Part shown: one piece after another, positions 1 to 64,000 of the stretch
Layout of the letters: each line of letters starts with the position of its first letter
Position numbering within the stretch: the first letter of the stretch is position 1
Origin: a virus
Lineage: Duplodnaviria > Caudoviricetes
Virus record (IMG/VR): IMGVR_UViG_3300026442_000101
Length of the DNA: 64,000 nt
Reading direction: 5' to 3' (one strand)
Position numbers and translations under genes: made by a program
The notes under the pieces: generated by a model
Databases searched by the model: none
What the model was told of the DNA's origin: nothing
What the model saw: the letters and a program-made list of their open reading frames with translations, nothing else

Positions 1-118
1 TGTTGAGCGGTCGCAGTTAGGATTTCGGGTCGTACCTAAATTTTCCCCATTGCTGGGCGATGTCCTGATGTAGCGTTTTGGACGATTGCGACACTTTAGC
101 GATACCACGTTGGAAAAT

Positions 119-245
119 AGGTCTCCACCCGTGTTTTCGAGACACGGACCTCACTCATGTACCTGATCCACGCCGAACCCCGAAGGGATGGGCATGTTCG
201 GAATCGAACCGAAAGAGTGCGCTCTACCATCTGAGCTAGGCGGAG
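119..245 (-). ncRNA. Double-headed tRNA-like RNA A: outer tRNA body with a nested permuted tRNA remnant; no anticodon; A-CCU 3' end
   Basis: Minus strand reads CTCCGCC TA GCTC-AGATGGTA-GAGC G CACTC [T TTCGG-TTCGATT-CCGAA CATGCC CATCCC-TTCG-GGGTTC GGCGTG GATCAGGTACAT] GAGTG AGGTC CGTGT-CTCGAAA-ACACG GGTGGAG A CCT. Acceptor, D, anticodon and T stems all pair. Confidence 0.8.
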
Positions 246-252
246 ATAAAAC

Positions 253-978
253 TTACGCGCAGCGGTAGTTCGGGTTCTCGAGAACAACCTCGAGGTCGAA
301 GAACAGCTCGGTCTTGATGCTGGACGGCACGGTGATGGAAAGCAAGGCGCGCTCAGGATCTACCTTCAGGTAGATGTCTTCAGCACCAGGGATGCTGAGG
401 GTGTAGTTCTGAGTACGCTGACCTTCGATCTGCTTGATAGCAGAGAGGTCATGGGACAGCTTGATACCATCGGCCGTGCGGACGTTGTTGAAGCGGATAG
501 CGCCGACGCTGTCGGTCAGATCCAACACGCTGGGATCGCCGAAGCCGAACACGTTGAACTTACCATCGACCAACGGCAGGTTCTTGGCTTCGAGGCGACG
601 CTCGGTAGCGCGGCCAATGCGACGACGCAGGACAGTGGAGTACTTGTCCATGAACGCGCCTTGCTGCATCATCATGTCTACATCGAGATCGGAAAGACCT
701 TCAGGCTTGGCGCCCTGACCCACGTTGTAGAGGAACGAGCACAGACCTTTGTGACGCGCGGTCAGTTGCGCTTGCTCGATAATCATGCGCTGGACATGCG
801 CCGGGCGGCTGTCGATGTGACCGAGCGGCAAGTGATCTTTCAGGAACTGCTCTTCCGATTGCCAGGTTACGTTGCCGGCTTCGTCTTTGACGTTGTAGCC
901 AGGCTTACCATCTTCGCCGGATTGAGACGACCAGGCGAGGACAGTAACGTTCTTGTTCACCAGATAGTTCTGAGTCAT
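253..978 (-). CDS. Hypothetical protein; N-terminal half resembles the crAss001_48-like/DUF2829-associated phage domain
   Basis: 241-aa ORF with phage-like codon usage; GYNV...VTWQSEEQF and VQRMIIEQAQL...L.SFL motifs recalled from that family (not searched). Confidence 0.6.
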   Translation of the reverse strand: MTQNYLVNKNVTVLAWSSQSGEDGKPGYNVKDEAGNVTWQSEEQFLKDHLPLGHIDSRPAHVQRMIIEQAQLTARHKGLCSFLYNVGQGAKPEGLSDLDVDMMMQQGAFMDKYSTVLRRRIGRATERRLEAKNLPLVDGKFNVFGFGDPSVLDLTDSVGAIRFNNVRTADGIKLSHDLSAIKQIEGQRTQNYTLSIPGAEDIYLKVDPERALLSITVPSSIKTELFFDLEVVLENPNYRCA

Positions 979-1007
979 GAAAGATCTCTGCGGGTGGTTG
1001 GATGAAT

Positions 1008-1095
1008 AGGGCGTTCCTCGTGGATTTGAACCACGGACCTTCGGCGTGTCTTTTAGCTAAGGGGCCGACGCTCTAACCAGCTGAGCTAAGGAACG
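1008..1095 (-). ncRNA. tRNA-like RNA B with an 18-nt expanded anticodon loop and C-CCU end
   Basis: CGTTCCT TA GCTC-AGCTGGTTA-GAGC G TCGGC-[CCCTTAGCTAAAAGACAC]-GCCGA AGGTC CGTGG-TTCAAAT-CCACG AGGAACG C CCT. Confidence 0.85.
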
Positions 1096-1100
1096 AGAAT

Positions 1101-1213
1101 AGGGGCTTCCTCGAAGAATCGAACTTCGGACTTCCGCCAGGTATGGTGAGCCTGCCCCATTTAAGGGGCCAGGAGGCTCGAAGACGGCACTCTACCAACT
1201 GAGTTAAGGAAGC
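1101..1213 (-). ncRNA. tRNA-like RNA C with a 44-nt structured insert replacing the anticodon loop and C-CCU end
   Basis: GCTTCCT TA ACTC-AGTTGGTA-GAGT G CCGTC-[TTC GAGCCT CCTG GCCCC TTAAAT GGGGC AGGCTC ACCATACCT]-GGCGG AAGTC CGAAG-TTCGATT-CTTCG AGGAAGC C CCT. Confidence 0.85.
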
Positions 1214-1220
1214 ATGTAGC

Positions 1221-1496
1221 TTAAAGCAAACCTTCCGAGATCATGAACTGTTCGAGGTCATCAAAGAAACCATCGTACAGGATTTCGGTACCGGCAAAAC
1301 CTTTCCAGCGCCACCACTTAGGTTCTTTACCCATAGCGGTGATGCTTTCTTCGGTTTGCTTTCTGAAGAAATTACCGACCTTATCGAACGCAACGAGGTC
1401 GGTGGTGTAGAGATCCCCGTGGACGTGCAGCAGCCTGATTATCTTGGCTTCCAGTTCTGGACTAACCTCGAGTTCTTTCAGTTGCTTATTGCGCAT
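1221..1496 (-). CDS. Hypothetical protein (~91 aa)
   Basis: The ORF-track start (1553) lies inside tRNA-like RNA D; the first ATG outside it is at 1496 (MRNKQLKELE...). Confidence 0.6.
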   Translation of the reverse strand: MRNKQLKELEVSPELEAKIIRLLHVHGDLYTTDLVAFDKVGNFFRKQTEESITAMGKEPKWWRWKGFAGTEILYDGFFDDLEQFMISEGLL

Positions 1497-1513
1497 CACA
1501 AGTTTCTCTGAAT

Positions 1514-1664
1514 AGGGAGCACTGACTGGAATTGAACCAGTGACCTTCGTCAAGTTGGCCTTACGCTCTAACCAACTGAGCTAATCACCCATACGGGCGA
1601 TGCCGGACTCGAACCGGCGACCTTAAGGGAGGGACGACGCTCTACCAAACTGAGCTACAGTGCT
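1514..1664 (-). ncRNA. Double-headed tRNA-like RNA D: outer tRNA split at the anticodon around a complete circularly permuted (Val-like) tRNA body; C-CCU end
   Basis: AGCACTG TA GCTC-AGTTTGGTA-GAGC G TCGTC CCTC CCTTA AGGTC GCCGG-TTCGAGT-CCGGC ATCGCCC GTAT GGGTGAT TA GCTC-AGTTGGTTA-GAGC G TAAGG CCAACTT GACGA AGGTC ACTGG-TTCAATT-CCAGT CAGTGCT C CCT. Pairings cross as AGCACTG/CAGTGCT, TCGTC/GACGA, TAAGG/CCTTA and GGGTGAT/ATCGCCC. Confidence 0.9.
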
Positions 1665-1671
1665 ATTGAAT

Positions 1672-1821
1672 AGGTAACTCTAGCAGGGAATCGAACCCGC
1701 TGCCTTCCTCATGTTTGCGTCTACCAATTCCGCCATTGGCCGATAGTGCCGGCCAAGCAGGACTCGAACCTGCAATCCTTTTCAGGAAGGTGAGGACGCT
1801 CTACCAATGAGCTACAGAGTT
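1672..1821 (-). ncRNA. Double-headed tRNA-like RNA E: outer tRNA with a nested permuted Leu-type (class II) tRNA body; A-CCU end
   Basis: AACTCTG TA GCTC-ATTGGTA-GAGC G TCCTCA CCT TCCT-GAAA-AGGA TT GCAGG-TTCGAGT-CCTGC TTGGCCG GCACTAT CGGCCAA TG GCGGAATTGGTAGACGC AAACA TGAGGA AGGCA GCGGG-TTCGATT-CCCTGC TAGAGTT A CCT. TGGCGGAATTGGTAGACGC plus a variable-arm hairpin is tRNA-Leu-like. Confidence 0.88.
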
Positions 1822-1831
1822 AGAATAAGCG

Positions 1832-2115
1832 CCTGGGGAGGACATTCCCCAGGTCTTGCCACTAATTACCCTAGTGGCCAAGGTGCCTTCATATCGCTTC
1901 AGGCAGGTTTGCGCGGTACTAGCTAGTGTCTGACCATGCTAGAACAGTGCTCGGCATGTGCGGCGCTGGCGCTTCCCTGATAACTCAAAGCCAACAGACT
2001 GGCTCCTCGTCGTCGTAGGGTCTAATGTAACTACAAAGCCTTACGTGCAGCTATAGCGCCTCGGGTAGGGAGGGCACGGGGCTAGGATCTTAGGCTTGGC
2101 ATAGGAGTACCGAGC
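1832..2115 (-). ncRNA. Putative structured non-coding RNA (~285 nt) inside the tRNA cluster
   Basis: No ORF in the track. Long-range helix 2106-2115/1911-1920 (9 of 10 bp), hairpins at 1832-1853 and 1856-1881, and further internal stems. Strand is inferred from the flanking tRNAs. Confidence 0.5.
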
Positions 2116-2123
2116 TTCTGATT

Positions 2124-2201
2124 TGGCAGGGGTAATTGGATTCGAACCAATGATCGCGGCGTCAAAGGCCGCTGCTTTAGGCCAGGCTAAGCTATACCCC
2201 G
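2124..2201 (-). tRNA. tRNA-Gln (UUG)
   Basis: Cloverleaf with anticodon arm GCGGC-CT TTG AC-GCCGC, T arm ATTGG-TTCGAAT-CCAAT and encoded CCA; position 1:72 is C:U. Confidence 0.93.
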
Positions 2202-2209
2202 ATTGAAAA

Positions 2210-2285
2210 TGGCTCCACGACCTGGACTCGAACCAGGGACAGGCGAATTAACAGTCCGCTACTCTACCGACTGAGTTATCGTGGA
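2210..2285 (-). tRNA. tRNA-Asn (GUU)
   Basis: 76-nt cloverleaf TCCACGA...GCGGA-CT GTT AA-TTCGC...TCGTGGA G CCA. Confidence 0.96.
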
Positions 2286-2361
2286 ACAAAGGGTGACCCT
2301 CCAGCCGATCTACGGCTAGTTAAGCGCGCTGCGTAATACGCTGCCTGGCAAGGGTCGTAAA

Positions 2362-2445
2362 TGGTGGATGGGGAAGGATTCGAACCTTCGAAAAATTAAT
2401 GGCGGCTTTACAGGCCGCTCCCTTTGACCTCTCGTGAACTCATCC
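2362..2445 (-). tRNA. tRNA-Tyr (GUA)
   Basis: GCGGC-CT GTA AA-GCCGC arm, Tyr-type D arm, long variable region and encoded CCA; one A:C mismatch in the acceptor stem. Confidence 0.9.
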
Positions 2446-2454
2446 AGATGCAAG

Positions 2455-2530
2455 TGGTAGTACCGAGTGGGATGGAACCACCGACCTTATCCTTATCAGG
2501 GGTGCGCTCTACCAGCTGAGCTACGGCACT
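2455..2530 (-). tRNA. tRNA-Ile (GAU), degenerate
   Basis: 76 nt, loop CT GAT AA, encoded CCA; but the anticodon stem CACCC/GGATA has two C:A mismatches and the T loop is TTCCATC. Confidence 0.75.
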
Positions 2531-2576
2531 ATCTTTCTTACATCTTATCTACACGTTCCGTAAAAATGTACGGAAA

Positions 2577-2885
2577 TCAATGAGATCCCTTCGAGCAACT
2601 CCGGCAACCTTTACAGCCAGGACGAGGAGTACCGGCCTTGATGTTGATGTCGGTCTTCCAGGTATGCGTTGCCCGCTCTACAGGAGATGCGGTGATAGCG
2701 ATCTTCACCTCGACATCTTCAGGATCCAGACCGAGCAGCACCCAGATGATCTCATGAACCTTAGGCTGCATGAGCTCGGTAAGTTCGGCCAGACCTACCT
2801 CAGTGAACGGAAGGTTATTCTCTGCGGCCACGTCTTTGATGACGTTCTCGATACGTTGACGGAAGTCCATGGTTTCTCGGGTCAT
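2577..2885 (-). CDS. Hypothetical protein with C-terminal CxxCxxC
   Basis: 102-aa ORF co-oriented with its neighbours; ends GCKGCRSCSKGSH. Confidence 0.7.
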   Translation of the reverse strand: MTRETMDFRQRIENVIKDVAAENNLPFTEVGLAELTELMQPKVHEIIWVLLGLDPEDVEVKIAITASPVERATHTWKTDINIKAGTPRPGCKGCRSCSKGSH

Positions 2886-2899
2886 TTTGATTTCTCGAC

Positions 2900-2932
2900 A
2901 AAAAAAAAGAACGCGGGGTGGTTAGCCCCGCG
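2900..2932 (-). terminator. Intrinsic terminator
   Basis: CGCGGGG/CCCCGCG stem followed by a T tract on the minus strand. Confidence 0.8.
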
Positions 2933-2941
2933 GCTTGTGGA

Positions 2942-3052
2942 TCAACGCATCAACATGGAGATCGCCATGGTAACTGCCATGATGATCTTCAATCGACACA
3001 TTGCTTTCTTCTGCTTAGCCGTGAATGGCTTGAGCGGAGGTTTATGTTTCAT
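2942..3052 (-). CDS. Small basic/hydrophobic peptide (36 aa, not in ORF track)
   Basis: Hand translation MKHKPPLKPFTAKQKKAMCRLKIIMAVTMAISMLMR*; fills the gap between the upstream ORF and the terminator. Confidence 0.55.
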   Translation of the reverse strand: MKHKPPLKPFTAKQKKAMCRLKIIMAVTMAISMLMR

Positions 3053-3061
3053 AGCTCGTCC

Positions 3062-3280
3062 TCAGATGAGTTCGAGTTTCAACCCATGCTCTTCCAGAGT
3101 GGCGATCAGATCCATCACGTCACGGCGCTGTATCCGACCGAGGCGTTCGTAAGACCCGAGCGCTTCTTCCAGTAGGTCAATCACGCGTTCGGAGTCAGTC
3201 TCTTCAGCGTTCTTGGCCAACATCCACTCAGGGAGTGGTTCATCGGGATTGAGCTCGATGTTTACGTTCATGCCTTCCAT
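3062..3280 (-). CDS. Hypothetical protein
   Basis: 72-aa ORF abutting the upstream stop codon. Confidence 0.65.
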   Translation of the reverse strand: MEGMNVNIELNPDEPLPEWMLAKNAEETDSERVIDLLEEALGSYERLGRIQRRDVMDLIATLEEHGLKLELI

Positions 3281-4203
3281 TAGGTCGGGTTCTCTTCATT
3301 GAGGAGGTATTGGCGAATGCGCGCGACTGGGATGTTGAAGCCGAGGTTATTGATGATCGAGATCTCGCGATCACGAGCCAGCGGACTACGCGCCGCCAGG
3401 TGGCGAATCAGGAACTGCTGTTCATCGACGCGCAGTTCCTTGTAGCCGGTAATGTGCCAGCAGACCTCTTGGGATACTTCGTAGTAGGTCTTCCCACCCT
3501 CTCCAGGAATTCTGAGTCCGGCAAACCTGGAACGGAGATGATGCAAGTTGGACGGCAGGGTCATTGGGAGATCGGCAGATCTATTGAGGACCAGCGAGAT
3601 GAATTCCTCAAGCTCATCCATCCCGCATCTCGAAAACCGAGATTTGATGAACTCACGTTCGCACTCCTTGAGGAGATTGAAGTAAGGGATTTCCGCCAAC
3701 TCGGAGTCGGTAGGGGCAGCTGCGTTTTTCGAGTAACCGCTTGGAGGTCTTTGAAGCCGGCCAGAGTCTGCGATGTGGTACTCCTCGAACACCGATGGTC
3801 CGTTGAGCTTTTCGAAGTAAGCGTAGCAGCGCAGTTGCAGATACCCTGCGATAGATGCCCTGACATTCTTCGGGGCGCAGAATAGTGCGCCGCTGGTGTA
3901 GGCCTTGGCTTCTTCAGCCCCCACTTCTTCCAGCAGATTCCAGAATCCAGAACCGGGCAGTCCGGCGTTGGTGCCCGACTTACGTACGACGAGCGAGGTC
4001 AGGTGCGGCCAGTTCTTCTCGATGCAGAAGTGGAAGATGTGGGTGAGCAGACCGCCGATGGTCTTGGCCATCTGGTTGCCCCTGTTAGGGATGCCCACGA
4101 GACCTGCGAGCTCTTCGTAGGTAGTGGTTCTTCTCTCCATTGCCAGAACGATCAGTCTGGCCGAGATTGTCGAAGTTGCGCTGTGAATGTTATTGCTAGC
4201 CAT
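3280..4203 (-). CDS. Hypothetical protein with putative N-terminal winged-helix domain
   Basis: TTYEELAGLVG...WPHLTSLVVRK...LPGSGFW pattern recalled from winged-helix domains found in nuclease-associated proteins; not searched. Confidence 0.6.
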   Translation of the reverse strand: MASNNIHSATSTISARLIVLAMERRTTTYEELAGLVGIPNRGNQMAKTIGGLLTHIFHFCIEKNWPHLTSLVVRKSGTNAGLPGSGFWNLLEEVGAEEAKAYTSGALFCAPKNVRASIAGYLQLRCYAYFEKLNGPSVFEEYHIADSGRLQRPPSGYSKNAAAPTDSELAEIPYFNLLKECEREFIKSRFSRCGMDELEEFISLVLNRSADLPMTLPSNLHHLRSRFAGLRIPGEGGKTYYEVSQEVCWHITGYKELRVDEQQFLIRHLAARSPLARDREISIINNLGFNIPVARIRQYLLNEENPT

Positions 4204-4251
4204 GTGGCTCTCCTAAACACCGTGTGGTGTCGGTATTGTTAATGCGTAGGC

Positions 4252-4662
4252 TTAGAGTGCCGTACGCAGAGAAAACTCCGTGACGACGTGATTGACGTCA
4301 CAGGAGGTGGTGCTCTTTACGAACTCATCGAACTGGGCGTTATGCTTCATGCGATGCTCGACGATTGCTCGACGTATTGCGAGACTGGCGTCTGCGAAGC
4401 CGATGATGTTCTTTACGCATTCATCATGGCAACGGGTGGACTTGTCTTCTTGACGGACGTAGTAGGCGTCCATCTTGGCCCGGGATTCGGTGAAGCTATC
4501 TACGCAGAACTGATCGCGCTTGAGCTTCACCTTATCACGTTTGACTTCCACCACGTATACGCTTAGGGTTGCGTGTGACCCTTTACGCTTGGTAGTGTAG
4601 GTATCGCCCACGTAGATGGGTTTATAGACTGGAGCGGGTTGAGTTTGCTTGCGTAGCGGCAT
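4252..4662 (-). CDS. Hypothetical protein
   Basis: 136-aa ORF in a minus-strand operon. Confidence 0.7.
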   Translation of the reverse strand: MPLRKQTQPAPVYKPIYVGDTYTTKRKGSHATLSVYVVEVKRDKVKLKRDQFCVDSFTESRAKMDAYYVRQEDKSTRCHDECVKNIIGFADASLAIRRAIVEHRMKHNAQFDEFVKSTTSCDVNHVVTEFSLRTAL

Positions 4663-4673
4663 TTCACTTATCC

Positions 4674-5234
4674 TCAGAACCAGGAATGTAGTCTCTCGTT
4701 ATTGATGAGACTTTGGTATTTGTTTTCGATGAGTCGGCAACCCGGCTCAAGGAACGTGCACATCTTGTCGAACGTTTGCTGCGGGTTGAAGTTAGGCGAG
4801 GTGCGGCGGTTGGTGTGGAGACGATAGATGCTATCGAACCACTGCATGACAGCTTCGAGGCTAAAGCCTGCGCACATGCAGCGAACCATCAAGTTCATTG
4901 CCGTCTTCGACATCTCCACCAGGCCCTCGACCTGACGGTCGTGGAACACGTACTGCGGAGACACGAACATGTTGGTGTCCTTACAGTCGTGGGAAACCTC
5001 GATAGCGACGTTGCCATATTCCCCATGAATCATCACGCCGAGGCCGAAGCTATTCTCGTACGTGTAAACGCCGCCGCGAGTACCTAGACCTTGGGCCGAC
5101 ATGTGCGCTTTGGTGATCGCGAAGACTTCGTTAAATGCCATGAAGCGCAAGTGCGGGAAGCCTCGATCTTTCTTGATCATCTTGCCGATGGCGGTGTAGA
5201 TGCGGGAGCGTTCGACGCTATTGAAAGCCAACAT
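4674..5234 (-). CDS. Hypothetical protein, first gene after a putative early promoter
   Basis: 186-aa ORF with AAGGA upstream. Confidence 0.75.
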   Translation of the reverse strand: MLAFNSVERSRIYTAIGKMIKKDRGFPHLRFMAFNEVFAITKAHMSAQGLGTRGGVYTYENSFGLGVMIHGEYGNVAIEVSHDCKDTNMFVSPQYVFHDRQVEGLVEMSKTAMNLMVRCMCAGFSLEAVMQWFDSIYRLHTNRRTSPNFNPQQTFDKMCTFLEPGCRLIENKYQSLINNERLHSWF

Positions 5235-5270
5235 GTTGCTGTCCTTATTAATGGTGGTTATCCAGGGCAG

Positions 5271-5298
5271 TAATGTGTTACCCTAATTTCTTTAACTG
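5271..5298 (-). promoter_or_regulatory. Putative phage early promoter (TAAA-N-CACAT motif)
   Basis: CAGTTAAAGAAATTAGGGTAACACATTA, directly after a terminator; similar motifs at 11171, 21021, 22704 and 23801. Confidence 0.6.
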
Positions 5299-5301
5299 AG
5301 C

Positions 5302-5329
5302 AAAAAAAAGACGGCGGGTTTCCCCGCCG
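5302..5329 (-). terminator. Intrinsic terminator
   Basis: CGGCGGG stem with GAAA-type loop and T8 tract. Confidence 0.8.
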
Positions 5330-5338
5330 CTTATGTCG

Positions 5339-6184
5339 TTAGTTCAACGTCGCGCCGAACCGCAGATCGGAGAAGATGTCGCGCAGGGTAGCTTCGACTT
5401 CTTCATCGGTCATTGCATTGCCGACCATGGACTGATCGAGAGCGCCGTCTTCGATGACGCGTTCGATATAGTTCTTGAGCGGGACGGAGAACGTCGAGCG
5501 AGGTTGTTCGTCGCTGGTCAGGTAGTGGATGATCTCGTCGCGCATCAGTGCAGGAACGGCTTCCAGCGCACGCTCGACCGCCACGATTGGCGACATATGT
5601 ACGCGAATGGAGCGTGCACGCAACAGCGGATACAGGACTGCCAACTGGAGGTTACGCAACAGGCCGGCAGAGTGCTGGTTGACGTTCGGATCTTTCAGGA
5701 CCAGGTTGGCGCTGGTGAGTTCTTCGATGTAGCGAGATTCCATCACCAGGCAACGGACGCGCGCTGCGGCGATGGCCGCTACGTTCTTCGCCGTGCGCTC
5801 CAGGAAGGTGGCGTAGGTCACGTCTTCCACAAACGGGCTATTCGCCCAGAGGTCTTGAGCGAGGTCGATACCGTAGTGGAGAGTTTCCGGGTAGGTGAAC
5901 TCGAGCGGCTTACCGCCCTTCTCGATGTTACGGAAGTGGTCGAGAATCTCGTAGCCAATCACCTGGATTTTCAGATCACCTTCTTCATAGGTGATTTCGA
6001 TCTTGTCGGCACTTGGGCGCGACAGACCCTGATACTTGCCCGGCGGGTGGGCGTAGAGGAACTGCACCAGATGGTGGTTCTTGATGCCGTAATCGGTCGA
6101 ATGGACCGCGGCCTTGATCGGCATTACACCGCGGTTATTACAGGCTACGTAGATACCTTCAAATACAGGGAATGGGACGTTCAT
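5339..6184 (-). CDS. Hypothetical protein
   Basis: 281-aa ORF with strongly biased codon usage. Confidence 0.8.
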   Translation of the reverse strand: MNVPFPVFEGIYVACNNRGVMPIKAAVHSTDYGIKNHHLVQFLYAHPPGKYQGLSRPSADKIEITYEEGDLKIQVIGYEILDHFRNIEKGGKPLEFTYPETLHYGIDLAQDLWANSPFVEDVTYATFLERTAKNVAAIAAARVRCLVMESRYIEELTSANLVLKDPNVNQHSAGLLRNLQLAVLYPLLRARSIRVHMSPIVAVERALEAVPALMRDEIIHYLTSDEQPRSTFSVPLKNYIERVIEDGALDQSMVGNAMTDEEVEATLRDIFSDLRFGATLN

Positions 6185-6187
6185 GCC

Positions 6188-6784
6188 TTACTCCGTTGCT
6201 TCGATTCGCTCGAAGGTGTAGTAGGTGTGGGACGGAGTCTGGAACTCCGGCGCTTTGGGGTTTGATTCTTTCACGTCACGCAGATGCTGCCGCACCCACT
6301 TATCTTGAGGGAGGCGGAAGTTCTTGATGACAGTATCGTACTTCGGTGCTGTCTTGTGGACCAGCGTCAGGAACACAGTACCGACGATGTCGAGGGCTTC
6401 TTCGTAGATGCTGGCGCCACCGACAAAGAAGATCCACTCGGTGTCGAACGTACGGGCCAGTTCCAGAGCTTCATCGACACTGGACACGCCATAGATTTCG
6501 TTCTCTGGATCATGCACCTCGGAAGCGTATTCCGGCGAGCGGGTGACGACGATACGCTTACGACCGACCATGACAGCCGGCATCGATTCGTGAGTACTAC
6601 GCCCGGAGATGATGACGTTACCCGTGGTCAGGTCTTTGAACCGGGGAAGATCACCTTCGAGTTTCCATGGGATGGTGCCCTTGTAACCTATCTCGCCGTT
6701 TGCAGTAGCTGCGACGATCATGGCGAGTTTCCCTTTGACGGGATCAGCCATTTCCAGTTGGAATCGCGAAAGATCGAGAGACAT
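6188..6784 (-). CDS. folA: Dihydrofolate reductase
   Basis: MIVAATANGEIG..G.IPW.LEGDL..FK..T.G..II.GR.T.ESM, R.RIVVTR and FFVGGASIY motifs. Confidence 0.95.
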   Translation of the reverse strand: MSLDLSRFQLEMADPVKGKLAMIVAATANGEIGYKGTIPWKLEGDLPRFKDLTTGNVIISGRSTHESMPAVMVGRKRIVVTRSPEYASEVHDPENEIYGVSSVDEALELARTFDTEWIFFVGGASIYEEALDIVGTVFLTLVHKTAPKYDTVIKNFRLPQDKWVRQHLRDVKESNPKAPEFQTPSHTYYTFERIEATE

Positions 6785-6861
6785 AGGAATCCAAAATAAA
6801 AAAGTTGGCAGGGGGAAGAAGTCCCACGCTAGGACATAGCCTAGCGCGGGTATGTGAAACG

Positions 6862-8316
6862 TTACTCGAACACGAACCGGAAGGTGGCGTTCTCGAGGCT
6901 GATGGTGACGCCCTCACAAGGCTCGAAGACCTCGTTGTGCAGCTTAGGACCTACTTGGCTTTCCAAGGCCTCGTAGTCGATGTCGGTGATCTTCTGCACC
7001 AGCGCCGAGTCAGGGTAGTGACCAGGGTTGGCGTACAGGGTGATCGTCACGCCAGGCCAGAGCGTGTTGATTGCCGCCTTGATGCCGGAATGACGATTGG
7101 TGCTGAACGCCCACGGGCCGATGTCGACACTGATCTCGCGCGAAATCTCATCGACGTCAACGTTGACCACGTTTTCGTGCTTGGTGATGTCGTTGATGGT
7201 AGTCAGGCTGAACGTAGTGATGGCGTCGCTCAGTTCGACTTCCTTACCAGCGGCAGTCATCACCATGGTAGGCTTGCGCTTGAAGTCCATCTTCCGCAAC
7301 ACGGAGCTCAACGAGTCGACCGAGTGGTCCAAGACACTGGCGCCGAGTATACCAAACGGCGTCGAGAGCTCAAATCCGGTGAGTTCGCGGCGCGCAGAAC
7401 CCAGAGCGCCGACACGGTCCGCAGTCTTGTAGGCGAGCCAGTCGGTATAGTCCAGCGCTTTGAGCAGCTCGATGGCCAGCAGGTTGATCTGCTTGTTCAG
7501 CAAGGCATGGTTGACGACAACGCCATGGCGAGAGGTGAACGAGAAGTCCTGCTCAACACGGAAGTAGAACTTACGAGTGAGTGGCTTGGTACCGTGGGTG
7601 AGGCTGACGTAGTGCGTAGGACGCAGATCAGCTGGAGAGCCGATAGCTGTCCATGCATGCAGGTCGATGAGGGTAATGGTACCCCAATCATGGATCTGCA
7701 TTTCGCCTTCTTCAACCACGTATTTATCGCGCTCTTTGATCATGGCTTCTGCAGTCATGTTGTCAGTCTCAGGATTGATTTCGCGCAGCTTGGTGACTTC
7801 GCCACGCATTACGAGGCTGTAGAACTCAATGAGCGCTTCTGCCTTTTCGCCGACCAGGTCTTCGTACAACTTGTCGTCGAACACTTCACAGAAGTGACAA
7901 TTGTCGGTTTCGAAGACTTTGATCGGGACGCCGTAGCGGTCCTTCTCGAGCTTACGCGTCGACGGCATTTCGAAGTCTGGGAACAGTTGACGGTAATTAT
8001 CGCGCATCTCGTTACATCTGGCCTTGATGTGCGCGCGTGGATCGGCAACATCAGGAGTAACGCTGAGCTTGGTGTACTTACCGTCCACAATGGCTTTGAA
8101 CACCTTTGGCCACCAGGCAGACCGCTGGCTGTCGATGAGACGCTCAGCGACTTCTTGAATGGCGCGTACCTCGAAGCTACCGTTCAAGTATTGGTAAACG
8201 ACGAAGCGCTCGCCCGCTGGCAGTTCTTCGGGTTTGGCAACGGCGACATCTACGGTGTCGAGGGTCGGGTATTTAGCCAGGAATTCTTCGCGGGCAGTTT
8301 GTTTCTTTGCAGTCAT
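6862..8316 (-). CDS. Hypothetical protein
   Basis: 484-aa ORF; no motif recognised. Confidence 0.8.
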   Translation of the reverse strand: MTAKKQTAREEFLAKYPTLDTVDVAVAKPEELPAGERFVVYQYLNGSFEVRAIQEVAERLIDSQRSAWWPKVFKAIVDGKYTKLSVTPDVADPRAHIKARCNEMRDNYRQLFPDFEMPSTRKLEKDRYGVPIKVFETDNCHFCEVFDDKLYEDLVGEKAEALIEFYSLVMRGEVTKLREINPETDNMTAEAMIKERDKYVVEEGEMQIHDWGTITLIDLHAWTAIGSPADLRPTHYVSLTHGTKPLTRKFYFRVEQDFSFTSRHGVVVNHALLNKQINLLAIELLKALDYTDWLAYKTADRVGALGSARRELTGFELSTPFGILGASVLDHSVDSLSSVLRKMDFKRKPTMVMTAAGKEVELSDAITTFSLTTINDITKHENVVNVDVDEISREISVDIGPWAFSTNRHSGIKAAINTLWPGVTITLYANPGHYPDSALVQKITDIDYEALESQVGPKLHNEVFEPCEGVTISLENATFRFVFE

Positions 8317-9089
8317 TATACAGCTTCCTTGTCCATAGTTGGGATAATGCGGTGAGTTGGAGTGCGGTTGTTTTCGACAGCACAGTGCGCGTCGCCGAGC
8401 TCGAATTCATTCGTCGGCGGCTTGCAGCCGGGGTACATCAAGGCGTAACGCTCCTCGAACGTCAACTCCTCGGTATTGGTTCTGTCCTCAGGACAGAACA
8501 CATAGCCGGGGTAGCGATTGTCGAGAAGATGTTTGGGGATGTAACGAACCATGCCTGCATCGCGCAAGATCTCCACGACCTTGTGCCCGGCTTTGCGGTT
8601 CTTGTGGAACATCTCAACCAGAGGGTCTTTCTTACCGCGATGCTCCCAGAACATCTTCATGCGGAAGAACAACTCACGGTCCATACCGCCAGCGCTGCCG
8701 ATGCAGCCAGGGTGGTCAGTGGCCATGTAGTAAGGTTCGACATCAGGAGCCGCGTCCTCTTCCTCGTAGATGAACTCGAGGATGTACTCGATGAACTGAG
8801 CCACCGCCGGAGAGCGGATACGGCCTTCGCCACAATGGACGATGATCTCCTTACGAGACTCTGACGCTACCAACGCGAAGTCGATGATCGAGAGGATGTG
8901 CTCGTCGGTGATTTGACCTTCCGGCTTGACCTTCGACATGTTCATCGGATCGAACTTCAGCTGCAAGAGCTGAATGTGGTTAGCGTGGTAAACGGCTGGC
9001 GAGTCGTAACTACCGCGCAGGCCGATCAGTCGCGTCGGCTTAGTCAGCGCGACAGCAGCTTCCTTACTGATGAAATGAATCTTTGGCAT
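8316..9089 (-). CDS. Protein-tyrosine/dual-specificity phosphatase-like protein
   Basis: P-loop IIVHCGEGRIRSPAVA (HCxxGxxRS) and upstream L.LKFD. Confidence 0.8.
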   Translation of the reverse strand: MPKIHFISKEAAVALTKPTRLIGLRGSYDSPAVYHANHIQLLQLKFDPMNMSKVKPEGQITDEHILSIIDFALVASESRKEIIVHCGEGRIRSPAVAQFIEYILEFIYEEEDAAPDVEPYYMATDHPGCIGSAGGMDRELFFRMKMFWEHRGKKDPLVEMFHKNRKAGHKVVEILRDAGMVRYIPKHLLDNRYPGYVFCPEDRTNTEELTFEERYALMYPGCKPPTNEFELGDAHCAVENNRTPTHRIIPTMDKEAV

Positions 9090-9098
9090 GGGGTTTCC

Positions 9099-9383
9099 TT
9101 ACTTGAAGAACGCTACGTAGGCTACGCAGCCGATGATGGAACCGAAGACCAGGATATCGCGAATGACCCTCCCGGCTTTCCTTTTGAATGTTGCCAATTG
9201 CTCGCGCTTCCTTTGCTGATGTAATTCCGCGAGGCCGTGTTGGAAGCCCTTACGGTAAGACCACATGGCTGCGTTCTTGAACACCCCATGGCGTGGCCTT
9301 CGTTTGAGCTTCCATTTACCAGATAGTGCGTCGCGTTTACCTTCCTCGTACCAGAGCTTGGCACGCTGAGAGTTCTTACTCAT
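9099..9383 (-). CDS. Small basic protein with C-terminal transmembrane helix
   Basis: Ends ILVFGSIIGCVAYVAFFK. Confidence 0.7.
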   Translation of the reverse strand: MSKNSQRAKLWYEEGKRDALSGKWKLKRRPRHGVFKNAAMWSYRKGFQHGLAELHQQRKREQLATFKRKAGRVIRDILVFGSIIGCVAYVAFFK

Positions 9384-9838
9384 TCGCCGTAGACCAAATC
9401 GAATGTGATGATGCGATCGATTTCTTTGTGCGTGCTGACTGTCGGTTTTAGAAGTGACCGCATCGCCATACGCGCTTTGCCCGGTTCTGCGAACATGTCT
9501 TTGGCGATCTGACCTTTAGGTCCAGCAAACCGAAGTTGGCCGAGCAGGAAAGCTTGATCGTCTTCGTACCGCATATGCACGTTACGCACCAGAGCACAAA
9601 TGTCATCCATCTCGATATTCTGAAATGCAATGATCGCATCTTCCGATGTGGCGTGCGCACGTCGAGTCGGTCCGCCTAAGGTGCAATAGAGTGTCCGCAT
9701 TTTGTTGAGTCGGGCAATCTCCTTGTGGAGATTACTGTTGATCTCGTACGTGAAGCCGGTATGCGGGGACGGCGTATGGAAATTCCCGAGCAGCACTACG
9801 TAATACTCACCTTCCTTGTGGAGGTTGTTACGTTCCAT
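9380..9838 (-). CDS. Hypothetical protein, possible divergent prohead-protease (S77/S80)-fold paralog
   Basis: LGGP, FAGPKG, MAMRS and IITFDLV pattern resembles T4 gp21/phiKZ gp175-type proteases; the catalytic His is not evident. Confidence 0.45.
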   Translation of the reverse strand: MERNNLHKEGEYYVVLLGNFHTPSPHTGFTYEINSNLHKEIARLNKMRTLYCTLGGPTRRAHATSEDAIIAFQNIEMDDICALVRNVHMRYEDDQAFLLGQLRFAGPKGQIAKDMFAEPGKARMAMRSLLKPTVSTHKEIDRIITFDLVYGE

Positions 9839-10047
9839 TATCTCTCCAATCGTTCTAACGCATCAGCGTATTCGTTAAGTTCACGAACCTTCTTTATCAG
9901 TTCGCGACGTTCTCTGCTGTAATGGCTTAGATCCCTGAGGTCCACTTCAAACGCAGCAGCCCTTAGTCGTAGACTCTCAGGGTCCGAGCATTCGCCGTAG
10001 ACCTTTGCGTAGACCCTAGCCCTTAACGCTGCTAGGGTCCTGGTCAT
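9838..10047 (-). CDS. Hypothetical protein
   Basis: 69-aa ORF overlapping neighbours by 1-4 nt. Confidence 0.6.
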   Translation of the reverse strand: MTRTLAALRARVYAKVYGECSDPESLRLRAAAFEVDLRDLSHYSRERRELIKKVRELNEYADALERLER

Positions 10048-10643
10048 TCGCCGCGAGAATGATTCGTTTCGATCATGCGATCGACAGGGATTGTCTTGAC
10101 TTTGCCCTTACGGGCGATGTAGCGGACTTCACCGCCGGTAGCCTTGTCGTACTGGCGGGCCAACTGAACCGCCTTAGCCGCGCTGAGGCCGAGCATGTCC
10201 ATGCCGCAACGAGCCACGTCAGCACCAGATCCAGCGAAGTACGGGAACTTGGTGATCTTCTTGACGGTGAACTTGTGCTTGATGCCCATCTTGAGTTCGA
10301 AGAAACTCTCCTTGGTGAGAACCAGCACGGTACCGGTGGGCAGAGTCTGATTTTCTGTCGTGGTGGCTTTCAGGAGTTCAATAGCCGCATCAAGATCCAT
10401 CCCGGTGAATATGGCGTGGACGAGGCCTTGGGTGAGATTCACCGTACCGGCAGTGGCGACAGCGACGACACGTTCGCCTTGGAAGGACACCGCCTTCTTA
10501 GGTACTTGAAGCTTCTCAACGAACGACGCAGTTGCGTTGATCGATTCCTTACAATGGACGCAATGACGATCGCCCGAGCCCATGCCGCGGCTACGCTGAG
10601 AGTCGGCTGCCAGAGTGACGCCATCGAATACTACAGTCGTCAT
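10044..10643 (-). CDS. HslV/proteasome-beta-like Ntn-hydrolase
   Basis: N-terminal M-T-T-V-V-F-D-G..LAADSQ (Thr nucleophile), AGSGAD and AV..A.QYD..TGG.V motifs. Confidence 0.8.
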   Translation of the reverse strand: MTTVVFDGVTLAADSQRSRGMGSGDRHCVHCKESINATASFVEKLQVPKKAVSFQGERVVAVATAGTVNLTQGLVHAIFTGMDLDAAIELLKATTTENQTLPTGTVLVLTKESFFELKMGIKHKFTVKKITKFPYFAGSGADVARCGMDMLGLSAAKAVQLARQYDKATGGEVRYIARKGKVKTIPVDRMIETNHSRGE

Positions 10644-10915
10644 TAAACCATGCCCCCGTGATAGCTACCGGAATGAAAGCGCTTACTGATGCCGATACGA
10701 CGCTCCAGCGCCGTTTCGTAACCTTTTGACTCAAGCGCTTGAGACGCCATGCCGAACGTCGAGTTCATGTTGATCTTGAGCTGCTGGATCTCAGCCCAAC
10801 GGCGGATCTGCAGCAAGAAGTAGTTCTTGAGAACCGACGGCATCTTCTTGAGTTTGTTGCGGCCGAACTTGTCGATGCCTTTGTTACGACCGATGTAAAT
10901 CTTGGACTTGCGCAT
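10643..10915 (-). CDS. Hypothetical basic protein
   Basis: 90-aa ORF with translational coupling to its neighbours. Confidence 0.65.
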   Translation of the reverse strand: MRKSKIYIGRNKGIDKFGRNKLKKMPSVLKNYFLLQIRRWAEIQQLKINMNSTFGMASQALESKGYETALERRIGISKRFHSGSYHGGMV

Positions 10916-11136
10916 TACTTAGCTCCCTTGCGTTTACCTACGAGTTCTGCTTTATTCCAGCATTGGCGATAGATGAGGGCCTGATCCCCACCTTCATCAA
11001 GACACTTGCGCATGGCGACCACAATGGCATCACTGCCTTCCATTCGCTGCGGTTTGTCTAACTGACCGTTAGAGGCGGCGATTATCGCCAGACCTGTCAA
11101 GACCAAACCTACAGCTACGATTAAAGCACCACGCAT
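10915..11136 (-). CDS. Small secreted/membrane protein
   Basis: N-terminal hydrophobic segment and a Cys pair; follows the promoter motif at 11171. Confidence 0.7.
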   Translation of the reverse strand: MRGALIVAVGLVLTGLAIIAASNGQLDKPQRMEGSDAIVVAMRKCLDEGGDQALIYRQCWNKAELVGKRKGAK

Positions 11137-11170
11137 TTACCTTTCCCCAGGTTATGTTATCTCCATCCGA

Positions 11171-11198
11171 TAATGTGGTATCTTATTAATTTACACAG
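11171..11198 (-). promoter_or_regulatory. Putative phage early promoter
   Basis: CTGTGTAAATTAATAAGATACCACATTA, just after a terminator. Confidence 0.55.
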
Positions 11199-11201
11199 CA
11201 C

Positions 11202-11243
11202 AAAAAAAAAGAAAGCACCGACAGTACCTTTCGGTACTGTCGG
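11202..11243 (-). terminator. Intrinsic terminator
   Basis: 11-bp stem CCGACAGTACC-GAAA-GGTACTGTCGG plus T tract. Confidence 0.85.
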
Positions 11244-11249
11244 CGTTCA

Positions 11250-11594
11250 TTACAGCAGATCCTCGGCGAGCGTCGCCAGTAATGCTTCTGCCATGACGTA
11301 GTATTGACCAGCCATCAGCCACTGGGTTTCGCTATCCATGCCCGGTACACCGATCGTGATCTTATCTTCGGAGGCCGAGTAATGGATGTACAGCTTCGAG
11401 GTGCTGCCGAACCGCATGGTCATACTCCCGCTCGGGAAATGGACCAGCTGGACGGTGAAGAGAACCCGATGGCTTACTCGGAACGCTCTGACGCAGTTCT
11501 CTTTCTTCCATTCGAACTTGTGCTTCTTGAACAGTTCGAGGAAGTCGGCTTCCAGTTCTTCACGGGTGCGTACATCGATCGGGAGTACCTTCAC
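11250..11594 (-). CDS. Hypothetical protein
   Basis: 114-aa ORF with GTG start overlapping the upstream TGA. Confidence 0.7.
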   Translation of the reverse strand: MKVLPIDVRTREELEADFLELFKKHKFEWKKENCVRAFRVSHRVLFTVQLVHFPSGSMTMRFGSTSKLYIHYSASEDKITIGVPGMDSETQWLMAGQYYVMAEALLATLAEDLL

Positions 11595-11740
11595 TTACGC
11601 CCCTCCAGATCTCTCCAGGCCTTGTCGAGTTTTGCTAGATGCTTATCCAGCTCATCGAACTTCTTGTCTTCCCACAGCTTGGCCGCATCGCTACCGCGCT
11701 GGATGGCTTGACCTTTATAGCGGATTACGTTGACGTACAT
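11591..11740 (-). CDS. Small hypothetical protein (49 aa, not in ORF track)
   Basis: Hand translation MYVNVIRYKGQAIQRGSDAAKLWEDKKFDELDKHLAKLDKAWRDLEGRK*; AGGA upstream. Confidence 0.7.
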   Translation of the reverse strand: MYVNVIRYKGQAIQRGSDAAKLWEDKKFDELDKHLAKLDKAWRDLEGRK

Positions 11741-11749
11741 GGCTTTTCC

Positions 11750-12016
11750 TTAAGGACTTCCTACGAGATACCTGAACTGTTTGCAGCAGCGCAGGATCTC
11801 TTTGTGTTGGGGATGCTTCGGCTCCAGCTGTTCGAAGTACTGAGCTACTTTTACCTGGTAGATGCCCAGATCGATCGCCCGCTTACCGTCATCTGTCGCG
11901 ATGTGGGCGGTGCGGAAAATCCTGGTGGCGATCAGGGCTTTGAAACCATCGGCGGTGAAGTCGAAGGTAGCCCCATCTTCTTCATCTCGACCATCGTAGA
12001 ACAGGATCGTCAGCAT
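11750..12016 (-). CDS. Hypothetical protein
   Basis: 88-aa ORF with GGAGA SD. Confidence 0.7.
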   Translation of the reverse strand: MLTILFYDGRDEEDGATFDFTADGFKALIATRIFRTAHIATDDGKRAIDLGIYQVKVAQYFEQLEPKHPQHKEILRCCKQFRYLVGSP

Positions 12017-12025
12017 GTCGTCTCC

Positions 12026-12256
12026 TTACAGAGTAAGTATCTTGAACCCCGCCATCTGAAGAGCTACAACCCAACCCGCAAGCATTACCGCAGGGTAGAT
12101 CAAGCCCCAAGCTTTGATGTGATCGACGATCTCACCAAAACCGCTGAGATGGATTTCCCATTTGCGAATGTCTTTGATAGACGCGCATACGCCGGCGATT
12201 TTGAAAGTGATGATTGCACAAAGTACCAACGCCGACAGGGCGATGCTAAGGTCCAC
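12026..12256 (-). CDS. Small two-TM membrane protein
   Basis: Two hydrophobic segments. Confidence 0.65.
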   Translation of the reverse strand: MDLSIALSALVLCAIITFKIAGVCASIKDIRKWEIHLSGFGEIVDHIKAWGLIYPAVMLAGWVVALQMAGFKILTL

Positions 12257-12317
12257 TTACTTCAACTCCAATTAACAAAAAGAAAGGCGGGGATTTCTCC
12301 CCGCCGATTTATGCCGC

Positions 12318-14381
12318 TTACGCGACTTTCGAATTGCCGTGCAGTTCGAACCACCGGTCAGTAGTTTCGGTGATGTGCTGATCGACCTTCGCACAGATGT
12401 CGGTGTGGTTAGGATCAACCACGAAACCGCCATCCATGAAGATCGGTTTCAGCAGACCAGACTTGACGTGGATCTCGGCGATCTTCATATCTTGCTCTTG
12501 GTTGAGCACGATACCTTCATCGCTGTCGATCAGCGCCAGCAGGCCTTTGGCCGACTTCTTCAGACCGTCACCGGTGGCTGGGTCTTTGTACAGCTCGACC
12601 ATCTCACCATTGACCATGGTCGCGGTAGCCTTAACGGCAATGCCGAAGGTATCGCGAGTCAGGTAGTTGTAGGTGTAGGAGCCGACGCCGAACACGACGT
12701 TGCACGATGCGAAACCTTTGATCGCCAGACGACGGCAGATTTCTTCAGCGCGGTGTACGGTGATGGAATCGCCGTAGATCAGGCCGATGCGTTCGTGCAG
12801 AACTTTGTAGCCGCGTTCGGTTTCGGTACCGCCGAAGGTTTCCCACAGCAGCTCGATGGCACCCTTCTCTTGCGCCGACAGCTCGACCTGTTCGATCTTG
12901 TAGCCGTTGCGGTAAGTGCCCTTACCCATGACCATGACTTCGACACCGCGCAGCTCGAGCAGGTCATGCAGCTCACGATACGCTTTGAAGCGGACCGGGT
13001 CGGTGCAATCGGCGCTGATCGGGAACGGGTAGTCGAACAGGGCGGCGGAGCCCATCACGTCGGTCATCAGTTCGTCGTAGTAGCTGTGATCAACCGCAGG
13101 CAGATCGGCCTTGACCTGACTGATGGTGCGGGAGATCGCTTTACCGGCGATACTGGTGGCTTTGTGAATCTTGCCTTCCGGATCTTTGAAGTAGACGAAC
13201 TCCGGCTTGTAGTTCACCATCTGAGCTTCGGCAGCAAGCTGGTCCAGGATTTCCACGCCGCAGATGATTTCTACAGGATCGCCCGAGTCAGGACGGATGA
13301 CCAGCTTGGCCATGCCGTTCTCGTCAGGCAGACGAGCCAGGATCTCTTCCTTCAGCGAAGGCAGGACCGAGGTCAGTACGCCAAAGAAGTCGAAGCTGTC
13401 GCACACCAGGCCCAGCATGCCGGTCTTGAACTTGACGGTCAACATTTCCTTGATGAAGCCACGCTCTGCTTCCAGGCGCATGCCTTTCAGTTCAGAGAGC
13501 AGCTCTTCTTCGGTAGCGCCTTCGGCTCGACGAGCCTTGACCATCTGACGCAGCCGACTCAGGATGTTCGCGGTTGCCACCGAGTGCTCAGTCGCAGGAA
13601 TGGTACCTGCGATCATCACCTTCTCGGCATCGCCGTTGTACATCTGCTCGATGTAGTCGATGGCCGGCATGGTATCACTGCCGGTGAACACGCGCAGGTG
13701 AGCCGCGCCGCAACGAGCGCCATCTTCCATACCCGACATGCCACGGTACGAGAAGTCGTGAGCCTGGAACTTGACGAAGTCGGTAGGCACGCCGGTGATC
13801 TTGGCCCACTTGGTCAGGACGCGACGGTACTCGAACGCAATGGTGCCGACGGTAACCTGTTTCCAGGTCATGTTCGACATGATGGTTTCGAGGAACTCGG
13901 CCAGCCAGAAGAACTCGGAGCCTTCATCGATGACATTACCGTTGCTGTCGTAGATGACGTACATAGGCACGCCAATCGGCAGACGGGTACCTTCTTCCAC
14001 GCCCAGGATACGCAGCGGCAGGTGACCGATATCGTGCAGGTTGGCAAGGGACTTGGCCGATACCTTGTCTTTGCCGATGTAGGTGTCGCAGCGGCGCTTG
14101 AACTTGTAGAGCACGTCGGACTTCGGCTTGCTGAAGAAGCTCTCTTCCCACATGCTGACGATTTCATGCAGCGCGGCTACGTGACCGGTGACCAGGATCT
14201 TACGGTCCCACATCGAACTACAACTCGGCGATCGAGCGAAGATCTTGTCGCTACGCGCGGTGCTGTTGGCGTAGAGGAACGACGAACCGTCGGGATACAT
14301 CGGACCATGGCCTTGTTTGTAGCCATCGGTACCGGTAGGGCCGAACATCTTGAAAGCTTTGAACAGTTTCTTGAGAGACAT
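12318..14381 (-). CDS. nadV: Nicotinamide phosphoribosyltransferase-like protein (NAMPT; Namat-like in NARP1)
   Basis: TDGYKQGH, HDFSYRG, GSDT, PATEHSV, DSFDFF, VIRPDSGDP, GLIYGDSIT, FGVGSY, TRDTFG.A.K and KKSAKG motifs; two insertions give 687 aa. Confidence 0.93.
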   Translation of the reverse strand: MSLKKLFKAFKMFGPTGTDGYKQGHGPMYPDGSSFLYANSTARSDKIFARSPSCSSMWDRKILVTGHVAALHEIVSMWEESFFSKPKSDVLYKFKRRCDTYIGKDKVSAKSLANLHDIGHLPLRILGVEEGTRLPIGVPMYVIYDSNGNVIDEGSEFFWLAEFLETIMSNMTWKQVTVGTIAFEYRRVLTKWAKITGVPTDFVKFQAHDFSYRGMSGMEDGARCGAAHLRVFTGSDTMPAIDYIEQMYNGDAEKVMIAGTIPATEHSVATANILSRLRQMVKARRAEGATEEELLSELKGMRLEAERGFIKEMLTVKFKTGMLGLVCDSFDFFGVLTSVLPSLKEEILARLPDENGMAKLVIRPDSGDPVEIICGVEILDQLAAEAQMVNYKPEFVYFKDPEGKIHKATSIAGKAISRTISQVKADLPAVDHSYYDELMTDVMGSAALFDYPFPISADCTDPVRFKAYRELHDLLELRGVEVMVMGKGTYRNGYKIEQVELSAQEKGAIELLWETFGGTETERGYKVLHERIGLIYGDSITVHRAEEICRRLAIKGFASCNVVFGVGSYTYNYLTRDTFGIAVKATATMVNGEMVELYKDPATGDGLKKSAKGLLALIDSDEGIVLNQEQDMKIAEIHVKSGLLKPIFMDGGFVVDPNHTDICAKVDQHITETTDRWFELHGNSKVA

Positions 14382-14408
14382 GTTACGTCCTTGCTTGCGG
14401 GTGGGTGT

Positions 14409-15266
14409 TTAAACTTCGAGCCAGTGGTAGCCTTCGCGCACTTCGCCGTCAGGGCAGAGCGGGCCACGTCCTTTACCGTGGAACGAGTTGGTGCTGTAGA
14501 TCGCATCGAAATACTTCGGCATTTCGTCGTAGCCGTGGCTGAAGATGCCGTGGGTTACGAACAGCGACATGTACTTAGCGCCTTTCTCACGCAGCTTCTT
14601 GGAAAGCTCCATGAAGGTACGGCCGCCATCACAGATGTCGTCGAAGATGATGACATTCTTGCCATCAACATCACCGTAGATCTCGGTGTGGGAGATCTTG
14701 CCGGTAGCTGGGTCACGGTGCTTACTGGCCACGATGACTTCAGACGCCTTGAGCTCTTTGGCGTACTGGTAGGTCTTCTTGAGCGCACCGGCATCAGGAG
14801 CGATCAACACCAGACCTTCGGGCAGGTGGAGCTTACCGATGTACTCCAGGGCGCTGACGTTGACACAGTTGTTGATACCGGTCATGGCGCCTTCGGAGTG
14901 AGCGTCCACGATGGTCACGGTTTCCGCATTGATCGAATTGATCATCTGCCCAACCACTGCCAGCGACAGAGCCTCGCCTTCGTTGCAGACGCGGTCCTGA
15001 CGAGCGTACGGCAGGTACGGGATGAACAGACGTACTGCACAGCCCGGCCAGCGGCGACGCACAGCGTCAGCGGTGAGCATGAGACCGATCAGCAGGTCGG
15101 AGCTGCTGAGGTGGGCTACGATGGTCACGTCAGGACGGATCATCGGTGCATCGCATGGATCGAGTTTGACATCGATCTCACCGCCCGGGAACTTGCCAAT
15201 CTTGACAGCGATGTCGCGGGACATTACGCCAGTGGCGAAGTTCATGGTGGCAATTACTTTGATCAT
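14409..15266 (-). CDS. prs: Ribose-phosphate pyrophosphokinase-like protein (Adps-like in NARP1)
   Basis: KFPGGE, IPYLPYARQDR, VDAHS, APDAGALK and IFDDICDGGRT motifs. Confidence 0.93.
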   Translation of the reverse strand: MIKVIATMNFATGVMSRDIAVKIGKFPGGEIDVKLDPCDAPMIRPDVTIVAHLSSSDLLIGLMLTADAVRRRWPGCAVRLFIPYLPYARQDRVCNEGEALSLAVVGQMINSINAETVTIVDAHSEGAMTGINNCVNVSALEYIGKLHLPEGLVLIAPDAGALKKTYQYAKELKASEVIVASKHRDPATGKISHTEIYGDVDGKNVIIFDDICDGGRTFMELSKKLREKGAKYMSLFVTHGIFSHGYDEMPKYFDAIYSTNSFHGKGRGPLCPDGEVREGYHWLEV

Positions 15267-15586
15267 TACTTTACTCCAAAGTGTTCCATCAGCATGTTCA
15301 GGTACAGTAGTTTGTGGGCTTTGATTTTACGGATGAACGCGAGTCGCTTCTGCTCGTCATGACAGACATCACCCTTCGCATTACCGCATTCGAAACACAC
15401 GACTTCTAAATTGTTCATGTCGAGCAGGAAGCCGTACCGTTTCGCCCGGCGACGAAGGATTCTCAAGTCAGCATTGTGTTCTTCGGCGATACGTCTGCCG
15501 CGACGGAGAACCCACCAGCATGCCAGGAAACTCCCGGCAAGAAGGCCTATGACAAAGGCCCCGATTACGAGGAGTGTTCCCAGCAT
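15266..15586 (-). CDS. Membrane-anchored hypothetical protein
   Basis: N-terminal TM segment; CxxC. Confidence 0.65.
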   Translation of the reverse strand: MLGTLLVIGAFVIGLLAGSFLACWWVLRRGRRIAEEHNADLRILRRRAKRYGFLLDMNNLEVVCFECGNAKGDVCHDEQKRLAFIRKIKAHKLLYLNMLMEHFGVK

Positions 15587-15597
15587 GATTACTTTCC

Positions 15598-17418
15598 TTA
15601 TACAGCGACAGGGATGTCCATGAACGGACCGTGGGTATAGCCGGTGATCTCAACATCGCTGAACTTGATGTCGTCGATGTTGTCGAACTTACCGTTGATG
15701 ACCATGCGGGCATCGAAGTCACCGTCGGAGTCGCGCCAGATCAGCTCTTTGATCGCATCGACCTGGTTGAGGTAGATGTGAGCATTGACGCCGACCGTTA
15801 CGAGTTCCATCGGAGCGTGGTTGGTGACGTGAGCTACCATGTGCAGCAGGTAGGCGTACTGAGCTACGTTGAACACGGCTCCCAGCGGCAGGTCGCTGGA
15901 ACGCAACAGGACGAAGCAGTTCAGGCCACGACGCGGAATGTCTTGCTTGTCGAGATATTCATCGACGCTACCAGCACCGCCTTGGGGAAGCTCGACGTCA
16001 TCGCGATGTTTGTACTTCAGCAGCTTCACGCGTTGCGCCATGGTGAGCACTTGCGAGGTGAACTGGAAGTACAGGTGACATGGAGGAAGCGCTGCCTGCC
16101 AGGTACGGCCGGGGTTGTGAGCAGTCACGATGATCCGACGGTCATCCGGGTTGGTGCGTAGCGTATCGATACAGTTCTGCAACTGGTCGATGCTGCGGTG
16201 CATGACCGAGTGACCGAGAGTGGTGAACTCTGGCTGAATCTCGCCCCACTTCAAGTAGCCCTGCTTGATGTAGTCGGAGAAGCTAGGGACGGCATTGTCA
16301 GCATTGGACACTACTTGCCAATCCTGCCATTTGCGCCACTGTGCGCCGTAACCACCCGCACCGATGTCAGCTTCAAGCAGAGGCCACGCATTGATGCCGA
16401 AGAAGTCCAGCAGTTTCTCTACCCGTTCCACTTGGGCGTTGTTGAGGATATCGTCCTCGAACTTGCCGTTGCGGAACACGACCACCGGGACGGTCTTGGT
16501 TTCAGCAGGATCGTCCTCACCCATCATGATAGCGCCAATGATTCGGCTCCATTCATGTTCGCGGTTCTTCGACAGGCGCGCCAACCGACGCTTGAGCGAC
16601 AGGCGCTTCGGCACGTTACGGCGGCGTGGGATGCCGCTGTAGTCGAGGATGTGGTTGAAACCGTCGACCTGGTCGCGATCGAACCCGAAGTTACTGGCGA
16701 TGTTCGGATGCTTGAAGTCCAGGTACTCGTACGGCTCACGACCACCGCCCGGATGGAACCCATGGAGGAACGGCACCACCATGTAGACCTTCCCCGTCTG
16801 TATAGCCAGCTCGATACGTTCTTGGGTGGTGAGTGTGTCGCCTTCCACAGCGTCCCAGAACTCGTACACGCGAGCTACGCCAAACTGGTCAAGGAACTTG
16901 TGGATCTCATGGATGTCAGCATCGGCCAGATTGGAGTAAGTCACCTGCTTCGAGCTTCGCCCGGGCAGCAGCGAAAGTCTTTCGGGACCACCAATGCCGC
17001 TGATCTCGATGCGACGTTCGATGAACTTCTGGATCGCCTCGGTATTTTCGAGGGTGGTGCACGACAGGTCGATACGCTGCTGGCAAGTGCGGCGCCTGAT
17101 GCGCGGCTCATCGTACTTGTCGGTGCCCTTGATGAACCAGCTGTCCCAGATACCTACCTTGTTGTCGCGCAGGTACTTGATGTTGGTGTTACCGGAGACG
17201 AACCAATGCATCTCGTGCTGGAACTTCTCAGGTAGGATACCGCGCAGGCTGATGATCGGCATCTGACCGAACTGGCAGTCAAAGCGCATGACCGCTGCGT
17301 GAGTGGCGTAGGTACCCACCCCGGTGCGGTCCTCTTGGAACCAGCCGTGATCGAGGCAATGGCGATACTTGTCGACGAACTGAGCATCAACAAGGTTGTG
17401 GATTACTGGATCGGACAT
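15598..17418 (-). CDS. thyA: Thymidylate synthase with large insertions
   Basis: DRTGVGT, EMHWFVSG.TN, IWDSW, YGAQWR, NPDDRRIIV, LPPCH..FQF, RSSD..LG..FNVAQY and NAHIYLNQ motifs. Confidence 0.96.
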   Translation of the reverse strand: MSDPVIHNLVDAQFVDKYRHCLDHGWFQEDRTGVGTYATHAAVMRFDCQFGQMPIISLRGILPEKFQHEMHWFVSGNTNIKYLRDNKVGIWDSWFIKGTDKYDEPRIRRRTCQQRIDLSCTTLENTEAIQKFIERRIEISGIGGPERLSLLPGRSSKQVTYSNLADADIHEIHKFLDQFGVARVYEFWDAVEGDTLTTQERIELAIQTGKVYMVVPFLHGFHPGGGREPYEYLDFKHPNIASNFGFDRDQVDGFNHILDYSGIPRRRNVPKRLSLKRRLARLSKNREHEWSRIIGAIMMGEDDPAETKTVPVVVFRNGKFEDDILNNAQVERVEKLLDFFGINAWPLLEADIGAGGYGAQWRKWQDWQVVSNADNAVPSFSDYIKQGYLKWGEIQPEFTTLGHSVMHRSIDQLQNCIDTLRTNPDDRRIIVTAHNPGRTWQAALPPCHLYFQFTSQVLTMAQRVKLLKYKHRDDVELPQGGAGSVDEYLDKQDIPRRGLNCFVLLRSSDLPLGAVFNVAQYAYLLHMVAHVTNHAPMELVTVGVNAHIYLNQVDAIKELIWRDSDGDFDARMVINGKFDNIDDIKFSDVEITGYTHGPFMDIPVAV

Positions 17419-17443
17419 CAGTTTGCTCCCAATGGTCTTCTAT

Positions 17444-17851
17444 CTAATTAGCCGGTTTTGTATGTTTTGATTTGAACAATCGCTCATGAGCCGCCATGGC
17501 CGCAATGCAACCAAATGACCCACCTATTCCAGAGGTCAGTAAGATTACCCAGCCGCCCATGACGATGAACGATACACTAGCCACAGCACACGTCGTTACC
17601 AGCCACGATGTCAACCAAGCCGACCAGTAATGGCCTGCCATGATGTTTCGCGACTGGAAGGCTTTGAGGAAGGCCTCAGTAAACGTGGTGAGCATGCTGC
17701 CAAGATACAGGATCGCCATTGCGATGTGGTGATAGTCTTCCTTGGTGAGTGCGTCCAGGAAAGGGAAGATGGCGAGAACATTATCCCGCCACCAGCCTTG
17801 CTGTAGCAGACCGAGCAGACCTGATTCCAGGAATGTGGTCATCGTACTCAT
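17444..17851 (-). CDS. Membrane protein (DUF5698-like)
   Basis: FLKAFQSRN...Y..A.LTS...GIGGSFG...AM..H pattern, multiple TM segments. Confidence 0.6.
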   Translation of the reverse strand: MSTMTTFLESGLLGLLQQGWWRDNVLAIFPFLDALTKEDYHHIAMAILYLGSMLTTFTEAFLKAFQSRNIMAGHYWSAWLTSWLVTTCAVASVSFIVMGGWVILLTSGIGGSFGCIAAMAAHERLFKSKHTKPAN

Positions 17852-18339
17852 CAGCGGATCACCACCGCCGACGACTGTTTAGGCTCATCACCAGGACCCC
17901 AAGCCGAACGGATGTTGCGATTATCGGCACTTCCGTACATCACCGACTTGAAGTCAAGCCCGAAGCGGGCAGCGTCAATGAACCAGACGCGCTTCAGTTC
18001 CACATTAGGGTCTTGTACGCTGTAGACCACTTCTTCGGCAATAAGCTTACTGAAGCGAACAACATCAAGAACTGCGAATTCACGTTTGTCCCAGTCGATA
18101 TCTGGAGCGAACTTGAAGAAGATCGCCCAGTCTTTCTCGCCCTTGTCGGTCTTCATGCGGATGTGCAGATAGCCGTCAGCATCAGGGAGTTTCACGAGGT
18201 CTTTTTCGTTACTGACGCAGATGCTCATGCCCGGGAAGAGATGGATAGGTTCAGCGAAATACGAATCCTCCCACGGTACCTGAGTGAAGTCATCGGAGGT
18301 CCAATCATTCATTGGGGACAGCATTGCTTCGTTGGCCAT
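17851..18339 (-). CDS. Hypothetical protein
   Basis: 162-aa ORF coupled to its neighbours. Confidence 0.7.
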   Translation of the reverse strand: MANEAMLSPMNDWTSDDFTQVPWEDSYFAEPIHLFPGMSICVSNEKDLVKLPDADGYLHIRMKTDKGEKDWAIFFKFAPDIDWDKREFAVLDVVRFSKLIAEEVVYSVQDPNVELKRVWFIDAARFGLDFKSVMYGSADNRNIRSAWGPGDEPKQSSAVVIR

Positions 18340-18399
18340 TTTTTTCTATTTCCTTACATTGAGGGACATAAAGCCCCGCCATTGCTGGCGGGGCGTGGA

Positions 18400-19128
18400 T
18401 CAACCTACCACCGGCGCAAGGTCTGCGCTGATGATGAACTGCGACCAGTTTTCGTAAACGTCGATGGTATCATCCAGCTCAAAGCCGGTTTGCCATTTGA
18501 CGTCTTCGATTGCATCTTCTTCGCCCGAAGTGACTTCAAGTACTGGCTGTACTTCAACATCGAAGTACACACCGAGGTGAGTCTTGCCGACGTCGTCCGT
18601 GGTGTCATAGATGAAACCTCGCGCTTCCACGCAGAAGTATTCAGGATCATCGGCAATGGTTACGAACTTGCCAAGACCTGGGTGGTAGAACCGCAGCTCT
18701 TCGTCTACCTCACGGATGAACGAAGCGCGCAGCGTCTGGTAGGCGTAGATCACGCCTTTCGGGCTACGGACGTAGTCGATGGAATCGACATGACCTGCAA
18801 ACCCTACCGAACGCTTGCCGGACAGACGCACTTCACCGTTGTTCTGGTCAGGGCGCTTGTACGACAGGGTGGACTTCTTATTACCTTCACCTGGCCACTT
18901 CGACACGGTGCCGTAGGGGATGAAGTGCAGCTCCGTACGAGACGCTTCCATCCGCTTACGGGTACGCGAGACGATGTCCCAGCGTGCGTCGTGGCAGAAC
19001 TTCTCGACGTCTTGCTTGATCACGCCCTGGCGCGGAGTGTTCAGCAGGACGATTGCCTGCATGATCTCCAGGCCGAAGATGCTCTCAAGCTGCTTCTCGT
19101 ACTTGTATTCTTCGTTGATCGGCGACAT
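18400..19128 (-). CDS. NUDIX-family phosphoesterase (YmaB-like)
   Basis: FIPY, YKR....EVRLSGKRSVGFAGHVD, REVDEEL, GFIYD...VGKTHLG motifs. Confidence 0.8.
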   Translation of the reverse strand: MSPINEEYKYEKQLESIFGLEIMQAIVLLNTPRQGVIKQDVEKFCHDARWDIVSRTRKRMEASRTELHFIPYGTVSKWPGEGNKKSTLSYKRPDQNNGEVRLSGKRSVGFAGHVDSIDYVRSPKGVIYAYQTLRASFIREVDEELRFYHPGLGKFVTIADDPEYFCVEARGFIYDTTDDVGKTHLGVYFDVEVQPVLEVTSGEEDAIEDVKWQTGFELDDTIDVYENWSQFIISADLAPVVG

Positions 19129-19130
19129 GT

Positions 19131-20519
19131 TTATTCACCCTTCTCGTCAGCGACGAAACCACGGCTGCGCGGCAGCATGAATTCAGCGATAGATTGGACC
19201 GTGTCGTACGGACGCTGATCGTTGGCATCGATGACGACGTGCAGTTCGATACGACCATCGTTCAAGGTTCTGATCGATACCGAGCGGTCGATGCCTTCCA
19301 GACGCTGGAGAGGATGTTCGTCGATAGGTGTCGAGATCGCAGCGCAGCCGCGAACAGCTTCGCCGATGCGAGCCGGGATGATGGCGTCAAGGCTGCGCGA
19401 CGGCTCCGGGAGATCGAACCAACGTTCAGCCGGGTAGCGGCTACCTTTACGAAGATGGTGGGTGCCGAAGTTGGTTGCGAAGTTGTCGACCACGACCATG
19501 ACATCGACGAGGACATCAGGTTTGTTGGTCATTGCCATCAGCATGTTGCGGATGACATTCGCGCTGACTTCGGTATTCAGCGAATACAGTTGTGCGGTAT
19601 TCCAGGTGGTCTCGACCCAGAATGGCACAACGGCGTTCATGAAGTTCAGGCCTTCGGTGTACTCGACGAATAGATGGCCAGCAGGCGCACCTTCCTGAAT
19701 CGCAGTACCGACCTGAGGAGCAATGATGAAGCCTGGGAGGACTTCAACACCGCCGGCAAGCCAGAGGTCAGGGCAGTTTTCGGTCGGGATCGGCTTAACC
19801 GGATCCATTGCACGGCCTGGCTCGATATCTGCGTGAGCACCTTCGGCCATCAACGAGTCGATGGTCATGGTCGGACGCTTGCGCAGATCACGATCGATCT
19901 CACCCAGGGTTGGGAGGATCTGTGCGAACACTTGCTCGACGTCGACGTTAGCGTCAATGACGCGATAACGATCAGGCTCGCTGAGAGCGAGGTCCAGATA
20001 AGCCTGCTCGGCGCGGGCGTAGTAATCGGAACCCTTGAGCTCCATCGCATCGCGAGTGGAACCTTCAGCGCGCTGGAGTTTGGTGTTCACATCAGCGGTC
20101 AGCAGGAAGGTCATGTCAGGAACGACCTCACCCACGACATGTTTGTCGAGCATGTTGATCAGTTCGACAGGCGCACCGCCGCCGGCGATCTGGTAGGCAT
20201 AGCTCGAATCGACATAGCGATCGGTAATGACGATCCAGCCGTCAGCCAGCAGCGGCTTGATGAGCTGGTTGATGTGAATGTCGCGTGCTGCGAAGAACAA
20301 CAGGAGCTCGGCGATGTCGGAAATCTCCTGCCCGTCCTTCCTTTCGGCAAAAAGAAATTCACGCAGCTTTTCCCCTGCTGGGGTCCCACCTGGCTCGCGA
20401 GTGTAGTGCACTCGGAAACCAGCATCTTCGTAAAACTTGCCAATCTTGGCGCGTTGAGTACTCTTGCCTACCTTGTCGGTACCTTCAAGAGCAATCAGAT
20501 AACCTTTCTGTTGAGTCAT
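19131..20519 (-). CDS. tmk: Thymidylate kinase fused to an unknown ~245-aa C-terminal region
   Basis: IALEGTDKVGKSTQ, TREPGGT, VITDRYVDSSYAYQ and PDMTFLL motifs in the first ~215 aa. Confidence 0.92.
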   Translation of the reverse strand: MTQQKGYLIALEGTDKVGKSTQRAKIGKFYEDAGFRVHYTREPGGTPAGEKLREFLFAERKDGQEISDIAELLLFFAARDIHINQLIKPLLADGWIVITDRYVDSSYAYQIAGGGAPVELINMLDKHVVGEVVPDMTFLLTADVNTKLQRAEGSTRDAMELKGSDYYARAEQAYLDLALSEPDRYRVIDANVDVEQVFAQILPTLGEIDRDLRKRPTMTIDSLMAEGAHADIEPGRAMDPVKPIPTENCPDLWLAGGVEVLPGFIIAPQVGTAIQEGAPAGHLFVEYTEGLNFMNAVVPFWVETTWNTAQLYSLNTEVSANVIRNMLMAMTNKPDVLVDVMVVVDNFATNFGTHHLRKGSRYPAERWFDLPEPSRSLDAIIPARIGEAVRGCAAISTPIDEHPLQRLEGIDRSVSIRTLNDGRIELHVVIDANDQRPYDTVQSIAEFMLPRSRGFVADEKGE

Positions 20520-20568
20520 TGGTTACAGCCTCCGGTTGTACTACATGATAACCGGAGGCTGTAATCTT

Positions 20569-20964
20569 TTACTTAACGAGGAACGGCATCAGATCGCCGA
20601 TTGGATTTTCGCCACCGCCTGCGTGGCCGGTGACGACTGCCATCAGCTTACCGCTCTTCTTATCAATGGTCAGCTTCTGGAGGATCAGCGGCTGGCCGCG
20701 GTATTCGCCTTTACGCATCGTTACCACCATGCCTGGAATCGGGCTCCACGCATCAGTAACGTCGATCACTGGGGTCGGTCCGGTTTCATCAACCAGATCG
20801 CCTTCAATCAGGGATCGTTCCAGACGTGCGATGATTTCAGAGTTCATCGAACGGTGATGTTCACGAGCTACTTCTGCGATACGCTCACGCATGCCATCAG
20901 GCAGACGAACAACGAATTTGTCAGCAGTGCGGGAGGAGTATACAGCTTGTTTCATTGGACGCAT
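20569..20964 (-). CDS. amrZ: AmrZ (AlgZ)-like Arc/ribbon-helix-helix regulator with a divergent C-terminal domain
   Basis: [49 protein letters not shown] is nearly identical to the Pseudomonas AmrZ N-terminal domain. Confidence 0.9.
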
Positions 20965-21020
20965 TTACAACTTCCTTTTAAGATAATGACCTTCACGGTC
21001 GGTATGGTATTGCAGGTCTA

Positions 21021-21048
21021 CAATGTGTGACCGTAGTTAATTTAACTG
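21021..21048 (-). promoter_or_regulatory. Putative phage early promoter upstream of amrZ-like gene
   Basis: CAGTTAAATTAACTACGGTCACACATTG, after a hairpin terminator. Confidence 0.6.
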
Positions 21049-21081
21049 CATAAAGCCCCGGTGTCAACCGGGGCGTTATGT

Positions 21082-22173
21082 TTATTTGACGGAGGCCGAG
21101 ATCAACTTGTCGAGCGCTTTGAGCGTTCTGACGAGCTGGTCGATCATTGGCTGGTCGTAATAGTAGTTGACGGGGTCGTAGGAGTTATCCACCAACTCAG
21201 TCACCGAGTAGAACGCGTTCTCGTTCTTCTCGTTCTTCTCGAACTTACCGTTGCGAGCAGCCCATTTGAAATCGTCCATCACGTCGGTGTACCACCACTC
21301 ATGACGACCGTACTGATCGTCAAGGATACCAAGGATCCTGAACATGAGCTTACCGGCTTTCTCCACACCGTTGACGGTAAGGGCTGGCCAGTAGCTTGGG
21401 CTGTTCTGAGGCTCTTGTACGATGGAGTGGTAGATGTCGCGTTTGACTTCGATCTTGAAGTTACCGAGTGTACCGCGCGGCACTTTCAGCGCATTCATTG
21501 GTCCTGCGATCTTGGCTTGCTCAGCCAGGAGCTTGACCTTTGCTTCGGTGTAGTCATCGGCTTTGAGGAATTCACCCCAGAGCGTTTCCATCTTGCCCAT
21601 GTACTTGGTCATTTCCCGACTGTAATCGATCAGGAACTTCTCGATCTCGTTGACGCCTTTCTCGATGCCGTCGAGCAGGTTCTGAGGCCAAGGCTTCAGG
21701 CGTAGCAGAGGACCAATGTCACCGAACGGGATCATGGCGTCGGTCACTTCGATCTGCGACAGCCATTCCTTGTTCGTGTAGGTGCCCTGCACCGTCTTCT
21801 CAGCTTTCTGGATGAAGGTCCACTTCGATTCGTAGATCTCGTTGCTGTCTTCATCTTTCTTCTTCGTGCCGCTGAAGAAGTTGGTCAAGCCGACCACGAT
21901 ATCCCACAGCAGGCCTTTAGCCTCCATGGATTCATCGCCCTTCTTGTCATCTTTCTTTTTGTCGCTCTTCTTTTCTTTCTTATCCTTCTTGTCGTCGTCT
22001 TCTGCTTTCTCCGGCAGATTCTCGTACCACTTAGGATCTTCCTTGCGTTTCTTCTTATCTTCGGCGTGCCACTCCCTGGCTTGTTCCTGGTTTATGTGGC
22101 GGGCCTCAGCGAAGTCCTTGTTGTAAGACGCGATCTCGAAAAGCTTGTACTGGGCCTTACTTTTGCTGGGCAT
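21082..22173 (-). CDS. Putative virion (head) protein
   Basis: Likely start MPSKSKAQ at 22173; charged low-complexity linker followed by an S-M-E site typical of phiKZ-type head-protein processing. Confidence 0.7.
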   Translation of the reverse strand: MPSKSKAQYKLFEIASYNKDFAEARHINQEQAREWHAEDKKKRKEDPKWYENLPEKAEDDDKKDKKEKKSDKKKDDKKGDESMEAKGLLWDIVVGLTNFFSGTKKKDEDSNEIYESKWTFIQKAEKTVQGTYTNKEWLSQIEVTDAMIPFGDIGPLLRLKPWPQNLLDGIEKGVNEIEKFLIDYSREMTKYMGKMETLWGEFLKADDYTEAKVKLLAEQAKIAGPMNALKVPRGTLGNFKIEVKRDIYHSIVQEPQNSPSYWPALTVNGVEKAGKLMFRILGILDDQYGRHEWWYTDVMDDFKWAARNGKFEKNEKNENAFYSVTELVDNSYDPVNYYYDQPMIDQLVRTLKALDKLISASVK

Positions 22174-22238
22174 ACTTGCCACTCCGCTGACAAAAAAAAA
22201 GAAAGGAATGAGGCGGCTGGGCCGCCTCTGACATATCC

Positions 22239-22526
22239 TTACTCGGCGCGTATGCAGCAGCCGATTGCGGTGTAGCCATAGACCATGAAGGTCGAGTATA
22301 CGGTGGCCCAGATGCTCCACGACATACCGAAGTAGTTGTAGGCGATCAAGAACAGCCCCAAACTCACGACGTCGATGCTGGCGGACCATTTACCCAGCGC
22401 ACGGTGGTAGCTGACCAAGTAACGCGCACCTTCCCTGAAACCAATCCCGTAGATCAGGATGCCGACACTGAAAGTGGCGCCGCCGACGGTAAGTATAGCG
22501 ATAACGATGTCGATGAAGTTAAGCAT
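22239..22526 (-). CDS. Membrane protein
   Basis: Three hydrophobic segments; GGAGG SD. Confidence 0.75.
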   Translation of the reverse strand: MLNFIDIVIAILTVGGATFSVGILIYGIGFREGARYLVSYHRALGKWSASIDVVSLGLFLIAYNYFGMSWSIWATVYSTFMVYGYTAIGCCIRAE

Positions 22527-22559
22527 TGGTTGACCTCCTCGGTCGATGGTTGAATCGAG

Positions 22560-22655
22560 TTACATGTACCCGCGTTTGTGGAGTTGGGAGATTACGATGT
22601 TGGCTACAACCACTACGGTTACGCCTACAGCTACACTGCGAAGAAAGTTAGCCAT
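22560..22655 (-). CDS. Single-TM small protein (31 aa, not in ORF track)
   Basis: MANFLRSVAVGVTVVVVANIVISQLHKRGYM*, with GAGGAG SD. Confidence 0.7.
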   Translation of the reverse strand: MANFLRSVAVGVTVVVVANIVISQLHKRGYM

Positions 22656-22703
22656 GATGTTACTCCTCGGTTAGGGACAAAAGACAGCGCATGTCTATGC
22701 TGG

Positions 22704-22731
22704 TAATGTGTGCCTTGGGAAATTTAGAGTG
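22704..22731 (-). promoter_or_regulatory. Putative phage early promoter
   Basis: CACTCTAAATTTCCCAAGGCACACATTA. Confidence 0.55.
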
Positions 22732-23104
22732 CGATTCGCTGCGCACGCGCATACAGCAAGCGCGGCCAGATCGCACTCTTCTTTATGCCGTCCACAGTGG
22801 AGAGGTGTTGATAGATCTCTTCCAATTGATCGGCGCGGTTATCTCCGTAGAGCGGAGATGGCTTGTCATGACACTGGGCGAATGCGCACCAGTCACGATA
22901 CTTCAGATCGTCGATGATAGTGACGATCCTCACGTAGTGGTGCTTGCCGTCCACGGTCTTGCGCAGCATGGCTTGTTCAGCCAGATCCGCTTTGCGCAGC
23001 AGTGTGTAGTGCAGGCACTTCTGCCCATGGAACTCGTAGTGCTCAGGGAAGAACACTCGACCTTCAGCATCGTGGGTTACCTTTACTTGACCTTCCATGT
23101 TCAT
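22724..23104 (-). CDS. Hypothetical protein
   Basis: 126-aa ORF with AGGAG SD and ATGA overlap. Confidence 0.75.
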   Translation of the reverse strand: MNMEGQVKVTHDAEGRVFFPEHYEFHGQKCLHYTLLRKADLAEQAMLRKTVDGKHHYVRIVTIIDDLKYRDWCAFAQCHDKPSPLYGDNRADQLEEIYQHLSTVDGIKKSAIWPRLLYARAQRIAL

Positions 23105-23244
23105 TCTCCTTGCACCGATGCAAAAGCGGCGCGAGCGGCCTGGGCGTTGCCAGATTCGTTGAAGAAGTTGTTGGCAGTCATGCTAGCGAACAGTGCGCCA
23201 ATCATGATACCAGTCAGGGCCAGCTTAAAAGGTTTGTATTTCAT
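23101..23244 (-). CDS. Small membrane/secreted peptide (47 aa, not in ORF track)
   Basis: MKYKPFKLALTGIMIGALFASMTANNFFNESGNAQAARAAFASVQGE*, with GGAGG SD. Confidence 0.7.
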   Translation of the reverse strand: MKYKPFKLALTGIMIGALFASMTANNFFNESGNAQAARAAFASVQGE

Positions 23245-23308
23245 GTTGACCTCCGCGGTCGTTGTATGTTCGGGTTAGGGTAGTCACTATTGACTACCCT
23301 TCCTAGGT

Positions 23309-23782
23309 TTAGCGTGTGATCGAATCTACGGCATTGCTCAGCATTTCGCGAGCTACCATCGGGGTGATGTGTTCAACATCGACGATGGTCTCGAGAGTCC
23401 ACAACCAGATGATGTCATCCACCTCGTGCGGCATCTCGGTACGGTGCACGTTCAGCAGGGTGTTCTTAGCCACTGGGATGGTTACTTCCTCAGTGACTCG
23501 CTCCATGCCGAGGTTCATGCACCAGCGTTTGTACAGATCTTTCATCCGACGCTCGCCGGCTTCATCCGCGACGATGAAGCTGACGTAGAACCGGACCTTA
23601 CCTTCTTCTGGCGCGCCGATGCTGCTGGCGAGCGTGGCGACGGTTGGGATCTTGTTGATCTTTCGGCAGATGCTGTGCATGCCGTGATCAAGTTCCGTCG
23701 GGTGTACCTTGCTAAAGCGGGCCTTCGCTTTAGCCACTTCTTTTTCACTGGCGTAAAACATGGCGGACCTCCGAGGTCTCAA
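23309..23782 (-). CDS. Hypothetical protein
   Basis: ORF after the promoter motif; likely start at MFYASE with GGAGG SD. Confidence 0.7.
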   Translation of the reverse strand: MRPRRSAMFYASEKEVAKAKARFSKVHPTELDHGMHSICRKINKIPTVATLASSIGAPEEGKVRFYVSFIVADEAGERRMKDLYKRWCMNLGMERVTEEVTIPVAKNTLLNVHRTEMPHEVDDIIWLWTLETIVDVEHITPMVAREMLSNAVDSITR

Positions 23783-23800
23783 GGTGTGCTATCGCGCTGA

Positions 23801-23828
23801 CTATGTGTGACTGAAAACTTTTTAGATG
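23801..23828 (-). promoter_or_regulatory. Putative phage early promoter
   Basis: CATCTAAAAAGTTTTCAGTCACACATAG. Confidence 0.55.
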
Positions 23829-23877
23829 CGATAAGATGCGGCATAAGCGGGCGGTTTCCCGCCCGCCGTCTATGCCG

Positions 23878-24333
23878 TTACCAGTCGTACACGTAGAGCG
23901 TATCGGTAACGTTGTTATCACCGAACCGTGCTTCGATCAAAGGCCTGACCTCGGTCCTGTAATCCAACGTCCCCGTCGTTTCGCCACATCCGATCCTCGG
24001 GATATGACACTCCGTGATTAGATTCTGCTCCATGTACTTATCGAGCCGCGCCAGCGTTACCTTGATGAGATCAGGAACGGATGGATCAGGCCAATGGTAC
24101 TTGGTAGGAAGGAACGCTAAGGTGAATGCATCAACCTCGTAAGTTACGAGTTCGCCCGTTGCGATCCGGCCTCGTCTACATGCCTTGACGTAGTGCTCGT
24201 GAGCTTTCTTCCAGCGCTCCCGCATGTAACAGGCAAGGCCTTTACCAGCCACGCCTACGGTGTTTACCGGAATGCCTACGAGCGAGCCTTTAGGGGCCAG
24301 CTTCAGCATGTCTCCTTTTATATCGACAAGCAT
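23878..24333 (-). CDS. Macrodomain protein (ADP-ribose binding/hydrolase, DarG-like)
   Basis: KGDML, PVNTVGVAGKGLA, FLPTKYHW and IPRIGCG motifs. Confidence 0.88.
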   Translation of the reverse strand: MLVDIKGDMLKLAPKGSLVGIPVNTVGVAGKGLACYMRERWKKAHEHYVKACRRGRIATGELVTYEVDAFTLAFLPTKYHWPDPSVPDLIKVTLARLDKYMEQNLITECHIPRIGCGETTGTLDYRTEVRPLIEARFGDNNVTDTLYVYDW

Positions 24334-24337
24334 AGTC

Positions 24338-25087
24338 CTACCTCAGAATATCGCGCATCTCTAGAAGGACCTCTCTACCGTGCATGCTCTCGTAATACTC
24401 CAGTAGACCCGGAGATCCGTGGACCTGCAACATCTCCGTAGGTCTGGTTTCCATCTTCTTCAGCAGAGAGTCGTAGTCGCCATGAGCACTGGTGACGTCC
24501 TTGGCTGCATTCTTCGACATCCCAGGAATCCCTAGTGCATAGAGATGATCGGAAAACTCGATGGCGTGAGGGTCGTCGAGCATGGTCATCCAGTCCAGTG
24601 CATCGCGCATCGACATACCCACCTCGACCAAATGATGACCGCGCAGGGAATAGAGATCAGGGATGCCGCGCACCAACCCTTTGTCGTAAAGGGCCTTCAC
24701 GGTTACTTGCTCGAGGGGAGCTTTCATCAGGTCGAGGTATCGCACGATCCTAGGGATTATCTGGTCACGGCAACTGTGAGACTTGGTGCACTTAAGAGAG
24801 GTCTTCCGAGGATAGGTCAGCAGTGCGCTGTTACACGACGGGCATTTGTCAGGTATGGCGGTTGGATGAGCATCGACTGGACGTTCGCATTTAATGACCG
24901 AAGTGATCTCACCGAACTTGTCGACCTCGATAGTGTCGCCTACCAATACCGCGTGATAACTGAGCAGGTGAACGTTACGCAGAACCACCTGACCTTTATC
25001 GTCGAGGACGATCACCGGCTTCACGTCACCAGTGCTCGCGGTCATGAACACGATGTCCGTGACCACGGCGCGTTTACCGTTTAGCAT
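24338..25087 (-). CDS. Stand-alone fragment of NAD-dependent DNA ligase (OB + Zn finger + HhH), lacking adenylation and BRCT domains
   Basis: TGDVKPV, VGDTIEVDKFGEI, PDKCPSCNS...C...C, LYDKGLV...PDLYSL and LYALGIPG motifs. Confidence 0.8.
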   Translation of the reverse strand: MLNGKRAVVTDIVFMTASTGDVKPVIVLDDKGQVVLRNVHLLSYHAVLVGDTIEVDKFGEITSVIKCERPVDAHPTAIPDKCPSCNSALLTYPRKTSLKCTKSHSCRDQIIPRIVRYLDLMKAPLEQVTVKALYDKGLVRGIPDLYSLRGHHLVEVGMSMRDALDWMTMLDDPHAIEFSDHLYALGIPGMSKNAAKDVTSAHGDYDSLLKKMETRPTEMLQVHGSPGLLEYYESMHGREVLLEMRDILR

Positions 25088-25670
25088 TGTCTACCGCCCT
25101 TTGCATTAGTACCGAGCTGACGAAGTGATCGACTCGGTTAAATACATCTTCGTAATAGAGGTTGTACACCGGGATGAAATGCTCTACGGCAATCCGCACG
25201 GCAGTCGCCGTACCGCCTTTCACCCGACCTTGTTTACCGGACGGGATAGCCCAGGTGAGCACAAAGTCCACGTTGCTGCAAAGATCGTCTCCTAGGACCT
25301 GGTACGGGTTCCTGGAATGCAGCATGATCCCCTTCTCATAGAGGCCGTGCCAACTACCGCGCGCTAGCTCCGCAATGATCTTTGCTATGTCGTAGTTCTC
25401 AAACTTAGTAGCGTCGTAAAAACCGTTAGCTGGATCATGATGGAGATCAGCCATTCCATCCCATGCGAGATAGATGCGGTTCTTTGACTTATCGGAAGCT
25501 TTGTGGCCGTAAGCGCCCTTTAGCGCTGCGTAGTCCATCCCTTTAGGACAGCCTCCTGAATAAATGGCATAGCCTAGCTCTACGAGGATGTTTGTGAACC
25601 TCTTAGCGAGCAGGCATACATTGTCTGGGGTTTCCCTCGAGCCGATGACGGCAACTCGTTTGGTAGCCAC
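25074..25670 (-). CDS. SLOG/DprA-like domain protein
   Basis: RVAVIGSRETP, SGGCPKGMD, RN.YQVLG and GGTATAVRIA motifs. Confidence 0.8.
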   Translation of the reverse strand: MATKRVAVIGSRETPDNVCLLAKRFTNILVELGYAIYSGGCPKGMDYAALKGAYGHKASDKSKNRIYLAWDGMADLHHDPANGFYDATKFENYDIAKIIAELARGSWHGLYEKGIMLHSRNPYQVLGDDLCSNVDFVLTWAIPSGKQGRVKGGTATAVRIAVEHFIPVYNLYYEDVFNRVDHFVSSVLMQRAVDNAKR

Positions 25671-25751
25671 ATTGCCTCCAAAAGATCCTATGGGAGTGGG
25701 TCTGTTTGCTACGATCCACCGTTTCTATAATAGCTGTGGCGAGCGTGTAAA

Positions 25752-26918
25752 ATGACAGGTATTTTGAAGCAGCTATCGGCCAGTTGTATCGCTAATGTTG
25801 CCACGGATAACTACGAGGCCGAGGCTGCAAAGATCCTCCATCTGAACGACCAGATCGATCGAGCGACTCAGGCTCTCAACATCGTCAGCGGGTACGATCG
25901 TAAACTCGCCGATGGTTGGTTACCAACCACTCAGTTCGACCGCAGCAACTACCAGCAAAGCATGGAGAGCGCAAGTGCGCTCACTTATGACTTCATGCAG
26001 CTGGACGTCGGTTACAGCACTGAGGCCTCTGAAAAGTCTCCGGGTATGCTCAAGCGTATCTGGGAATGGATCAAAGCGGCCGTTTCCAACTTGATGAAGA
26101 TGATTCGCAAGTTCATGGGGCTGCAGAAGACCAAGCTCATCCGCGTTGAGGCCGACCTCAAGAAGATGCTGGAAGCCATCGGTCGTATCGCAAAGGATAA
26201 AGCCGAGCCATTCTCCGATAGTCGCCGTCCTAACGACCCGTACGTGATCAACGCCAGTGGCGCGTTTGTTGGTACGGGGAACATTCGTTCAGGTCTGGAC
26301 GCTTGTGCCAAAGCCACCAATACCATCGTCAGTAACATCGAGAAGTTGGTGAACTTCGACGCGACATCGGTAACTCCGGTCAAGAACAAAGTCGAGACCG
26401 GCGGTATGATCCGGAGCAAGTTAGGCCTTGAGTACAAATTCAATCTAATCGGCGAAATGAAGCTCGACATCGGCATCGCGACCGTTAACGTTGAGGGCCG
26501 TTCCGGTATGAAGCACCACACTTATACCGGCGCTGTACTCGCAGCCTCTGCCATGAAAGAGGCCTGCCAAACTTCCCTCAAAGCCATCGATGAACTAAGC
26601 AGTGGCGAAGCCGCTGCCGTCAAGTCGCTGAATAAGTTCGATCAGCGGATCGAGGCTATTCGTAAGAAGAATTACGAAGCGCTGGGCAATCGCCACTACG
26701 ATGCCATGAAGCAGAAGATGGAAGCAAACCGCCGGGGACCTCAGGTCGATTACGACAAGCTGGAACAAGACGCCAACGTATTCAACGCCTTGACCACCAT
26801 GATCGACTCTCACTGCCGTGCGATCAGTCAGACCTACTTCGCTGGGCTGACTTACCTCGGTTCGATCAAGCATTTCGTGCGCGCGAACCTCGAACAATAT
26901 CGAGAGCTAGCCGAGTAA
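25752..26918 (+). CDS. phiKZ-like internal head protein paralog
   Basis: Propeptide with SME/STE sites followed by an ..LKRIWEWIKAAVSNL amphipathic helix. Confidence 0.8.
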   Translation: MTGILKQLSASCIANVATDNYEAEAAKILHLNDQIDRATQALNIVSGYDRKLADGWLPTTQFDRSNYQQSMESASALTYDFMQLDVGYSTEASEKSPGMLKRIWEWIKAAVSNLMKMIRKFMGLQKTKLIRVEADLKKMLEAIGRIAKDKAEPFSDSRRPNDPYVINASGAFVGTGNIRSGLDACAKATNTIVSNIEKLVNFDATSVTPVKNKVETGGMIRSKLGLEYKFNLIGEMKLDIGIATVNVEGRSGMKHHTYTGAVLAASAMKEACQTSLKAIDELSSGEAAAVKSLNKFDQRIEAIRKKNYEALGNRHYDAMKQKMEANRRGPQVDYDKLEQDANVFNALTTMIDSHCRAISQTYFAGLTYLGSIKHFVRANLEQYRELAE

Positions 26919-26961
26919 CCAAATTCTATAGCCATCCATTCCCCTGATCAGGAAGTGAAAC

Positions 26962-28377
26962 ATGAGCATCTTCAAGCAACTGGCTGGCGCCTCGATGGAA
27001 AGCCTCGCACCGAGCGAGGAAGTCATCGCAGCCCAAGCCCAAGCCGCAGCAGCCGAAGAAGAGCGTGAAGTAATCACCCTCTCCGACGAAATCGACTCCG
27101 ACATCGAAGTTATCGGTGCCATCGGTAACGACATCGAAAAATCCGCCGACGAAGTGTCCAAGGCTTCCGTAGCCTCCGGCGCTATCGAGAATCTGGTTGA
27201 CCAGACCATCGAAACCTACGGCGAAGACGGCATCACCGAACAAGGTGCAGCCATCCTGCAATCCTCGATGGAATCGGTGCTCAAGGCTGCTGGCCTCGAC
27301 ATCCCGGTGTCCATGCTCGTCCCATCGTTCGAAAGCGGTATGACTCGTACCGACTACTCGACCGAAGCCGAAGAGAAGAAGGGCGGCGTCATCAGCCGCA
27401 TCCTGAAGTGGCTGGCTGACGCCTACCACGCTGTGATCGACGGCATCAGCAACTTCTTCACCCGCTTCTTCGTTACTGCTGGTCGTGTCCAGAAGTACGT
27501 CGACAAGGTCAAAGACAAAGTCAACGCCCAGAAGGGTGATGGCGGCGCTGGTGAGATCAGCCTGGGTGGCGAGATCCTCTTCATCGATGGCGGCAACCCT
27601 TCGGCCAGCCTGAACAAGAACGTTCAGGTCTTCCAGAAGTTCGTTCAGCGCTGGACCAGCACCTTCGGCCCTATCGCCGATATCAAGGTCGGTGGTCTGC
27701 AGGAAACCTTCAGCTCCGCTACCAACGCGATGAGCGGCATGATGGAATCCGGCGTTACCCACCTCAAGGGTCTCGAGATCGTTCCTGGCTATTCGGTCGA
27801 GGTGTCGAAAGGCGCCAACAACGAGTTCCCGATGATCGGCGCCAAGCTGAAAGTCGAAGGTAAGGAAAAGCCGAAGGACACCAAAGTCCGTGGCGTTTCG
27901 CTGTCTGATTGCAAGTCCGGTATCGAGGTGTGCGACAAGGCACTGAAAGTCCTGGATGGCATGAAGACCAAGGTCGATGAATGGCTGAAAGATGCCAAGC
28001 GTCTGCAGAAGTGGGCGTCCTCGAATGCCTTCAACCAAAGCATGCTGGCCAAGGTTGAGGATAACGTTCACATGAAGGCTCAGCAGCTTCGTCACCGCGA
28101 CATGCTGAAGTCCGTCGTCGGCGCTTCGCAGGTCATGGCTCAAGGCTGGGCACAGGCAGCTCCTCTGTTCCTGCGCTCCGTCAAGGCGCACGCCGCCTGG
28201 GTTGACCGCAGCTGCCGTGGTTCGGCTGGTCAGGACAAAGATGCTCCTGAGCTGAAGACCATCAAGCCTGATGACAACAAGGCCATCGGCTACGACGCTA
28301 CCGGCAAGAAGAGCACCTCCTACGGCAACGGTAAGGAGCCTGAGAAAGAAGGCACCACTTACCAGAAACGAAAGTAA
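26962..28377 (+). CDS. phiKZ-like internal head protein paralog
   Basis: ASMES, SSMES, PSFES and YSTEAEE followed by VISRILKWLADA. Confidence 0.85.
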   Translation: MSIFKQLAGASMESLAPSEEVIAAQAQAAAAEEEREVITLSDEIDSDIEVIGAIGNDIEKSADEVSKASVASGAIENLVDQTIETYGEDGITEQGAAILQSSMESVLKAAGLDIPVSMLVPSFESGMTRTDYSTEAEEKKGGVISRILKWLADAYHAVIDGISNFFTRFFVTAGRVQKYVDKVKDKVNAQKGDGGAGEISLGGEILFIDGGNPSASLNKNVQVFQKFVQRWTSTFGPIADIKVGGLQETFSSATNAMSGMMESGVTHLKGLEIVPGYSVEVSKGANNEFPMIGAKLKVEGKEKPKDTKVRGVSLSDCKSGIEVCDKALKVLDGMKTKVDEWLKDAKRLQKWASSNAFNQSMLAKVEDNVHMKAQQLRHRDMLKSVVGASQVMAQGWAQAAPLFLRSVKAHAAWVDRSCRGSAGQDKDAPELKTIKPDDNKAIGYDATGKKSTSYGNGKEPEKEGTTYQKRK

Positions 28378-28388
28378 GGGGATGGTGA

Positions 28389-29630
28389 ATGGGCGCCTCG
28401 CTGCTTAAGCAATTGTCGGCAGTGTCGGCGCCACACAAACCTCAAGTTGATCACAGCCTCGAGAGCGCTATCGTCGAGGCTGCTGCCACCGCGGACGGCA
28501 ATATCGAAAGTTTGTCTGATATTGCCGCTACGGTTAATCAACATGTCGGGGAGATCTCGACTGGGATTTGCGTGGCGGACAGTCTGACCGACGTAGTCGA
28601 CAACACCATCGCTATTTATGGCGAAGGCGGTATCGACGAACAGGGTGCTGAGCTTCTCAGGATCTCTGTGGAATCCATCCTCAAGGTAGGTGGTATAAAC
28701 ATCCCTGCCGAGATGGTCGCTCCTTCCTTCGAATCTGTGACCGGTAATTACTCCGCCGAAGTGGCAACCCAGAAGGGTAATGTCATTTCCAGGATCATGA
28801 CCTGGCTGCACGCTGCTCTGCAATCGATCAGCGAATCGATGAAGTCCTTCTGGCTACGCCTCACCAACAGCAGTAAGTCGGTGGAGGAGTACGCTAAGAA
28901 GGTCGCCGAGAGAGTCAAGGCCGTGGATGGCGAGTTGAAGGATCCTGCTGCTACCATCAACGTAGGTGCTGATGCGCTCTGGTTGACTGGTCGTAGCGAT
29001 CATATCTCCAAGCCAGATCGCCATGTCGTGGAAACAGTGGCACGCTTCGAAGACTTCGTCGTCGAATGGCGTAACCTGTGGGGTAGCATCATCGACTTCC
29101 AGTTCCCGTCGCCGTTGAGCGATCCGAAGAACATGGAGGTGTTGAACAAGAAGCTGCATGATCTTGCCGTCTCCACCGTGAAGGGTACCAAGCCTGTCAA
29201 GATCGACATCACCGTGGGTCATGCTATCGACCTCAAGCCAGGTGCTGGCGAAGTCCCGATGCTGACTGCGACCACTAAGGTGGTTGTCAACGTGACGGTC
29301 AAAGACAAGACCGCTCCTGTGCTCACCAAGGATGAGATGAAACACGGTATCGATACCGTGCTCGAAGCCTTCGGTGTGCTGAAGAAGCTGGAGAAGGACA
29401 TGGACAAAGTGGGTCAGACCACTCTGCGTGTCTCCCGGCTGACCAAGAGCGTCTCGGTCAAAGACACCGGTGTCGAGATCAAAGAGAGTGAGCTGCGTCA
29501 AACGCTGAAGGCTCTCTCCAAGGCTTGCGGCTTCGCCTCTTGGGGCTGGACCAACGCCGTACCGTATTACCTCAAAACCCTCAAGGCTTGTGTCAAGTAC
29601 ATTGACGCATCGGCCAGCCGTTACTCTTGA
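28389..29630 (+). CDS. phiKZ-like internal head protein paralog
   Basis: SLES, SVES, PSFES; propeptide closely similar to the 26962 gene. Confidence 0.85.
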   Translation: MGASLLKQLSAVSAPHKPQVDHSLESAIVEAAATADGNIESLSDIAATVNQHVGEISTGICVADSLTDVVDNTIAIYGEGGIDEQGAELLRISVESILKVGGINIPAEMVAPSFESVTGNYSAEVATQKGNVISRIMTWLHAALQSISESMKSFWLRLTNSSKSVEEYAKKVAERVKAVDGELKDPAATINVGADALWLTGRSDHISKPDRHVVETVARFEDFVVEWRNLWGSIIDFQFPSPLSDPKNMEVLNKKLHDLAVSTVKGTKPVKIDITVGHAIDLKPGAGEVPMLTATTKVVVNVTVKDKTAPVLTKDEMKHGIDTVLEAFGVLKKLEKDMDKVGQTTLRVSRLTKSVSVKDTGVEIKESELRQTLKALSKACGFASWGWTNAVPYYLKTLKACVKYIDASASRYS

Positions 29631-29645
29631 TAGAGGATTCACCCA

Positions 29646-30932
29646 ATGTTCGTTCATGACGACGCACTGCAACAAGCCGCGGCCCAGGCGCAACTGGAAG
29701 AGAACCCGACCGCTCTGGTCGAGTGCATGGTCGAAGAAGCAGCCGGTGAGCTGAACAACGCCGTGATCGCCGCTGACGCTTCCGGTCAGGAAGTGGTCAA
29801 GATCGCTGAAGTGACCGAATCGCTCGAGTCCTTCATCCACGGCATCTTCGAGCAGGTTCCTGCTGCCGAGTGGAACGCCAAGGTTGCCCGTCAGTACCAG
29901 GTAGGTGTTGGCTCTATCTTCGCTGCCGCTGGCGTTCCGATGGATTCGCGGATCTACTCCGCCTCCTTCGAAGATGCTGGTAAAGAGCAGACCAACGAAG
30001 AGAACCGCGCCGAGTCCGAGACCAAGGGCAAGAACATCGTCAAGCGCATGTGGGAAGCCTTCCTGAAAGCCCTGGCGTCGCTGGCTAGCAACATCATGCT
30101 GTTCGCCGGTAAAGTCGGTAAGAGCGCCCTGGCCTGCCGTAAGGCCGGCGAGAACCTGTGGGCTCGTGCCAAGAAAGCCAAGGGCACTCCAAAGAAGGAT
30201 ACCTTCGACGGGGCTCCGGCTTGGGGCAAGTACCTGTACAAGAACGGCAGTCAGGGCAAGCCGGCCGCTGCTGTTGCTTCGGCGACCTACGAGCTGATGC
30301 ACGTAGCCGTTCCGACCATCGACGCTTACTCCAAGATGGCCGAAGTCTTCTCCAAGGCCGTTGCCGAAGGCGATGTGCTCGACGACGACAAGTTCTCGAA
30401 AGACCTGAAGGACATCGCCGATGAAGGTGGTGATCTCTTCGGTGGTCAGAAGCTCGAGATCGAAGTCTCCGAAGACAAGCTGGTCCCTGGTATCAAAGCC
30501 AAGATCACCAAGACTGCTCCGGCCGTCAAGGACATCAAAGTCCTGACCATCACCGAGATCAATGAACTCGGTACCGCTATCACCAACGTGGCGGACAGCA
30601 TGGAGAAAGTCGAAGGTGGCGTGAAGGCTGCGGTGAAGGGTCTCGAGAAGATTCGTCGCAACATCCACAGCGCCGCGAATAAAGCGACCCCGACCCGTCT
30701 TCGTTCTTCGCAGCTGTCGGACATGATCAGCAACATCACCTCGATGGCCAAGGTTATCCTGCCTTACTCGGCTAACCTGGTGCAGGACGCCTACAGCCAC
30801 GGCTCCGCTTCGCTGAAGATGTACAAAGGCGACTCGCCGGCTGTTGAAGACAGCAAGGGCGGTGACGAGAAGGAAGTGAAGAAGGAAGAACCGAAGGCTG
30901 GCGACAAAGAGGATGGGAAGAAGGATGACTGA
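29646..30932 (+). CDS. phiKZ-like internal head protein paralog
   Basis: ESLES, ASFED, NIVKRMWEAF. Confidence 0.85.
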   Translation: MFVHDDALQQAAAQAQLEENPTALVECMVEEAAGELNNAVIAADASGQEVVKIAEVTESLESFIHGIFEQVPAAEWNAKVARQYQVGVGSIFAAAGVPMDSRIYSASFEDAGKEQTNEENRAESETKGKNIVKRMWEAFLKALASLASNIMLFAGKVGKSALACRKAGENLWARAKKAKGTPKKDTFDGAPAWGKYLYKNGSQGKPAAAVASATYELMHVAVPTIDAYSKMAEVFSKAVAEGDVLDDDKFSKDLKDIADEGGDLFGGQKLEIEVSEDKLVPGIKAKITKTAPAVKDIKVLTITEINELGTAITNVADSMEKVEGGVKAAVKGLEKIRRNIHSAANKATPTRLRSSQLSDMISNITSMAKVILPYSANLVQDAYSHGSASLKMYKGDSPAVEDSKGGDEKEVKKEEPKAGDKEDGKKDD

Positions 30933-32064
30933 TACTAGCCTGTTTCCCGAAACCCCTGCTGAGGACCTTGGTCCTCTGACCGAAGCCGAAGTAGACGGAC
31001 CGATCTTCGATCCAGTTGACGACGTGCAGTTAGGCGAAAGCGTGGGCAACCTCGAGAAACTCGCTAGCATTACCGAGAGCCTGGAGTCGTACACTGCCAG
31101 GTTCTTGGATACCGTTCCTGCCGACAAGTGGACTGACAAGACCTCGGTGCAGTTTTATACCGGGGCTGGCCAGATCCTCTCGGCAGGGGGTATTGTCCTC
31201 GACACCCCACTCTTCGATCTATCCACCGAAGCGTCCGATAAGGCCGGTATCGGCGGGGCAATGAAATCGTTCTTGGCCCGCTTGTGGGAATCCTTCCGTG
31301 GGTTGCTGGCTATGGTGGTTGACAAAGTCACCCAGCTGGTCGTCAACTACGGGAAGACTTCCAAGGCGGTCAGAAAGATGATCATGGCGATGAATAACTT
31401 GCAAGACAAGTTTCCAGACGCCAACCCGCCTAACGGCATGTCGTTCGACATGGTTCCTTCGTGGTCTGACTACCTGATGTACAAGGGTAACCAAGTATCG
31501 GCGCGTGCTTCTCTTGAGGCCGCGATCGGTATCTTGCAGACCGAGGCTCTGAAGTGGATGGATGCCTTCATCGATCCGGCTGATGCTTGCATCAAGATGG
31601 CGTTGGGCGGTAAGCCAGTTACCATGGAGTACCTGAACACCATCGCAGCACCTCCTTCGAAGACCATCGAATGGCCTGGTGGTACGTCCATTGAATTTAC
31701 AGTGGACCTCACCAAGCCTGGTGGTTCGATCCTGAACACCTCAGTGAGTGTCGTGAAGAATCCTAAGCGACCTCACCGCGTAGATGTCCTGAGCGATGTC
31801 GAGATCAAACATGTGGCTGAACGCATGGAAGATCTGGCTCGCGCCATGAACCTTGTTGAGAAAGGCCTCAAGGCCCGTATCAGCACCATGCAGAGCATCC
31901 AACGCAGGATCGGGAAGGAAGCGCTGCCGGTAAGTCCTGCTGCGATCGCTTCGATGATCAAAAGCATGATTGCCGTGCCTCGCATCGTACTACCAACGTC
32001 TGGCGCACTTGCTCAGAAAGTCTTTGCGCATGCCAACAACAGCATTCGCAGAAACGCTCGATAG
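30925..32064 (+). CDS. phiKZ-like internal head protein paralog
   Basis: ESLES, LSTEA, FLARLWESF; likely start MTDTSLF at 30925. Confidence 0.8.
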   Translation: MTDTSLFPETPAEDLGPLTEAEVDGPIFDPVDDVQLGESVGNLEKLASITESLESYTARFLDTVPADKWTDKTSVQFYTGAGQILSAGGIVLDTPLFDLSTEASDKAGIGGAMKSFLARLWESFRGLLAMVVDKVTQLVVNYGKTSKAVRKMIMAMNNLQDKFPDANPPNGMSFDMVPSWSDYLMYKGNQVSARASLEAAIGILQTEALKWMDAFIDPADACIKMALGGKPVTMEYLNTIAAPPSKTIEWPGGTSIEFTVDLTKPGGSILNTSVSVVKNPKRPHRVDVLSDVEIKHVAERMEDLARAMNLVEKGLKARISTMQSIQRRIGKEALPVSPAAIASMIKSMIAVPRIVLPTSGALAQKVFAHANNSIRRNAR

Positions 32065-32065
32065 C

Positions 32066-32113
32066 AAAAAAAAAGACAGCATAGAGCAGGTGGGTTTCCC
32101 CACCTGCTCTATG
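32066..32113 (-). terminator. Terminator between convergent genes
   Basis: Long perfect stem CATAGAGCAGGTGGG/CCCACCTGCTCTATG with a T9 tract on the minus strand. Confidence 0.85.
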
Positions 32114-32117
32114 TCGT

Positions 32118-32594
32118 TTATGCCGCATCCTGCTCCACCGCACTATATCGAGCGTAATCTGGAAGGAATGCGCTCGTGTCGTAATTACGACGGATGAACG
32201 GATGAGTGAAGCTCATGTAGACACGTCCCTCAATGATGCCGCGCTTGACAAACTCAGCAGCTACCAAGCTCACGACCTCGTGGTAATCGAAGTCGATGAA
32301 CTCGCGCCACTTCAGGACGATGTCGTACTCGTAGCCTTCACGTCTTGCAGTACCGATGGTGAGGATCTCTTCTGGGAAGACCACCTCATCCATTACGATA
32401 TCGTAAGCGTGGAGGCTGTCGGCCATTGGGTAGAGTGTGTTCTTAGCCAGCGCTCGTGGGGCGCGTTTGATCAAACGTTTAGCGCAGTTCTGCACGGCTC
32501 TGTTATCGTCCAGATTGAGCAGTGCGGCGATTGCGAGGGTTGTGAAGATATCTTGCTTGAGTGCAGAGAGATCAGGAGTCTTCCCTTTCATCAC
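32118..32594 (-). CDS. Hypothetical protein
   Basis: 158-aa ORF. Confidence 0.7.
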   Translation of the reverse strand: MMKGKTPDLSALKQDIFTTLAIAALLNLDDNRAVQNCAKRLIKRAPRALAKNTLYPMADSLHAYDIVMDEVVFPEEILTIGTARREGYEYDIVLKWREFIDFDYHEVVSLVAAEFVKRGIIEGRVYMSFTHPFIRRNYDTSAFLPDYARYSAVEQDAA

Positions 32595-32820
32595 GGCTCC
32601 TAAGGGGTATTCGTAAGTGGGTGTTGTCGACGGTAAGGATCAGAAGGTCTCTACCGACGGCGTAGGTGTAATCGCTAATATCTAAAGCTCGAGTGAGTTC
32701 GCTTACGGTGTGGTCCTTTAGCCAGTATTGGACTGCTAGAGAGATCACCATTGGCGCTTCATTGAAGTTTGACTTGGAAATGTTGCCGATGTCTTCGATC
32801 AGCTGGTCAGCACTGTTCAA
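32572..32820 (-). CDS. Hypothetical protein
   Basis: 82-aa ORF overlapping its neighbours. Confidence 0.6.
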   Translation of the reverse strand: MNSADQLIEDIGNISKSNFNEAPMVISLAVQYWLKDHTVSELTRALDISDYTYAVGRDLLILTVDNTHLRIPLRSRDEREDS

Positions 32821-33460
32821 GGAGCGTACTCGTAGCTATTGCTAGCTCCGACCTCTGCACGCGCACTGTCATGGTACTGTTGATATCGGGATGATTCATT
32901 ACGATGTGGTGTTTCAGGGCGTATTCGATATCCTGCCTGAAATCCCAAGGGAAGTCTGCATCCCCAGGCCCTACCACGTCTAGCACCATCTTTCTTAAGA
33001 TGCCGGACTCGGTATCGAACATGACAGTTACTTGGCCTAATGTCTCCCCAGTGTCGGCCTTGAGCACATGGAGAGTCCCTTCCGGTCCATTGAAACTGAA
33101 CAGTTGTTTCTCAAGATCCTTGATGAGGTTCTTGATCTTGCAGGTGTCGTTATTGAGCGAATACTCACGACACTCTTTAAGGGCGCTAGAAGCTCGTCCT
33201 TGCATTCCTATATCGAGGATGTACGATTCAACGGGTTCGACGTAATCTCCTTTAATAAGCAGGTCTGAGAGCCTTAGAAAGACCTCGTCCGTCTTGATCA
33301 ATCCTTCACGGATGATCTGGTCCAAGAAATCACTGTAATCGAATGGTTTCTTTACGGTGAACTGCTTGTGAATGATGTTCGTTCCTTCAGTTCGAACGAC
33401 TAAGCTTAACATTACTCCTTGATCGACTTGCGGTCGATCCGGTGATAGGACAACACTCAT
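32807..33460 (-). CDS. Hypothetical protein
   Basis: 217-aa ORF with GAGG SD. Confidence 0.7.
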   Translation of the reverse strand: MSVVLSPDRPQVDQGVMLSLVVRTEGTNIIHKQFTVKKPFDYSDFLDQIIREGLIKTDEVFLRLSDLLIKGDYVEPVESYILDIGMQGRASSALKECREYSLNNDTCKIKNLIKDLEKQLFSFNGPEGTLHVLKADTGETLGQVTVMFDTESGILRKMVLDVVGPGDADFPWDFRQDIEYALKHHIVMNHPDINSTMTVRVQRSELAIATSTLLEQC

Positions 33461-33570
33461 TGATTGCCACCTCGATTCTTAAAACCATCTGGGATCCCTT
33501 TCACCCAACTAAAAAGAAACTGGGGCAAGATGCCCCAGTGAATTCATGCAGGTAATGTATCACCTCAGAA

Positions 33571-34983
33571 TTATAGACTACCGATCTCAGGCGTTGGGCT
33601 AACCTGACCACCGTTCTTCATGTAGTCGATGTAATCAGGGTCGTTACGATCAACAAAGATCGACAACACCGATGCGCAAGTGTAGCGGAATGCGTTCATG
33701 CCCTGACCTTCCAACTCGTAAGAGCTGGTGCAGTTGAGCAGAGTGCCTTCGATGGTCCTGATGATGCCATTGAAGTCGTACATGATTTCAACAGCCATGC
33801 CGGGAGTGATCAGCTCAGGGTTGCTGCGTCGCCACGGTACCAGCATGAGAGCACCTGCCCGCTTAGCCATTTGACTGGCCTCGTGGTACATGTTCCCTGT
33901 GATGCGCCGATCAGACGTATTCGCTACGTTCTGACCGTTACCAACCACTGCGGTAGAGAACTCACTGTTCGTCTTGCCGCGATGGGCGATCATGGTGTTG
34001 TTGGCGATATCTAGCTCTCCGTCGACGAGCTGATTAGCCATCGTGAATCGTACGGCGTTACCACCGGTGTTCAGTTGACCGAAGGAGTCGTCGAGGACTT
34101 TCGACACACCTGCCGAATAGATGATCGTTGCCCGGCCTGCCTGGCGCCACGTCTTATCGACCATGACCGAATGGCGGTTAGGGGCAAGGAGCACTTGCAG
34201 CAGACGTTTAGCGGACGCTTGGCGATAGCAGTCGTACAGAGGCCACGAGTAGATGTAGGCGCCCTGTAGATAGATGCCCAGCCCTGTCGAGTAGATGCCG
34301 CCTTGATCGTTTTGTAAGATGTCTGGGACTTCGAACAGATCGGTGTTATCTTCGATGATGACGTGGTCACGCGGCGTCTGGTTGTTTGGCGTAGCCATGT
34401 CAAAGCCTGTAACCGCTTCATCAGCGGCTAGCTTCAACGCACCGCATGCTCGCACCATCAACGTCTGCATGACGGCATACGGAGGACAACCTCGGCCGAT
34501 ATAGCCCACCCTCATTTTGCGCAGCTGCGCTGCAGCTACTTCTTCCAAGATGAAGGTCACGTACTTGATGCTCGACCGGTCAGCTGTCTCGGTATCCGTC
34601 AATGACGGGTTATAGCCCGAGTCGCTAGGTCTTGCGATCTCATCGCCCAGATAGGCGCAGTACGTTCTTGCCAATACCGGCTTGTCGGTGAACTCAGTGC
34701 CGTTCTCATCAGCATCGACGATCGTCAGCGTGATCTTGAGATCGTCTTGGAAGGGACCGATCCCGTTCATCAGAGTACCAGCGCCGATAGCCACCACGAT
34801 AGCGGTGTTGTCAGCGATGGCCTCACGATAGTTACGCTCTGTATCTTTGCGCAGGATCTGGAGAGGAGTGATCTCCTTTCCGCCAGCATGGATAACAGCC
34901 CGCATTTGAAAGTACGGGCTGCCCGCAGCAGCGGAGATTAGAGCTACCTCTTGCATCAGCGCAGAGGTCTCTAACTCAGCCAT
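33571..34983 (-). CDS. Virion structural protein (phiKZ gp101-like, baseplate/tail region)
   Basis: 470 aa; position in the conserved structural block by recalled synteny; G.YSTGLG.YLQ motif. Confidence 0.6.
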   Translation of the reverse strand: MAELETSALMQEVALISAAAGSPYFQMRAVIHAGGKEITPLQILRKDTERNYREAIADNTAIVVAIGAGTLMNGIGPFQDDLKITLTIVDADENGTEFTDKPVLARTYCAYLGDEIARPSDSGYNPSLTDTETADRSSIKYVTFILEEVAAAQLRKMRVGYIGRGCPPYAVMQTLMVRACGALKLAADEAVTGFDMATPNNQTPRDHVIIEDNTDLFEVPDILQNDQGGIYSTGLGIYLQGAYIYSWPLYDCYRQASAKRLLQVLLAPNRHSVMVDKTWRQAGRATIIYSAGVSKVLDDSFGQLNTGGNAVRFTMANQLVDGELDIANNTMIAHRGKTNSEFSTAVVGNGQNVANTSDRRITGNMYHEASQMAKRAGALMLVPWRRSNPELITPGMAVEIMYDFNGIIRTIEGTLLNCTSSYELEGQGMNAFRYTCASVLSIFVDRNDPDYIDYMKNGGQVSPTPEIGSL

Positions 34984-35587
34984 TACGTTCCTCCAGGAAT
35001 CGTTCGATGATATCCATACGCTGGACAGACTTAGGCACCAGACGCTCTTTCTTCACGTCCGGCAGGTCAGCACGACTGAACTGTGCGCGGACTGGCAGGA
35101 AGCCCTGCATCTGGTTCTTGACGATGCGCTGGTCGATATCAGGGTCAGCATCCACACCAACCGACCGGCACATCAGCGCAAACTCTGCCAGCTGACGGAA
35201 GTCATCGGCGTTAGGCGCTTCGTACATCTTGTCGGTACGCATGGCAGCCAAGTGGGCGTCCATGTGGTTGAGGATACGCTGATAGATCTTGACCGCGGTT
35301 TCTTTACGAGGGAACCGGATGGTAGCGCCGTCGATGAACTGGTCGCAGATGGTGATGATGTTATCGGCAGTCGCAACCATCTGGTTAGCGATCCACCGCA
35401 TCTCGTTCTCACCACCTTGCTGTACCACGACCGGCATCCGCCCAAGACCGTTCTTCATCTTGAAGTGGGCGTTGTCGATCTCGTATTCGTGTAGCTCGAA
35501 ACGGGCGAAGATGTAATCCGACGTGTCGTGTGCGACCTTCTTCGGACTGATCTTGAAGCCCCGAGCTTGGAGAGTTGTTGATCGCAT
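34976..35587 (-). CDS. Conserved phiKZ-like hypothetical protein
   Basis: 203-aa ORF coupled within the structural operon. Confidence 0.7.
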   Translation of the reverse strand: MRSTTLQARGFKISPKKVAHDTSDYIFARFELHEYEIDNAHFKMKNGLGRMPVVVQQGGENEMRWIANQMVATADNIITICDQFIDGATIRFPRKETAVKIYQRILNHMDAHLAAMRTDKMYEAPNADDFRQLAEFALMCRSVGVDADPDIDQRIVKNQMQGFLPVRAQFSRADLPDVKKERLVPKSVQRMDIIERFLEERNG

Positions 35588-36942
35588 CAGAATACTCCAG
35601 GCGCCAACTTGATCAGCGTCAGAATGATTGGGATGTAGTAGAAGCGCTCGAGGTTATCGAACTTCACTGCGTAGTCGGCAATGTCTGCCAACATACCCAG
35701 ATCAATTGCTTGCCCCGAGATGCGTTGACGCGTCAGACGTTCGAGATGACTCTGGCCAGGCAGGTCCTCGTAGAAATCTTTACTGAACACGTAGTAATCA
35801 TCCACCACGATTCGTTTGATGTACTGGCCGTATTCGGGCGCTGGTTCATCACCGACCAGGTCCAGCTGTGGCAGCAGAGACCGGATGTCGTCTTGGCGAA
35901 CATCGGCCTTGACGAACGAATCGATTGCGTGAGGAGGCTCGTAGTTGTTATTCGCACTCCACGTCGGATCGACGGCCGACACTACCAGCTGGACACCGCT
36001 GTAGTAGATCGAGGCGAAGTGAGCTCTGGCTTTGTAAGCACCAATGGGACTGAACCCAAACTTCTGAGAACAGCTATAAAGCAGGTCGATGTCCTTACGA
36101 GCAAGTACATCGAATAGCGACCATTGGTTAGAATATACATCGCCTCCTACGCCCAATTCCGTGATCCACGGAACGTGAGGATGGTCGATGGTTTCGAGGG
36201 TCGCCTTCATGTACTTGGTGACGTTAGGGTCGTACACCAGCCTGGTCGGGTGCGGTACAACGAACGTCTGACGAGCGTCGTCGAAGTGATCCTTGAAGTA
36301 CATCGCGATCAAACGCTTACGGGCCTTGTTAAGGCGCCGCAGTACCGAGACTTCTTCTTCACGCAGCAGCGCCTTCACGCCATTGCGGAAGTTCTCGCGC
36401 AGGAATACGTAGGTATAGCTGACGCGCTTGGTGTTGATCTTTTCAGCGAATGCCGCGTCGACCCAATGCAAACCGCGGAACGAGATCGTGGTGTTGGCTT
36501 CAGGGTAGATCGAACCACGCTTGGGTTCGTTCACCTGGAACATTACGCGACGACCGTTACCTACGTCGGCAATGAACATGTCGCCGTTCTCAGGCGTGAC
36601 GATGCTGTAAACCGCCGCACCGCCGGTCAGGGCGAAGCCGCCAGTATCGCTGGTGTTCTGATCCTGACTCATGTCGTCAGTGATGATCAGCTCAAAGCCT
36701 TTGATCAGCTCGTACTGACCGTAAGCAGCTGGCAGGTCATCTTGATACGAAGCAGGCGCCGAATCGCGGCGTTGGATCTGCTTGTAATAGTCGACCGTCA
36801 TCTTCTTACCGGCTGCGAAGCCTGCAAGCGATTCGTGACCTTGGTTCCTGGTCTCGGCGACTGGGGTTACGTATGGAACTTCACTGATGATGAGGTTAGG
36901 CTTCTCGGCCGGTACTTCATCCTCTTCTTCTACGAATGGCAT
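35587..36942 (-). CDS. Virion structural protein (phiKZ gp99-like)
   Basis: 451 aa, in the structural block; LERFYYIP C-terminal motif. Confidence 0.6.
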   Translation of the reverse strand: MPFVEEEDEVPAEKPNLIISEVPYVTPVAETRNQGHESLAGFAAGKKMTVDYYKQIQRRDSAPASYQDDLPAAYGQYELIKGFELIITDDMSQDQNTSDTGGFALTGGAAVYSIVTPENGDMFIADVGNGRRVMFQVNEPKRGSIYPEANTTISFRGLHWVDAAFAEKINTKRVSYTYVFLRENFRNGVKALLREEEVSVLRRLNKARKRLIAMYFKDHFDDARQTFVVPHPTRLVYDPNVTKYMKATLETIDHPHVPWITELGVGGDVYSNQWSLFDVLARKDIDLLYSCSQKFGFSPIGAYKARAHFASIYYSGVQLVVSAVDPTWSANNNYEPPHAIDSFVKADVRQDDIRSLLPQLDLVGDEPAPEYGQYIKRIVVDDYYVFSKDFYEDLPGQSHLERLTRQRISGQAIDLGMLADIADYAVKFDNLERFYYIPIILTLIKLAPGVF

Positions 36943-37029
36943 CGAATCTCTCCTGAGCCAGGTTCATGTTCATACCAAAGTCAAAAAAAAGACGGCATAG
37001 GGGAGAGGCATTTGCCTCTCCCCATTATA

Positions 37030-37308
37030 TCACTTCAGCTGACGAGTACGGCGATAGTCAATCGCCAGAGCGAGCAGGGTGATCAGACCCACAAGCCACA
37101 CGTACCCTTTCGGGAACAACAATGAAATCAGGCTGACTATGGTGATGAATCCCATGGCGACCAGCATGCCGATCGCATATCGCTCATCCCACTCCGCCTG
37201 CTCTTTATCCATCCTGATACCGATTAGGTATAGATAGATCCCGCCGAATACGACTATTGCAATGATAGTGATCGCAACGTCGAGGTACGTGAATATCTCA
37301 CGAGTCAT
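37030..37308 (-). CDS. Three-TM membrane protein
   Basis: Hydrophobic segments; AAGGAG SD; a promoter-like TAAA-N11-CATACATA lies upstream (37345-37369). Confidence 0.75.
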   Translation of the reverse strand: MTREIFTYLDVAITIIAIVVFGGIYLYLIGIRMDKEQAEWDERYAIGMLVAMGFITIVSLISLLFPKGYVWLVGLITLLALAIDYRRTRQLK

Positions 37309-37365
37309 GGTCCGCTCCTTTTCGGTATGTTCATGACGCGTGGATTATGTATGGCTTTAAATACT

Positions 37366-39084
37366 TTACTTCCTCAGGGCGATGATGCCGAGGTACTGCA
37401 CGTATTTATTGCCATTCATTCCTTCACGCGACCAGTGGTCACCAGGACCCCAGTTACCACCTCCAGAACCTCCAGAACCGTCCCCGCCGCCGACGCTCCC
37501 TCCAGGCCCACCTGAACCACCATCGCCTTTATTCCCTCCCCCTGGCAGAGCCCCTGCCTCACCGCCTCCGGTGTTGATAGGACCGCCTGGTCCAGAATCA
37601 CCACCGTTATCGAAACCAATTCCCTTATCCTGTAAATACTTGTAGAACCACTTGATGTACGACTTTGGCAGATACTTGCCATCAAGCAGAATTCCCATCG
37701 CGTATTCAACGTCAAGCGCTGGTACGATCGTCTGGAATACTGACAAGGTGGACTTCGGGTCTACCTGCATACTACGAATGGCAGCATCGGAGAACAAAGA
37801 GTAATAGGTAGGGAAGGATAGCCGCAGATGGTACTGTCTGCGTAGGTCCAACGGTCTGGTCGCTCTGACGTTCAGATGCTCATCGATCGTCAGCATTTCC
37901 TCACTCATCGGCGTATCGTCAGCGAACAACGTGAAGAGCATGGTCGAGCCGCCCTTACGGTGCAGATGTGCGTGCATCTTACGCATGTACGCATCTACTT
38001 CAACCGTGAACCTTACCTTGGGGATCTGCGTCAGGTTGATCAGTTCCTGAGAATCCTTAGGGTCCAGTTGCAGCATCCACGTCATCGCAGGCACCGTGTA
38101 CATCGGCTGACGCCGCTTACCCGGGATCCATTCGTCGTACGACGGGAAACGCACACCGTCTGCTGGCGGTGGACTGAAGTTGTAGTTACCGCGAATGATG
38201 TCGAGCGCAGTGATACCGATCGGACCATTCTTGGAAAGCTCATCGAGACTGTAGCGCTCACGCTTGTCGAGGAGTTTGGCAGAGATCATCTTCTGGTGAA
38301 CCTGCATCGGGAATACGAAGTACAGGTGAGTCGCCCTGTGGTACATGACCTTGTAGGTAAACTCGATACGCCAGACGCTGTTCCCGTCGACCTTCTCTTC
38401 AACCGGGATGTCGCTGAAGTCAAACCACCCCTGCACGTTGACTTGTTTCTCAGGGATGACGATGGTGCTCTTCTCGATTACGTGATCGAGAGTACCTACC
38501 GTGCCGAACGGACGGCGCTGCATCCCTTTGAAGTAAGTCAGGAAGTCTTCACCGTAACCGGCAGTCCTCTCACGCAGCTCATGTAGATGCGCAAGGATAC
38601 GCACCACGCCATCTTGCATCGGGATGTCGTAGTTGACCTCATGCTCAAGCGACGTACGGTTCTCGGCCCGACGTGCTGCAAACTCATCCCGCCACTGAGT
38701 AACCTCAACACGAGAGGGCGCAGTGTAGGTGAAGTTCATGGTGATATCAGACGGGATGTAAACTGGGCGAATGGAAATACCCAATTTAGGATCCACCAGC
38801 ATGGGCGGCATCTCGTTCTGACGGATGATGGCATTGATCACCGATTCGTTACGGATACGGTCGGTGACTGTCACCTTAACCTTACGGTAACTCTCGAGCT
38901 GAACGTCATCACCTTGATCGGTTCTGTTGGCGGCTTGTCCGATCTGCTCGAACTCACCAGGCATGAACACGTCAGTGGTTTCAGGAATATCCACCACCTT
39001 CATCACATCCCGAGCAATCTTCATCGCTACAGGGCGGCTGATGTTCTCGTAGTTCGATGCCAGTTTCACAGTGATTCTTGGCAT
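37366..39084 (-). CDS. Virion structural protein with Gly-rich C-terminal insert
   Basis: 572 aa, in the structural block; GGDSGPGG...GGSGGGNWG tract. Confidence 0.7.
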   Translation of the reverse strand: MPRITVKLASNYENISRPVAMKIARDVMKVVDIPETTDVFMPGEFEQIGQAANRTDQGDDVQLESYRKVKVTVTDRIRNESVINAIIRQNEMPPMLVDPKLGISIRPVYIPSDITMNFTYTAPSRVEVTQWRDEFAARRAENRTSLEHEVNYDIPMQDGVVRILAHLHELRERTAGYGEDFLTYFKGMQRRPFGTVGTLDHVIEKSTIVIPEKQVNVQGWFDFSDIPVEEKVDGNSVWRIEFTYKVMYHRATHLYFVFPMQVHQKMISAKLLDKRERYSLDELSKNGPIGITALDIIRGNYNFSPPPADGVRFPSYDEWIPGKRRQPMYTVPAMTWMLQLDPKDSQELINLTQIPKVRFTVEVDAYMRKMHAHLHRKGGSTMLFTLFADDTPMSEEMLTIDEHLNVRATRPLDLRRQYHLRLSFPTYYSLFSDAAIRSMQVDPKSTLSVFQTIVPALDVEYAMGILLDGKYLPKSYIKWFYKYLQDKGIGFDNGGDSGPGGPINTGGGEAGALPGGGNKGDGGSGGPGGSVGGGDGSGGSGGGNWGPGDHWSREGMNGNKYVQYLGIIALRK

Positions 39085-39151
39085 GCTGGTTCCTACCTAA
39101 TGGCGGCATACACGGAGAGGGGAAACACCCCTCTCCGCGCACCCGAGGTTA

Positions 39152-40447
39152 TCAGTCCTGGAAGACCGACTCTTCGACGTAGGTCAGCACCGAGTCGATA
39201 CGGTCGACCAGGTCGCTCTGGTAGCGATTGAGGCGATCGCACACGCGGCCGAGTTCAGCCACCATGTCGTTCTCGATACGCAGCAAGTCGAGGTAGTTGA
39301 CGTTGTGCGGCAGATCCACACCGTCGTCCTTGTCGTCTTCAGCAGACTTGTTCAGCTGCTGGATGACGCTACGCACCGACTTGAAGGTGGAGGTGGTCGA
39401 ATCGGTGATGCGCTCCAAGGCCTTGACCTGGTCGGTAACGATACCTTCCAGTTGAGCCAGGATCACACCGATCTGATCATTGGTCAGCGATGCTGGCGCA
39501 TCGAGATGCTTGATGAGCATACCGGCGTCAGTAGCCGTGGACGACAACACCGCTTGCAGGATCACGTTGTAACGGTTTTCCTGAATAGCGTAGACCTGGT
39601 TACCCAGCCAGTTCTTCGGCTGGCCATCGAGGATCTTCTTGAGATCCCGCAGCAGGTCTTCGGTTGGGATGTTGATCAACACGTTCTGAGTGGTGTTGCT
39701 GCTCAAGGCGTCGAAGATTCGAGTCTTGATGATCTCAGCCAACCGGTGGTGATATTGCTCAACCACCTTGGTGATCGCAAGGTTGGTCTCGGCGAACTCC
39801 TTCAAGTCCGCACCCGGGTTCTTGCTGTAGCCGTCACCCAGGATCAGGTGCTTGAGCACACCGGAGTTCAGCTTGAGCGGTTTACCACCGGTACCCTTAC
39901 GCTTGGCGATGATGCCGCGCACACGCATGCTGCGCTTGACCAGGCCCTTGGAGCTGTCGTTCAGACGAGAGAAGGACAGAGCCATACGCTCGACGAACGA
40001 ACCCATGGCAGAACCAAAGGACTTGACTGCACCTTTGAACCAGTCGCCAAAGGATTCCATCGACGCTTCGGTTACCGATCCATCAGGACCAGTCTCCAGA
40101 CGCGGCAGATCGGTCTCCAGGATCTTCTCGGCGTCAGCAATGGTAACGTTGGCGATTTCAGCGAAAGCTTCAGCAGCGTGAGCTGGGACGTCCTCAGCGG
40201 CATTCACGGCTGCGGCCACGTTGTGTACCACCGCAGTGGCTGTATCGAGGTCGCGTTGGTCTTCACCCAACTCATGAACTTCGTCCAGAGCATCGGAGAG
40301 CTCAGCACGTTCTTCTTGGGTCTGGATGATCAGTTCGTCGGTGACTTCGTCGGCCCGGACTTCTGGTTCGGGAGTTTCGACGATAGCCGATTCAAAGCTT
40401 GGGGCGCCTCGGAAGGCGTTCCGCAGGGAATTGGAAAAGATGGACAT
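39152..40447 (-). CDS. phiKZ-like internal head protein (gp93/gp95-97 family)
   Basis: PSFES and ASMESFGDWF processing motifs. Confidence 0.8.
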   Translation of the reverse strand: MSIFSNSLRNAFRGAPSFESAIVETPEPEVRADEVTDELIIQTQEERAELSDALDEVHELGEDQRDLDTATAVVHNVAAAVNAAEDVPAHAAEAFAEIANVTIADAEKILETDLPRLETGPDGSVTEASMESFGDWFKGAVKSFGSAMGSFVERMALSFSRLNDSSKGLVKRSMRVRGIIAKRKGTGGKPLKLNSGVLKHLILGDGYSKNPGADLKEFAETNLAITKVVEQYHHRLAEIIKTRIFDALSSNTTQNVLINIPTEDLLRDLKKILDGQPKNWLGNQVYAIQENRYNVILQAVLSSTATDAGMLIKHLDAPASLTNDQIGVILAQLEGIVTDQVKALERITDSTTSTFKSVRSVIQQLNKSAEDDKDDGVDLPHNVNYLDLLRIENDMVAELGRVCDRLNRYQSDLVDRIDSVLTYVEESVFQD

Positions 40448-40549
40448 GGAAGTACCTTTAGTCGAGGCGGCTTGGTAGGCTAAGCTATATTATCAACGGC
40501 ATATAGCGGGGGATCGCTCCCCCGCTATACTTACGGCGCTACAGATCGA

Positions 40550-41947
40550 TTACTCGGTCTTGGCGGCGTCGTCTTCTTTCTTCGCAGCTGCGTCATCTTT
40601 CTTGTCAGCAGCGCCGGCGTCAGCAGCCGGAGCCTTGCCGCCGTACTTGCCGGCCGAAGCGGCAGCAGCGCGGTAGGCTTCTTTGGACAGCTTGCCCAGG
40701 TACGACACGTAGGTCGGGATGATGCCTTTGTTGGCGCTGATGGCGGACTTGGCCATTTTCAGCAGCTGACGAGCGGCAGCATCGTCGTCCTTGGTCTCGG
40801 ACTTGTTCAGGCCGACTTTGTCCTTGATGGCACGACCAGCACCGCCGACAACTTTCGAAGCGGCGTTGATCAGCGCTTCGTTGGCAGCGATGACAGCGTC
40901 ACCGTCCTTACGAGCGGTTTCCATCAGGGTGCCGACTTTGACCAGCGAGTCGCCAACGGCGCCAATTTCGGCAGGCGAGAGGATCGGGCTCTTTTCAGGA
41001 GCTTCTTTCTTCTCGGGGTTCTTGATGCCGAAGGTAGCACCGGACAGCTTGTCGAAGTTCTCGCCTTGACCAGGCTTGAACACGGCGCTGTAGCCGCCTG
41101 GCAGGGCGATGGTCTGCTCGGCCAGGGCCGAGGTATTGACGGCTGCACCAGCAGCTTTCAGCGAAGCGCCGGAGACGCTGCCTTTGCTCAGCTCGGAGAT
41201 CAGAGGACGCAGGGAATCACGGATACCCTTGGTCACTTTCAGCACGCCGCTGGTGTAGACGCCGTGAGCGTCGTCCAGGGCTTTCTTCGGATCGACCTTG
41301 CCGCCAACGACGACCATGCCGAAACCGCCGGAGCTGATTTCTTTGACCTTGGCTTCACCTTTCAGGCCCGAAGCTACGCGCTTCAGTTTGACGCCCGACG
41401 CCTTGATGGCGCTGGCCGATTTGCCCATGGTGGTGAAGAACTCTTTGATCGCAGTGGCGACTGCCGAGGCAGCGGCGCGCAGCATGGCGACCAGACGAGC
41501 CAGAACGCCCTGGCCTTTCTCTTCAGCTTCGGTGGTGTAGTCTTCGAGCTGGTTGCTCTCGAAGGACTCGTGCATGGAGACCACGTCGCCTTGGAAGATG
41601 GCGGTAGGGATACCACGAGCTTCCAGCGAGCCAGCGATGCCCTGGGCCAGGAACTTGGCAGCCAGGCTGTTCAGCGGGATGCCGGCGGCAGCCAGCGCGT
41701 CGATCTGGCCGCAGTAGGCTTCCAGGGATTCAACGGCTTCGACGACTTTCTCGGCGGCGTTGTCCTGGTTCTCCAGCTTCTCGACGTCGTCAGCCAGTTC
41801 GGCGACCGCTTCTTCGAGGTCAGACTGGGTCTCGTCGGTGATGACGGTGATTTCTTCTTCACCGGCCGGCAGGATCACTTCCTCCGGATCGATCTGGCCA
41901 GATTCCACGCCGTATTGACGCAGCGCATCATTGAGGGAAAAATTCAT
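40550..41947 (-). CDS. Abundant phiKZ-like internal head protein
   Basis: Likely start MNFSLN at 41947 (AGGAG SD); ESLEA, ESFES, YTTEAEE, VLARLVAML; extreme codon bias. Confidence 0.85.
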   Translation of the reverse strand: MNFSLNDALRQYGVESGQIDPEEVILPAGEEEITVITDETQSDLEEAVAELADDVEKLENQDNAAEKVVEAVESLEAYCGQIDALAAAGIPLNSLAAKFLAQGIAGSLEARGIPTAIFQGDVVSMHESFESNQLEDYTTEAEEKGQGVLARLVAMLRAAASAVATAIKEFFTTMGKSASAIKASGVKLKRVASGLKGEAKVKEISSGGFGMVVVGGKVDPKKALDDAHGVYTSGVLKVTKGIRDSLRPLISELSKGSVSGASLKAAGAAVNTSALAEQTIALPGGYSAVFKPGQGENFDKLSGATFGIKNPEKKEAPEKSPILSPAEIGAVGDSLVKVGTLMETARKDGDAVIAANEALINAASKVVGGAGRAIKDKVGLNKSETKDDDAAARQLLKMAKSAISANKGIIPTYVSYLGKLSKEAYRAAAASAGKYGGKAPAADAGAADKKDDAAAKKEDDAAKTE

Positions 41948-42008
41948 GTGTAAAGCTCCTGAGGAGATTGATTGCGTCGGTGCGCACCGACGGCGTATAC
42001 GCACATCA

Positions 42009-42521
42009 TTACATCACGGCAGCAATGGTGCGGTCGCCTACATATAACTGGAGGGTAGAGGACAAATCGTCCACTCCAAGGCGGGTCACCCAAAGCTGAA
42101 TGAGGTGTTCTGGAACCATGGCGGCCAGGAATTCCACTGCCTCACGCTCCTCGGGAGAGAACGTCGGCAGGCGGGTGGCTACCACAGTATCATGTTTCAA
42201 GAGCAGCGCCCGGTCCTGGAAGCACACACGACGACGCGTGATACGCTTGGTCAGAAAGAGCGCAGTCTCGGCGATGAACGCCTGGACGGAAGTGCCCAGA
42301 CGTACAGTGGGGCTAAGCGCAGCCGCGAAGAAGCCGCTGGTAGCGGCCCATTCACGCTGCATGATTGCAAGCTGATCGAGCTCGACTTTGAAGTCGGGTC
42401 GGTTCTGCTCACAACGGCGACGATAGATCTCGCTGATCTCAGGCGCCTCATAGACAGCTTCGGCTGAGACCGCAATAGCCATCAGCGCCGGAAAGCCGCG
42501 ATGGGTATATACGATGTTCAT
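42009..42521 (-). CDS. Conserved phiKZ-like hypothetical/virion protein
   Basis: 170 aa, in the structural block. Confidence 0.6.
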   Translation of the reverse strand: MNIVYTHRGFPALMAIAVSAEAVYEAPEISEIYRRRCEQNRPDFKVELDQLAIMQREWAATSGFFAAALSPTVRLGTSVQAFIAETALFLTKRITRRRVCFQDRALLLKHDTVVATRLPTFSPEEREAVEFLAAMVPEHLIQLWVTRLGVDDLSSTLQLYVGDRTIAAVM

Positions 42522-43423
42522 TTCACCCTTGCCTCCATCTCGGTGATCGAAGCACGGAGCAGGGTGAGCTCACGGGTGTAGCCATCGATGATGGCCTCAG
42601 CCTGAGCGTCCTGCATGCCATTACGCTTATTGCGCAGGCACTCCAGACGCATCTCGACATCCTGCCGCTCTTTCTTGGCGCATTCGTAGCGATCGACTTC
42701 CCAGTCGACCCTACGGATACCGACCCAGTGGAAGATGCCGGAGACGATCGGGATAGCGTTCAGGTGCAGCGGGTCAGCTGCCGCACCGCCGGCCAGTGCC
42801 GGCACTTCGCTAAGCGCCGCTTCGCTCATGGTCACTTCAGGGATTTTCTCGATATCACTGAGGATCTTCTTTGGATCCGCATTGAGTAGGTCGAGCACCC
42901 GGATGTAGGAGCCGCGGTTCTGAGTCAGGTAGCGCAAGACAGCAGGGGTGTAGGGATTGCCGTCAGGTCGCGAGAACGCTTCGATGTTCGTCTCAGACGC
43001 TACCAGGTAGGACAAGTGCCGGCTGGTGTAGTCAGCGAAGAAATCGAGGATCTCGATCAAACGAATGACCGACGCTTTCTGATACGTCAGGCCTTCGATA
43101 TGGATCTGATCGCCCACGTTCTTGCCGATGTACTGCTCGATCAAGTCGAGCAACTTACCAGCGTTGGTGATGGCGATCATCGACACCTTGCTGTAACCCA
43201 AGGGATCGTTGCGCAGACGGCCAGGCAGCAGTGGCAGGAGCTCCTTCATGAACTCTTTGCCGTAAGCCGACTTGTAGGTCCGCTCGCCGATGGTTTCAGC
43301 AACCAGCTCGAGAGCGGGACGGATGATGTCGTTCAGCTTCTTGCTGATGGTTCGGATCTTGCTCACGACGTCTTTCTTCCCGAAGGTCGGGAGGAGGTCG
43401 CGCAGGAAAGTTGCGATGCTCAT
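42518..43423 (-). CDS. Inner-body/virion protein (phiKZ gp90-like)
   Basis: 301 aa; synteny with the gp87-gp93 block as recalled. Confidence 0.6.
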   Translation of the reverse strand: MSIATFLRDLLPTFGKKDVVSKIRTISKKLNDIIRPALELVAETIGERTYKSAYGKEFMKELLPLLPGRLRNDPLGYSKVSMIAITNAGKLLDLIEQYIGKNVGDQIHIEGLTYQKASVIRLIEILDFFADYTSRHLSYLVASETNIEAFSRPDGNPYTPAVLRYLTQNRGSYIRVLDLLNADPKKILSDIEKIPEVTMSEAALSEVPALAGGAAADPLHLNAIPIVSGIFHWVGIRRVDWEVDRYECAKKERQDVEMRLECLRNKRNGMQDAQAEAIIDGYTRELTLLRASITEMEARVK

Positions 43424-43449
43424 GGGGTGTCCACTCTCGTGACTGGTGA

Positions 43450-44697
43450 TTACAGACGGCCTGGTACGCGGCCTTCCAGGTACGACTTCATGATCTCCGA
43501 CAGATCACCGTTCTGGGACTGAGGACCTGCGCCCTTGATGTCCTTGAGGGTGTACACGCCGTAGTCTTCGATGTCGCGGGTGTAGACGGTGACGGTTTCG
43601 AGATCAGGATCGATCACGAACAGCAGCATCATCAAACCACCTTCGAACATATCCTGACGGACTGCGAAGTCGTTGAAGCGGCCATTCATCTTCTCTTCCA
43701 CTTCACGCTGCGTGTCTTTGGTGATAACGCAGATAGAGGTGGCGTCGCCGATGGACGGCTGGCCAGTCAGCATGGTAGCGATCAGGCCCTTGTTGGCGCG
43801 CTGGTGAGCCTTGCGGAAGTAGCCGGATTTGTCAGACATGACGGCACGACGGTAAGCGTCGATACGATCCAGGCCAAGCACCAGGTCACGCAGCAGCTCT
43901 TTCTCACCGACACGCCATGCACGCCAGCGAGCAGGGGCGCGGTTGTTCTCACCGACCAGGCTCAGCAGCTCAACCAGAGAGACGGGCTCCATGGCGAGAG
44001 TGCGCAGACGGATAGCAACCGGGACAGTGGCTTTGTTAGCGCCGTCCTGGATGGATACGTCAACGATCTGACCCACGGCGAGGTTACCCACGTCCTGAGC
44101 GATCTTGGCGGTGGTGGAGCCGAAGGTGGCGCCGCCGGAGGTGCCTTTATCGGAGCCGAGCGGATCGCCAGAAGGCAGATCCTTCTCGTTACGAGAACCG
44201 CGCGGGTCGTTGGCTTCGGTGGTGTAGTCCGAGTAACGCTCCAGACCAGCGGCCTCGCCTACGAACGGCAAGCCCAATTGATATGATTCGTTGGAAAGGA
44301 AGGACAACGATGCCGCAGTCAGATCACGATCCGGCGCGAACTTGTCGAGGTACTTCGCAACACGCACCCCGCCGATGGTGTTGTCGGAGGCCACGGTCAG
44401 CAAGTAGTACGAGGTGAACAGTCGCTGAGCGACGTTCATTACGTCCTTGGTGTACGGCAGGCGCACAGCGCGGGAGTCGATCAAAGCGAACGGCTCGATG
44501 CGCACGGACTTGGTTTTGGAAACGTAGTTCTGCCCGGCGCCGGAGGCCCAAGCGACTTTCAGTGCATCGACGACCTTGTTCAGCGAAGTGTTGACTACGG
44601 CATCAGCCGTTCTGTCCACGACCGCTTTAGCGAAGGCTCCGCCTACAGCTGCACCTGCCGCAACACCTGCGGCTTTGAAGATGGCACCAATGCTCAT
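43450..44697 (-). CDS. Inner-body/virion protein (phiKZ gp89-like)
   Basis: TKSVRIEP, SNES and YTTEA processing-type sites; divergent from the next operon as in phiKZ. Confidence 0.65.
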   Translation of the reverse strand: MSIGAIFKAAGVAAGAAVGGAFAKAVVDRTADAVVNTSLNKVVDALKVAWASGAGQNYVSKTKSVRIEPFALIDSRAVRLPYTKDVMNVAQRLFTSYYLLTVASDNTIGGVRVAKYLDKFAPDRDLTAASLSFLSNESYQLGLPFVGEAAGLERYSDYTTEANDPRGSRNEKDLPSGDPLGSDKGTSGGATFGSTTAKIAQDVGNLAVGQIVDVSIQDGANKATVPVAIRLRTLAMEPVSLVELLSLVGENNRAPARWRAWRVGEKELLRDLVLGLDRIDAYRRAVMSDKSGYFRKAHQRANKGLIATMLTGQPSIGDATSICVITKDTQREVEEKMNGRFNDFAVRQDMFEGGLMMLLFVIDPDLETVTVYTRDIEDYGVYTLKDIKGAGPQSQNGDLSEIMKSYLEGRVPGRL

Positions 44698-44770
44698 CGC
44701 GTTACTCCCGAGGTGACATTACCAGAGCTGTTTAATTGAATACATTGAATAAAGGAAGGTAGGGCTGGGT

Positions 44771-45841
44771 ATGGCCGCAGAAACCGATTTCATTTACTCG
44801 CAAATCATGCAACACGTTGCTGAGACAGGAGGACTGGATGACCAGTACTCTTTGATGGACAACGTCTCCAGGACGATGGGTGCTGGCGCGGAATACAGTC
44901 GCTACAACGACGTCTTCTACGGCATCAACCGGAACCCTGGGTTGGCTCCTTTGCCATTGCACAGAGAATTGCAAGGCCTTGTGCTGTTCACAAGACCGAA
45001 TCTCAATTTGTCATACGATAACATCGCGCCTGTACGGCAGTTGGCGGCACTGATGACTCAGGACCCCGATACCTATCAGTACGCGGTGCGTATGGCACTC
45101 GATCCGACCACCTATAAGACAGCTAAGAAGTCTCCGCTGGTTGACTCGTTCCAACCTTATCTCACCTTGCTGACGAACACGATCGCCACGGCGAGTGCTC
45201 CGCCAGACATCGGCCTCAACGCATATTCTTCTCCGGAAGGTGCTGCGAAGGAGGTGTGGATCATGAACGACTCGATCGCTGAGTACAACGGTCGTTACGA
45301 CATCACCTGCACCTTCAACAACATTAAGGGCAACGCTGTGCTGGCCATGCTCCACGCATGGATCATCTATATCGGTGCGTTGAGGGTTGGTCCGATCGTC
45401 CCTCACCCGATCCAGCGTAAGCGTAACGAGATGGATTACTTCACTCGTATCGAACGCATCAAGCTCGAAGAGAACGGTCGTAAGATCGCGTCGTGGTTCC
45501 ACTGCGGTGCTGCGTTCCCAACCAACCTTTCTATCGGTGCAGGCTTTGGCTTTAACCGTGAAGAGGCTACCGAGTTTGAGAACAAGCAGATCTCCGTTCA
45601 GTTCGCTTGTGTCGGCGCTGTCTATAATGACCCGATCCAGTTGATCGAATTCAACTATCGCGTCATGCGCTGGAACCCGAACATGGTCGATGGCGTACGC
45701 AATCAGAAGTACACCAAGATCCCACGTCAGTACCTGCTGGCCACTAACTACAATGGTTACCCATGGATCAACCTTGCGACCCAAGAGCTTGAGTGGTACC
45801 TGGATAACGAAACTTACGCGCAGCTCATCAAGGGCCTGTAA
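44771..45841 (+). CDS. Virion structural protein (phiKZ gp88-like)
   Basis: 356 aa; GLVLFTRPNLNLS motif; synteny. Confidence 0.65.
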   Translation: MAAETDFIYSQIMQHVAETGGLDDQYSLMDNVSRTMGAGAEYSRYNDVFYGINRNPGLAPLPLHRELQGLVLFTRPNLNLSYDNIAPVRQLAALMTQDPDTYQYAVRMALDPTTYKTAKKSPLVDSFQPYLTLLTNTIATASAPPDIGLNAYSSPEGAAKEVWIMNDSIAEYNGRYDITCTFNNIKGNAVLAMLHAWIIYIGALRVGPIVPHPIQRKRNEMDYFTRIERIKLEENGRKIASWFHCGAAFPTNLSIGAGFGFNREEATEFENKQISVQFACVGAVYNDPIQLIEFNYRVMRWNPNMVDGVRNQKYTKIPRQYLLATNYNGYPWINLATQELEWYLDNETYAQLIKGL

Positions 45842-45849
45842 CGGAGTGA

Positions 45850-48795
45850 ATGATGGCAACTGAATCCTCGAAGATCATCGAACAGATGTCGATGATCCGC
45901 TACGAGCCTACCCGGCTGCTACCTCTGACGATGGGTCTCGTGGAAGATGCGTTTGATGGGAAAGACATCTTGGTCGACCCGTCAATGCCGTTCCCTTACC
46001 TCATCGAGATCAGCGCGACCCTGACCGCTGGTGCGATCGAAGAAGATCAACTGCTGAACATGCAGCAGTATCCGGTCATGGCTGAAGACGAAGACTCGCT
46101 GTTCCGTCACCTGTCTGACAAGAACTTCGTCAACATGTTTGGTACTCCGGCTGGCTGCTGGTTTGACATCCTCCTCTCTAAGGAAGAGGTTATCGCCAAC
46201 GCAGTGCAGGTTGGTACCACCGGCACTAAGAAGCTGACCCTACCTCGTCACTCACAGATCGTGGTCAACAACCTGGCCTTCACCATGCAGTATCCGATCA
46301 CGTTCATCGTGAAGAAGCATGGTGGTATCGACGTGGTCTATGATGGTAGTCAGACCTCGCCGATCCAGGCGCTGGCTGGTAACAAACCTGAATGGGGCAC
46401 TTACTGGCTGGACACCAAGTCGGCTGGTCGTGTCGAGATGATCAGGGTCCGTACGTACGTCAAGCAGATGCAACTGACCTCGTACACCTACAGCCTGACC
46501 GGCGCGAAAGCGTTGAAGAAGGCGCTGAACCTCGTCGACCAGTTCTACTACGTCCGTGCCTTCAGCCGTAACGCCGGCAAGACTGGGTGGACTGAGATCA
46601 AGACCACCAACTCTCAACAGGTGTTCGACCCACTCGATCCGACACTGCTCTACAAAGTGATCGACGGTGTGATTACCGTGGAGCTGCCGTACGTCTACTT
46701 CGCCACAGCGTTGGCGACTGCTGACATCCGTGTTGACGTCTATACCTTCAAAGGTCCAGTCAATATGTCGATGTCCGACCTCACCCCTGACGCTTACGTC
46801 GTGACGTGGAAGGACTTGGACGAATCGGATAACCGGATGTATTCGGCTCCATTGTCGCTGATGACCACCATCAGTATCTTCTCGACCGACATGATCTCTG
46901 GCGGCACTAACGCGCCAACGTTTGAAGTCCGTCGTCAACGGGTGCTGGATAACGCGGTGGGTGATAACGTCATCCCGATCAGCGACGCTCAGATGGGTAC
47001 GCAGCTTGAAGAGCTTGGTTTCGACTCCATGGTCAACCAGGACCTCGTGACCTTCCGCACCTACCTCGCCACTCGGGCTATGCCTGATAGCGAAGGCAGT
47101 CTGGCCAGTACCGGTATCGACGCAGCTGTGGTAACGGCCAAGAAGTCTTTGACCGACATCATTCCGCTGGAAACGGTGATCAACAACCATCCACGGTACA
47201 CCATCCAACCGGAGACGCTGTATCGCAACATCGACGGGACCCTGCGGTTCTGCACCGATGCTGAACGTAAGGCTATCGACGCCTTACGTGGCGATGCGCT
47301 GGTTAACACCATCTCCGACGGGACCTATCTGTGGACGCCTCTGCATTACGTGCTCGACATCTCGGAAGAGGAGTTTGAAGTACGGCCGTATTACCTGAGC
47401 GCTCCAAGCTTCGACGTTACCTCGTACGAGGCCAGTAACGACACGCTGGGCCTTACGGTAAGCTCTTCGGCAGATCGGACCGTTACTCGGGACAAGGACG
47501 GCTACGTCATCCGGGTCAAGTCCAGCTCCAACGCTGCATGGAAGGCGCTGCGTGACGATCAGGTGCATGTGCAGCTGGCGTTCATTCCGAAAGGTGAGAG
47601 CGACTACGCGTACATCAACGGCGTGCAAATCGCCAAGTCCGGTGAGCGCTGGTACGAGTTCCGTGTTGCGTCGAACTGGGATCTTGATGAAGAGCACTTC
47701 TTGACCACCACCAACTTCAGCATGTACGAGCCGGTCGAGCGGAACTACCCGGTTCCTCTGAATATCGGCTTCTCGCTGATCTGGTCGGTGTCGGACTATT
47801 CGGTAGATGGTGCCGAGAGTACCGAGGTCGATCTGGTACTGGGCGATTACCTGCTGCCTGACGATGCTATCGGCGTGTACCACGAACTGCTGTACGTGAA
47901 CTTCGGTTCCGAGCTGACTGGTCTGTGGGCGCGTTCGCGTTCGATGATTGGTCTGCGTAAGTACGTGACCTACCCTGCCGATGTGCTGGCCATCTACAAG
48001 ACCAACGTTATCGACACCGATCCGATGACGCAGCGTCCGATCATTGAAGATGATCCAGACAATCCTGGCGAGAAGCGTCTAAAGATCAAGCACAAGAAAG
48101 GCGATCCTAAGTTCAACGCCGATGGCGTGCGTGAGATCGAACACCATGCAGGCGATGCGGTTCTTGACGAACATGGTCAGCCTGTAATGGAAGATGAGCG
48201 TAACATCATTCGCTGGTGGGACGTCTGTCTGTTTGATGCGGTCTATCGTTACGCCACCTACGCCAAGGACGTGGAATACACGGCCTCCGTACCGGCTGTA
48301 TTGGTCGAGTGGATCAACGACACGTTGGGCGCTATTCGAGCGGACCTGCTCGAGAACACCGACTTGCTGTTCCAACCACGCAACACGATCAAGTACGTCG
48401 AGTGTACCGTAGACGACAGCGAGCTCGAAACGCTGCTCACTTCGCAGCACCTGACGATCGACCTGTACGTCACGAAGGAAGTCTACAACAACACCGAACT
48501 GCGCGCTGCTCTGAAAGCGGCTTCCATTGCGCAGGCTGTGGCTGGGATGGATAACAATATCGTGGCAGCAGCGAAGATCGAGCGGGCCATTACCGATAAC
48601 CTCGGCACTGACATCGTCACTGTCGAACTGTCGGGTCTGGGCGGGCAAGATAAGAACTTCAATGTCGTGCAGCTTAACGACGACTCTTCGCGTCTGGTTA
48701 TCGCCAAGGCGCTGGAGGAGCAAGCCGATGGCACCTTCGCCATTGTCGATGCTATTGAAGTCAACTTCAAGCTCCACAGCAAGCGTACGGCATAA
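45850..48795 (+). CDS. Large baseplate/tail structural protein (phiKZ gp87-like)
   Basis: 981 aa; baseplate-wedge-like segment SGGTNAPTFEVRRQRV; synteny. Confidence 0.7.
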   Translation: MMATESSKIIEQMSMIRYEPTRLLPLTMGLVEDAFDGKDILVDPSMPFPYLIEISATLTAGAIEEDQLLNMQQYPVMAEDEDSLFRHLSDKNFVNMFGTPAGCWFDILLSKEEVIANAVQVGTTGTKKLTLPRHSQIVVNNLAFTMQYPITFIVKKHGGIDVVYDGSQTSPIQALAGNKPEWGTYWLDTKSAGRVEMIRVRTYVKQMQLTSYTYSLTGAKALKKALNLVDQFYYVRAFSRNAGKTGWTEIKTTNSQQVFDPLDPTLLYKVIDGVITVELPYVYFATALATADIRVDVYTFKGPVNMSMSDLTPDAYVVTWKDLDESDNRMYSAPLSLMTTISIFSTDMISGGTNAPTFEVRRQRVLDNAVGDNVIPISDAQMGTQLEELGFDSMVNQDLVTFRTYLATRAMPDSEGSLASTGIDAAVVTAKKSLTDIIPLETVINNHPRYTIQPETLYRNIDGTLRFCTDAERKAIDALRGDALVNTISDGTYLWTPLHYVLDISEEEFEVRPYYLSAPSFDVTSYEASNDTLGLTVSSSADRTVTRDKDGYVIRVKSSSNAAWKALRDDQVHVQLAFIPKGESDYAYINGVQIAKSGERWYEFRVASNWDLDEEHFLTTTNFSMYEPVERNYPVPLNIGFSLIWSVSDYSVDGAESTEVDLVLGDYLLPDDAIGVYHELLYVNFGSELTGLWARSRSMIGLRKYVTYPADVLAIYKTNVIDTDPMTQRPIIEDDPDNPGEKRLKIKHKKGDPKFNADGVREIEHHAGDAVLDEHGQPVMEDERNIIRWWDVCLFDAVYRYATYAKDVEYTASVPAVLVEWINDTLGAIRADLLENTDLLFQPRNTIKYVECTVDDSELETLLTSQHLTIDLYVTKEVYNNTELRAALKAASIAQAVAGMDNNIVAAAKIERAITDNLGTDIVTVELSGLGGQDKNFNVVQLNDDSSRLVIAKALEEQADGTFAIVDAIEVNFKLHSKRTA

Positions 48796-48836
48796 AGCCC
48801 ACACACCTGCCGGGCGACCGGCAGGTGTGTGCTTTA

Positions 48837-50660
48837 CTATGCTGCGTTCTCGAAATCCTTCTTCGCTTCTTCAAGCCATTCGTCGAACTTCGGCCAGCCG
48901 CAGACAGTCTCGATGATCTCGACTGCGTTGACCCTGCCGCCTGTGAGGTTGATACTTGCCAACCGCTGTTTCTCACGACCAACCCCCTGAATGGAACAGG
49001 GTTCGTTCATCGTGGTTTCCTTGGAGAGGTTCTGAATGATCTCCGCGGTGGGGTACGTCGTCTCAACGTCGGCGTCGGCGTTGAACATGTGGACTAGGGA
49101 TTGGACCTCAGGCATGTCGCTGAAGAGGAACAGTCCAGAGTCGACCACGTTGTGGCTTGGGAACGTAACGATCCAGCCATCCTTGCCCATCAGGAGCTCA
49201 TCGTTCTCATCCCGCATTTCATCGGAAGTCGAGCAGATGATCTTGTTACGCTTCTTCATCACGCTGAACAGCATGTCGATAGCGTTGATGGTAGGCTGGG
49301 AGTTGAAGCGGGAGAAGTCGCAAGGGCCTGCCAGAGAGCTGATCTGGCTGGAAAGGTCGCTGTTCTTCTTATCAAGCACGTACACACCGAGGGAGTCAAT
49401 GATGTTGTACACGCCGTAACGTACTTTGTACGCCCGTTGCATGTCCATGTGCCAGTGGATCGTACCGCTCGGGATGGAAGTATCCTCGGTAGGGTATTCG
49501 AGCTTACCTACATCGAGCTGACGGTCTAGCACGGCACCTAAGCCGTATCCGCCAGATTCCTTACCCTTAGCCTTACGCAGCTGCCAATACACCTGCATGG
49601 CGTCCTGCATGCGCCATGTGGCGCAGTTCATGATGACGTTCCAACGTTCCTGAGGATCGAGGCGCATCTCACGACCAGACGACATCTTCTTGGTAGCACT
49701 GCCCTCTTTGAGCAGCACCCCGCGATACTCGTAAGGAACTCGAGGATCGGACAGAATGTCGGCAGGATCATAGCCGGCGTGCAGGATCGACGCTTCGACT
49801 ACTTTCGCATCGAAGAATACGTTCCAACCAGTAACGATGTCAGGCTGAGTAAAGTGCAGGCGATCGATCATGGCTTTGGTAATGCCGAAGTGATCATCTG
49901 CAAATTCTACACGCACTGGGATCTTTTCGATATCATCGATCCACGATGCGTATTCGCCCTTCTTGTTACTGAGCTTCTTCCTGATGATCCCAACCCAGTT
50001 GCCGATGACTGCCTTGTATTCGTCAAGGACTTGCTCAGCGTAGTTGGTGATATCGAACGTCCAGTCTTTGTTGACGTAGAGTACGATCTCATCATCAGAT
50101 ACCAGAGACCACAGGATGGGCAGCTGTTGCTTCTTGTCGAGCAGGCAGTTTACATCGGTCTCGGCGTCGATTACAGCGACGCGGTTTGGACGGAACGCAG
50201 TTGGCCAGCGCTGCATGTAGGCGTTCTTCATGAACACCTCAGGACCTACGTCAAGACCGTAGACGTAAGGACTGCGCGCAATGGTCTTTAACGGGTTGCT
50301 TGCTGAGCAGGGAGCCTGACGACCTAAGCGGAAGCAGATATCCTGACGCAGACCAATCTGCGGGATCTTGAACATGTCCACCCGACTGATGTCTTCGAAC
50401 TGAATCTTGTCAGGGTGGGTGCGCAAGTGTTCTTTGGTGACCCAGTAAGGACGCTTGTAGTCCTCAACGAACCGCATGGTTGGCCAACGTGTGCCATCAT
50501 CAAGGGTCCAATACTCTTTAATGGATAGCATGTCGTGGTGCTCGCCACCACGGTGGCGGGTGTAAGTGGCGTGCTTACACTCTTTTGCCACTACACGTTC
50601 CTTAGGCAGAGCTCGTAAGAACGCGTCAATCGCGGCTGGTGAAGTCAAACTTTCCATCAT
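48837..50660 (-). CDS. Split family-B DNA polymerase, exonuclease/N-terminal subunit (phiKZ gp82-like)
   Basis: ExoI VIDAETD, ExoII TGWNVFFD, ExoIII YNIIDSL, and C-terminal PolB motif A (DADVETTYPT...NLSKET); no motif C. Confidence 0.85.
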   Translation of the reverse strand: MMESLTSPAAIDAFLRALPKERVVAKECKHATYTRHRGGEHHDMLSIKEYWTLDDGTRWPTMRFVEDYKRPYWVTKEHLRTHPDKIQFEDISRVDMFKIPQIGLRQDICFRLGRQAPCSASNPLKTIARSPYVYGLDVGPEVFMKNAYMQRWPTAFRPNRVAVIDAETDVNCLLDKKQQLPILWSLVSDDEIVLYVNKDWTFDITNYAEQVLDEYKAVIGNWVGIIRKKLSNKKGEYASWIDDIEKIPVRVEFADDHFGITKAMIDRLHFTQPDIVTGWNVFFDAKVVEASILHAGYDPADILSDPRVPYEYRGVLLKEGSATKKMSSGREMRLDPQERWNVIMNCATWRMQDAMQVYWQLRKAKGKESGGYGLGAVLDRQLDVGKLEYPTEDTSIPSGTIHWHMDMQRAYKVRYGVYNIIDSLGVYVLDKKNSDLSSQISSLAGPCDFSRFNSQPTINAIDMLFSVMKKRNKIICSTSDEMRDENDELLMGKDGWIVTFPSHNVVDSGLFLFSDMPEVQSLVHMFNADADVETTYPTAEIIQNLSKETTMNEPCSIQGVGREKQRLASINLTGGRVNAVEIIETVCGWPKFDEWLEEAKKDFENAA

Positions 50661-50756
50661 GTGCCTCGAATGGTTTTCCTCTAGAGCATATGTTAATCGG
50701 GTAACTCTCTACAGCGGCTGGTATGAGTCCTCCGCACGGTCTATGGAGCCGTAATT

Positions 50757-52049
50757 ATGATCAATCTACAAGAGTCGATGGAAGCGATCGCCTTCCAGAA
50801 GAACTCGACATTCTTCAAAGATATCACGTCACTGTTCGGCCAAGCCATGCGTGCTGAGACCGAGAACGAACTCAACGCCGTGCTGAGCAAGATCACCGCC
50901 GATACTCTCGAGATCACCGGGATCTGGATGGAACCTCGGCAAGTGAATTCGCAAGGCTTCCTCGCGCCGTACGTCGTCAACATCCGCTTGCCGGATCTCA
51001 ACGTAGTCAGTCCTCTCAATGAGGGTGCTGTAAAGCGGCTGCGCAAGTTCGACGTTGAAGGCATGCAGATCCAGCAGGTCATCTCCGGCACCATCGACAT
51101 GAAGACAGGTAAGGTGTCGGGCTTCTTCTCGAAGATCCGCCACGACTTTGACTTCAGCCGCTCGCTGTTCGATGGACACTTCGAACCTGATGAAGTGGCC
51201 GGTCTGTATTTCCATGAAGTAGCCCACGCATGGGTTAACTTCAAATACCTTGGCGAGATGATGGCTACCAACGTCGTCCTCGCTGAAGTGGTCGGGCAGA
51301 TGGACACTCAGGCTACCATCGAGAAGAAGTACGCGGTTGGTCTTGCTGCGCTTAAACTCGCTGGCGTCGACAAGCGACCACCTCTTGATGTTGACTCTTC
51401 CGAGATCACTGCGCTGGTGCTCCAAGGTCAGGTCAGCCGGATGCAGAAAGAAGCCGACACTCGCTGGTACGACCGTCGCCTGGCCGAGTACCTGTCCGAT
51501 CAGTGGGCTGCTCGCTGGATGATCGGTTCGGCACTTGCACGCGCTCTGGCAAAGCTTGAGCGTAAGAAGGGTATATTTGCCCAGGCAGGCTACGACCCGA
51601 AATGGCTGGGGTTGAGCTACAACCTCCTGAACTTGTCGGGCTTCCCGTTCAAGGCTATCAGTGGTGGTGTTGCCAACCTCGTGACTCAGGGCCTGGCTAC
51701 CATTGCCAAGGACTTCGCTTGGAGCTTTGGCTTCAACGTGATCGCTGAGCTGCTCGGTAGCGATACTCACCTTGACGTCACTCAGCGTATCCAGCAGCAG
51801 CGTCGTGAGATCGTGACCTTACTCAAAGACCGTGAACTGCCGAAGGACATCGTCGATACGGCTCTGGCTGAGATCAAGGTCATTGACGAAGAACTCGCCC
51901 AGGTTCACCCTTTCTCCGACGTGCTTGGTAAAGTGAGTCGTTACGTCATTGATCTATTCAATGGCAATAAAAAGATGTCAGACGAACTGGCGAAAGAGGA
52001 ACTCGCCAATAATCGTTTGTACGAACTCTCCGCAATGCTCAAAAGGTAG
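50757..52049 (+). CDS. Virion protein with possible zincin-like HE motif
   Basis: N-terminal ESMEAI site; YFHEVAHA and EYLSDQWA motifs. Confidence 0.65.
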   Translation: MINLQESMEAIAFQKNSTFFKDITSLFGQAMRAETENELNAVLSKITADTLEITGIWMEPRQVNSQGFLAPYVVNIRLPDLNVVSPLNEGAVKRLRKFDVEGMQIQQVISGTIDMKTGKVSGFFSKIRHDFDFSRSLFDGHFEPDEVAGLYFHEVAHAWVNFKYLGEMMATNVVLAEVVGQMDTQATIEKKYAVGLAALKLAGVDKRPPLDVDSSEITALVLQGQVSRMQKEADTRWYDRRLAEYLSDQWAARWMIGSALARALAKLERKKGIFAQAGYDPKWLGLSYNLLNLSGFPFKAISGGVANLVTQGLATIAKDFAWSFGFNVIAELLGSDTHLDVTQRIQQQRREIVTLLKDRELPKDIVDTALAEIKVIDEELAQVHPFSDVLGKVSRYVIDLFNGNKKMSDELAKEELANNRLYELSAMLKR

Positions 52050-52054
52050 CACTC

Positions 52055-52489
52055 ATGAATCCGATGAAAGTCAGCGAACAGTTTGCCATGCCCGAAGGTA
52101 CGGGTCTGGAGAAACAGCGCCAATACGTCACCGCCTGCATCGGCATGGCTCTGGCCATCCTGGTCCCAGTGCCGACCCAAGAAATCGAGGGGCAGTCCGG
52201 CCGCGACTACTTCTTCGCCAACGCCCAGGGTCTGCGCGACACCATGTTCAAGGTGAACGAAGTCGTTCCCTTCGACGTGGACCGTGCGCTGGAAAGCGGT
52301 TACGCTCTGTGGTCGCGTCGTTACGAGATCGCGCTGAAGCCTACGCCGAGCGATCTGTTCACCAGCTACGACTTCCGGGTCGTGGTCAGCCAGCACATTC
52401 CTGAGCTGAGCGACCTGCCTGTTGACGTAGCTCGCGTTGGCAGCACGGTAGCCTTCCTGAAGGAATGCACCGAAGTCCCGGCTCAATAA
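52055..52489 (+). CDS. Conserved hypothetical/virion protein
   Basis: 144 aa, highly biased codon usage. Confidence 0.7.
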   Translation: MNPMKVSEQFAMPEGTGLEKQRQYVTACIGMALAILVPVPTQEIEGQSGRDYFFANAQGLRDTMFKVNEVVPFDVDRALESGYALWSRRYEIALKPTPSDLFTSYDFRVVVSQHIPELSDLPVDVARVGSTVAFLKECTEVPAQ

Positions 52490-52517
52490 GCCACCACCTC
52501 TGAAGGACGAGAACCAC

Positions 52518-53864
52518 ATGGGCGCCAATTTCGATCTGGGGTTGCTGTCGTTCGAATCTGCCGAAGTGCCAGGTAACGAAGAGATTCGTGCCGACGCTGC
52601 GGTGGGTGACGAAGTCGCTAACCCGATTCACTCGAAAGAGTTCGATGACATGCAAACTGTCTTCGACACTTACGAGACCATTACCACCCGTCGTTACATC
52701 TGCCGTGACGACATGCTGAAGATCAAGGAACTGGCCGGTAGCTATCCTTCGCTGGAAAAGCTGCTGAAGAAGTTCCCGGTCAACAGCTTCTCTCAGGAGC
52801 CGAGTCGCATCAACTATGATGTCTCGACTGAGAGCTTCATCAAGTCGGCTTATACAGCGGTTGTGAAGGCCCTGAAGGACATCCTGACTTTCATCGGTGA
52901 GAGCCTTCGCAAGTTCTGGGACTTCCTGACCAAGACCGGTCAGCAGACCGCAGCTGTCGACGGGATGGAAGGTAAGCTGCGCGCCATCCAGACTTATCTG
53001 AAGGAAGTCGATGCGATCATGGTAAACACCAAGGTTGCTGAAGACTACCGGAAGACTCGCGACGCTGCGATGACCAACCAGTACCACAACCTGACCAAGC
53101 GTTGGACCAAGTTCCGTCAACTGCACCTGGAGACTCCGGGTAAGTTCCTGGAAGATCTGAACGCACTGGCCGGTGTCATCACTACCAAGCTGCCGCCCTA
53201 CATCGATGCGGTCGATACCTTCCTCACCGAAGCCTCCAAGGCTGAGACTGAGCAGGACATCGAGAACGCGATCGCTAAGATCGAGCTGTTCGACATGGGT
53301 AGTCAGCAGCTGCTGCTTCTGGCCACTCGCATGGGCTACAGCGCTCGCGACAAGCTGGGCAATGGGGTTACTCCATTCCAGGCTCAAGCCGGTGCTATTC
53401 GCGGCACTTACCGCGGCCTGATCAACGAGCGCTGTGCGATTGACCGTGAGAAGTACAACACGGCTCTCACTGCCTACGAGATCTCCGCATGGCGCGAAGG
53501 TATCGAGAACACCATGTCCTACGTGAAGGGGCGTGTCGAGCCTACTCTGAAGAAGATCGATGGCTTCAATGCCGACAATCTGAAGCAGGGTCTGGAAGAT
53601 GCCTACATGAACCGTCTGGTTCCGTCCTTCAAGGCACTGACCTCGATCCTGGCTGGCTTCACCGCCGTCGAACAGAGCATGGGCCTGCTGACCCACAACC
53701 GCAACAACGTATCCCTCGGCATTGCCAAGGCTGCGCTTGAAGTGGCCAAGAAGATTGACCAGATGGTCGTAGCGAATAAGTCCTCGTTGACTATCGCTGA
53801 GCAGAACATCATCTGGCGTCAGCGTTCTGCGCTGTCTGCATCGTTTGGTGCTGAGCAGGACTAA
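52518..53864 (+). CDS. phiKZ-like internal head protein paralog
   Basis: LSFES, VSTESF followed by an amphipathic helix (LRKFWDFL). Confidence 0.75.
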   Translation: MGANFDLGLLSFESAEVPGNEEIRADAAVGDEVANPIHSKEFDDMQTVFDTYETITTRRYICRDDMLKIKELAGSYPSLEKLLKKFPVNSFSQEPSRINYDVSTESFIKSAYTAVVKALKDILTFIGESLRKFWDFLTKTGQQTAAVDGMEGKLRAIQTYLKEVDAIMVNTKVAEDYRKTRDAAMTNQYHNLTKRWTKFRQLHLETPGKFLEDLNALAGVITTKLPPYIDAVDTFLTEASKAETEQDIENAIAKIELFDMGSQQLLLLATRMGYSARDKLGNGVTPFQAQAGAIRGTYRGLINERCAIDREKYNTALTAYEISAWREGIENTMSYVKGRVEPTLKKIDGFNADNLKQGLEDAYMNRLVPSFKALTSILAGFTAVEQSMGLLTHNRNNVSLGIAKAALEVAKKIDQMVVANKSSLTIAEQNIIWRQRSALSASFGAEQD

Positions 53865-53909
53865 GCGACATAAGGGCCGGGGAACTCCCCGGCCTCTATG
53901 CTGTCTCCG

Positions 53910-54417
53910 TCACTGTGGCTTGGTACCGGCGTCTCGCGTCGCCCTTGTTTCTGCCGTGATCTGGTCAACGACTTCGTCTTCCTTCTTCCGCGCCTTACGA
54001 CCTTCCTTGAGAAGACCATCCAGATAATGCCTCGGATAGTTCATCAACTCGATCAAAGGCGTGTTGGTGATTTCAGGAATACGGCAAGCCATCAACTCGT
54101 TCATCAGCAATTGGATCCTACCACCAGTGATTACATCTTCTGCTGGATGCATCCCAATGATGGCAAGTGGATCGTTATCGCCGTTCAGATCGTGATCGAA
54201 GATTCCGTACGTCTGATCGTATTCTTCCATGAATGCGAGTTGTGAGGTCCAGTCGTCTGCGACCTTCCTTCGCATGATCAGATCGTACAGCGGCGAACCT
54301 GGAGCGTAGGGATTGATCCCTTTGCCGAAGTTCACGGTGGCGACGTGATGGTAGACCTCGCCTTCTGCCGTTAGGCGGACAGCCGCTGGATTCTGTGGCG
54401 GAGAAGGGTAAAAAAAA
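53910..54417 (-). CDS. Hypothetical protein (T4 gp51-like C-terminal motif); may be expressed by -1 frameshift from the upstream gene
   Basis: No ATG with SD near the upstream stop; the frame is open from the T8 run at 54410-54417; PLIELMNYPRHYLDGLL motif. Confidence 0.5.
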
Positions 54418-56215
54418 GTTCTACCGCATTCACATTGACGAGGTGCGGGTGACTCGATACTTCTTCGCCGGACAGAGGCATGCCGCAATTACGGCACTTG
54501 ACCTTCGGCACGCATGGAGTGGCGATGGTCATGTCAGCGATGAACTTCTCGAGCGCTACGAACACAGCGTCGGTCATGTCGACATCGAGCGCGATCGATT
54601 CCAGGATCTCGTCGATCTCGTTGTCAGCTTTAAGCTGAGCTTCAGGATCGGAGTTGTCGAGCCGCTGGTGCAGGATCTGCGGCTCAGGGTCGTTGTCGAT
54701 ATCGAGTTCCAGGATCGCATCGATCCAGTGACCGTAAGCCATGATCAGGGCGATACGAGACGCCATGGTCATGTAAGCTTCACGTTCCTGCTCGGTAGCG
54801 TTGGACGCCGATACTTCACGGGCCTTGCGGTCCATCTTCGAAAGCCAAGCTTCGGCAATACGCTCGTACTGGGCGAACGTAGGCAGGCGCAGGCGCAGGA
54901 AGAGGTTGTCCTTCAGCGGAACCAGTCGAGTGACTTCAGGACGCATCTGCTCTTGGTAGAGCCTGATCTGACTGGAGTCGACAACGCCGGTGCGGCGAAC
55001 CATGACGTTGAAGTGCGCATCGGTCAAACGACTACGGCGTACGAACTGCATGCGGCGCAGGTTGATCTTGCGTTCTTCTACGTGACCGCAGCCACCGTGG
55101 GAAGTCAGGCAAGGACGTTCGAGCAGATAACCGTTTGGATGCATGGCAGCAGCGACAGCCAGAGCCAGCGGCTCCACGTCGGTGATCACCAGCAGTTCCT
55201 TGAGCTGCTGAATGTCGGTAGTGCCCGGAGTACCCTCAACCACCTGGTTGAATGCGAACTCTACGACAGAGCGGTTCAAATACAGCGCAGGAGCGCCGTA
55301 GACATAACCGCTGGACTCACGCCCATACTCGACCTTTTCGGACGCGATACGTTGATCCAGGGCCAGCTGAGCCAATGCCCCAGGACCTTCGATGACCAAG
55401 TGGAAGCCAGAACCCCAGAACGGCCAGGAGACTCGAGTGGCAAGGCCGAGACGAGACTTGACGCGAGCGACTGGGTCCTTGGTCTTACCGGCAGCATTAC
55501 CTGGAGCGATGGCGATGTCGCCGCGCTTAGGTACGTTGGTCCATTCATCACCATCCTCGAGCAGCTGGTCATTACCAGCGGTGCGCAGCGAGGCACGGTA
55601 TTCGGCAACGGTGGTCAGAGCGATACGCTCCTGACTGGTAACGAACAGAGTACCACCTTCCATTTCCATGGCGTAGTAGTTCTGAGCCTTACCTTTGGAA
55701 GCGAGTTCTCGGCGCTCTTTCTGCTTGGACAGCACTGCGAACTGTACAGCCTGAGTGATCGTGTCGAGTTCGGCGTTGTCGAAGTTCGAGAGGACTACAG
55801 AACCTTCACGAGCCAACTGCTTGATCGTCTCTTCACCGACTTCTTCGAGGACGGGGACTGCTTCCTCGACGTTTGGGTTTGGACGAAAGGTACCGGCGAA
55901 CGGAGGCTCCGGGGCAGGTTCTGGAGCTTCTTGCTCTTCAGCGCCGATCGGCTGTTCGAGGGTGCTTTCCAGAGTCGACTCTGGAGCAGCGCCGAACGCT
56001 TCTGGCGAATGCACTGGTACTTCGAGCGGATGCTCGTTACCGGTAGGTTCCATTGGCGTAGGAACGTCCGGTAGGTTCTCGAAGTCAACGTTCTCTGCGA
56101 CTTCAGGAACATCGTGCACCAGAGCCTGGGTTGCATCAGCGCTGTCGAGATCGGCAGGCCGAACGCTTGGATCGAGTGGTGCTGGGGATTCGCCCGGCAG
56201 ATCGTTATCTTGCAC
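54371..56215 (-). CDS. Conserved phiKZ-like protein, possible baseplate-hub assembly chaperone (T4 gp26-like)
   Basis: Likely GTG start at 56215 with GAGG SD; acidic/Pro-rich N-terminus; Cys clusters PCLTSHGGCGH and CVPKVKCRNCG. Confidence 0.6.
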   Translation of the reverse strand: MQDNDLPGESPAPLDPSVRPADLDSADATQALVHDVPEVAENVDFENLPDVPTPMEPTGNEHPLEVPVHSPEAFGAAPESTLESTLEQPIGAEEQEAPEPAPEPPFAGTFRPNPNVEEAVPVLEEVGEETIKQLAREGSVVLSNFDNAELDTITQAVQFAVLSKQKERRELASKGKAQNYYAMEMEGGTLFVTSQERIALTTVAEYRASLRTAGNDQLLEDGDEWTNVPKRGDIAIAPGNAAGKTKDPVARVKSRLGLATRVSWPFWGSGFHLVIEGPGALAQLALDQRIASEKVEYGRESSGYVYGAPALYLNRSVVEFAFNQVVEGTPGTTDIQQLKELLVITDVEPLALAVAAAMHPNGYLLERPCLTSHGGCGHVEERKINLRRMQFVRRSRLTDAHFNVMVRRTGVVDSSQIRLYQEQMRPEVTRLVPLKDNLFLRLRLPTFAQYERIAEAWLSKMDRKAREVSASNATEQEREAYMTMASRIALIMAYGHWIDAILELDIDNDPEPQILHQRLDNSDPEAQLKADNEIDEILESIALDVDMTDAVFVALEKFIADMTIATPCVPKVKCRNCGMPLSGEEVSSHPHLVNVNAVELFFTLLRHRIQRLSA

Positions 56216-56216
56216 G

Positions 56217-56726
56217 TTAGGCCTCGACTTCTTTGGATTCTGGGGACACCAAGTCAGCGTAGTCGTCAATCGACTTCACCACGGTGTCGGTTGCGCGCTG
56301 ACTCAGTGCCAGATACTGGCTACCGGTCAGCATGACCTGGGTATAATGGTCGGCGAGATGTTTCTTCTTCGCTGGCCGACTCTGGAGTAGACGATCGCAT
56401 TTCTGATCGAGTTTCGCTTTCTCTTTGATCAGTTCGTCTACATCACGGGCGATGCCTTTGGTAAGTACGCCAATCTTCTTCGCGTCATCAAGACGCCCCT
56501 CGCCAATAATCTTGGCGAGCGAGTTGGGGAGTTCGAGCACCGGCCCAGATGCCGCTGCGATCGACTTGCCCAGAGTTTCACGATAACCTCGAACTTCTTT
56601 TTCCAGGTCATCACAATTTCGAGACACCGTAGTGCCGTTTTCTTTGAACCGCACCGTATCCTGAGACGACATGATGATGAGACCTCTTCTAGTATGACGC
56701 CATAGCTGACCCATATATAGGGTCAA
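56217..56726 (-). CDS. Conserved hypothetical coiled-coil protein
   Basis: ORF; real start probably at MSSQDT. Confidence 0.65.
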   Translation of the reverse strand: MTLYMGQLWRHTRRGLIIMSSQDTVRFKENGTTVSRNCDDLEKEVRGYRETLGKSIAAASGPVLELPNSLAKIIGEGRLDDAKKIGVLTKGIARDVDELIKEKAKLDQKCDRLLQSRPAKKKHLADHYTQVMLTGSQYLALSQRATDTVVKSIDDYADLVSPESKEVEA

Positions 56727-56769
56727 TTACTTAATTAATTACTTACTGTTCCACCGGGAGTAAATTCCG

Positions 56770-57660
56770 ATGAACCCGAATCTCCAGGTCAACGAAGACA
56801 ACATCGTCGAATGGACCATCCGGACGCTCTGCCGTGATCGCTGTGCTCCCGAGTTGGAAGAACTGTACGTTCGGATGAACACCGCGCTGCACGTCGCGAA
56901 CATGAAGGCTCACTACGATGAGCTGGACTTGCTCTGGGCGCAGCTTAACGACCAGAACATCGATCCACTCGAAATCGTTCCAGCGGTCGATCAGGTACTG
57001 CGTGTCTCTGCCGAACGAGCTTTGAACTTCTGCGGCGTGGAGCTTGACGAGAATATTCCGTTCGAACGTCTGTGTGAAGTGGTCGAAGTGATTGTCAACT
57101 TCGATCCTACCGATACCCCGACCATTATCATCGATCAGCTCGACAGCGCTGAGGACGTTGATGAGGCTTTCTGTAAGGTCATGGAGCACCTTGGCACTTA
57201 CGAGGAAGACGAGTGGTATCAGTACATCAAGGAGATCACTCCTCACTTCACGTCCAACACTCGCAAGGTCTGTAAAAACGCAGCCGACTCTATCGAAGCT
57301 CCTCAGTTCGATACGGCGGCCAGCGCTGACCTGCTCAAGCGCTTGTCTCGCTTGGTGAAGAGCAGCAAGGAATCTCTTGGTGCTGAGGTTGGTTCTGAGA
57401 ACAAAGGTCTCGGACTTTCCACCGAATCGCTGTACAACACCTACATCGCTCGCATCATCGATTCCCCGGTTGAGAAAGCTGTCGAAGACATCTTCTCCTT
57501 GGCCGTCATCTCCAATGAAGCCTACGACGTGGCGATGGAGTCGGTATCGGTTTGCATCGACGATCTCTTCTACGACATCGATCAGCGCCGCCAGGCCGAA
57601 CAAGTACGCCTGCGCCTGAAAGACACCTACAAACCGATCTTTGGTGACCGCAATGCGTAG
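56770..57660 (+). CDS. Conserved phiKZ-like hypothetical protein (gp79-like)
   Basis: 296 aa, immediately upstream of the vRNAP subunit as in phiKZ. Confidence 0.65.
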   Translation: MNPNLQVNEDNIVEWTIRTLCRDRCAPELEELYVRMNTALHVANMKAHYDELDLLWAQLNDQNIDPLEIVPAVDQVLRVSAERALNFCGVELDENIPFERLCEVVEVIVNFDPTDTPTIIIDQLDSAEDVDEAFCKVMEHLGTYEEDEWYQYIKEITPHFTSNTRKVCKNAADSIEAPQFDTAASADLLKRLSRLVKSSKESLGAEVGSENKGLGLSTESLYNTYIARIIDSPVEKAVEDIFSLAVISNEAYDVAMESVSVCIDDLFYDIDQRRQAEQVRLRLKDTYKPIFGDRNA

Positions 57661-58978
57661 GTACGACTACTTCATCAAATCCCTGCAGGCAAAAGCCCAC
57701 TACTCCAGAGAGTGGGTTCTTCGAGCCATGTCGGTGGTACTCGGAGACGTAAAGAATGGCAACTACCAATGGGCGCTTCGCCACACTCAAGACCGCGTTG
57801 AGGTCTATGTTAGGACCGATGACGGCTGGGCATGGGAAGAGCTCGAGGACGTCAAGCCTTACGAGATTCCTTTCATCTATCACGATAGCTGCGGCCCCAT
57901 CAAAGCCGGGGACGTTGAAAACCTGGCTGAGGATCTACCTGATGGTACTTGGGGTGACCTACTCTACAACAGTCGGGTGCTTGTCTACGCAGCTGGTCGG
58001 CTGATCCCGTACCGGGTAGGTCCTATCGACTTAGGCACCGATGAGAAGTACATCCTCAACAAGATGCAGGACGATCCTGCTGAAGGCGCGGATGATCCGA
58101 ACACCCTGTACGTCAAGCACTACATGCGCTTTGGTAAAGCCGTGGGCGACTTGGCAGGTTTCGAGGTGTTTGTTCCATCGGTTACCGAGCGAGCCCTTCA
58201 GCCGCCTCCAGATCGCGACGAGCTGCGTAATAAGCTTCTTGAGGAATACAAGGAGCGGCTAGACGATCCCGTTGCGCAAGCGCGCATTCAGGACGCTCTG
58301 GTGGAGTCGTACAAGAACTACATCAAGGGCGATCCATCGGAAGGCTTCCTCTACAAGAAGAAGTCTCTGAACACGGCGCTGAAGCGGATGTTCCTGATTC
58401 ACGGTCCTGAGGCAGGTTTCGATGAAGGTGGTCGCGCTAAGCTGATCGTCAACTCCCTGCAAGAAGGTATCGACATCAAGAACTACCCTCACATGGTGAA
58501 CTCCCTGCGGGCGGGTTCCTTCTATCGCGGTGCCTTGACTGCACTGGCGGGTGAGGACGTGGACTTGATGGGTCGTATCTTCCAGAACGCCAGGATCGAA
58601 CCAGGCTTCTGCGGTACTCACGATACTTTCGAAGTCAAGATCGACAAGCGTCGGATTGGCAGGACTATCGTGGTGCCGACCGTTACTTCGGCTGTTGAAA
58701 AAGGTGGTATCACCAATTTCACGGCCGTGAAGCTCACCGAGGAAAACATCGGCGAGTATACGGGTAAGGTCTACGGGATGTTCTCCCCGATGTTCTGCAT
58801 CACCCCACGAAGCGACTGCTGTGAGGTATGCATGGGCGATAAACTCTCCCAATATCCCGACTCTGTGGGTTCGATGGTAGCTGAGATTCCGTCCACGATG
58901 ATGGCGCGGATGATGGGCTCGGCTCACGCAAAAGAACTCAAAACTACCCCTCTCGATATCGAGAACTTCCTGAGGTAA
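57653..58978 (+). CDS. Virion RNA polymerase beta' subunit, C-terminal part (phiKZ gp80-like)
   Basis: SLQEG, RAGSFYRGALTALAGE (bridge-helix region), FCG, SPMFC...CCEVCMG Zn site and trigger-loop-like GSMVAEIPSTMMARMMGSAH. Confidence 0.85.
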   Translation: MRRYDYFIKSLQAKAHYSREWVLRAMSVVLGDVKNGNYQWALRHTQDRVEVYVRTDDGWAWEELEDVKPYEIPFIYHDSCGPIKAGDVENLAEDLPDGTWGDLLYNSRVLVYAAGRLIPYRVGPIDLGTDEKYILNKMQDDPAEGADDPNTLYVKHYMRFGKAVGDLAGFEVFVPSVTERALQPPPDRDELRNKLLEEYKERLDDPVAQARIQDALVESYKNYIKGDPSEGFLYKKKSLNTALKRMFLIHGPEAGFDEGGRAKLIVNSLQEGIDIKNYPHMVNSLRAGSFYRGALTALAGEDVDLMGRIFQNARIEPGFCGTHDTFEVKIDKRRIGRTIVVPTVTSAVEKGGITNFTAVKLTEENIGEYTGKVYGMFSPMFCITPRSDCCEVCMGDKLSQYPDSVGSMVAEIPSTMMARMMGSAHAKELKTTPLDIENFLR

Positions 58979-58984
58979 GACACC

Positions 58985-60352
58985 ATGGGTAAGAAGAATC
59001 GCAACAACAATACTCCTGAGGCTCCTGCTGAGGAAGTGTTGCAAGAAAGCACTGAAGGCGAACAGACCCTTCAGGAAAACGATGTTGCCGATAGCCAGGA
59101 TGGCGCAGATAACGAAGCGCCGGTGCCCGGTGACGGTGACAGCAATGAAGAAGCACCAGCCGATACCATTGCCCCTGATGAGACTGCTCCTGAGCCTGAG
59201 CCAGACGTTCTTGAGCCCGGGACAGAAGATGTGCCTGATGATTCTCCTACTGAGGGTGAGGAAGTTGCATCTGAAGATCCTCTTGATGAAAGCGAGGATC
59301 CGAGCGAGCCTGAGCCGATCGTAGAACCGGAGCCTGAAGTAGAGCCAGTCGCTCCAAAAGCTGCTAGCGGTAAGACCGCTCTGGAAACTATCCGCGAAGA
59401 GCTGTCCGGCAAGCTGCCTCTCGATGCGCTGCAAGCCTGGGACCTCAAGCAGCTGACCGAATACAAAGAAACCGGTCTGCAGCCAGCGGTGACCAAGCGC
59501 GGTAACTGGCCTACCGACCTGCGCCGTGGGCGTGACCTGCGTGCCTGGGAACCTTCGGTGTTCCTGGACTTCATCGAAGGGACCATCAACGTTCCGAACA
59601 GTATGGACGAGGAAGAGATCTACGACGAGATCTATCGTCGTTACAACATCCCGTCCAACTGGACCATCGAAGCAGCCACGACCTACATCAGCGGCGGCGG
59701 TAAGCCTGCGTACACCGCAAACAACGTCCTGGTGCAGGATCGCATGCGCGATTCGAAGACGCTCTCCCAGTGGACCTTCCTCGAGATCCGCACCGCCCTC
59801 TTGGGTGAGATCGAGTCGAAGTTCAGCAAGGAAGAGCTCGTCGGCGCCCTGCGTGTCCGCCTGGGTCTGCAAGAAACCTACAGCGCCAAACGGCTGCTGG
59901 AAAATCTGAACGAGACGCCTACGGAGGCATCTGTGAACAACATCATGTTGAAGTCCAAGCTGGACGAATTCTTGGTAGTGATGACCAAGAACCCGAAACA
60001 CCTGACCGACCAGACCGCTGGCGTCGCTCAGACCATGCTGTACCGCGCCATCCGCAGCGTGATGCAGCGTGACTCGCAATCGTTCCATGAAGGCTGGACC
60101 ATCATCCTGGACTTCATCAACGAGAACTACACCAAGGTCTTCACCGAAGAGAAGGTGCGTAAGGGCTACAGCCAGATGGGTATCTCCGGCGGCGCTGCTG
60201 CGACCTTCGAAGACCTGATGACCCTGCTGGTTCATACCCGCAAACCTGCCAGCCGCGTGCGCGATGCCAAGCTGTACAACCTGCCGAACATCCTGCGCCA
60301 CGTCACCAGCGAACAAGAGCGGACCAACGTGATCCACTTCTACGCTGAGTAA
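58985..60352 (+). CDS. Conserved phiKZ-like protein with an acidic disordered N-terminus
   Basis: 455 aa; the first ~120 aa are E/D/P-rich. Confidence 0.75.
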   Translation: MGKKNRNNNTPEAPAEEVLQESTEGEQTLQENDVADSQDGADNEAPVPGDGDSNEEAPADTIAPDETAPEPEPDVLEPGTEDVPDDSPTEGEEVASEDPLDESEDPSEPEPIVEPEPEVEPVAPKAASGKTALETIREELSGKLPLDALQAWDLKQLTEYKETGLQPAVTKRGNWPTDLRRGRDLRAWEPSVFLDFIEGTINVPNSMDEEEIYDEIYRRYNIPSNWTIEAATTYISGGGKPAYTANNVLVQDRMRDSKTLSQWTFLEIRTALLGEIESKFSKEELVGALRVRLGLQETYSAKRLLENLNETPTEASVNNIMLKSKLDEFLVVMTKNPKHLTDQTAGVAQTMLYRAIRSVMQRDSQSFHEGWTIILDFINENYTKVFTEEKVRKGYSQMGISGGAAATFEDLMTLLVHTRKPASRVRDAKLYNLPNILRHVTSEQERTNVIHFYAE

Positions 60353-60793
60353 GGCAAAAAAAAGAAGTAGTGGAGACCCGGGCAAACGCCCGGGTCTCTA
60401 TGCCGTCAACGATACTGACGGACGATGATGCCTTCACGCTTTCTATATTCAGCGTGGACGTGCTCCACAGCAGCGGCGATATCGAAATCGCTGCATGGGT
60501 TACGCAGCCCGAAACGGGCGATGGTGTTCTTACGTACTTCGACCCAGAAGTCTGGTTCGCGCATGGTATCGCGATTGTCCAAGCGCAGGATAGTCTGCTC
60601 GAGGTAGTTGTAGATGAACTGCTTCTCTGTACCTGCGGCAACCGGCCGTGGTCTCAGCCGAGCCTTAGCGGTCTCCGGAGTAATGCTGATATCAGGGGCT
60701 CCTTCTTTATATTCGCCCGGAAGTTTTTGATTGTCGATGGGCACAGCTGTACTCCTGTTAGTAAACATAAGGCGGGGATTTCTCCCCGCGCTA

Positions 60794-62311
60794 TTAAAGG
60801 CAGAATGGTGCGAACTCACTGAGGTGAGCAAGTACCTTGCCGCGGAAGAACTCTTCCTTATTCTCATGGTAGCGCACATGCTTGTCGATGTCGATACAGA
60901 CAAAGTACTGGAAGAGCGGCGTGATTTCAGGCCAGTCCTTCAGTCGGCGGGTACGTCCAAGAGTCTGTTCATTTGACTGCTGCGAGTCAACCGCAGTGGT
61001 CATGAGGTTGTAGCGCAGGTTCTTGATGTCTACTGCCGTACCTGCGGACAAGACGGTACTGACAATAATGTCAGCGTCGTTCATTACCGACATCTTGTCT
61101 TTAGAGACGTAGCGGACCACATTAAGCTGCGGGAACATCTTACCCAGCATCTTGGTCAGGAGCGTACACATGTTCACAGTACCGCAGAACACGATAGCTT
61201 TCTGACCCTTCTCCATCACGTCAGCAAAGTTGACCTTCAGGTAGTGGCCGATCATGTTGATGTAAGTCTCAAGCAGGTGCTTGTTCTTACGAGTCATGAG
61301 CGACGCTTCGAACGTGTTGTGGTTATACGCACCACCGAACCCTTTGTACCTGATCGCCCGAGGGTTCTTCAGGTTGTACTTGATCGCGATGACTCGAATG
61401 AATGCGTCGTAGTAGCCCGCATTGAAACGGTCAGCTCGAGGGTACATCGTCTCGTACATCTTGTTCAGGAACGAGTTCTTCGTGTCCAGCGTTGCCGACA
61501 GACTGAGGAACTTGTGAATGTTCATGTGCGAGAACAGCTTCATGATCTGATGGGGGTACTGGTGACCCTCATCGAGTACGCCGAAGCCGATACCGAGTCG
61601 CTCGAAGAAATCGATTGGGGCGATCGGGAAGCCGGAGCCGTACCCATCCTTCTCGAAGTCTTTGAGATAATCGGAGAACGTGTTGGTCGAGATCAGGTTG
61701 ATGTTGCCGATGGGATCGCCATCCAACGCCATCTCCATGATTGCTCGAAGGGACTTACCGCCGCGGATCTCAAGGATCTCGCCGCGTCTGAACTTGAACG
61801 ACTCTTCAAGGTCAGGAGTCCACCGGTCGATGAACCCGCCTTTCATGAAGCAAGCCGTCCTCAAGCCCTGAATGTTGATACAGTGCTTGGTGAGCTCGGT
61901 CTTACCCTTACCCGTTTGTAGCGTGACGATCTTGTTGCTGCCCGGAGATAAGACGTGTTCGATAATAGCCGGCTGCGGGTCGCGCGGCGGCCACAACGAG
62001 ATCACCTCAAACTTCACACGGTAACGATCATCGATCTCGATAGGATGCTTTTTGATATCCATCTCATCGACACGAATGCCGTGATAGGACATCATCCTGA
62101 AGAAGTCGACTTTCATGTTGATGTGAAAGTGATACTTCTTTCGGTGGTCGGACGCGGATGCAAACACCCGAGCCTTCACCATCTCCCGGCGACCATCTTC
62201 AATCTTGAGCTCGTACTGGACTAAGCCACCACAGAACTGCTCGATGGCCTTCTTCTGCTTGTCAGACACTTCACTTACAGCGAATGAATGACTATAAACA
62301 TCAATCCTCAA
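60794..62311 (-). CDS. SF2 DNA helicase (UvsW/RAD2-like; phiKZ gp75-like)
   Basis: Walker A LQTGKGKT, VLDEGH, LSATL, SAGTAVDI and QTLGRTR motifs. Confidence 0.9.
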   Translation of the reverse strand: MRIDVYSHSFAVSEVSDKQKKAIEQFCGGLVQYELKIEDGRREMVKARVFASASDHRKKYHFHINMKVDFFRMMSYHGIRVDEMDIKKHPIEIDDRYRVKFEVISLWPPRDPQPAIIEHVLSPGSNKIVTLQTGKGKTELTKHCINIQGLRTACFMKGGFIDRWTPDLEESFKFRRGEILEIRGGKSLRAIMEMALDGDPIGNINLISTNTFSDYLKDFEKDGYGSGFPIAPIDFFERLGIGFGVLDEGHQYPHQIMKLFSHMNIHKFLSLSATLDTKNSFLNKMYETMYPRADRFNAGYYDAFIRVIAIKYNLKNPRAIRYKGFGGAYNHNTFEASLMTRKNKHLLETYINMIGHYLKVNFADVMEKGQKAIVFCGTVNMCTLLTKMLGKMFPQLNVVRYVSKDKMSVMNDADIIVSTVLSAGTAVDIKNLRYNLMTTAVDSQQSNEQTLGRTRRLKDWPEITPLFQYFVCIDIDKHVRYHENKEEFFRGKVLAHLSEFAPFCL

Positions 62312-62314
62312 GAC

Positions 62315-63139
62315 CTATCCTCCATGCCGACGTGTCGCATCCAGCTGCCTGTTGTTCAGATTAATCAGCGCGCTAGTTTTAGTAGGCGCAGACGGTCTGG
62401 ACGGCTTGCTGGGTTTGAATCGTGGCTTTGGTCTACCTTCAGGTCCATCTTTAAGCATCCGGCCGCTACGGTACCGATGACGCCATTCGATGGGAACCTC
62501 TTTGAAGTTACTGTAAGCCGAGTTCGAGGAATTGAGGCACTTCTTCGTGCCGTGGAACTTATCCAGCATCAGCTGCTCCAGACGACGTGCCTGAGCGACT
62601 GTACCTGCTGGGAATATTCCGAACTCGATGGAAGAGAGTCCCGAGTAGTCCTCTTGAAGCTTAACACAGTGATGGATACCGTCGCGTAATTCCCGGAGGT
62701 GTGTCTTGGTCCGGTCATAGATGCAAGCGGTACTGCCAATGTAGAAGTAACCATTGGTCAGGTTCTTGAGCACGTAGACGCATGACGTGCCATCGAACTT
62801 CCTCATGTGCTGAGAGAACAACGGGTGGGATGCGGGAATAGACCCACTCTTGAAATCCTGAGCGTTGTTTAGACACTTAGGATCTTCCTTACAGGATAAG
62901 AGGATATTGTCTTTTTCTACGTTAACTTCTTTCTCAGTCCCCTCAAATGTTAACCCGAACTCCAGCTCCTCCGGCGCCTTGTAGGCTTGCTGGAGGCGTA
63001 GGTCCGAGTATGTTCCTTTTGCCAAGTTGGACTTAATCGAGCCAAACTGCACACCTGGGTTAGCAGACGTACCTACGAGAAAGAGTCCAGTTGGTAGGTG
63101 TGTTAAGGTATAAACCCAGTGTTTCTTATCGGCAGACAT
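62315..63139 (-). CDS. Free-standing tandem GIY-YIG homing endonuclease
   Basis: Domain 1 WVYTL...LVGTS is degenerate; domain 2 CVYVL..YFYIGST..R...H...E...CLN is intact. Likely start MSADKK at 63139. Confidence 0.85.
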   Translation of the reverse strand: MSADKKHWVYTLTHLPTGLFLVGTSANPGVQFGSIKSNLAKGTYSDLRLQQAYKAPEELEFGLTFEGTEKEVNVEKDNILLSCKEDPKCLNNAQDFKSGSIPASHPLFSQHMRKFDGTSCVYVLKNLTNGYFYIGSTACIYDRTKTHLRELRDGIHHCVKLQEDYSGLSSIEFGIFPAGTVAQARRLEQLMLDKFHGTKKCLNSSNSAYSNFKEVPIEWRHRYRSGRMLKDGPEGRPKPRFKPSKPSRPSAPTKTSALINLNNRQLDATRRHGG

Positions 63140-63146
63140 AAAACAA

Positions 63147-63196
63147 CCCTGTAGACAGCACACTCTCACACTATCGTGAAAGGGCTGTCTACAGGG
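63147..63196 (-). promoter_or_regulatory. 13-bp hairpin sequestering the RBS of the GIY-YIG gene
   Basis: CCCTGTAGACAGC (63147-63159) and GCTGTCTACAGGG (63184-63196); the AGGG in the stem lies 7 nt upstream of the ATG. Confidence 0.7.
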
Positions 63197-63203
63197 AGTT
63201 TTG

Positions 63204-64000
63204 TCAGCAGGTCACTTCAGGTGACAGCAGCGGGTCAAGCAAGTGCTGCGGTCTATCCACCACCAGATACGACTCGATAGTCTCGAGCAGCTTCCGGCCA
63301 CCTTGGTAGGCGAAGAACGGACCCATGGAACGACCACTGATTACGTGGTCGTATTTCGCAAAGCGAGTGGGTTCGCCCAGTGGTGGGATTCGATAATCGC
63401 CGAAGCGATCTTTCGATACCATCATCGAAGTCATCACGACCGCAACGTGAGTCATGTGGACAGGCACTTTGACTGCGATAGTCTCGTACAGGTCCAGCAA
63501 TGCTTCGGTTGGATCGTCGTACGCTGCCAGTTGCTTCAGACGACCGAGGTGTCGATTGGAACTGTCGCGAGTCGAGCGGATCATCCCCTCAACTTCTGCC
63601 GCGAAGTCCTTCATGCTGCCGTGGCGGTTCGGCAACTCGAACACTGGGTTATCGAAGTTCCAGTTCTCAAGGCTGATGTGATAGAAACCATCATCATGAA
63701 TCTTGAAGTTCCCGTTAACGAAGAACCTGAGGAACTGTTCGGTCAGGTACGCAGTACGTGCACCACGCGATACAGAAACGTGATACCGCACTGGCTGCTT
63801 GCTTTCGCTTGGGATTTCGAAAGTAACGTCACGGAACTGACTGAACCGTGCAGCACTCATTCCATCCTTCACATCGGCACGACGGAGGATCGGCAGCTTG
63901 GAGCCGTTGATCACACCGTCACGCGCGCCGGAACGCAGCAACAACTTGATGCCTTTCTTTTCCACACGCGGGTTCAGTCGAATCACGTTAGGCTCAGCAC
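63204..64000 (-). CDS. Non-virion RNA polymerase beta' C-terminal subunit (phiKZ gp74-like), 5'-truncated by the window edge
   Basis: Adjacent to the gp75-like helicase; LLDLYE...VHMTHVAVVMTSMM, RSMGPFFAYQ and DRPQHLLDPLL C-terminal motifs. Confidence 0.8.
   Translation of the reverse strand, partial: AEPNVIRLNPRVEKKGIKLLLRSGARDGVINGSKLPILRRADVKDGMSAARFSQFRDVTFEIPSESKQPVRYHVSVSRGARTAYLTEQFLRFFVNGNFKIHDDGFYHISLENWNFDNPVFELPNRHGSMKDFAAEVEGMIRSTRDSSNRHLGRLKQLAAYDDPTEALLDLYETIAVKVPVHMTHVAVVMTSMMVSKDRFGDYRIPPLGEPTRFAKYDHVISGRSMGPFFAYQGGRKLLETIESYLVVDRPQHLLDPLLSPEVTC

Follow-up and report, generated by a model that had tools for sequence, protein, structure and literature searches.

A conserved row of tRNA-shaped, non-decoding RNA genes beside the tRNA cluster of a soil jumbo phage

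A soil jumbo phage carries a row of five tRNA-shaped, non-decoding RNA genes beside normal tRNA genes, and the presence of this row is confirmed in the window (the whole 64-kb stretch of viral DNA that was analyzed). Each element (E1 to E5; Table 1) combines a normal tRNA body, including acceptor/T arm, D arm and elbow, with a second module placed on the anticodon stem. The second module is a circularly permuted body of the YrlA type in the two-headed elements E4, E5 and E1, an acceptor-like hairpin with N-CCA in E3, and a hairpin with a palindromic loop in E2. The preferred reading, to which a probability of roughly 55% is assigned, is that these RNAs are conserved mimics of tRNA, non-decoding and with a tRNA as their chassis, that bind tRNA-recognizing proteins, with the two-headed forms serving as bivalent ligands.

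Organization of the array

The original prediction placed five elements on the minus strand, and all were located as claimed, as was the normal tRNA cluster said to adjoin them. The four decoding tRNAs of this cluster all encode CCA, whereas E1 to E5 encode CCU. The 3' flank of all five elements reads N-CCUAUU (N-CCTATT in the DNA, from which the CCU end is read); the motif CCTATT occurs seven times in the 64 kb, counting both strands, and five of these copies lie 3' of the elements. Position 76 is U in all mimics of this clade, and the discriminator is C, a rare base at this position, in 4/6 of them.

Table 1. Features of the array and the adjoining tRNA cluster (positions in the 64-kb window).
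Feature	Position	Strand	Description
E1	119-245	-	Two-headed, type C; outer tRNA body and reduced second body (157-214)
241-aa gene	253-978	-	Between E2 and E1; weak crAss001_48-type domain
E2	1008-1095	-	tRNA body with 18-nt loop (1046-1063)
E3	1101-1213	-	Type D; tRNA body with 44-nt insert (1139-1182) on anticodon stem
E4	1514-1664	-	Two-headed, type A; outer tRNA body and complete circularly permuted tRNA body (1559-1628)
E5	1672-1821	-	Two-headed, type B; outer tRNA body and inner permuted Leu-type body (1711-1791)
Conserved non-coding stretch, ~300 nt	1822-2123	-	Between tRNA-Gln and E5
tRNA-Gln-UUG	2124-2201	-	Decoding tRNA of same cluster, CCA encoded
tRNA-Asn-GUU	2210-2285	-	Decoding tRNA of same cluster, CCA encoded
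tRNA-Tyr-GUA	2362-2445	-	Decoding tRNA of same cluster, CCA encoded
tRNA-Ile-GAU	2455-2530	-	Decoding tRNA of same cluster, CCA encoded
Terminator-like hairpin with U run	2912-2932	-	Upstream of cluster

The conserved stretch between tRNA-Gln and E5 carries a terminal GC hairpin followed by CUUAUUC and may be one more RNA of this cluster. The terminator-like hairpin upstream of the tRNAs is likely the upstream limit of the transcription unit. Protein-coding neighbors include the 241-aa gene, which occupies the same position in all three closely related contigs, and a small ORF between E4 and E3. Searches of Pfam and PHROG gave no informative family for the neighboring ORFs.

Fold of the elements

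Elements were segmented by hand and the complementarity of their helices was checked by script. The outer helices of E1 to E4 are fully paired (acceptor 7/7, D 4/4, anticodon stem 5/5 and T stem 5/5), so the claim of paired acceptor, D, anticodon and T stems stands for these four elements; it holds only in part for the outer T stem of E5, which has 3/5 pairs in this window and 5/5 in relatives. One extra C separates this T stem from the 3' strand of the E5 acceptor (AACUCUG/UAGAGUU, followed by discriminator A and CCU). Likewise, the T loop of UUCRA type proposed for the elements does not extend to the outer T loop of E1, which reads CUCGAAA. The nested folds of E1, E3 and E5 are reproduced unaided by RNAfold. 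Folding z-scores are modest (-1.0 to -2.8, with -2.7 for E3), and thermodynamics alone would therefore not single out these elements.

As predicted, none of the five elements contains a 7-nt anticodon loop with U33, this site being occupied by an 18-nt loop (E2), a 44-nt insert (E3) or a second permuted body (E4, E5 and E1), with inserts spanning 44-81 nt. The E2 loop forms a covarying 3-bp stem (CUU/AAG in this window, CGU/ACG in relatives) closed by an AGCUAA hexaloop with a palindromic AGCU core. In E3, the insert is a hairpin with a bulge and the apical loop UUAAAU, and the unpaired sequence A-CCA-UACCU comes next; its N-CCA is preserved in the related contigs L007 and L008, in phages FLC9 and FLC4-3B, and in X0. 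The inner body of E4 possesses its own 5-bp anticodon-type stem, a T arm, a 7-bp acceptor hairpin capped by GUAU and a D arm; an internal loop of 4 x 7 nt connects the stems of the two bodies. The inner body of E5 consists of a variable-arm-like hairpin, a T arm, a closed 7-bp acceptor hairpin and a Leu-type D arm; it uses the outer anticodon stem, its own being absent. The inner body of E1 comprises a T arm, a 6-bp + 3-bp hairpin with UUCG loop and a D-loop-like GG strand, without a D stem. Junction loops measure 4+7, 4+8 and 1+6 nt, and those of orthologues vary between 6-8 nt on one side and 1-4 nt on the other; U33 is absent from all of these.

The elements thus have the cloverleaf acceptor, D and T arms and the elbow nucleotides of tRNA, and all of them lack a 7-nt U33 loop with a readable anticodon. 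In common with the Rfam tRNA family (RF00005), the outer bodies have a 7-bp acceptor, a GG-containing D arm, a 5-bp anticodon stem, an AGGUC variable loop, a T arm of the form UUCRAnn, a discriminator followed by CC, and a location in a tRNA operon. They differ in being non-decoding and without an anticodon loop, and, in this clade, in their U76 and frequent discriminator C. The RF00005 model matches E2 at 54.7 bits with a 17-nt insertion and E3 at 48 bits with a 41-nt insertion, and gives only half-matches for E4 and E5. Undetermined or aberrant calls had been anticipated from ARAGORN; this holds for E2, called as tRNA-???, while E1, E3, E4 and E5 go uncalled.

Conservation in related phages

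Elements were compared with those of three close relatives (the uncultured contigs L007, L008 and L009) and three distant ones (the cultured jumbo phages Xanthomonas RTH11, Burkholderia FLC9 and Ralstonia FLC4-3B). No element is missing or out of order in the close relatives. In the alignment of E4, where 94.7% of cells are paired, both sides have changed in 14 of 42 pairs, compared with 4.2 in shuffles and 1-4 in slid controls. Its inner acceptor hairpin illustrates the extent of this change, with AUCGCCC/GGGUGAU replaced by AUGGGUC/GGCCCAU, a wholly new sequence that still forms 7 bp. Across E1, E2, E3 and E5, 13 of 131 pairs are compensatory, six show wobble changes and eight are broken, half of the latter reflecting a hairpin deleted by relatives. 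A stretch of 45 nt in the E1 insert is identical across this window and the three close relatives; the notion that inserts are more conserved than the chassis is true of E1 only and was dropped as a general rule.

Types A, B, C and D recur in RTH11, FLC9 and FLC4-3B, in homologues of approximately 60% identity with preserved helices and partly the same order. The type C design of E1 is found in both FLC9 and RTH11, and orthologues of E5 occur in the three close relatives and FLC9. Elements of RTH11 and FLC9 lie back to back among tRNAs with no intervening ORF, and no protein neighbors are common to these arrays and that of the present phage. Homologues in the three distant phages mostly end in N-CCA. 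The shared CCU end proposed for the elements is therefore present in all five but is not a property of the whole class; it is confined to this clade.

The original prediction attributed the elements to selection on a design rather than decay, and named a lack of stable transcripts, together with a lack of homologues with compensatory base pairs, as evidence to the contrary. Such homologues exist among both the close relatives and the distant phages. Because these orthologues keep their helices through compensatory changes, the elements are not products of random decay; comparative sequence evidence indicates that they are selected designs.

INPHARED contained no near-identical phage, two pattern scans of viral contigs returned L007, L008 and L009 only, and a metagenome scan yielded no further orthologues, only a different, Leu-like mimic class. 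A scan of bacterial genomes with the invariant E1 insert gave no match. A covariance model built from the E4 alignment (R1) scored E5 at 79 bits, though it also scores plain and tandem tRNAs; its matches in phiKZ, pPa_SNUABM_DT01 and FLC9 (locus L005, 3566-3732) proved to be tandem decoders and were rejected as two-headed RNAs. Searches with R1, which may miss element types other than that of E4, found no two-headed element in phiKZ, phiPA3, 201phi2-1, DT01, Xoo-sp14, RSL2, LucasX or Eowyn.

Proposed function and alternative explanations

As non-decoding tRNA mimics, the elements would be transcribed with the phage tRNA operon and excised in the manner of tRNAs, by RNase P at the 5' end and trimming at the 3' end. 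A CCA-adding enzyme (PolyA_pol) is absent from the complete cultured genomes of RTH11, FLC9 and Lh1B. In 22 soil runs labelled as metatranscriptomes, the locus was present only in 43-kb contigs of even depth that may represent DNA, and at the elements these contigs showed neither ends nor joints, nor any non-templated CCA. Contigs of up to 234 kb also occur in the soil runs. Since the elements cannot pair with codons, they would likely act by shape mimicry, docking proteins that read the tRNA elbow, acceptor helix or CCA region. Two-headed forms would present two docking sites per molecule and could tether two partners or clamp one dimeric partner, by analogy with the Y RNAs that link Ro60 to an exonuclease. 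A host protein or an unrecognized phage protein is the probable partner. It is tentatively proposed that bivalent mimics, joining two tRNA bodies or a tRNA body and an acceptor-CCA microhelix in one transcript, constitute a new phage RNA class that captures, bridges or blocks host proteins measuring tRNA shape. Candidate targets would include processing or decay nucleases and toxins acting on the acceptor end.

A related but rather unlikely explanation is that the RNAs are anti-defence decoys, soaking up or inhibiting the tRNA-cutting or tRNA-modifying effectors of host immunity. Phage tRNA clusters counter tRNA-targeting defences. There is also precedent in a phage anti-CRISPR that acts by way of RNA fragments of tRNA shape in complex with host RNases (PMC11662646). 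The substitution of U for A76, together with the discriminator C of 4/6 mimics, would suit a dead-end ligand for enzymes of the CCA end, but the CCU end is not retained in RTH11, FLC9 and FLC4-3B, and no defence or counter-defence gene was found linked to the array. The specific form of this idea in the original prediction, that of uncleavable decoys for anticodon nucleases, gained no supporting evidence and is unlikely: it is mechanistically weak because the anticodon loop, which nucleases of the PrrC, RloC and PARIS type recognize and cleave, is missing.

The closest known relative, absent from the original prediction, is the tRNA-like domain of YrlA (Y RNA-like A). This permuted domain has been reported in bacteria and phages, is recognized and modified by tRNA enzymes, and belongs to an RNA that partners the Ro60/Rsr proteins of bacteria and phages (Chen et al. 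2014, PMC4201824). The inner body of E4 matches positions 23-85 of the YrlA family (RF02553) at 1561-1626, with 37.7 bits against a gathering threshold of 69, and the inner bodies of E5 and E1, assessed by hand, follow the YrlA module order too. Shared traits are a permuted module running from T arm through closed acceptor-like hairpin to D arm, the elbow nucleotides, the lack of an anticodon, and attachment to a helix standing where the anticodon stem would be; the 7-bp acceptor of E4 and E5 is also found in Mycobacterium smegmatis YrlA, in which the acceptor loop is cut. Mycobacteriophages probably carry YrlA, and a mycobacteriophage sequence matches the inner body of RTH11. These similarities raise the prospect that the permuted head is a YrlA module with a role in RNA quality control or decay, to which it recruits an exoribonuclease or a Ro60-like ring. 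Yet YrlA positions 1-22 and 86-114, the Ro60-binding stem, are unmatched in E4, a complete open-ended tRNA body replacing this handle, while E3 and E2 contain no YrlA-like part. No Ro60/TROVE gene is present in the complete genomes of RTH11, FLC9 and Lh1B or among the 30 large ORFs scanned in the window. Other YrlA matches in the region were rejected as tandem-tRNA false positives, an artifact flagged for this family (Chen et al. 2014, PMC4201824). Adaptors of the Y RNA type are hence considered improbable.

It is quite improbable that the elements are processing or stability elements without their own function, acting as punctuation that directs cuts by RNase P and RNase Z to release and stabilize adjacent mRNAs or cargo hairpins. 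E2 and E1 flank the conserved 241-aa gene, and E4 and E3 flank the small ORF, in keeping with such a role. Moreover, the layout of E3 and E2 is exactly that of the engineered scaffolds of Ponchon and Dardel, in which cargo RNA grafted on a tRNA anticodon stem is reportedly processed and protected like tRNA; the phage elements differ from these in being natural and conserved, and the cargo of three of them is a tRNA body. Punctuation would nonetheless be served as well by ordinary tRNAs, and fits poorly with the ORF-free arrays of RTH11 and FLC9 and with the conservation of elaborate second bodies over large distances. Recombination-scrambled tRNA pseudogenes, compatible with the location in a tRNA cluster and the imperfect outer T arm of E5 in this window, are very improbable given the compensatory changes and an order conserved across seven lineages.

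Precursors of decoding tRNAs, whether interrupted by short introns or permuted and then excised, circularized and matured, are scarcely credible and were rejected on loop lengths: E4 has 11 unpaired nt to provide two loops, orthologue lengths differ without forming a U33 loop, and no contiguous 11-nt deletion of the E2 loop, with its covarying stem, yields one. Permuted tRNA genes of algae, matured through circular intermediates, provide a precedent for such precursors. RtcB and RNA ligase are encoded by some carriers and absent from others, with RtcB present in FLC9 and neither found in RTH11; no group I intron was matched.

Significance

The nested arrangement was put forward in the original prediction as apparently undescribed in phages, and the two-headed design had no match in the literature or RNA library searched. 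A tRNA nested in a tRNA is apparently undescribed, although tRNA mimicry is a recurring viral strategy, and the nested form belongs to a conserved array in which no fewer than five distinct anticodon-less designs stand in a set order. The array carries the Y RNA concept, in which proteins dock on a tRNA-like module, over to RNAs that lack Ro60, and represents a natural counterpart of engineered tRNA scaffolds. If true, bivalent mimicry would be a new RNA-based principle of host takeover or counter-defence. Such genes are silently missed by tRNA finders and phage annotations, with the homologous elements of RTH11 and FLC9 being unannotated. As both phages are cultured and carry the same types, the mimic reading is testable at once.

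Other tRNA-like RNAs

The tRNA-like domain of tmRNA, including that of two-piece permuted tmRNAs, is likewise an anticodon-less mimic with permutation in some lineages. The phage elements differ in lacking an mRNA-like reading frame and G3:U70, position 3:70 being C-G or U-A in all five, and ARAGORN detected no tmRNA in the window. The Leu-like mimics of other jumbo phages (loci L018-L026) have their anticodon arm swapped for a large insert; their D arm GCGGAAUUGGUAGACGC and T arm GCAGGUUCGAGUCCUGC are also those of the E5 inner body. The Leu-like body has free ends in these mimics, whereas its E5 counterpart is permuted and closed off, the free ends belonging to the outer tRNA body. A UUCG-capped anticodon stem is also found on a related tRNA body of the Salmonella SPFM phages (genus Seoulvirus), which lies under a 'hypothetical protein' call.

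Structure and conservation of the array

The five minus-strand elements (E1 to E5) beside the ordinary tRNA genes are genuine, conserved tRNA mimics that lack an anticodon, some of them two-headed. They make up a family that has apparently not been described, lies in a tRNA operon and keeps its fold in related phages. The elements were segmented by hand and their complementarity was verified by script. Outer helices of E1 to E4 are perfect (acceptor 7/7, D 4/4, anticodon stem 5/5 and T 5/5), while the outer T stem of E5 is 3/5 in the window and 5/5 in relatives, with one extra C preceding the 3' strand of its acceptor. D loops contain GG, and the expected UUCRA-type T loop is present in E2 to E5 (UUCRAnn) but not in E1 (CUCGAAA). 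Left unconstrained, RNAfold recovers nested folds for E1, E3 and E5. For E4, all eight helices pair in the nested reading, whereas the acceptor strands do not in a tandem-gene reading. The anticodon-less, nested architecture of the original prediction is thereby confirmed. ARAGORN reports E2 alone, as tRNA-???; the Rfam tRNA model accommodates E2 and E3 through insertions of 17 and 41 nt, and its matches to E4 and E5 cover only half of each.

Coordinates of the array, its surroundings and related features (window unless a contig is named)
Feature	Location	Strand	Description
E1 (type C, two-headed)	119-245	-	Reduced body (T arm, long hairpin, GG-containing strand) at anticodon-loop position
E2	1008-1095	-	18 nt replace anticodon loop
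E3 (type D)	1101-1213	-	44-nt insert replaces anticodon loop
E4 (type A, two-headed)	1514-1664	-	Complete permuted tRNA body with own 5-bp stem at anticodon-loop position
E5 (type B, two-headed)	1672-1821	-	Leu-type permuted body at anticodon-loop position; outer stem common to both bodies
Edge region	1-118	-	After E1, to window edge
Non-coding stretch	1822-2123	-	Between tRNA-Gln and E5
tRNA-Ile, -Tyr, -Asn, -Gln	2124-2530	-	After hairpin and small ORF; CCA encoded in 4/4
Terminator-like hairpin	2912-2932	-	Upstream of tRNA cluster, as is a small ORF
Nucleotide-metabolism genes	15598-17418; 19131-20519; 12318-14381	-	Large extra domains
X0 (uncultured relatives)	L008 5590-5723 (= L001 5286-5419); L007 53-186; L009 10454-10587		Extra element
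UUCG-capped body (Lh1B)	L006 2505-2577		
Spacer words	L005 2260-3300 (FLC9); L004 2240-2680 (RTH11)		
Permuted unit (Tenjo)	L051 ~385-470		
tRNA-like piece (DT01)	L046, MW735835 ~171760-171840		

The same array occurs in the same order in three uncultured IMG/VR contigs (3300028597_000124, 3300038441_000923 and 3300042136_000012), where its flanking protein is 67-76% identical. These relatives have one extra element, X0, absent from the window: a tRNA body with a 64-nt insert finishing as a hairpin and then CCA, and with the tail C-CCUAGC. X0 comes after a tRNA-His that is likewise missing from the window.

Among four close sequences and Xanthomonas phage RTH11, 14 of the 42 pairs of E4 changed on both sides, compared with 4.2 in shuffles and 1-4 in slid controls, and 94.7% of cells were paired (29-40% when slid). 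The inner acceptor hairpin was replaced wholesale in sequence, its length still being 7 bp. The other four elements comprise 131 pairs, with 104 invariant, 13 compensatory, six changed to or from wobble and eight broken; four of the last reflect a small hairpin deleted in relatives and two the E5 T stem. Within the 18 nt of the E2 'loop', a 3-bp stem covaries (CUU/AAG to CGU/ACG) and is capped by a hexaloop with a conserved palindromic AGCU. Helices maintained by compensatory pairs bear out the proposal of a selected design rather than decay. Conservation and covariation, including the stem within the E2 loop, argue against an intron reading, and the compensatory changes and the array order kept in relatives exclude pseudogenes.

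Acceptor ends

N-CCUAUU lies directly 3' of all five elements, and five of the seven occurrences of CCTATT in 128 kb (both strands) are at element ends. A strict rule, CCU-A for mimics and CCA for decoders (the ordinary tRNAs), is valid for the window and its three close relatives. The predicted common CCU end thus holds for the window's five elements but not class-wide: N-CCA is found in RTH11, Ralstonia phage FLC4-3B and one element of Burkholderia phage FLC9, and two FLC9 elements end in neither. The CCU end marks this clade and not the class as a whole. The discriminator is a rare C in 4/6. The rule may reflect addition of A76 after trimming, or avoidance of charging.

A further conserved feature, previously overlooked, is N-CCA or CCA directly after the hairpin of every type D insert: UC-A-CCA-UACCU in the window, A-CCA-GACCU and A-CCA-ACCU in relatives, G-CCA-CCA in FLC9, A-CCA-CUA in FLC4-3B and GGCA-CCA in X0. 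Hairpin plus NCCA is the topology of an acceptor microhelix with single-stranded NCCA, so a type D element may be viewed as a tRNA body bearing a second acceptor end, in keeping with the 'second head' theme.

Distribution in other phages

A wider search with sensitive BLAST and R1, a covariance model from the E4 alignment, located unannotated elements of these designs in the cultured jumbo phages RTH11 (type C then type A), FLC9 (types B, D and C, collinear with the window), FLC4-3B (type D) and Seoulvirus phages such as E. coli phage Lh1B (a tRNA body with UUCG capping the anticodon stem). Helices are retained at ~60% sequence identity between the window and its cultured-phage homologues. With R1, which may miss other types, two-headed elements were not detected in phiKZ, phiPA3, 201phi2-1, DT01, Xoo-sp14, RSL2, LucasX or Eowyn; its matches there are plain or tandem tRNAs. 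The array is thus old, with a patchy distribution.

The UUCG-capped body occupies the same place in Salmonella SPFM phages, whose records annotate the stretch as a hypothetical protein, and an odd, unannotated CAU-anticodon tRNA lies 3' of it. The siphovirus-sized Xanthomonas phage Tenjo (43 kb) carries an unannotated, free-standing permuted tRNA-like unit, ordered anticodon arm (GUU), T arm, 7-bp closed acceptor hairpin and D arm, which also occurs in Usme, Tabio and Sopo. Near two normal tRNAs, pPa_SNUABM_DT01 has an unannotated piece with a T arm and a 7-bp acceptor pair (GAGGACG/CGUCCUC) enclosing ~45 nt, with no D arm.

Relationship to known RNA families

Among known RNAs, YrlA, a bacterial Y RNA family (Rfam RF02553), comes closest through its tRNA-like module: the inner body of E4 matches model positions 23-85 (37.7 bits, E 5e-6). 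This YrlA domain is modified by tRNA enzymes; in Mycobacterium smegmatis it has a 7-bp acceptor, RNase P cleaves it and CCA is added. Phages, too, carry YrlA RNAs, next to Ro60 (Chen et al., PMC4201824). The elements are not YrlA members, as the Ro60-binding handle of the model is unmatched by E4, the score falls short of the gathering threshold, and a search for TROVE genes in RTH11, FLC9, Lh1B and the window ORFs scanned found none. Remaining YrlA matches in the region are tandem-tRNA artefacts of the kind Chen et al. warned of (PMC4201824). In a metagenome scan, the D and T arms of the E5 inner body proved common to open-ended tRNA-Leu-like mimics of other jumbo phages, suggesting a broader superfamily. 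In these mimics (contigs L018-L026) both arms are the same in sequence as in the E5 inner body, and a branched insert of 90-130 nt takes the place of the anticodon arm. The literature searched (YrlA, jumbo phages, tRNA mimics, phiKZ-type transcriptomes and defence) contains no description of nested or anticodon-less tRNA-like RNAs of tailed phages.

Possible functions

The best-supported mechanism is shape mimicry with protein binding (probability about 0.55), in which the elements would be processed like tRNAs and act by binding proteins that read tRNA shape, two-headed forms being putatively bivalent. The closed inner acceptors of types A and B are exactly 7 bp through complete sequence turnover, a constancy suggestive of a measuring step on the 12-bp acceptor/T arm like that performed by RNase P, RNase Z and the CCA enzyme. 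An anti-defence role of a specific kind is possible but less likely. Anticodon nucleases, the target first suggested, are disfavoured because the loop they require is missing. Possible targets include enzymes or toxins that act at the elbow or the acceptor end, and a phage anti-CRISPR that engages host RNases through tRNA-shaped fragments provides precedent (PMC11662646). In a search for partners, RNA-repair genes were inconsistent among carriers and neighbouring proteins were uninformative, none being common to the different arrays.

Twenty-two soil runs with a metatranscriptomic label contain the locus, on 43-kb contigs of even depth, a pattern in which RNA and phage DNA are indistinguishable. 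Window positions 1-2700 recur in public soil libraries so labelled (24 studies, 2018-2019) at depths of ~300-1000 on 33-43-kb contigs. In three of four runs examined the longest record measures 234 kb, but it is not among the pieces matching 1-2700. A complete phage genome may be recoverable from such runs.

Phage and locus layout

The window is part of a soil phiKZ-like jumbo phage, encoding several phiKZ-type internal head proteins, a tail tube and a head-to-tail protein; by tail tube, the nearest cultured relative is Pseudomonas phage pPa_SNUABM_DT01, at only 43% identity. On the minus strand, the four decoders are followed by a conserved non-coding stretch of ~300 nt and then the five elements, among which two protein genes are interspersed. 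This stretch is ~85-90% identical in two related contigs, nearly invariant in its 3' two-thirds, and terminates in a GC hairpin and CUUAUUC, resembling mimic tails; it has no Rfam match, only five compensatory pairs (three sequences) and a folding z-score of -0.8. Gene-free stretches of 300-600 nt also lie inside the tRNA clusters of RTH11, FLC9 and Lh1B. The edge region has no convincing ORF, and relatives have a protein gene there. Each phage has a conserved spacer word of its own behind its tRNAs as well as its mimics (UUYCGUAGUAG in FLC9, GUUUCAA in RTH11 and AUUC(AAU) in the window), possibly as a processing signal. Three nucleotide-metabolism genes of the window carry large extra domains: thymidylate synthase makes up the C-terminal 260 of 606 aa in one product, thymidylate kinase the first 200 of 462 aa in another, and the third product, of the NAPRTase family, is 687 aa long.

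Follow-up and report, generated by a model that had tools for sequence, protein, structure and literature searches.

A tRNA-like gene with a closed arm in place of the anticodon loop in a soil giant phage, a candidate non-decoding tRNA mimic

The tRNA array of an uncultured phiKZ-like jumbo phage contains a 113-nt gene, here called type c, in which a tRNA body is kept and the anticodon loop is replaced by a closed arm. The source is a soil giant phage with a genome of roughly 240 kb, and among its genes are those of a tail tube protein and of several phiKZ internal head proteins, besides a nucleotide-metabolism block; the window referred to throughout is the whole stretch of its DNA that was analysed, 64 kb in length. 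Type c keeps the complete top half of a tRNA, i.e., the 12-bp acceptor/T helix, the D/T elbow and C74 together with C75, and the arm that stands in for the anticodon loop is built from a junction of 3 x 9 nt, a helix of 6 bp and, beyond a bulge, a small hairpin whose loop is UUAA(A/G)U. Its RNA almost certainly cannot read codons. The explanation that we prefer, and hold to be somewhat probable, is that type c encodes a non-decoding tRNA mimic.

The tRNA body and its closed arm

Read from 1213 to 1101, the element runs GCUUCCU-UA-ACUC-AGUUGGUA-GAGU-G-CCGUC-(44 nt)-GGCGG-AAGUC-CGAAG-UUCGAUU-CUUCG-AGGAAGC-C-CC-U. The 44 nt that separate the two halves of the anticodon stem, against a 7-nt loop in an ordinary tRNA, consist of UUC, GAGCCU, CCUG, GCCCC-UUAAAU-GGGGC, AGGCUC and ACCAUACCU, in this order (Table 1). 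The first-pass annotation, made from the letters of the window, had described a tRNA body with a 44-nt hairpin replacing the anticodon loop; this description is borne out by the sequence, by the Rfam tRNA model, by the fold and by covariation, and the helices that it named (CCGTC/GGCGG, GAGCCT/AGGCTC and GCCCC-TTAAAT-GGGGC) are present exactly as given there. In a 1.8-kb search with permissive filters, type c matched the Rfam tRNA model RF00005 with 48 bits (E 1e-8) over model positions 1-71, and the alignment places the insertion in the anticodon loop. The gene was called neither by ARAGORN nor by a default filtered Rfam run. Its minimum-free-energy fold is the cloverleaf with the long arm (-42.8 kcal/mol, z -2.7), and 3 of 200 shuffled sequences folded equally well.

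The nucleotides of the elbow are complete (U8, A14, G15 with C48, G18G19, A21, G46, U54U55C56 and A58). When type c is compared with a canonical tRNA, the cloverleaf and the conserved tertiary nucleotides (U8, A14, G18G19, G26, U54U55C56, A58) are in place, but the combination of a 7-nt loop, U33 and a free anticodon is missing, positions 35-40 being paired. The 3' end is C73-CC-U, and an encoded CCA is absent, unlike in the four decoding tRNAs of the array, which end in N73-CCA.

Several other identities were considered for the element or its arm and discarded. The distal hairpin was found once in the 64-kb window, so that it does not represent a mobile palindromic insert. A K-turn at the 3-nt junction was dismissed on inspection, as the G-A following the bulge takes part in Watson-Crick pairing and GA is missing from the opposite strand. 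A loop-loop dimer of type c could draw only on the 4-nt palindrome UUAA, made entirely of A-U pairs, which is too weak. The paired CNG motif of the P2 OLD nuclease is matched by the anticodon stem of the window (CCG/CGG), but relatives show CCA/UGG. An antisense target was rejected too, since sequences complementary to the 3' junction strand or the loop do not exist in the window or the related loci, except on the opposite strand of the element itself. Among larger RNA classes, a group I intron is excluded by size (an excess of 37 nt compared with about 200 nt or more and a P1-P9 core), and a tmRNA by U3-A70 in the place of G3-U70, by the length of 113 nt and by the lack of an ARAGORN tmRNA call.

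Table 1. Parts of the type c gene, members of its array, and sister genes in related contigs. Positions refer to the window unless a contig is named, and tRNA numbering is used for single nucleotides.
Feature	Position	Strand	Description
Type c, whole tRNA-like gene	1101..1213	(-)	113 nt; G1=1213, C73=1104, CC=1103-1102, U=1101
Acceptor stem, 7 bp, 5' strand GCUUCCU	1207..1213	(-)	Partner AGGAAGC 1111..1105; 7/7 pairs kept in 4 homologues
U8 and A9			Between acceptor stem and D arm
D arm ACUC-AGUUGGUA-GAGU	1189..1204	(-)	A14, G15, G18, G19, A21 present; followed by G26
Anticodon stem, 5 bp, 5' strand CCGUC	1183..1187	(-)	Partner GGCGG 1138..1134
5' junction strand UUC	1180..1182	(-)	Positions 32-34; CCC in relatives (alignment)
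Extension helix, 5' strand GAGCCU	1174..1179	(-)	Partner AGGCUC 1153..1148; 6/6 pairs kept
5'-side bulge CCUG	1170..1173	(-)	3-6 nt in relatives
Distal hairpin GCCCC-UUAAAU-GGGGC	1154..1169	(-)	Loop UUAA(A/G)U and CCC/GGG core invariant
3' junction strand ACCAUACCU, 9 nt	1139..1147	(-)	Conserved as ACCA(U/G/-)ACCU
Variable loop AAGUC, 5 nt	1133..1129	(-)	Precedes T arm
T arm CGAAG-UUCGAUU-CUUCG	1112..1128	(-)	Invariant in all homologues; canonical T loop U54 U55 C56 R57 A58
Four decoding tRNAs	2124..2530	(-)	Ile-GAU, Tyr-GUA, Asn-GUU, Gln-UUG; all encode CCA
ORF-free stretch, ~285 nt	1830-2120	(-)	Between tRNA-Gln and first double-headed RNA
Double-headed tRNA-in-tRNA 1	1673..1821	(-)	Sister gene; matched by covariance model R1
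Double-headed tRNA-in-tRNA 2	1512..1667	(-)	Sister gene; matched by R1
Orphan ORF, 91 aa	1221..1496	(-)	Between second double-headed RNA and type c
Type d, sister gene	1008..1095	(-)	tRNA body, 18-nt loop CCCUUAGCUAAAAGACAC, CCU end; Rfam tRNA 54.7 bits
Sequestin-like gene, 241 aa	253..978	(-)	PF21825 (Sequestin / crAss001_48), Pfam E 1.9e-12
Sister gene, reduced two-headed form	119..245	(-)	R1 56.3 bits; downstream of Sequestin-like gene
Type b, sister genes	L001:3283-3422; L003:50-189; L008:575-714; L009:614-765		tRNA body with branched 64-77-nt insert
Type d homologues	L001:3882-3968; L003:638-724; L009:1093-1183		Loop 18-21 nt, window included

Homologues, covariation and the question of decoding

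Homologues were searched with the Sequestin-like protein (gene 978..253) as anchor, the identity of which amounts to 76% in L001 (the same contig as L004) and L002, 67-68% in L003, 61% in L008 and 51% in L009. A type c homologue lies at the same place in L001, L002, L003 and L008, with an insert of 41-46 nt. Homologues with normal 7-nt loops, which the first-pass annotation had named as the mark of a private insertion mutation, do not appear among those found; all of them keep the insert, and type c is therefore not a private insertion. The DNA pattern of the arm matched only the same three viral contigs, the GenBank phages gave no match to the arm, and a metagenome scan returned no homologue beyond the contig already known. 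The covariance model built from the four type c homologues (R1) scores type c at 147 bits; in phiKZ, PhiPA3, OBP and EL it found normal-length tRNAs only, and in 201phi2-1 and Xoo-sp14 nothing.

In the alignment, which holds four distinct sequences only, three of them close to one another, standard pairs fill 99.2% of the pair cells of the proposed structure, and 7 of its 32 pairs are changed on both sides (acceptor stem 2, D stem 1, anticodon stem 1, extension helix 2, distal helix 1), so that three of the two-sided changes sit in the arm. As a control, the 3' partners were slid by 1-3 columns, upon which 43-52% of the cells were paired and no compensatory change was left. The acceptor stem shows G1-C72 replaced by A-U and C6-G67 by U-A, the D stem A10-U25 replaced by G-C in relatives, and the extension helix a G-C turned into A-U and a U-A turned into C-G; the changes listed for the anticodon stem are G29-C41 to A-U and U30-G40 to C-G, and at pair 51/64 of the distal helix, one sequence has C-G and another has U-A. 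As the stems drift, the single-stranded motifs of the arm, i.e., the UUAA(A/G)U loop and the ACCA(U/G/-)ACCU strand, stay invariant. The RF00005 match, the fold, and the covariation measured against the slid control together indicate that the feature is real and beyond chance. On the other hand, the arm of the relatives, taken alone, gains no stability over shuffled sequence (z about 0) and is irregularly paired in its distal part, which counts against the mimic.

Type c is under strong purifying selection. Between phages, the RNA is 81-99% identical, compared with 70-80% for the DNA of the adjacent gene; the RNA and the adjacent coding DNA show 99 and 73% identity between L001 and L003, 94 and 72% between L001 and L008, and 83 and 70% between the window and L008, respectively. 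A decaying tRNA pseudogene or a functionless private insertion would agree with the lack of an ARAGORN call and with the destroyed anticodon loop, but this explanation deserves hardly any credence, given an insert found in all homologues with compensatory changes and an element that is better conserved than the coding DNA at its flanks.

Whether the RNA could be made to decode depends on the nucleotides next to the anticodon stem. Positions 32-34 read UUC in the window and CCC in three relatives; with C at position 33 in three of the four homologues, there is no canonical anticodon loop to be conserved. Positions 34-36 are CGA, followed by a purine, in all four sequences. This constancy is also predicted for a spliced tRNA, and to that extent it counts against the mimic; it is explained equally well by pairing, since G35 and A36 form the first two pairs of the extension helix. 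Removal of the 37 nt after position 37 would give a 7-nt loop, UUCGAGU in the window and CCCGAAU or CCCGAGU in relatives. An intron-bearing tRNA was thus weighed, in which some endonuclease and ligase of the phage or the host would take out these 37 nt to expose the anticodon CGA; in its favour are the correct spacing from the stem of C34-G35-A36 and purine 37 in the four homologues, and the "enigmatic introns" of Lak megaphage tRNA genes (PMC6784885). We consider it quite improbable. Position 33 is a cytosine in three of the four, and the body is of class I, its C73 and its variable loop of 5 nt setting it apart from bacterial tRNA-Ser; inserts of 37-41 nt are far below group I size, and type c matched no intron or ribozyme family of Rfam at E up to 10; the search for homologues gave none that lacks the insert. 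Moreover, in the sister gene type d, the would-be anticodon varies (CUU vs. CGU) amid a remainder that is ~96% conserved, which speaks against decoding for the whole RNA family. The more specific proposal that the insert belongs to an intron type new to bacteria and their viruses, the product being a class I tRNA with anticodon CGA on a non-serine body, is very improbable; if it were true, a giant phage would re-read UCG codons during infection.

The enzymology of splicing was also followed up. The first-pass annotation had seen no obvious bulge-helix-bulge, had suggested either a long-armed tRNA mimic or a substrate of a phage RNA cut-and-ligate system, and had proposed a search for RtcB, Rnl/Pnkp or EndA-like genes. 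A script scan agrees on the first point, with no strict motif (3-nt/4-bp/3-nt) in the type c of the window; in relatives, the scan returned only non-homologous hits that conflict with the cloverleaf. By Pfam, no RtcB, Rnl, Pnkp, EndA or Ro60 domain occurs among the ~50 ORFs of the 64-kb window. With neither a conserved bulge-helix-bulge, nor repair domains in those ORFs, nor a contig that skips the insert, the cut-and-ligate substrate finds no support, whereas the long-armed mimic is favoured by the conserved and covarying arm, by the lack of conservation of U33 and by the sister RNAs. Regarding transcripts, 24 soil metatranscriptome runs contain the locus and four were compared with the window. 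Contigs of up to 234 kb from the four RNA libraries are colinear with 1..2500 at nearly flat depth; they reveal neither ends, expression level nor rare spliced forms, and may include DNA carry-over. No contig joint skipping the insert was found in these four soil RNA libraries, assembled contigs being prone to drop rare forms. One contig of run X23 starts at 1013 behind Illumina adapter letters, near the 3' end of type d, and the depth at 1013 steps from about 4080 to about 5540; this start may be the fragment end of an abundant small RNA, although it is a weak hint.

Sister RNAs, array context and possible roles

In the direction of transcription, on the (-) strand, the array comprises the four tRNAs, the ORF-free stretch, two double-headed genes, the 91-aa ORF, type c and type d, and it continues past type d with the Sequestin-domain gene and then the tRNA-like gene 245..119. 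Type c begins 7 nt past the stop codon of ORF 1496..1221, its CCU is separated from type d by 5 nt, and no promoter-like or terminator-like sites of its own were found at its location in the array. At its end, the ORF-free stretch has a GC-rich hairpin (1853..1832), and the sequence after this hairpin, GCUUAUUC, is similar to the CCUAUUC trailer found in the mimics; in relatives, the corresponding position is taken by a tRNA-His and by a tRNA body whose branched insert measures 64 nt. The 91-aa ORF has no Pfam or PHROG family and no relative in Atlas, PDB or viral contigs. It is missing in the relatives, whose two RNA genes adjoin, and appears to have been inserted into the RNA array recently.

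R1 recovers every anticodon-less tRNA-like gene in the window and the related contigs. At least five such genes, all CCU-ended, lie in the array of the window; anticodon-less genes share a common chassis and a tail N73-CC-U(A/U)U, mostly CCU followed by AUU. The rule that anticodon-less genes end in CCU and decoding tRNAs in CCA holds in all five phages (the window, L001, L003, L008 and L009). In three sister genes of the window, the insert is itself a second tRNA top half. Type b, absent from the window, has the same D arm as type c (UAACUCAGYUGGUAGAGU), an anticodon stem CCGCC/GGCGG vs. CCGUC/GGCGG, and a 3' junction strand CACCAACGU vs. the similar CACCA-N-ACCU of type c. A common chassis with different inserts points to one design, in which a constant tRNA top half is combined with an exchangeable closed structure replacing the anticodon loop. 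The loop of type d always includes an AGCU-centred palindrome (UUAGCUAA in the window, UAGCUA in L003, UUUUAGCUAAAA in L009, and AGCU plus UUAA in L001), which could form a mini-hairpin or a loop-loop dimer.

Such a design can also be understood as a natural tRNA scaffold, in which the tRNA body would serve as a chassis for processing by RNase P and at the 3' end and for nuclease resistance, and the displayed arm would be the effector, e.g., a site at which a protein of the phage or the host binds, formed by the UUAA(A/G)U loop, the bulge and the CACCA-N-ACCU strand. The different cargo that type b carries on the same chassis, the single-stranded arm motifs that stay constant on drifting stems, and the function of the engineered equivalent in E. 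coli all suit this possibility. We nonetheless rate it as unlikely. Three of the sister genes carry a tRNA top half as their cargo, an indication that tRNA mimicry is the shared theme; furthermore, the window holds no complementary target for the loop or the junction, and the arm, a short one, has only weak structure in relatives.

For the non-decoding mimic, a course of events can be outlined. The 12-bp acceptor/T helix, the elbow and C74C75 are the determinants for bacterial RNase P, 3' exonucleases and the CCA-adding enzyme; as these are present, the type c RNA should be released from the array as the adjacent tRNAs are, and should be stable. It would be transcribed together with the phage tRNA array, excised at G1 by the RNase P of the host and trimmed at the 3' end to N73-CC, where the CCA-adding enzyme would perhaps add A. 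The determinants of a synthetase that ignores the anticodon (G3-U70, a long variable arm, A73 or G-1) are absent from type c, and for this reason its RNA is expected to stay uncharged. It would fold as an L-shape with an over-long, closed lower limb, which would allow no codon pairing and offer no anticodon loop to nucleases. As its likeliest role, though one to which we give a chance well below even, it might then occupy or divert a protein that recognises the top half of tRNAs; candidate partners are a tRNA-directed defence effector of the host or a tRNA-processing enzyme, and the recognition would be made more specific by the conserved junction strand and the loop. From these sequence features we infer a discrete processed RNA with a partner.

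Conflict over tRNAs between phages and defence nucleases is well documented (PMC12445682), and the precedents of T5 RNA1, M. smegmatis YrlA and the engineered tRNA scaffolds count for the mimic. On the other side, a decoy without an anticodon loop would miss those nucleases that recognise mainly that loop. Weak contextual support for the mimic comes from the gene of the anti-defence family PF21825 directly downstream. It starts ~30 nt after type d, and the same spacing after tRNA-like genes is seen in all close relatives; the description of the family is that of a phage anti-Thoeris sponge for the immune signal 3'cADPR. The PF21825 domain covers residues 59-122 of the 241-aa protein, the usual sponges being shorter (about 60-100 aa). 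Elsewhere in the window, at 12318-15266 and 18400-19128 (-), an NAD-salvage-like block is made up of a 687-aa protein of the NAPRTase/Nampt family, a PRPP-synthetase-like protein and a weak match to Nudix; next to it are a thymidylate synthase (606 aa) and a thymidylate kinase (462 aa), both of a long form. The block may be an NAD-replenishing counter-defence module.

The positions of the genes also allow a humbler role, that of processing punctuation, in which the fold would serve only the cuts by RNase P and RNase Z/E that free two mRNAs, one from the small ORF before the element and one from the Sequestin-like gene after it. The 7-nt distance from the stop of ORF 1496..1221, the placement of types c and d directly before gene 978..253, another tRNA-like element after that gene, and the failure to find a promoter or terminator of type c's own are all as this role would have them. 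It is improbable, as a plain tRNA would do equally well, as it leaves the conserved arm, the covariation, the invariant loop and the CCU rule unexplained, and as relatives keep type c although the upstream ORF is absent.

Relation to known tRNA-like systems

Intron-containing pre-tRNAs of archaea and eukaryotes share with type c an extra helix that prolongs the anticodon stem, and a would-be anticodon that pairs with the insert. They have the 3-nt/4-bp/3-nt motif, whereas the central helix of type c is of 6 bp and its proximal loop is of 3 x 9 nt; besides, the host in its case is a bacterium, and neither an endonuclease nor a ligase gene is seen in the window. The nearest published metagenomic parallel is that of the Lak "enigmatic introns", conserved insertions in the anticodon region of megaphage tRNA genes for which no bacterial removal mechanism is known (Devoto et al. 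2019, PMC6784885). One of these inserts is itself tRNA-like, as in the double-headed sister genes of the window (PMC6784885). The Lak genes were assigned defined anticodons when called as tRNAs, and they have alleles without the intron; for type c no such allele was found among its homologues, and U33 is not conserved.

YrlA of M. smegmatis is a tRNA-like RNA that RNase P cleaves and to which CA is added (Chen et al. 2014, PMC4201824). Like type c, YrlA (RF02553) is a non-decoding RNA with a tRNA-like domain, but it is circularly permuted, with a loop-closed acceptor and its open ends in the Ro60-binding helix that bears GNCGAAN0-1G, and is encoded beside rsr (PMC4201824); type c has open acceptor ends and an arm without GNCGAAN0-1G. 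No TROVE domain was found by Pfam among the ~50 ORFs of the window, and the lone match of the YrlA model that touches type c (25 bits, 1136..1066) runs across the junction of two tandem genes. Identity with YrlA or a Y RNA was consequently rejected, this match being a junction artefact.

In architecture, the engineered tRNA scaffold of Ponchon and Dardel is identical to type c, with the acceptor, T and D arms kept and the anticodon stem-loop used as the insertion site for a hairpin RNA (PMC3753655). These scaffolds are recognised by cellular tRNA enzymes, processed and stable in E. coli (PMC3753655). Being man-made, they show that the design works, and not which role the natural RNA plays.

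The closest natural analogue of type c is RNA1 of phage T5 (rna1, NC_005859 30501-30644; L022:702-845 (-)), annotated as "tRNA-like stable RNA with unknown functions". As in type c, it is encoded in a phage tRNA cluster, it has an acceptor stem, a D arm, an anticodon stem and a T arm, and no CCA is encoded; its anticodon loop is likewise replaced, the Rfam tRNA model placing a 47-nt insertion there and the fold showing an extended arm. Unlike type c, it carries a long variable arm of the Leu type and reaches only 24 bits against the tRNA model. The two RNAs have no sequence similarity (with filters off, R1 gave no match at E up to 1), and the likeness is therefore one of design only. RNA1 stands alone beside two unrelated stable RNAs, whereas type c belongs to a family of five to seven CCU-ended mimics. 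As analogues, rnaC and rnaD of T4 were discarded, both being weaker than T5 RNA1: rnaC combines a T arm with an acceptor-like stem and is marginally tRNA-like (17.5 bits with the tRNA-Sec model, E 0.76), and rnaD is not tRNA-like.

Phage tRNA clusters are usually regarded as supplements for codon usage, or as a supply of tRNAs that makes good those cleaved by the defences of the host. Type c, its sisters and T5 RNA1 suggest a second cargo in these clusters, namely RNAs that present to tRNA-binding enzymes all the features of a tRNA other than the anticodon. Should they act as decoys or scaffolds in the conflict over tRNAs, they would represent an RNA-based counter-defence, and a natural version of the tRNA-scaffold trick of biotechnology. 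On its own, type c adds a well-supported example, with covariation and a chassis-plus-insert logic, to the known, poorly understood class of phage tRNA look-alikes to which T5 RNA1 also belongs, and for this mimic class T5 RNA1 offers a cultured model.

Follow-up and report, generated by a model that had tools for sequence, protein, structure and literature searches.

A conserved RNA with one tRNA body nested inside another in a tRNA cluster of a phiKZ-like soil jumbo phage, and its possible role as a valine-type tRNA mimic

A tRNA cluster and the RNA within it

The DNA considered here, a stretch of 64,000 nucleotides that is referred to as the window, belongs, judging by its sequence, to a distant phiKZ-like soil jumbo phage. 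The window encodes phiKZ internal head proteins and a virion protein that is 31-35% identical to proteins of Pseudomonas, Xanthomonas, Burkholderia and Ralstonia jumbo phages. A tRNA cluster is located on the minus strand at approximately 1009-2530; ARAGORN and Rfam find in it decoding tRNAs for Ile, Tyr, Asn and Gln, all on one strand, and an odd tRNA with an oversized loop. The next gene (253-978) encodes a Sequestin domain (PF21825); the members of this family block Thoeris, acting as 3'cADPR sponges (bioRxiv 10.1101/2025.07.12.664507). A ribose-phosphate pyrophosphokinase-like gene lies nearby and NAMPT-like and thymidylate synthase genes are found 10-15 kb away, a neighbourhood that recurs in Xanthomonas phage RTH11. 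A Pfam scan of the 126 open reading frames of the 64-kb window revealed no RNA ligase, RtcB, TROVE or CCA-adding enzyme gene.

The minus strand of the cluster encodes, at 1515-1664, an RNA of ~150 nt whose parts follow one another in the order outer 5' half, inner 3' half, GUAU, inner 5' half, outer 3' half. Such a nested arrangement, with a circularly permuted tRNA placed inside the anticodon arm of another one, was proposed in an earlier reading of the letters alone (the sequence-only reading), and it is borne out both by reading the minus strand and by conservation in relatives. The four crossed stems listed in that reading (AGCACTG/CAGTGCT, TCGTC/GACGA, TAAGG/CCTTA and GGGTGAT/ATCGCCC) all pair exactly as claimed, and the 4x7 internal loop at the junction of the two anticodon stems and the 4-nt loop sealing the inner acceptor stem are likewise as it described them. 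The elements, from the 5' to the 3' end of the RNA, are the following.

1658-1664, minus strand: 5' strand of the outer acceptor stem, AGCACUG; the partner strand is at 1518-1524, and 4 of the 7 pairs covary in relatives
1639-1655, minus strand: outer D arm, GCUC / AGUUUGGUA / GAGC, with U8 and A9 before it, as read in the sequence; the stem is invariant in 7 homologues
1633-1637, minus strand: 5' strand of the outer anticodon stem, UCGUC, which pairs with 1547-1551 across 81 nt
1629-1632, minus strand: 5' linker at the junction, CCUC; CCAC, ACUC or C in relatives (covariance model, CM, alignment)
1595-1628, minus strand: inner 3' half, made of the anticodon-stem strand CCUUA, variable loop AGGUC, T arm GCCGG/UUCGAGU/CCGGC and acceptor strand AUCGCCC
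1591-1594, minus strand: GUAU loop closing the inner acceptor stem; 8-9 nt in relatives
1559-1590, minus strand: inner 5' half, made of the acceptor strand GGGUGAU, UA, the D arm, G26 and the anticodon-stem strand UAAGG
1552-1558, minus strand: 3' linker CCAACUU, equivalent to outer-body positions 32-38; its A34-A35-C36 is an NAC triplet of the valine type
1515-1551, minus strand: outer 3' half, made of GACGA, AGGUC (with G45), T arm ACUGG/UUCAAUU/CCAGU, acceptor strand CAGUGCU, discriminator C and CC
1508-1514, minus strand: trailer UAUUCAG, a putative processing site; the N-CC-UAUUC end is common to the other tRNA-like elements of the clade

G26 of the outer body sits between its D arm and its anticodon-stem strand. 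The outer anticodon loop is replaced by CCUC, 70 nt and CCAACUU, and the junction, which is a 4x7 internal loop here, is a 1x6 loop in RTH11. The loop on the inner acceptor stem is 4-9 nt long among homologues and is conserved in neither length nor sequence. U33 is absent, position 37 is a U instead of a purine, and positions 37 and 38 vary in relatives. Since the linkers sum to only 11 nt, U33 is missing and positions 37/38 are unconserved, normal decoding is unlikely, in agreement with the doubt already expressed in the sequence-only reading. A canonical loop created by splicing was also considered and rejected: every register was tried by eye and none yields N-U33-NAC-R37-N.

Both bodies carry the nucleotides that make a tRNA elbow, i.e., U8, A14, G15-C48, G18G19, a 5-nt AGGUC variable loop and a UUCRA-type T loop. 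ARAGORN calls a tRNA in silico when the inner body is re-linearised and when the inner body is deleted from the outer one; it makes no call for either linear half and none at 1515-1664 in the native order. The earlier suggestion of a two-elbow RNA is supported by both the elbow nucleotides and these calls. A scan against Rfam at permissive thresholds gave partial tRNA and YrlA matches and no intron, ribozyme or tmRNA family. The matches to the tRNA family (RF00005) are partial, at 25-27 bits (model positions 8-63), which is under the gathering score of 29 bits; one of them, at 1602-1657, covers the outer D arm, and the partial YrlA match at 1561-1626 contains the inner 3' half.

The crossed fold and its conservation

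The nested structure has a folding energy of -49.8 kcal/mol and two tandem cloverleaves one of -4.6 kcal/mol, a comparison that bears out the nested model; the tandem arrangement is so weak because just 24 of its 42 pairs can form. Folding the two halves separately gives -36.1 kcal/mol. The unconstrained minimum free energy (MFE) structure (-53.4/-53.8 kcal/mol, RNAfold) retains both crossed acceptor stems and both T arms.

Relatives were reached via a neighbouring protein, and seven distinct homologues, from phages in which the flanking protein is 51-76% identical, were aligned by MAFFT without consulting the structure. All of the 294 cells of the crossed pairs (100%) are paired in this alignment, so that the conservation of the crossed pairs on which the nested proposal depended is there. 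Compensatory changes are found at 12 pairs of the nested structure; an outer acceptor stem, for example, has AGUCCAU/AUGGACU in place of AGCACUG/CAGUGCU. None of 500 shuffles matched the counts of paired cells, the covariation score or the number of pairs changed on both sides, and 6 of 500 matched the count of further pair types, while slid controls were 25-38% paired. The pairing expected of tandem tRNAs is present in 35% of the cells of the relatives, which is chance level, with zero compensatory changes.

Stems of both bodies show covariation. In the outer body, 3 of the 5 T-stem pairs covary, and so do 2 of the 5 anticodon-stem pairs inside the clade and all 5 once RTH11 and the neighbouring nested unit are added. 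In the inner body, covariation is seen at 3 of the 7 acceptor pairs inside the clade and at 6 of 7 in the wider set, and the anticodon and T stems, which are invariant in the close clade, are compensatorily changed in RTH11, where the anticodon stem reads UCUUU/AAAGA. Over 15 nested elements, RTH11 included, 97.9% of cells are paired and 28 of the 42 pairs covary, in a model-fitted alignment that leans towards the structure. The crossed fold is conserved and under selection.

Sister elements and homologues

The RNA described above (unit B) is not alone in its operon, a point that the sequence-only reading overlooked. The operon has two nested units and no fewer than five tRNA-like RNAs, and the nested units belong to a family of tRNA-like RNAs that have no anticodon loop and are encoded together. 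The other members in the window are the following.

1673-1821, minus strand: second nested unit (unit A), from the MFE structure and RNAalifold on 6 homologues
1102-1213, same operon: tRNA-like element with a 44-nt insert
1009-1095, same operon: tRNA-like element with an 18-nt loop
119-245, same operon: reduced nested element

Unit A is located directly upstream of unit B and has the same topology: inside its outer anticodon stem (UCCUC/GAGGA) lie a hairpin that resembles a variable arm, a T arm, a closed acceptor stem of 7 bp and a Leu-type D arm. The variable-arm hairpin of the inner module is seen in some of the phages, and the 3' linker ends in AAC-AU. RNAalifold on the six unit A homologues recovers the nesting with 12 compensatory pairs, and unit A scores 83 bits with the covariance model CM R1. 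Relatives additionally have a tRNA-like element with a 63-nt insert. All tRNA-like elements of the clade end in N-CC-UAUU, whereas its decoding tRNAs encode CCA; in RTH11 and Burkholderia phage FLC9, CCA is encoded on some of the tRNA-like elements as well.

Homologues hold the same position in the related loci L001, L003, L007, L008 and L009. BLASTN against cultured phages identified unannotated homologues in RTH11 (91% of unit B covered) and in FLC9 (87% of unit A covered). The RTH11 element is the clearest homologue; it scores 100.7 bits with the covariance model of unit B, compared to at most ~55 bits for ordinary tRNAs, and encodes G-CCA. In the FLC9 homologue of unit A, the inner acceptor stem is capped by a UUCG tetraloop. 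A search with CM R1 found no nested element in the whole genomes of phages pPa_SNUABM_DT01, LucasX, Xoo-sp14, FLC4-3B and PhiPA3, and Ralstonia phage FLC4-3B has just an insert-bearing tRNA-like RNA. One match of 49 bits with CM R1 was rejected, being an ordinary tandem pair of tRNA-Asn and tRNA-Asp.

Exact and degenerate DNA patterns retrieved from IMG/VR only three contigs, the same that had been reached via the neighbouring protein; one metagenome that was scanned gave a single contig, already known, plus chance matches, and a search for related loci with the ORF at 3280-4203 found none. The stretch is present as contigs in at least 30 sequencing runs, at least 27 of them soil metatranscriptomes, which says nothing for or against transcription or processing. 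In four runs that were compared, the whole phage is covered at uniform high depth and the contigs are colinear through both nested units, which is uninformative on processing; the read joints listed were rejected, as they carry foreign letters from tRNAs of other organisms or have very low depth.

Valine-type nucleotides and possible roles

Numbered in the register of the outer anticodon stem, the 3' linker contains an N34-A35-C36 triplet of the valine type, which the sequence-only reading overlooked. With the register counted back from the 3' strand of this stem, A35-C36 is invariant in all 15 nested homologues, in which the linker is 4-9 nt long. By script, A35-C36 is found in 37 of the 39 elements of the family, which span six architectural types and include those of RTH11, FLC9 and FLC4-3B. 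One of the two exceptions is a mis-parse by the script of unit A of the window, which reads AAC by eye, and the other is the reduced nested element of RTH11, which reads AAA. All four nucleotides occur at N34, where even close orthologues disagree, and positions 37/38 drift too. As far as sequences can tell, this pattern fits recognition of A35/C36 and not the reading of codons.

Valine identity in E. coli is determined by A35, C36, A73, G20 and G45 (PMC9976931). The valine-accepting tRNA-like structures of viruses (TLS-Val) keep A35/C36; their discriminator, either A73 or C73, is unconserved, and valylation is in a few cases possible in spite of large inserted stem-loops (PMC9976931). As for the minor valine elements, G45 is present in the RNA described here, position 20 is U, so that G20 is absent, and the discriminator is C; it is A or G in the paralogues and in RTH11. 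The gene encodes C-CC-U instead of CCA. No canonical tRNA-Val is found in the clusters examined, which is weak evidence because tRNAs for many other amino acids are also missing from them.

The reading that we favour, and to which we would give an even chance of being correct, is that the RNA is a non-decoding, valine-type tRNA mimic with two elbows, analogous to TLS-Val of plant viruses; a valine-type mimic is suggested because A35 and C36, together with G45, are valine identity elements. The non-coding RNA of ~150 nt folds into two complete tRNA bodies, both L-shaped, which meet at their anticodon stems. The outer body bears the free 5' and 3' acceptor end, with the discriminator followed by CC, and the circularly permuted inner body (T arm, closed acceptor hairpin, D arm) takes the place of outer nucleotides 32-33, leaving N34-A35-C36-N37-N38 stacked on the outer stem at the 3' side of the junction. 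According to the model, the RNA would mature as a tRNA does: host RNase P would cut it out of the operon, with U or A at position -1, an endonuclease would cut in the UAUU trailer, and, after trimming, the CC end could be completed to CCA. Valyl-tRNA synthetase (ValRS) may then bind the RNA via A35/C36 and the elbow and possibly charge it once CCA is completed. The inner body may be a second, nuclease-resistant elbow or a cargo, and, because it replaces the 5' side of the loop, neither the ribosome nor nucleases that attack anticodon loops would be expected to engage the RNA. The pay-off could be stabilisation by ValRS or EF-Tu, titration of a host factor, counter-defence or a takeover of translation. 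We infer the processing, the binding or charging by ValRS and the downstream role from the sequences of the family.

Several observations argue against the proposed valine-type mimic. The discriminator is C (A or G in the paralogues and in RTH11) and not the A73 of bacterial tRNA-Val, and G20 is absent. The CC-U end of the clade might just as well serve to prevent charging. The RNA lacks U33 and has no purine at position 37, and the reduced element of RTH11 has AAA in place of NAC. The conservation of A35-C36 could serve a tertiary contact or another protein, and the insert of 81 nt might sterically block the anticodon-binding domain of ValRS.

An alternative that leaves ValRS out is a general decoy or sponge: by means of its two elbows and its acceptor helices, the RNA would titrate or jam a host protein that binds tRNA bodies. 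The targets proposed, as part of this reading, are a defence effector that cleaves tRNA or modifies its CCA end, RNase P, RNase Z and the CCA-adding enzyme, with NAC kept for another partner or for the structure. Two full tRNA bodies that have no usable anticodon loop suit such a role, the encoded CC-U end speaks against charging, and the RNA is encoded in an accessory region, with the Sequestin-domain neighbour and the NAMPT-like and ribose-phosphate pyrophosphokinase-like genes nearby. However, a general decoy leaves unexplained why A35-C36 is invariant over six architectures while N34 and the rest of the linkers drift, and the neighbourhood by itself is weak evidence. We know of no valine-specific anticodon nuclease. 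On balance we consider a general decoy unlikely, though worth keeping in mind. It is less probable still, in our estimate, that the RNA functions in two pieces, i.e., that RNase P cuts 5' of the inner G1 in the closing loop and that, after 3' trimming and CCA addition, two strands of ~75 nt stay base-paired as a heterodimer in which both acceptor ends are free. [quoted passage not shown] On the other hand, the YrlA of S. Typhimurium is uncleaved (PMC4201824), the loop has just 4 nt here (GUAU) and is unconserved over its range of 4-9 nt, and the UUCG tetraloop in the FLC9 homologue of unit A leaves no free leader.

The YrlA precedent also brings up the possibility that the RNA is a Y RNA in the YrlA sense, whose permuted inner module would bind Ro60 (Rsr) and tether it to an exoribonuclease. 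Some phages do carry YrlA-type RNAs (PMC4201824), and the partial Rfam match has the T arm, closed acceptor and D arm in the same order. Nevertheless, this is very unlikely: the match scores 37.7 bits against a gathering threshold of 69 bits and covers model positions 23-85 of 114, a complete tRNA body replaces the Ro60-binding stem, and no TROVE gene, which would be expected within a few kb of a Y RNA and on the same strand, is found among the 126 ORFs of the 64-kb window or in the complete genomes of the three related phages RTH11, FLC9 and FLC4-3B. The Ro60-binding motif GNCGAAN0-1G, which in Y RNAs stands near the 5' end, occurs in 3 of 8 unit B homologues, at position 114-119, where it lies inside the outer anticodon stem and variable loop, and the others do not have it. 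Another proposal, made in the sequence-only reading, was a precursor for cleavage and ligation into a linear and a circular product. In a fuller form of this idea, the cuts would be made at the junction, the outer tRNA would come out linear, and a circular intermediate would be turned into a functional inner tRNA, as happens with the circularly permuted tRNA genes of algae and archaea. The inner halves do occur 3'-then-5', as in permuted tRNA genes, and FLC9 encodes RtcB and an RNA ligase. But the 4x7 loop (1x6 in RTH11) is no bulge-helix-bulge, the 11 nucleotides of the linkers cannot make up two 7-nt loops, U33 is not regained by any cut, UUCG caps the inner acceptor of the FLC9 unit A homologue, and RTH11 encodes neither RtcB nor an RNA ligase of the PF09414 type (Rnl2 type). 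We know of no tRNA splicing endonuclease in bacteria, and we regard the precursor as highly improbable and this part of the earlier proposal as unsupported. The last explanation, that the RNA has no function and arose when tandem tRNA genes recombined and left half-swapped pseudogenes behind, could draw on the D-arm and T-arm repeats that such genes share and through which they can recombine, and on the fact that the element is missed by tRNA finders. Accidental recombination is in practice excluded by the covariation: all 42 pairs are kept across phages with 51-76% flanking-protein identity, and the pairs are kept also in RTH11 and FLC9, which are ~33% identical in the virion protein; compensatory changes are many, and two paralogous nested units are maintained side by side. 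We see next to no chance for this explanation.

The RNA has relatives in kind among several known systems. In engineered tRNA scaffolds, a tRNA body carries a foreign structured RNA instead of its anticodon loop and confers tRNA-like processing and stability; the nested RNA is, in contrast, natural and conserved, its cargo is itself a tRNA body, and it retains the valine-type triplet. Its inner module has the same permuted order as YrlA (Rfam RF02553; PMC4201824), namely the 3' strand of the anticodon stem, variable loop, T arm, closed acceptor hairpin, D arm and 5' strand of the anticodon stem, and the permuted modules of YrlA are handled by tRNA enzymes (TruB and DusA, and, in M. smegmatis, RNase P and the CCA enzyme; PMC4201824). 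Unlike YrlA, the nested RNA lacks the Ro60-binding stem with its GNCGAA motif and has a whole second tRNA body with free acceptor ends instead; a Ro60 gene is missing both from the surroundings and from the complete genomes of the related phages, and the score is about half of the gathering threshold. With TLS-Val, such as that of TYMV (PMC9976931), the nested RNA would share being a viral non-decoding mimic that keeps A35/C36, has an unconserved discriminator and tolerates large insertions. TLS-Val, however, is the 3' end of an RNA genome and has a pseudoknotted acceptor and a normal 7-nt anticodon loop, whereas the phage RNA, encoded by a DNA virus, is predicted to be small and free; it has a true acceptor stem, another tRNA body replaces the 5' half of its loop, and its charging is predicted. 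In permuted tRNA genes (Cyanidioschyzon merolae, Thermofilum; PMC3978253), the 3' half also lies upstream of the 5' half, and a short intervening sequence likewise separates the acceptor strands. Their products are ordinary tRNAs, made via a circular intermediate and bulge-helix-bulge processing (PMC3978253); here there is no bulge-helix-bulge and no recoverable anticodon loop, and the permuted unit is embedded in another tRNA. The literature that was searched describes no tRNA nested in a tRNA, in phages or elsewhere, and Rfam has no family for such an architecture. The non-coding RNAs detected by Grad-seq in phiKZ were considered and are unrelated to the nested element.

It is tempting to extend the proposed valine-type mimic to the family as a whole, although we do so tentatively and with more doubt than belief. 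In jumbo phages, the tRNA-like RNAs would be scaffolds with valine identity that are CCA-completed and valylated by the host ValRS, and the second elbow of the two-bodied members would recruit a further tRNA-binding factor, which would make these RNAs bivalent adaptors or decoys in host takeover or counter-defence. The family would then be the DNA-phage equivalent of the TLS that plant RNA viruses have aminoacylated.

The known tRNA mimics (tmRNA, TLS, YrlA, mascRNA) are single bodies, whereas the RNA described here has two complete bodies end to end, in a fold that is natural and heavily covarying and that is found in a lineage of nucleus-forming jumbo phages. Together with its sister elements, it suggests that phage "tRNA clusters" hide a second class of RNAs, which are non-decoding and are skipped or mislabelled by standard finders. 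The invariant A35-C36 offers a concrete and cheap handle on ValRS, and the cultured phages RTH11 and FLC9 carry homologues. If charging or a defined protein partner proves true, the nested RNAs would represent a new mode of phage-host interaction at the translation apparatus.

Nested and tRNA-like RNAs of the cluster

Beside unit B, the nested element in which an inner circularly permuted tRNA body takes the place of the outer anticodon loop, the window holds a second nested element (unit A), three further tRNA-like RNAs and a stretch free of ORFs with a predicted fold.

Window 1673-1821 (-): unit A, second nested tRNA-in-tRNA element, supported by conservation and 12 compensatory pairs
Window 1009-1095 (-): tRNA-like RNA, 18-nt loop with an AGCU-centred palindrome
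Window 1102-1213 (-): tRNA-like RNA, 44-nt insert hairpin
Window 119-245 (-): reduced nested element, T arm and closed acceptor
Window 1823-2089 (-): ORF-free stretch of ~265 nt between tRNA-Gln and unit A

In the inner module of unit A, a Leu-type D arm is accompanied by a variable-arm-like hairpin; a single anticodon stem is nearly common to the inner and outer bodies. A normal anticodon loop is absent from the elements at 1009-1095, 1102-1213 and 119-245, all three of which have NAC, the valine-type triplet, at positions 34-36 and end in N-CC-UAUU. The ORF-free stretch, which has no Rfam match, is nearly unchanged across the related contigs L001, L007 and L009; RNAalifold predicts for it an 81-pair multibranch fold with a terminal strong hairpin and GCUUAUUC, the covariation being scant in an alignment of only four close sequences.

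Permuted modules outside the phage clade

Modules in permuted order (T arm, perfectly closed 7-bp acceptor hairpin, Leu-type D arm) were also found in three unrelated IMG/VR contigs that do not belong to the studied phage clade.

L076 ~7920-7980: permuted module
L061 ~11900-11960: permuted module
L119 ~8320-8375: permuted module

Among ~120 pattern hits, ~0.1 acceptor closures of this kind are expected by chance. A D arm lying upstream of the L119 module suggests a further, larger nested element.

Phage abundance and protein genes

In soil runs labelled metatranscriptomic (27 of the 30 coded runs listed, X1-X30), the depth of the phage is very high and uniform over the whole window, with contigs of up to 234 kb. 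Such depth suggests that a single campaign sampled an enrichment or a bloom, or that phage DNA was carried over in it.

Window 253-978 (-): Sequestin-domain (PF21825) protein, 241 aa
Window 1221-1495 (-): small ORF, ~91 aa counted from ATG
Window 12318-14381 (-): NAMPT-like ORF, 687 aa
Window 15598-17418 (-): thymidylate synthase ORF, 606 aa
L144 18506-19003, equal to 78505-79002 of cultured Xanthomonas phage RTH11: annotated 3'-5' exoribonuclease gene

The Sequestin-domain gene, whose family comprises 3'cADPR sponges blocking Thoeris, is flanked on both sides by tRNA-like elements, a layout kept in all relatives found. The small ORF, without Pfam or PHROG matches, separates unit B from the tRNA-like element that follows it in this phage only; ~20 nt lie between the corresponding elements of relatives. 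The NAMPT-like and thymidylate synthase ORFs far exceed the lengths of their family profiles, the ThyA match of the latter being confined to residues 349-606; the two ORFs may contain insertions or be fusions. The RTH11 exoribonuclease, encoded ~2.5 kb downstream of the tRNA and tRNA-like cluster, could have a role in 3'-end maturation of the tRNAs and tRNA-like RNAs of that phage.
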